Below, piece after piece: positions 1-13,205 of a stretch of DNA of 13,205 nt. The stretch spans positions 1-13,205 of the forward strand of contig JBHLLU010000085.1 in assembly GCA_048938895.1 (NCBI GenBank). Reading direction: 5' to 3'. The position numbers and the translations under genes were made by a program. The stretch's first letter is position 1, and each line of letters starts with the position of its first letter. Origin of the DNA: Promethearchaeota archaeon. GTDB taxonomy: Archaea > Asgardarchaeota > Lokiarchaeia > Sigyniarchaeales > SOKP01. Under the pieces are notes generated by a model. It had not been told where the DNA came from. It was given only the letters and a program-made list of their open reading frames with translations, and searched no databases.

Positions 1-830
1 CCAAAATCCCATATTTGTAGTTTAATCCGTTGATCATCAACTTCTAGACGCTTGACTTCAAAATCAACTCCTATTGTCATTTTAGTATCTGACCTAAATA
101 AATTGGTTAAAAATCTTTGAGTCAATTCTTTCTTTCTTGACTCTGAATCACCTAATATTACAACTTTATATGTAGCATCATACCCCCATACGTAGCTTGG
201 TTTAACTAACGTTTTTCTAATCTTTTTGGGAATTAAATGCTTTATTTTTTTATAAAATCGCTTTGGGAAATGCCTAAAATTATAATTATGAATGTTTTTT
301 ACCAAATTAGCTTTAAAGGTTGGACTTTCTAAAATAGCTTCTAACTCATGAGATTTTAAAAATCGTAAATAATCTTGATTGATTAAGTAAGCCACTACAG
401 AAGGATATCCACTTTCAAGTCTCTTGGCGATCTCTTCTTTAAATACTCTATTCGCTAAAGGATCTCCCGCCTGTTTAAGAGCTTTCAATAAAGGAAACGC
501 TAGATTTCTATGAATAAGTCGTGTATTATACTCATGTTCATACCACGCCTGAAGGTTGGAACAGTGTCCCCAAAATTCTATTTCGGGACTCAAATTGTAC
601 ATTCCTCCTCTTCTCCTTTCCATTGATGTGTCTAATCTTTCAGCAGCCTCGTCAATTGAATCAATATAATCTAATTCTTTAGTTTCATTGATTGGGATAT
701 TTAACAGAAGAAATTTACATTGAGAAAACAACTTTCCCTTTATATAGATATTAGTTTGAACATCTTCTAACCTAAGAGTTAGATACTCATTAACTTTGAA
801 TGAGGGTGAAATTTTACTCTTATTTCCCAT
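1..830 (-). CDS. Lokiarchaeia-type conserved N-terminal domain fused to a Rab/Ras-like small GTPase domain with degenerate P-loop (3' partial, runs off left edge)
   Basis: Not in the ORF track. Manual translation from ATG 830 is open to position 1: MGNKSKISPSFKVNEYLTLRLEDVQTNIYIKG...EIEFWGHCSNLQAWYEHEYNTRLIHRNLAFPLLKAL...YDATYKVVILGDSESRKKELTQRFLTNLFRSDTKMTIGVDFEVKRLEVDDQRIKLQIWDFG. The G2/RabF1-like TIGVDF and the RabF2/G3-like KLQIWDFG motifs are present. Alternative in-frame starts are ATG 878 and TTG 902. Confidence 0.88.
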   Translation of the reverse strand, partial: MGNKSKISPSFKVNEYLTLRLEDVQTNIYIKGKLFSQCKFLLLNIPINETKELDYIDSIDEAAERLDTSMERRRGGMYNLSPEIEFWGHCSNLQAWYEHEYNTRLIHRNLAFPLLKALKQAGDPLANRVFKEEIAKRLESGYPSVVAYLINQDYLRFLKSHELEAILESPTFKANLVKNIHNYNFRHFPKRFYKKIKHLIPKKIRKTLVKPSYVWGYDATYKVVILGDSESRKKELTQRFLTNLFRSDTKMTIGVDFEVKRLEVDDQRIKLQIWDF

Positions 831-921
831 TTCTCTGGGTATTAAATAATATTTAATTTTAGTAGTTTTTTCTTTCATAAATAAAAAAGCTGTCTCTCCC
901 AAATTATTAGAGGAAAGTAAG

Positions 922-935
922 GTATATAAATTTCG
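922..935 (-). promoter_or_regulatory. Archaeal BRE + TATA box (proximal) for the minus-strand gene
   Basis: The minus strand reads CGAAA-TTTATATAC, a purine-rich BRE directly before a consensus TTTATATA box, pointing at the 830/878 starts. Confidence 0.6.
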
Positions 936-984
936 TATCTATAAAAATGTTAAAAATTTTAATTACTCTTCAGGAAGATCTGGA

Positions 985-998
985 GTATATAAATTTCA
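985..998 (-). promoter_or_regulatory. Second archaeal BRE + TATA box (distal copy)
   Basis: The minus strand reads TGAAA-TTTATATAC. It is an exact 13-bp repeat (GTATATAAATTTC on +) of 922-934, offset by 63 bp. Confidence 0.5.
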
Positions 999-1030
999 CA
1001 TTAGGTAGTTTTCACTTATAATCTAAAGTT

Positions 1031-1046
1031 AAAAAGTCTATTAACT
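1031..1046 (+). promoter_or_regulatory. Possible BRE/TATA element for the ABC transporter genes
   Basis: AAAAAGTC-TATTAACT, about 80 nt upstream of ATG 1123. Weak, because the region is very AT-rich. Confidence 0.3.
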
Positions 1047-1122
1047 AGTCCGTTTTTTTTAGTATTAGTATCATATGATTCCAATTGAATATTACAATAT
1101 AGGATTAATCTTGGTTCTTTAA

Positions 1123-2955
1123 ATGTCTAAACTTAAAAATCATAATGTATCAAGTGAATTCATTGAGTTCTCCCCAGGTGAAGACTATTTTGAAAAAACT
1201 CGGAAAAAAGGCGTTCGTCGATGGATTCTAGCACACATTTTCTACAAAACTAATAAGATTTTTATTATTATTGTCTTTTTTACTACAGTTCTAGCGTCAA
1301 TCTTAGCATCTACTATTTCTGTCTCTGTTGGATTAGCCATTAATAAATTTTTAGACGCGGATAAAAACAGCCTTCTTATTTATTCAATAACAATTTTAAT
1401 CCTTGGATTAATAACTCCCATATTAAGGCTTGTAAACTTTGGTTTAAGAGAGATTTTAGCACAAAGGCTTGAACGGGACACCAGGAAGGAATTCTATGCA
1501 GTATTATTAGGGAAAAGTCAATCTTTTCATGATAAACAACAAATTGGAGATCTAATGGCAAGAGCAACAGATGACGTAAGAACATTAAATTTTCTAATAA
1601 GTCCTGCTGTATCTCTTATTTTTGAATCCTTCACGACACTTATAATACCACTTGCTTTTATTTTATTTTTATATCCCCCGCAATTAATTTTAGAACCACT
1701 AATGTTCATAATGCTATTTCTTATATCCCTTAGAAATTATACTAAGAAATTATCACCTATAACTCAAGAATTAAGAAGAAATTTTGGGATGATAAATGCT
1801 ACATTAAACGAGGCACTTACCGGTATTGAAGTGGTGAAAGCCTCAACTCAAGAAACATATGAACTCAATAAATATTTAATGTTTGCTAGGAAATATAGAG
1901 ATGCTTACTTAGATCAGGGAAAAATCCAAGCAAAGTACATGCCTATTCTATTCTTGAGTTTAACTATAACAATCGGTTTAGCACATTCTCTTATCTTATT
2001 TAATTCAGGAATAATGAATATTGGGCAAGTAGTTTCCTATTTAGGTTTATTAGATTTGCTATCTTTCTCTACTTTCATATCAATATTTGTTTTTGCTATT
2101 GTAAAACTTGCAGGGAGTAGTGCTAAACGACTTCTTGAGTTATTGAACGAAAAAACGGAAATTACTGAGAATCCTAATGGAATTCATAGAGATCTGGAGG
2201 GTTTAGTAAAATTCAATCATGTTTCTTTTAGCTATCCCGGAACTTCCAATTTAGTTTTGAAGGATATTACATTTGAAGTTAAAGCCGGGCAAACCATAGC
2301 TCTCGTGGGAACTACAGGTTCTGGCAAAACAACATTAACCAAATTAATTTCGAGATTATATGACGTGAATGAAGGAGAAATCCTTATTGACAACCAAAAC
2401 ATTAAGGATTTTGCATTAAAGTCTCTTAGAGACCAGCTATCCTATATTGAACAAGATGTATTTCTATTTTCCTTTTCAATTTTTGAAAACATCACATTTG
2501 GCAAATTAACTTCTAGGGAGAATGTAATTCAGGCTGCAAAACAAGCTCAAGCTCATGGTTTCATAAGTAAGTTAGCAAAAGGTTATGATTCCAAAATTGG
2601 AGAAAGGGGAGTATTACTGAGCGGAGGTGAAAGACAAAGGATAGCTATAGCACGGGCTTTTCTTGCAGATCCTAAAATTCTTATATTAGATGACTCCACT
2701 TCTGCTATAGATTCAAACACCGAAGATAAAATACAATATGCAATCAAAAATATCCTACACAATAGAACCACTTTCTTAATTACTCATAGACTAAGTCAAA
2801 TCAGGTGGGCAGATTTGATTATTGTATTAAAAGATGGAGAAATTGAAGCTAAAGGCAATCATCAAGAACTTCTTAAAACCTCAGAAGAATACAGAAAAAT
2901 TTTTGTTAAGAAATTTGACCTTGATGAACGTGAATTGATAAGGGGGGTGGTATAA
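1123..2955 (+). CDS. ABC exporter half-transporter (TMD+NBD, MdlA/TM287-like), subunit with degenerate Walker B
   Basis: N-terminal hydrophobic helices; Walker A GTTGSGKTT; Q-loop YIEQD; signature LSGGERQR; Walker B ILILDDSTSAID (Asp in place of catalytic Glu); H-loop ITHRL. Confidence 0.95.
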   Translation: MSKLKNHNVSSEFIEFSPGEDYFEKTRKKGVRRWILAHIFYKTNKIFIIIVFFTTVLASILASTISVSVGLAINKFLDADKNSLLIYSITILILGLITPILRLVNFGLREILAQRLERDTRKEFYAVLLGKSQSFHDKQQIGDLMARATDDVRTLNFLISPAVSLIFESFTTLIIPLAFILFLYPPQLILEPLMFIMLFLISLRNYTKKLSPITQELRRNFGMINATLNEALTGIEVVKASTQETYELNKYLMFARKYRDAYLDQGKIQAKYMPILFLSLTITIGLAHSLILFNSGIMNIGQVVSYLGLLDLLSFSTFISIFVFAIVKLAGSSAKRLLELLNEKTEITENPNGIHRDLEGLVKFNHVSFSYPGTSNLVLKDITFEVKAGQTIALVGTTGSGKTTLTKLISRLYDVNEGEILIDNQNIKDFALKSLRDQLSYIEQDVFLFSFSIFENITFGKLTSRENVIQAAKQAQAHGFISKLAKGYDSKIGERGVLLSGGERQRIAIARAFLADPKILILDDSTSAIDSNTEDKIQYAIKNILHNRTTFLITHRLSQIRWADLIIVLKDGEIEAKGNHQELLKTSEEYRKIFVKKFDLDERELIRGVV

Positions 2956-2956
2956 A

Positions 2957-4777
2957 TTGGCTTGGATTGGGCTTGAAGCAGAAGAATATGATCGATCTAT
3001 TAAAGATAGAACCCTTCTAAAAAGGATTTTTGAATATTTTAAACCGTATAAGAAAAATATAACATTTGTGATTATCTTACTTATTTTTTCCTCTCTTTCA
3101 AATTCCTTCGTTCCATTGTTCACTTCTATCGCAATTAACAGTCTTGCTACTAATCCAAATATGGTCAATTTCATCTTTTTAATTGGATTAATATTTTTTT
3201 TAAATATTTTAGCCTATGTTTTTAATTATTTTAGGTATATAAATACAGCTAGAGCAATCGGAAATGTAGAATTAGATTTAAGAACTAATGCTACTAAATC
3301 TGTTTTAGACCATGATCTATCTTTTTTTGATAGAAATCCTGTAGGAAAAATTGTTAGTCGAATTAATACTGATAGTCGCGATTTTGCCCAAACTGTAGAT
3401 TTAACCATTGAAGTTGCTTCGAGCTTTGTTCTCATGATAATTTTAATTATCCTATTATTTTTAATCAATATTGTGTTAACTTTAGCAATTGTAATTATGA
3501 TCCCACTATTTTTCATTGTTGCATTATCTTACAGAAAACTTGCAAGGAAAATGACACTTCTAGGTCAACGGGCTTTAGCTTCTGTGAATGCCTATATTAA
3601 AGAGAGCTTTTCTGGTATCCAAATAGCAAAAACTTTCAGACAAGAAACTAAATTATACGACCAGTTTAATCTGGTTAATATGCAATCTTATAAAGTAAAT
3701 TTAAAGAGAGCACTTGTTCTAAATGCAATTTTTCCTACCTTATCCATTGTTCAAGGAATTACTTTAGCAATTTTAGTTTATTATGGTGGTAATTTTTTAA
3801 TTTTGGGCAAATTTAATGTAGGAGAATTCAATTTCTTCTTCCAAAGCCTATCATTTCTCTTTTTTCCACTCCTCACAATTGCTTCTTTCTGGCCACAATT
3901 TCAGTCTGGTTTATCTGCTTCAGAAAGAATCTTTGCAATAATAGATAACCAACCTGTTGTTGTGCAAAATGATAATATCGTACCAGTAAAACTGCGAGGA
4001 GAAATTGAATTCAAGAATTTAACATTTCAATATAATGAAAATAAGAAAGTTTTTTACAACTTTTCATTTAAAATACAACCTGGGGAATCAATTGCTCTGG
4101 TTGGTCATACAGGTGCAGGAAAATCCAGTATTGCTAAACTAATTGCTCGTTTTTACGAATTCCAAGGAGGTGATATCTTGGTTGATGGCATTAGTATCCG
4201 GAATTATGATTTAAAAAAATATAGAGGACAAATTGGAATTATTCCACAGAGTCCTTTTTTATGGACGGATACTGTAGAAAACAATATCAGTTATGGGTGT
4301 AGTGATGTAAGTTGTGATGATGTTACAGTGGCATTAGAAAAAACAGGAGGTGCTAATTGGGTTGAAAAACTACCTGATGGACTTCAAACAAATGTTGGAG
4401 AAAGAGGAGCATTGCTTTCAATGGGTCAAAGACAGCTCGTTGTTTTTGCTCGCGTGTTATTACAAGATCCATCAATTCTCATACTAGATGAAGCAACTGC
4501 GTCTATTGATCCTTTTACTGAAACCAAAATCCAAAACGCAATGGAAAAAACTATGCGGGGGCGAACTTCGATAATTATTGCTCATCGATTATGGACTGTT
4601 CGTCAAGTTGATCGAATTATAGTTATTGATCATGGTAAAATAGTAGAACAAGGAAATCATCAGGAACTAATGAAGCAACGAGGAAAGTACGCTGAACTTT
4701 ATGACACTTATTTTCGACATCAGTCGCTTGAATATATTGAAGAGATAGGTAAAATTGATAATTTATCAATTGGTTAA
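2957..4777 (+). CDS. ABC exporter half-transporter (TMD+NBD, MdlB/TM288-like), partner subunit
   Basis: TTG start 1 nt after the previous stop, with SD-like GGGGGTGG upstream. Walker A GHTGAGKSS; degenerate signature LSMGQRQL; consensus Walker B ILILDEATASID; H-loop IAHRL. Confidence 0.95.
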   Translation: MAWIGLEAEEYDRSIKDRTLLKRIFEYFKPYKKNITFVIILLIFSSLSNSFVPLFTSIAINSLATNPNMVNFIFLIGLIFFLNILAYVFNYFRYINTARAIGNVELDLRTNATKSVLDHDLSFFDRNPVGKIVSRINTDSRDFAQTVDLTIEVASSFVLMIILIILLFLINIVLTLAIVIMIPLFFIVALSYRKLARKMTLLGQRALASVNAYIKESFSGIQIAKTFRQETKLYDQFNLVNMQSYKVNLKRALVLNAIFPTLSIVQGITLAILVYYGGNFLILGKFNVGEFNFFFQSLSFLFFPLLTIASFWPQFQSGLSASERIFAIIDNQPVVVQNDNIVPVKLRGEIEFKNLTFQYNENKKVFYNFSFKIQPGESIALVGHTGAGKSSIAKLIARFYEFQGGDILVDGISIRNYDLKKYRGQIGIIPQSPFLWTDTVENNISYGCSDVSCDDVTVALEKTGGANWVEKLPDGLQTNVGERGALLSMGQRQLVVFARVLLQDPSILILDEATASIDPFTETKIQNAMEKTMRGRTSIIIAHRLWTVRQVDRIIVIDHGKIVEQGNHQELMKQRGKYAELYDTYFRHQSLEYIEEIGKIDNLSIG

Positions 4778-4823
4778 AATTATAAAATAATTTCAGCTTT
4801 ACTTAAAAAAAATTAAATTATTT

Positions 4824-4843
4824 GAAAGGTTAAAAATTTTTAA
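4824..4843 (+). promoter_or_regulatory. Putative internal promoter (BRE/TATA-like) overlapping a 14-bp palindrome
   Basis: GAAAGG followed by TTAAAAATTTTTAA (perfect palindrome, 4830-4843). The TATA-like part begins 30 nt upstream of ATG 4860, the spacing expected for a leaderless archaeal transcript. Confidence 0.4.
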
Positions 4844-4859
4844 ATAAATATGTGATAAT

Positions 4860-5615
4860 ATGGAAAACAATTCAAATCCAAGTAAGTTAAAGTTTTTAAA
4901 CGGACCTGGCACTGGTTTAACCGTAATGGGATTTGCATACATTCTTTGGTGGTTTGCAGGTCCTTGGGCATGGGAATCAATTGCAATGGATCCTAGATGG
5001 GCTCATAATTGGGCTTTTGCGATAATAATTTTTAATGTAGGTTTGGCTTGGTACCATAAAAGTCCTCTTTCAAGGTTGATAGCAATGATTCAATCGTTTA
5101 TGCTGCCTATAACAGCAAGTGGTTCATTTAATACTACTATCTGTACGCTAATAACTTTAATTATTTTCCTCTTTTGGTTCATAATAATATTAGTTGAAAA
5201 AAGAAAGAATGTCAATTTTCTTCAAGAAAAATTAACTAAGAGAGGAAAATTGTGGTTAAATATGCACACACTAATTATAGCTTGGATATTAATAGCACAC
5301 ATGGGATTAGTATTCTTTATAGTTCGATTTCCACTTGAACTTCCCCTGTACCAAATTTCAAATCAAGCGGGATTTTTATCTAATTTGCCACCCGAGGGAT
5401 TAGAATTCGCAACCTGGACATATGACATTGGATTATTTGTATTTCTAATTGTAGTTATATGGGAACAATATAGAATAGGTTATAACGTGAAAAATAAACC
5501 ATGGCCTAGGTATAGCTTTTATGTTGCGCTTTTAGTGATGGGATTATCTTTAATTGCTTTATTGATTCAAGATTTAACAATAGGATTAGATTGGGTTTCT
5601 TCGATATATGGATAA
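4860..5615 (+). CDS. Uncharacterised polytopic membrane protein (about 6-7 TM helices, Trp-rich)
   Basis: 251 aa with about seven hydrophobic segments. His in or next to helices (WAHNW, WYHK, NMHTLIIAWILIAHM). No family recognised. 15 nt gap to the radical SAM gene. Confidence 0.85.
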   Translation: MENNSNPSKLKFLNGPGTGLTVMGFAYILWWFAGPWAWESIAMDPRWAHNWAFAIIIFNVGLAWYHKSPLSRLIAMIQSFMLPITASGSFNTTICTLITLIIFLFWFIIILVEKRKNVNFLQEKLTKRGKLWLNMHTLIIAWILIAHMGLVFFIVRFPLELPLYQISNQAGFLSNLPPEGLEFATWTYDIGLFVFLIVVIWEQYRIGYNVKNKPWPRYSFYVALLVMGLSLIALLIQDLTIGLDWVSSIYG

Positions 5616-5630
5616 TAATTATTTTAGAGT

Positions 5631-6725
5631 ATGTGGGTGAATAAACTGAAAAAGGAAGATTTACCTATGGTTCATGCGGGGATGGCATCAGAGCTTGAAT
5701 TACAAAAATCATATTTCTCTGAAGGAAAAGTGTTTATCCTTCAGATTGAGTCTACATTGAAATGCGAACAAGTATGCAACTATTGTTATGCTGATAGTAA
5801 GCCTGATAGCTTCCATGGGATGAATTCCTCAATAATAAAGATGTTGCTTGATTCTGCTTCAAAATTAGAGGTAAAAATGATTGACTGGTTGGGCGGAGAT
5901 CCATTAGCTCGAGAAGATTGGTATGAATTATGTACTTATGCCAAAAATTTAGGATTGGTTAACAATATCTGGACCAGTGGGATTCCATTAGCCAATCCTG
6001 ATATCGCAAAGAAAGTGGTAGAAATAACCAATGGGGGATTTGTTTCTATTCATTTGGATACAATAAATCCAAATTTATATGACATCCTCCATGGAAGAAA
6101 TAACAAACTATTAACTCATAAGAATATTGAATTAATACTTCAAGGTATTAAACAGGTTATTAAAGAAGGAAAAAATCCTGGATCTATTGTCAATTGTATC
6201 ACCTTAACTACTCCATTGGCCGACGGGGATGCTAAACACATGATTTCTTACATGCAGGAAAAATTTGGGATTAAAACCTGCTTAACTTTATTTAATCCTG
6301 TTATTCATAGAAACTCAAATAAATCCTGGGAACCTAACTTTAGACAAATTAAAGAAAATTTTACCTATCGTGATAAAATCAATTATCCTAATGATCCTTC
6401 TTGTGGCTCTATGGATGTATCGAAATTCTATTGTGGAACTGTTATTTGTGTAAAAGCTGATGGTTGGGTTACCCCTTGCTCGGTAATCCGAACCGAAGAA
6501 TTTGGTAATGTAAATAAAGAATCTCTTGAAAATATCATAGATAGAAATAAAAACCGGTTATTACATCTTGATTTCAGAGATACTTCAAAATTGCCAGGTA
6601 ACTGTAAAAATTGCACAAATAATATAACTTGTTTTGGATGCAGGAGTAGTGCTTATTATTACAATGGAGATATTATGGCAGCAGATCCAAAATGTTGTAA
6701 TTTTACTCCAAACTTTGAGGTATAG
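5631..6725 (+). CDS. Radical SAM enzyme with C-terminal SPASM domain (PqqE/AhbC-D/NirJ-like architecture)
   Basis: CxxxCxxC motif CEQVCNYC (5763-5786); GGE-like WLGGDP; SPASM cysteines CGSMDVSKFYCGTVICVKADGWVTPC and CKNCTNNITCFGCRSSAYYYNGDIMAADPKCC. The true start may be slightly downstream (GTG 5637, ATG 5667). Confidence 0.93.
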   Translation: MWVNKLKKEDLPMVHAGMASELELQKSYFSEGKVFILQIESTLKCEQVCNYCYADSKPDSFHGMNSSIIKMLLDSASKLEVKMIDWLGGDPLAREDWYELCTYAKNLGLVNNIWTSGIPLANPDIAKKVVEITNGGFVSIHLDTINPNLYDILHGRNNKLLTHKNIELILQGIKQVIKEGKNPGSIVNCITLTTPLADGDAKHMISYMQEKFGIKTCLTLFNPVIHRNSNKSWEPNFRQIKENFTYRDKINYPNDPSCGSMDVSKFYCGTVICVKADGWVTPCSVIRTEEFGNVNKESLENIIDRNKNRLLHLDFRDTSKLPGNCKNCTNNITCFGCRSSAYYYNGDIMAADPKCCNFTPNFEV

Positions 6726-6733
6726 AATGTTCT

Positions 6734-7540
6734 ATGACCCATAAAAAGTATGATTTTAGTGTAGATGATGTTAGTAAGGTCTATGCTGGCCCAGGTGGAA
6801 AATTATGGGAGTCATTGATGGGGGAACAAATTCATGTTGGAGGAGAAGAAGACACAAGAATACTTGCTCAAAAAGTCGGATTGAAACCATCTAATAATAA
6901 CAATATTTGGCTTTTAGATATTTGTTCTGCATTAGGAGGTCCCGCTCGTCAATTAGCTAGAGAATTCGGGATAAATGTCGTGGGTTTAGACATAACTCTA
7001 GAGATGATAGAGGAAGCTAGGAACAGAACTCAAGATAAGCCTTATGCCCACAAAATTGAATATCGATTAGGCTCTGGATTAGATATACCTGCTCATGCAA
7101 ATTCGTTTGATGTCATCTGGGGTCAAGATGCTTGGTGTTATATTCGCGATAAAAAACGATTGATTGATGAGATATATAGAGTGTTAAAATTTGGAGGAAT
7201 TCTTGGATTTACAGACTGGATTTGGGGGCCTATTGATCCTTCTGATGCAAAAGCTGATTTTCTTATGGAGTTCATGGTTTTTCCAGATATGGAGACATTA
7301 GATGGGTATCATCAACTAGTAGAAGCCACAGGAATGGTTCTTCTCGAAAAAGAAGACTTAAGTAAGCAGTTTGCAATAAAGATGGATGAATATTTAGATA
7401 TTTTAAATCAGAATAAAGAGAATATCACAAATATATTTGGAGAAGAATTATTTCAAGATGCGGAGAAGGGTATACTCGCATGGAATAAGGCTGCCCATGA
7501 GAAATGGGTAAGTCGAGGTAGATGGATTGCTAAAAAATGA
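6734..7540 (+). CDS. Class I SAM-dependent methyltransferase, sarcosine/dimethylglycine N-methyltransferase-like
   Basis: Motif I variant LLDICSALGGPAR, post-I VVGLDI, motif II ANSFDVIWGQDAW, motif III EIYRVLKFGGILGFTDW, and N-terminal GEQIHVG. Only two Cys. Substrate unknown. Confidence 0.88.
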   Translation: MTHKKYDFSVDDVSKVYAGPGGKLWESLMGEQIHVGGEEDTRILAQKVGLKPSNNNNIWLLDICSALGGPARQLAREFGINVVGLDITLEMIEEARNRTQDKPYAHKIEYRLGSGLDIPAHANSFDVIWGQDAWCYIRDKKRLIDEIYRVLKFGGILGFTDWIWGPIDPSDAKADFLMEFMVFPDMETLDGYHQLVEATGMVLLEKEDLSKQFAIKMDEYLDILNQNKENITNIFGEELFQDAEKGILAWNKAAHEKWVSRGRWIAKK

Positions 7541-7547
7541 TAAAATT

Positions 7548-8339
7548 ATGAAAAGAACGGTTATTATCTTTACTAAAGTCCCTGAAATTGGTTTTGTAAA
7601 AACTCGATTAGCCAAAACTAGCATTTTAAATGATTCTGAGGTAACTACTATAGCTAAAGCTATGTTAATGGATACTATTTTATTATCTAGTGAATCAGAC
7701 ATAGAAATTATCTGTGTAGGTTATTATCCAGAAGAAAAAAAACACTTATTATTAGAACTTATTAATCCACTTAAGTCCGAAATTAACAAGGATATAACAT
7801 TTAATCTGATTCTCCAAGCTGGTAAAAATTTTGATGAAAGGTTTCATTCTGTAGTAAAAAGCGCTATAGAGGACGGATATAGCCATTTGGTTGTCTTAGG
7901 TGCTGACCTCCCATACCTCCATCCAAAATACCTTAATATGACATTCAAATTATTAGAACGTAATAACTCTCAAAATGTAGTCATTGGACCAGCAGGAGGA
8001 GGTGGAATTTATCTAGTAGGTATATCATATAAATTTAACCCTGACTGGATAATAAACTATCAATTATTCCGGGGAGGTGTTGAAATTTCTCAGTTTGTGC
8101 AGCTTGCTGAATTAATGAATTTAAAATTTGACCTTTTACCCCCACTAATAGATATTGATATTGATGAAGATTTAGTTTCACTTCTCTCTTTCATCGAATT
8201 AATGTCAATTTCACATTACAAAAACTATTATCATTTTCCAAAATATACGGCAAAAATAATACAAGATCTAAAATTGTCTATTGAAAGGAAGTCTAAAAAT
8301 ACAAGAATGCGATCGATAAAAAAATATGAACCAGATTAA
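7548..8339 (+). CDS. DUF2064 / TIGR04282-like GT-A-fold transferase (CofC-related; 'transferase 1, rSAM/selenodomain-associated')
   Basis: Family motifs IIFTKVPEIGFVKTRLA, QAGKNFDERF, VLGADLP, VVIGPAGGGGIYLVG and LIDIDIDEDL. ATG 7548 is preferred over TTG 7527 because homologous motifs begin right after it. Confidence 0.85.
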   Translation: MKRTVIIFTKVPEIGFVKTRLAKTSILNDSEVTTIAKAMLMDTILLSSESDIEIICVGYYPEEKKHLLLELINPLKSEINKDITFNLILQAGKNFDERFHSVVKSAIEDGYSHLVVLGADLPYLHPKYLNMTFKLLERNNSQNVVIGPAGGGGIYLVGISYKFNPDWIINYQLFRGGVEISQFVQLAELMNLKFDLLPPLIDIDIDEDLVSLLSFIELMSISHYKNYYHFPKYTAKIIQDLKLSIERKSKNTRMRSIKKYEPD

Positions 8340-9096
8340 AATGCTTGTTTCTGTAATTATTATTACCTTAAATGAAGAAAATAATATTAAAGAAGTTATT
8401 CAATCTGTTAAATCTGCTTCTCAATTGAACGGGACTATTTCCTCGGATATAGAAATAATCCTAAGTGATGGTGGATCTACTGATAAGACTGTTGATATCG
8501 CAAAAAATTTGGTCGATAGAGTAATTAAATCACCTAAGGGAAAATATAACCAGTTAAATTATGGAGCTAAAAGTGCCATTGGCAAGTATCTTCTTTTCTT
8601 ACATGGAGATACTCTTTTACCACCTCATGCTATTCTTAAAATTAAGCATCTTTTAAAAAATCCTGGAATACTAGCTGGTGGTTTCAAAAAATCATGGAAT
8701 TGGGATTCTAAGGATAATACTCTATCCTATATACATGTTTTCAGAAAATTTTGGGAAGGGTTGGGAAATTGGTTAGTTATTCTATTAAAGACTTTCCCAG
8801 GTGATAATGCTTTTTTTATTCGGAAAGAAATATTTGAAGTTTTAAATGGATTCTCACCAATTTTGATCTGTGAAAATCTGGATTTAATTCGACGTTTGAA
8901 AAATTTTATACGAAATAATTGCGGTAAAATACAATATATAAACTCAACTGTTAAAACTTCAGCTAGAAGACTTGAGAAATTTGGGCTTATACAAGTAATT
9001 TCGAGGTGGTTTTTAATCTATTGGCTCTGGAGATTAGGTCTTTCATACCCAAAATTAAATGTGAAGTATAAAAAGCTCCACCATTTGAATTATTAA
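8326..9096 (+). CDS. Family 2 glycosyltransferase, TIGR04283-like ('transferase 2, rSAM/selenodomain-associated')
   Basis: VSVIIITLNEE, IILSDGGSTDKT, QLNYGA, LLFLHGDT, PGDNAFF and VKTSARR match the GT2 subfamily that pairs with DUF2064. Alternative start ATG 8341, 1 nt after the previous stop. Confidence 0.88.
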   Translation: MNQIKMLVSVIIITLNEENNIKEVIQSVKSASQLNGTISSDIEIILSDGGSTDKTVDIAKNLVDRVIKSPKGKYNQLNYGAKSAIGKYLLFLHGDTLLPPHAILKIKHLLKNPGILAGGFKKSWNWDSKDNTLSYIHVFRKFWEGLGNWLVILLKTFPGDNAFFIRKEIFEVLNGFSPILICENLDLIRRLKNFIRNNCGKIQYINSTVKTSARRLEKFGLIQVISRWFLIYWLWRLGLSYPKLNVKYKKLHHLNY

Positions 9097-9180
9097 CAAT
9101 GTATTTAATAGTAATAACATAATAAGAATCCTTGAATATTGCATTTATAGAAAAATTATCTTGAGGATTGAGAAAGAATT

Positions 9181-10692
9181 TTGATGCATGAAATTGATAA
9201 AATCCCTAACTCCTCTGTGATGAGAGACAATTTGGAATTTAAATATTTTGTCGAGGGTATTTGGAAAAAATCAGATTCAGGAAAAACCATCATTATTAAA
9301 AATCCCTATAATGATGAGGTAGTAGGATCCGTACAAGCATGCACCATTGAGGAAGTTAATCAAGTAATAAATATTGCGAAAGAAAATCAGGAATGTTGGG
9401 AAGAAAAGGCCCAGAGAGAACGCTCAGATATAATAAAAACGGCTGCTGATTTAATGAGAGAATGGGCTGATTCTTTAGGGTATATCATGATGAAAGAAAT
9501 TGGCAAACCCCTAAAAAGTGCGGTATCAGAAATTATTCGGACAGCCGAATTGTTTGAAGCCACAGCGGAAGCTGGACTACAGCAAGAAGGGGAAGCTATT
9601 TACGGAGATGCTTTTAAAGGTTTTAGTAAAGATAAGATTTCAATGACATACAGGGTTCCTCTGGGAGTGATCCTGTGCATTGGTCCTTTTAATTATCCTT
9701 TTAATCTTACTGGATCGAAAATTGCTCCCGCATTAATGGCAGGAAATACAGTAGTGGTTAAATCTCCTTCTCAGGGAGCAATTACTCCCTTATTTTTAGG
9801 ATTAATCTTAGAAAAAGCAGGAGTGCCTGCAGGTGTTTTTAATATCGTTACCGGGAAGGGTTCTGAAATAGGAGACTATTTAGTACAACACCCTCTAATT
9901 AACATGGTAAGTTTTACTGGATCATCCGTGACTGGCAAACATCTTGCAAGCATTGTAGGAATGAAACCCTTATTATTGGAGCTAGGTGGAAAGGATGCTG
10001 CTATTGTACTAAATGATGCTGATTTAGACATAACTGGAGATGCAATTGTCTCTGGTGCCTTTTCATATAGCGGACAAAGATGTACTGCTGTAAAGAGAGT
10101 TCTTCCAATGCCAGGAATAGCTGATAAATTGATAGAGTTAGTAAAAGAAAAGACAATGAACTTATCCGTAGGAGATCCAGAAAAAAATGCCACTATCGGT
10201 CCTCTCATAAGTTCACAACAATGTGATTATGTTCAAGGATTGATAGATGATGCCTTGGATAAAGGAGCGACTCTGCTATATGGAAATAAAAGGGAGGGTA
10301 ATATCATGTGGCCAACATTGCTAGATAACGTAACAACTGAAATGAGAATAGCTTGGGAAGAACCTTTTGGTCCTGTTTTACCTTTTATAAGAGTTAAAAG
10401 CGCTGAAGAAGCCATAAAAATTTCAAATAAATCAGAATATGGGCTTCAAGGTATGATTTTTACTGAAAACATCGATCTAGCATTTAATATCGCACAAGAG
10501 CTAGAAGTAGGAACTGTGCAGATAAATGGGAAAAGCGAAAGGGGGCCAGATCATTTCCCATTTTTAGGTACTAAATCTTCAGGTTTAGGAACACAAGGAA
10601 TAAAATATTCAATTGAAGCGATGAGCAGACCGAAAGTTGTAGTAATGAACTTATCTGAAAGAGGAAAGCTTGTTAAAAATTGTAAGTATTGA
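9181..10692 (+). CDS. gapN: NADP-dependent non-phosphorylating glyceraldehyde-3-phosphate dehydrogenase (ALDH11 family)
   Basis: ALDH motifs PFNYPFNLTGSKIAPAL, FTGS, LELGGKD (catalytic Glu), GQRCTA (catalytic Cys) and EEPFGP, plus the GAPN-typical INGKSERGPDHFPFLG...QGIKYSIEAM. Start may be ATG 9184. Confidence 0.9.
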   Translation: MMHEIDKIPNSSVMRDNLEFKYFVEGIWKKSDSGKTIIIKNPYNDEVVGSVQACTIEEVNQVINIAKENQECWEEKAQRERSDIIKTAADLMREWADSLGYIMMKEIGKPLKSAVSEIIRTAELFEATAEAGLQQEGEAIYGDAFKGFSKDKISMTYRVPLGVILCIGPFNYPFNLTGSKIAPALMAGNTVVVKSPSQGAITPLFLGLILEKAGVPAGVFNIVTGKGSEIGDYLVQHPLINMVSFTGSSVTGKHLASIVGMKPLLLELGGKDAAIVLNDADLDITGDAIVSGAFSYSGQRCTAVKRVLPMPGIADKLIELVKEKTMNLSVGDPEKNATIGPLISSQQCDYVQGLIDDALDKGATLLYGNKREGNIMWPTLLDNVTTEMRIAWEEPFGPVLPFIRVKSAEEAIKISNKSEYGLQGMIFTENIDLAFNIAQELEVGTVQINGKSERGPDHFPFLGTKSSGLGTQGIKYSIEAMSRPKVVVMNLSERGKLVKNCKY

Positions 10693-10723
10693 GACACTTT
10701 TTAATTAAAATTTAAAGTATCTC
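10691..10723. terminator. Inverted repeat between convergent genes, possible terminator or 3'-end stabiliser
   Basis: GAGACACTTT (10691-10700) pairs with AAAGTATCTC (10714-10723) at 9 of 10 positions; the mismatch becomes a G-U wobble on the minus-strand RNA. The 13-nt loop is AT-only. It overlaps the gapN stop and covers most of the 36-nt convergent gap. Confidence 0.45.
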
Positions 10724-10728
10724 TTTGA

Positions 10729-11517
10729 TTAAATATCTGGATAAGTTTTCCTTTTTACAGGATAAGCAATTTCAGGTCGCTTTGAAATAAATGAATCATT
10801 AAGATCGTTGGCCATATTTCTCGCTATTTCAACAGAGAGTCCCATTGATAAATAATTTTGAGGAAACCAGTAGTTTCCAGTTGGATCAGTAGGACCTATA
10901 ATAATAGAATTCTTTGGACCATTAATAATCATCTCCGCTGGATATGAAATAAAAGATGTACATGCTGCTCCCCATGGAATTTGAATGCTAGAAGCATTAC
11001 CTGGACGAAAATGAGCTAATGAACATAAATTTCGTATTTGTTCTGCCCGACCGAAGCATAAAATAGTTTTAACATCATGATTTTTTATAACTTCAGATTC
11101 ACATTTACTAATTACAGTATACTTACCAAGAGGACTAATCATCCCAATAGAACGTAATTGTTGTTCAGCTAGCTCAGGGTTTGCTATCAAAAACTCAGCA
11201 GCACCTCCCCTAAAATCTGCCGAACCTTTTGATAGAAAGTATTTTAACATTGGAAAAAATGATGAATATCCTAACCATGCTGTTCCCCCCGGACAACAAC
11301 CCTCTAAGGAGTCATTTCCAAGATATGCCGAACTAAGATTTTTATCAACAGATAAGGTAAAAATAGCATTGGCAATACAACGATTAATTTTTTTTATTGG
11401 AGAAGCATTAGCAGGGATTATATCTGAACCAAAAACGCATAATGGGCTTGTTTTTAACTTTCCTGCTTGAGTTAATTTGATTCCAATTTCTTTAATTGTT
11501 AATTTTTCCATAATCAA
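10729..11517 (-). CDS. DUF169-like (COG2043) cysteine-containing protein of unknown function
   Basis: 262 aa. Motifs RCIANAI, GCCPGGTAWLGY, PWGAACTSFISYP and IIGPTDPTG resemble the DUF169 pattern. Start is TTG 11517 or ATG 11511. Confidence 0.75.
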   Translation of the reverse strand: MIMEKLTIKEIGIKLTQAGKLKTSPLCVFGSDIIPANASPIKKINRCIANAIFTLSVDKNLSSAYLGNDSLEGCCPGGTAWLGYSSFFPMLKYFLSKGSADFRGGAAEFLIANPELAEQQLRSIGMISPLGKYTVISKCESEVIKNHDVKTILCFGRAEQIRNLCSLAHFRPGNASSIQIPWGAACTSFISYPAEMIINGPKNSIIIGPTDPTGNYWFPQNYLSMGLSVEIARNMANDLNDSFISKRPEIAYPVKRKTYPDI

Positions 11518-11671
11518 ACCTAATGATTATTTCATTTTAAATCTTAAATTTTACAAAAATGCTGAAAATCAAAATCTTTTTATATTTTTGTCAAATAGAT
11601 AATAATTGGAGAGAACATCTCCTTAATTTAATCCAAAACAATTAAATTACTAGAATTTAAAATAAATGTTA

Positions 11672-11683
11672 AAGGAAAGGTGA
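11672..11683 (+). promoter_or_regulatory. Shine-Dalgarno-like site for the beta-propeller gene
   Basis: AAGGAAAGGTGA ending 8 nt before TTG 11692. AGGTGA matches the archaeal SD consensus GGAGGTGA. Confidence 0.55.
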
Positions 11684-11691
11684 AATCATAA

Positions 11692-13205
11692 TTGAAGAAA
11701 ATTAGTAAAATAATATTATGCTTTACAGTAATATGTCTCGTGTTAGTACCAATTTCAGTTAATTCTTGGCCAAGTTCGAAAAAGAGAATGTATATTCTGG
11801 ATAGAGCTTATAAAAAAGTAACCTTGGTTGAGCCAACTCCTTTGAGAGGGTGCAATGGGCTTATATTTGGACAAGATGGGGCTCTTTATGTATGTCAAAC
11901 AAGTCCAAACACAATTTCCAGAATTACACTTTATAAGAGACATGCTCCTCGTGTAGAAACTTTTGTAGGGCCACACCACGGAGTTATTACTCCCGATGAT
12001 ATTACAGTTGACGATAAGGGTAATTTTTATGCGACTAGTGCGATCGGTGGAGAAGTATACAAAATTAATTCGGAAGGGATGAAGACGGTCATAGCTCATG
12101 GGTTAAATGGTCCGAATGGTATAAGTTTTGATGAAAAATCTGGAAGATTATTTGTGAGTGAATGTTTTTGGGGCAATTACATATGGGAGTTAGATCCTGA
12201 AGGGATAGCCCCCCCTCGATTTGTGAGTGATGCCTTATATGTACCTGAAGGATTTGATATTAGGGATGGAAAGCTCGTTATTCCTGATCTGGGGTCATAT
12301 TGGATTGTTGAAGTGGATATGGATACAGGGTTTATAACGCCTATTGTAACCACAGGATTAATTACACCTGTAGCCTTGAAAATAGGTCCTGATGAATATA
12401 TTTACACTGTTGAGTTAGCTACAGGAGCCGTTAAAAAAATAAGTCCAGATGGCTCTTCAATAGAAGTACTAACATGGTTACTTCCCGGCGTAGATAACCT
12501 TGCTTTTGGACCAGACGGGTACCTCTATGTCAGTAGTTATCATGACTGCACCGTTTGGAAGGTTAATCCTCAAACTGGAGATTATTCCGCACTCTTCCCT
12601 ATGGGAATTAATTCGGTAGCTAGCATAGATGTGAAAGATGATGATATTTATCTCTGTGATTCTATAATGATAAGGATGATTGATGAAGAAGGAAATCTTC
12701 ATAAAACAGGGGCTAATGCGTGGTTGTCACCATCTGGGTATCCATTACCCATGACTATGACAAATGGATTTGGAGATTACCTTATTACTGCTGACTTTAT
12801 AGATGGTGTTGTGGTCTATGTAAATCCAAACGATCCTGAGGATTGGAATTACCTTGCTTATCCCGTTTCTAGCCCTGCGGGAATGGAAGTAGACTTTGCA
12901 AGTATGATGCTATATATTGCGGAATATGGTTTAGGACAAGTTATAGAAGTTAACCTTCTCAATGGAGTTAGAAGAGTACTTGCTGGAGATCTGTCCGGAC
13001 CAATAGATGTAGCAATTAAGAGTGGAACTTTGTATGTAGCCGAAGCACTCGCTGGGCGAATAACAATGATCGATATAGCAAGTGGGGTTAAAGAAATATT
13101 TCTTAATGGCTACGTTGGAAAACCCAAGGGTCTCGCCTGGGATGCTAATGGAAATATGCTCATTGTTGACACAGCAAAAGACGAACTTATAAATGTAAAT
13201 ATGAA
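11692..13205 (+). CDS. Secreted tandem beta-propeller protein, SMP-30/gluconolactonase/NHL-repeat-like (3' partial, runs off right edge)
   Basis: Not in the ORF track. TTG start directly after an in-frame TAA, open for at least 504 codons. Signal-like N-terminus MKKISKIILCFTVICLVLVPISVNS, then at least 11 blades, e.g. GCNGLIFGQDGALYV, TPDDITVDDKGNFYA, GPNGISFDEKSGRLFVSE, GVDNLAFGPDGYLYVSS, GPIDVAIKSGTLYVAE, KPKGLAWDANGNMLIVD. Confidence 0.9.
   Translation, partial: MKKISKIILCFTVICLVLVPISVNSWPSSKKRMYILDRAYKKVTLVEPTPLRGCNGLIFGQDGALYVCQTSPNTISRITLYKRHAPRVETFVGPHHGVITPDDITVDDKGNFYATSAIGGEVYKINSEGMKTVIAHGLNGPNGISFDEKSGRLFVSECFWGNYIWELDPEGIAPPRFVSDALYVPEGFDIRDGKLVIPDLGSYWIVEVDMDTGFITPIVTTGLITPVALKIGPDEYIYTVELATGAVKKISPDGSSIEVLTWLLPGVDNLAFGPDGYLYVSSYHDCTVWKVNPQTGDYSALFPMGINSVASIDVKDDDIYLCDSIMIRMIDEEGNLHKTGANAWLSPSGYPLPMTMTNGFGDYLITADFIDGVVVYVNPNDPEDWNYLAYPVSSPAGMEVDFASMMLYIAEYGLGQVIEVNLLNGVRRVLAGDLSGPIDVAIKSGTLYVAEALAGRITMIDIASGVKEIFLNGYVGKPKGLAWDANGNMLIVDTAKDELINVNM

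Follow-up and report, generated by a model that had tools for sequence, protein, structure and literature searches.

The protein families TIGR04282 and TIGR04283, a DUF2064 transferase and a GT2 glycosyltransferase that NCBIfam names 'arsenosugar biosynthesis glycosyltransferases', are known from cassettes in which they accompany the radical SAM enzyme ArsS (TIGR04167), of which we take a Cys-rich C-terminal DUF3641 domain to be a feature. According to a passage of PMC8552651 (citing Xue 2019), the synthesis of arsenosugars in Synechocystis is initiated by ArsS and ArsM. The stretch of DNA analysed here, called the window below, comprises 13,205 nt of a Promethearchaeota archaeon genome and has a G+C content of 30 to 35% throughout. 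It contains a variant of this cassette in which the radical SAM enzyme, adjacent to DUF2064 and GT2, comes from another family, has a SPASM domain and is paired with a methyltransferase (MT). No NCBIfam model covers this pair, and we found no published description of the pair or of the cassette variant.

Layout of the operon and its proteins

Between positions 4860 and 9096, five intact ORFs are co-oriented on the + strand (Table 1), none of them interrupted by a stop codon in the ORF listing of the window. They are separated, from 5' to 3', by 15, 8, -14 and -14 nt, so that the five co-oriented genes with gaps of at most 15 nt or overlaps, proposed in the initial annotation, were recovered at exact coordinates. 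The DUF2064 ORF has a possible alternative start, an ATG at 7548, 8 codons in, which would turn the overlap with MT into a 7-nt gap, and the GT2 ORF has an inner Met at 8341. A TATA-like run can be read at about 4837 to 4849, just 5' of the first ATG, and the spacer that contains it is a candidate archaeal promoter. The first ORF encodes a membrane protein (MEM), and for the other four Pfam and NCBIfam searches returned the domain content that had been claimed: radical SAM with SPASM, methyltransferase, DUF2064 and GT2.

Table 1. Positions of the cassette genes and of the preceding spacer in the window
Feature	Positions	Strand	Basis
AT-rich 82-nt spacer, candidate archaeal promoter	4778-4859	+	read from sequence, inference
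MEM, 7-TM membrane protein (251 aa, ATG)	4860-5615	+	ORF and predicted model
Radical SAM/SPASM enzyme (364 aa, ATG)	5631-6725	+	PF04055 and PF13186
Class I SAM methyltransferase, MT (268 aa, ATG)	6734-7540	+	PF08241
DUF2064 / CofC-like protein (270 aa, TTG)	7527-8339	+	PF09837
GT2 glycosyltransferase (256 aa, ATG)	8326-9096	+	PF00535

The second protein exceeds the cut-offs of both PF04055 Radical_SAM (38.4 bits for 29.5) and PF13186 SPASM (31.7 bits for 21.5). Its CX3CX2C motif (C45/C49/C52) is invariant in the family alignment (A2), and so are all seven Cys residues of the pattern C268-X9-G278-X4-C283 ... C325-X2-C328-X5-C334-X2-C337 ... C355. This is what we take to be the canonical seven-Cys SPASM pattern, save for the fourth spacing, which is X2 instead of X3. 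The top NCBIfam matches, NirJ2 (90 bits) and TIGR04053 (87 bits), are far under their cut-offs. When the predicted structure was compared with known ones, BlsE, SkfB, MoaA and viperin-like enzymes all gave a TM score of about 0.5; the SPASM part of the model is of low confidence, and the comparison does not discriminate among them.

The third protein matches PF08241 Methyltransf_11 (66.8 bits). Its best relatives in the PDB are phosphoethanolamine N-methyltransferases (PEAMT; 5wp4, E 4.6e-19) and sarcosine/dimethylglycine N-methyltransferase (SDMT; 2o57), and its score on the SDMT model NF041675 (78.3 bits for a cut-off of 550) denotes a resemblance only. Judged from its sequence, it is a class I SAM methyltransferase of the SDMT/PEAMT type. 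An alignment of 73 archaeal and bacterial sequences has 50 invariant positions, Cys64 among them, and Cys135 is conserved in 72 of the 73.

Two assignments were tried and rejected. On the ArsS model TIGR04167, the radical SAM enzyme scores 34.4 bits for a cut-off of 300, is aligned to model positions 5 to 80 only, and lacks DUF3641, since Pfam at E<=0.01 gives Radical_SAM, SPASM and Fer4_12 only. On the ArsM model NF008823, MT scores 47.6 bits for a cut-off of 263.

Both enzymes thus belong to subfamilies other than ArsS and ArsM, as had been anticipated. The initial annotation had also asked whether arsS and arsM lie elsewhere in this genome, and the answer differs between the two: a TIGR04167 search of the whole genome found no ArsS above cut-off (best score 41.3 bits), and a true ArsM is encoded at G000:C137:5364-6320 (335.8 bits for 263).

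The two transferases had been identified as the TIGR04282/TIGR04283 pair. These families are indeed their respective top matches, aligned over the full models (1-189 of 189 and 1-221 of 221), but both scores, 95.3 bits for a cut-off of 134 and 163.5 bits for 182, stay under the curated cut-offs. The DUF2064 protein, the sole one encoded in this genome, passes PF09837 (56.4 bits for 25.8), also matches CofC (31.9 bits) and finds in the PDB a 'putative nucleotide-diphospho-sugar transferase' (3cgx, E 4.4e-9). It is a divergent relative of TIGR04282 with the fold of nucleotide-diphospho-sugar transferases. The GT2 enzyme (PF00535 Glycos_transf_2, 80.4 bits) is a near-member of TIGR04283; its C-terminus is hydrophobic or amphipathic, and its best PDB relative by sequence is 5mlz (E 8e-5), a dolichol-phosphate mannose synthase from an archaeon. 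In the cassette of a methanogen (genome G061), both proteins are above the curated cut-offs (189.5 bits for 134 and 184.3 for 182), and the DUF2064 protein of another orthologous cassette (genome G063) reaches 191.5 bits on TIGR04282, also above 134.

MEM has no Pfam or NCBIfam match at E<=0.01, and 30 members of its family gave scattered matches only, at E<=10. A word-index search returned 158 homologues, every named one from Asgard archaea, but only 33 emerged when 1.84 billion representatives were searched with a profile. By its matches, the family is archaeal, unnamed and mostly labelled Asgard. Its invariant motifs include DPRWAHN, FPLE and LPPE..E. The AlphaFold2 model (pLDDT 89) has seven long helices and no convincing counterpart among PDB folds (best Foldseek E 0.44, best VIA Z 6.6); its top score in the Atlas, 0.82, is to a nameless cluster.

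Recurrence of the cassette and its relation to ArsS

The same five genes are found in the same order in a second genome (G025), in a third where they are split across two contigs (G001), and in five named Asgard MAG contigs (L039-L043) and further ones; the ABC and ALDH genes on either side of the cassette are not conserved. The arrangement is therefore beyond chance. The organism's closest relatives carry the labels Promethearchaeia or Hermodarchaeota, which bears out the Asgard origin first proposed. The initial annotation had conceded that the radical SAM enzyme might be a true ArsS, or that the gene order might not be conserved and the transferases belong with a separate arsS/arsM locus; the enzyme is not ArsS, the order recurs widely, and this genome has no separate arsS locus.

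The radical SAM family is large, with 563 matches and 156 loci in species genomes. A tblastn search with the window's proteins placed MT beside the radical SAM gene in 74 of 79 loci, and DUF2064 (42), MEM (34) and GT2 (24) in fewer; four of the five loci that lack MT stop at a contig edge. Clustering of neighbouring ORFs of at least 80 aa, a threshold blind to short peptides, gave similar counts for 80 loci (DUF2064 44, MEM 36, GT2 26). Side by side in these 74 loci, and naturally fused in one protein (P0207, 637 aa), the radical SAM enzyme and MT form an obligate pair. The pair is widespread: it occurs in Asgard archaea, methanogens, Thermoplasmata, Bathyarchaeia and green sulfur bacteria (Chlorobiaceae). 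In several archaeal phyla the cassette genes are adjacent, mostly co-oriented and separated by short gaps, and the Heimdall, Hod and Bathyarchaeia versions are enlarged by a second GT2, one more GT2 of the membrane type and a GT87-like gene, which sets them in a context of membrane glycosylation.

Three groups of genomes were surveyed. In the methanogen order to which G061 belongs, represented by 151 genomes of 85% completeness or more, the radical SAM enzyme is present in 23 genomes, TIGR04282 above cut-off in 24 and both in 22, at about 0.8 to 1.8 kb from each other; ArsS is found in none of the 151. TIGR04282 is thus present in 22 of the 23 genomes with the radical SAM enzyme, against 2 of the 128 without it (Fisher p 4e-23, a value that overstates the case since the genomes are related and not independent). 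Of the 201 Asgard genomes, 15 carry the SPASM type and 8 others carry ArsS, without any overlap; 5 of the 15 have no TIGR04282 match at E<=1e-18. Among 101 Chlorobiaceae, the counts are 30 for the SPASM type, 59 for ArsS, 4 for both and 16 for neither (odds ratio 0.045, again among related, non-independent genomes). The surveys show that the SPASM-type pair nearly excludes ArsS and that the TIGR04282 module can have either as its partner.

TIGR04282 is present in 94 of the 101 Chlorobiaceae, 84 of which have one of the two radical SAM enzymes. It is near-universal there, so that its co-occurrence with the pair is uninformative in this family. DUF2064 and GT2 were not found near the pair in 18 of 19 Chlorobiaceae loci by tblastn with the window's proteins, and the annotated contexts are variable (restriction-modification, HipA and MFS genes). 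The coupling of pair to module in Chlorobiaceae rests on genome-level statistics. The conserved PDS-like-[ArsS]-TIGR04282-TIGR04283-csmH locus of Chlorobaculum thiosulfatiphilum has no ArsS, and the SPASM pair is encoded elsewhere in the genome.

The variable contexts of the pair in Chlorobiaceae raise another explanation, that the operon combines two unrelated functions: the pair would tailor a cofactor, for example a tetrapyrrole as NirJ and AhbD do, or make an osmolyte, and DUF2064, GT2 and MEM would serve something else. The best curated relatives of the radical SAM enzyme, NirJ2 and AhbD, fit such a role, as does the resemblance of MT to small-molecule N-methyltransferases. However, TIGR04282 follows the radical SAM enzyme closely in the G061 order, the genes keep their adjacency, mostly their orientation and their short gaps across several archaeal phyla, and ArsS is excluded in two lineages. 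We consider two separate functions unlikely.

What the operon may make

Asgard ArsS cassettes (L134, L135) have the order ArsS-TIGR04282-MEM-GT2, and their MEM is 42 to 45% identical to that of the window. MEM is therefore not a bystander, and in archaea it is the third member of a shared back end. The ArsS cassettes inspected in Asgard archaea and Chlorobiaceae have no adjacent methyltransferase, so that the co-clustering with a methyltransferase, as stated in the initial annotation, needs to be corrected. Co-occurrence, the near-exclusion of ArsS and the presence of the same 7-TM protein in Asgard ArsS cassettes all suggest one back end with two front ends, and give strong backing to the early proposal that the transferase module is reused with different radical chemistry.

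We favor, with a probability of about 0.55, the explanation that the operon joins the shared DUF2064/GT2/7-TM back end to a radical SAM-MT front end that replaces ArsS, and that it makes a methylated product transferred at the membrane. The radical SAM enzyme and MT would convert one small soluble substrate, common to archaea and bacteria, into a methylated building block. DUF2064, with its nucleotidyl- or glycosyl-transferase fold, and GT2 would then activate this block and pass it on at the membrane, either as a sugar or attached to one, where MEM may be an acceptor-side enzyme or a flippase. Gene content, conservation of the cassette, the fusion, the co-occurrence with TIGR04282 and the near-exclusion of ArsS are observed; in which order the steps run, what the membrane acceptor is and what the product is chemically are inferred. 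As a counterpoint, the nearest curated families of the radical SAM enzyme are tetrapyrrole enzymes (NirJ2 90 bits, AhbD 81 bits), so that the substrate could be of another type.

The distribution complementary to ArsS is also what a non-orthologous displacement within a single pathway would give. The operon would then really serve arsenic metabolism and lead, under anaerobic conditions and independently of ArsS, to arsenosugars or their lipids, with As(III) methylated by MT, the C-As bond formed by the SPASM enzyme and the sugar added by the back end. The NCBIfam labels of the two transferase families, the ArsS-ArsM precedent in Synechocystis in the cited passage of PMC8552651, the bona fide ArsM elsewhere in this genome and the two conserved Cys residues of MT near its SAM site are in line with this scenario. 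Nevertheless, MT is remote from ArsM, and the relatives of known structure that come closest to it methylate nitrogen; a second arsenic methyltransferase would be redundant with the genome's own ArsM; and Pfam and NCBIfam searches showed no ars genes in the window or among annotated neighbours of related loci. Moreover, only 22 of the 59 ArsS-bearing Chlorobiaceae have ArsM above cut-off, so that the ArsS cassette itself may not be arsenic-specific in anaerobes. An arsenic pathway is doubtful, at perhaps one chance in five.

Whole lineages associate these 'arsenosugar' transferases with an enzyme other than ArsS, and the two families are near-universal in Chlorobiaceae, mostly without ArsM. 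For these reasons the arsenic-specific name is probably too narrow. A more speculative explanation, which we hold to be rather improbable, is that DUF2064-GT2(-7TM) does not serve arsenic at all and is a general membrane glycoconjugate machine with interchangeable radical SAM front ends, the SPASM-type front end supplying a C5-sugar or pentitol unit that contains no arsenic and is methylated on N (or S/Se). Such a unit would be a nitrogen analogue of arsenosugars. Candidate products would be archaeal lipid head groups of the methylated aminopentanetetrol or pentose/methyl-PE type, for which we know of no described biosynthetic route. If so, an older pathway, which nearly all green sulfur bacteria have, would include arsenosugar formation by ArsS as one special case or as a side reaction.

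Beyond its product, the operon defines a large uncurated pair of a SPASM radical SAM enzyme and a methyltransferase, and it adds a new 7-TM family to the module. Chlorobaculum thiosulfatiphilum DSM 249 is cultured and of the SPASM type, and sister green sulfur bacteria have ArsS at the syntenic locus, which makes both the product and the equivalence of the front ends accessible to experiment.

Comparison with known systems

Mycofactocin synthesis brings together the same three enzyme classes: MftC is a radical SAM/SPASM enzyme, MftF a GT2 enzyme and MftM a methyltransferase. TIGR04283 is related to MftF. Since peptides are the usual substrates of SPASM enzymes, the operon might be a RiPP-type system, with a peptide matured by the radical SAM enzyme, then methylated and glycosylated. 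On the MftF model, a TIGR04283 protein of Chlorobaculum reaches 47.6 bits, and the Chlorobaculum radical SAM enzyme aligns end to end with MftC (71.9 bits). Against this, every score on a peptide-maturase model is far under its cut-off (280 for MftF; for MftC, 46 bits in the window for 265). No precursor peptide, MftB, MftD or MftE is present here; the ORF listing of the window has no free-standing small ORF, and the spacers of 82, 15 and 8 nt leave no room for one. Clusters of neighbouring ORFs of at least 80 aa contain no recurrent small neighbour or RRE-type gene. A RiPP-type origin seems to us very improbable.

The tetrapyrrole radical SAM/SPASM enzymes NirJ, AhbD and AhbC are the best-scoring curated relatives (90, 81 and 68 bits), but these scores are 5- to 7-fold under cut-offs of 500 to 650, heme and siroheme genes are absent nearby, and the steady partners are MT and glycosyltransferases. 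Hopanoid side chains are made by HpnH, the adenosyl-hopene transferase, HpnG and the GT2 enzyme HpnI. By analogy, a radical SAM step followed by glycosyl transfer at the membrane may be common to both systems, and Asgard ArsS weakly matches HpnH (33 bits), although the window's proteins are not members of the HpnH, HpnG or HpnI families. As for polyprenyl-phosphate sugar synthases, the likeness lies in a GT2 beside membrane proteins, with a GT87-like gene in some lineages; the N-terminal GT-A domain of the window's GT2 weakly matches the archaeal Dol-P-Man synthase 5mlz, and the protein, at only 256 aa, lacks the four-helix TM domain.

The closest system remains the ArsS-TIGR04282-TIGR04283 cassette. 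It differs in its front end, the window's enzyme having a SPASM C-terminus in place of DUF3641 and an SDMT/PEAMT-like methyltransferase of its own, and the genomes that carry the two types are largely non-overlapping. The two share the DUF2064 and GT2 families of the back end and a radical SAM gene directly beside DUF2064, to which the Asgard versions add a common 7-TM protein.

Gene content of the window and its host

The entire 13.2-kb window (G+C 30-40%) is a single contig, C11, of a 4.65-Mb source genome (G000) with a completeness of 98.7%. Its genes have their closest named counterparts in MAGs labelled Promethearchaeia, Promethearchaeota or Hermodarchaeota, which makes the Asgard archaeal host proposed in the initial annotation a reasonable reading. 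The five co-oriented, tightly spaced genes that it described proved to be intact ORFs, with spacings of 15, 8, -14 and -14 nt, and Pfam and NCBIfam searches bear out the lack of ars genes in the window; none was seen either among the annotated neighbours of the cassette.

Annotated features of the window, in order along the contig
Feature	Coordinates	Strand	Remarks
Open-ended ORF, 300 aa	3-902	-
Tandem pair of ABC exporters (half-transporters), 610 and 606 aa	1123-4777	+	MsbA/lipid-exporter-like, 357-414 bits, below cut-offs
AT-rich spacer, 82 nt			Precedes the five-gene cassette
Five-gene cassette	4860-9096	+
Membrane protein, 251 aa			Cassette gene 1; no family in Pfam/NCBIfam
Radical SAM enzyme with SPASM domain, 364 aa			Cassette gene 2
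Class I methyltransferase, 268 aa			Cassette gene 3
DUF2064/CofC-like protein, 270 aa			Cassette gene 4
GT2, 256 aa			Cassette gene 5
Aldehyde dehydrogenase (ALDH)	9181-10692	+	Lactaldehyde-DH-like, 443 bits vs cut-off 650; downstream of cassette
DUF169 protein	10729-11517	-
NHL/SGL beta-propeller protein	11692-13203	+	Runs past contig end

Neither the ABC exporters upstream nor the ALDH downstream is conserved in other cassette loci. The exporters have the same orientation as the cassette and stop 82 nt before its start; they are probably unrelated to it, because they are not kept beside it elsewhere, and export of a lipid or glycolipid by them is conceivable. A 74% identical ALDH copy lies directly upstream of the cassette on another Asgard contig (L050, 5453-6949), and no match was seen in the remaining cassette loci compared.

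The radical SAM/methyltransferase pair and its distribution

The radical SAM enzyme had been described as different from ArsS, and we agree: it scores 34.4 bits on the ArsS model (TIGR04167, cut-off 300), with only the N-terminal cluster-binding region aligned, and it carries a SPASM domain. A profile search found no ArsS anywhere in the genome, so that there is no separate arsS locus. The best curated relatives in NCBIfam, NirJ2 (90 bits) and TIGR04053 (87 bits), are both far under their cut-offs, and neither the radical SAM enzyme nor the methyltransferase, in the window or in Chlorobaculum, scores above the cut-off of any NCBIfam model. Every cysteine of the CX3CX2C motif and of the full seven-cysteine SPASM pattern is invariant in the family alignment. 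With an AF2 model of pLDDT 68.5, poor in its SPASM part, Foldseek retrieved BlsE, SkfB, MoaA, viperin-like enzymes, EpeE, SuiB, Tes and anSME, all at similar TM scores of about 0.5, so that the comparison discriminates among none of them.

The methyltransferase was likewise correctly called SDMT-like, in place of ArsM. Its closest solved structures are phosphoethanolamine N-methyltransferases and SDMT (E 4.6e-19 to 3e-16), and a score of 47.6 bits against 263 on the ArsM model rules that identity out. It adjoins the radical SAM gene in 74 of 79 loci, four of the five exceptions being contig ends, and in a 637-aa protein (P0207) the two are naturally fused into a single polypeptide, which would be a handy form for biochemistry. 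The methyltransferase is highly constrained, with 50 invariant positions among 73 sequences from archaea and bacteria, which argues for a single small substrate shared by archaea and bacteria, as against a lipid confined to one lineage. Two distinct versions of the pair coexist in one Asgard MAG (DZ3S.51; L072 and L089), one of the Heimdall/Hod type ordered methyltransferase-radical SAM, the other with the membrane protein gene on either side.

The likeness to phospho-base N-methyltransferases, together with the aminopentanetetrol (APT) head groups described for Methanomicrobiales in two papers (PMC6581649, PMC6423904), prompted the idea of an APT lipid. However, the radical SAM gene is present in 3 of 14 genomes of the genus of a Methanospirillum-labelled MAG (G061) and in 23 of 151 of its order, and therefore cannot be a general route to an order-wide lipid. 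We keep an APT head group as product only within a reading of low probability.

The gene order recurs, as the annotation anticipated: the complete five-gene order is kept in 2 of 36 same-genus genomes and is also found on named Asgard MAG contigs. Scanning 185,579 species genomes with the radical SAM family alignment gave 156 loci. The best 80 of these come from Asgard groups, Halobacteriota/Methanomicrobia, Methanoperedenaceae, Thermoplasmata, Bathyarchaeia and Chlorobiaceae, with a single Acidobacteriota and a single Chloroflexia locus; clustering of neighbouring ORFs in the same 80 recovered DUF2064 in 44, the membrane protein in 36 and GT2 in 26. Counts by tblastn with the window proteins as queries underestimate divergent DUF2064 and GT2 genes. 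A single-protein scan seeded from the Methanospirillum-labelled locus returned only 2 loci. Further genes accompany the cassette in Heimdall, Hod and Bathyarchaeia: a second GT2 and a membrane GT2, together with a GT87-like gene and one for a DoxX protein.

A radical SAM tree combined the window with 65 loci and 4 outgroups; L112 (in-frame stop), loci that were partial or duplicated and several from Chlorobiaceae were omitted. As the outgroups were not monophyletic, its root was not relied on and the tree was treated as of unrooted quality. Two groups labelled Halobacteriota/Euryarchaeota (L059-L069) nest in the Asgard clade of the window at 63-67% identity, which suggests a recent transfer of the cassette between phyla. 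In L060-L069, a 353-aa GT2 lies on the upstream side of some loci and on the downstream side of others; a tblastn search there with the window membrane protein found no homologous gene. Eleven Asgard loci (listed as L045-L054, L057, L070 and L071; for example L046 6374-7060) have, immediately upstream of the membrane protein gene, a gene for a 228-aa protein whose C-terminus is 4Fe-4S dicluster-like; this protein may be an electron donor of the radical SAM enzyme. The window has no such gene, and a 51% identical copy is at G000:C44:10570-11220. Three Asgard SPASM enzyme copies (G293:C78, G360:C228, G353:C102) contain one in-frame stop each (TGA, TAG and TAA), and several Chlorobiaceae ArsM matches are interrupted once, by TAA or TGA in frame; pseudogenes, errors of sequencing or selenocysteine could account for this.

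Two alternative front ends, one back end

The transferases had been assigned to the pair TIGR04282 (DUF2064) and TIGR04283 (GT2), named by NCBI as arsenosugar biosynthesis glycosyltransferases. This assignment stands in part: both models are the best matches over their full length, but the scores, 95.3 bits against 134 and 163.5 against 182, are below the cut-offs. The DUF2064 gene is the sole one in the genome, and its product has a nucleotide-diphospho-sugar-transferase fold (PDB 3cgx match); the GT2 shows a weak resemblance to Dol-P-Man synthase of archaea.

The occurrence of the DUF2064 family and of the two radical SAM enzymes was surveyed in samples of related genomes. Among the 151 genomes of the order of G061, each at least 85% complete, 23 carry the SPASM enzyme, 24 an above-cut-off TIGR04282, 22 both and none ArsS (Fisher p 4e-23 for the association, on related and thus not independent genomes). 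The two genes are about 0.8-1.8 kb apart, and in G061 both adjacent transferases exceed the curated cut-offs; bona fide 'arsenosugar' transferases of this order therefore partner only with the SPASM enzyme. Of 201 Asgard genomes sampled, the SPASM enzyme is in 15 and ArsS in 8, and no genome carries both. An above-cut-off TIGR04282 is present in 7 of the 8 ArsS genomes, adjoining ArsS in the loci compared, and a divergent DUF2064 (82-101 bits) in 10 of the 15 SPASM genomes. For 101 Chlorobiaceae genomes the counts are 94 (TIGR04282), 59 (ArsS) and 30 (SPASM enzyme); both radical SAM enzymes occur together in only 4 (odds ratio 0.045), and 84 of the 94 carry one or the other.

The syntenic Chlorobiaceae locus reads x718, x191, phytoene-desaturase/HpnE-like, [ArsS], TIGR04282, TIGR04283, csmH, x178, bshB1. 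Chlorobaculum thiosulfatiphilum DSM 249 has no gene in the ArsS position of this locus and carries the SPASM enzyme/methyltransferase pair on a different contig. The architecture is thus one of two modules, with alternative front ends on one back end, and the proposal that the transferase module is reused with different radical chemistry is upheld. The complementary distribution suggests that the two front ends fill equivalent roles.

The membrane protein, with seven transmembrane helices (7-TM), belongs by gene content with the back end and not with the radical SAM enzyme, because it is present in two Asgard ArsS cassettes (L134 and L135, ordered ArsS-TIGR04282-7TM-GT2, 42-45% identical to that of the window) and in a Thorarchaeota locus (L044) of GT2, 7-TM and DUF2064 without the radical SAM gene. 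Its family is small: 158 word-index matches, all named members being Asgard, while a profile search of 1.84 billion representatives retrieved just 33. No usable family or fold match was obtained in Pfam, NCBIfam, Foldseek against the PDB, the VIA wide search or the ESM Atlas, nor with 30 members in Pfam at E<=10; the structure model has a pLDDT of 89. A lycopene-cyclase or CruF-type protein, prompted by FPLE and LPPE motifs seen by eye, was rejected, with no Pfam match in support. The helices hold invariant polar residues (DPRWAHN, H136, H147, FPLE, LPPE..E), which suggests an enzymatic or binding role and not that of a passive anchor. In two distantly related family members (P0248, P0255) there is an N-terminal ferritin-like/rubrerythrin (di-iron) domain, and a Bathyarchaeia locus (L088, 7468-8634) has a longer copy of 388 aa besides a plain one.

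At L123 (4382-9469, Chlorobaculum thiosulfatiphilum) and L125-L127, the transferase genes follow the phytoene-desaturase/HpnE-like gene and precede csmH and bshB1; the product of the former scores 410 bits for phytoene desaturase and 257 for HpnE, both below cut-offs. L044 has thiolase and DUF35 neighbours. These neighbourhoods may reflect an isoprenoid link.

A candidate pathway and the known cassette

The question arises as to what the cassette makes. The reading that we rank first, with a probability of roughly 55%, is a generic two-module glycoconjugate pathway: the radical SAM/methyltransferase pair would make a methylated small-molecule unit, which DUF2064 and GT2 would activate and then transfer at the membrane; the 7-TM protein would serve the acceptor side or translocation. 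It is placed above an ArsS-independent arsenosugar route, which comes second and which we regard as unlikely. According to PMC8552651, citing Xue et al. 2019, ArsS and ArsM initiate arsenosugar synthesis in Synechocystis, and the search for arsM elsewhere in the source genome did find a bona fide ArsM (G000:C137, 335.8 bits), beside a MarR-type regulator and outside any ars operon. However, ArsM exceeds its cut-off in only 22 of the 59 ArsS-bearing Chlorobiaceae, where the back end is near-universal, and the window methyltransferase is not ArsM-like. ArsS of green sulfur bacteria may itself be independent of ArsM or arsenic. Less probable still are unrelated functions gathered in one operon, and the lowest-ranked reading, RiPP maturation, is very improbable, no small ORF being present in the window.

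In the portions available of the literature on the arsenosugar radical SAM and TIGR families, we found no description of a SPASM-radical SAM/methyltransferase variant. The five-gene cassette shares its back-end families with the known ArsS/TIGR04282/TIGR04283 cassette, whereas its radical SAM family and dedicated methyltransferase differ. What is new is this exchange of the front end for a different radical SAM family with its own methyltransferase, and the 7-TM partner family.
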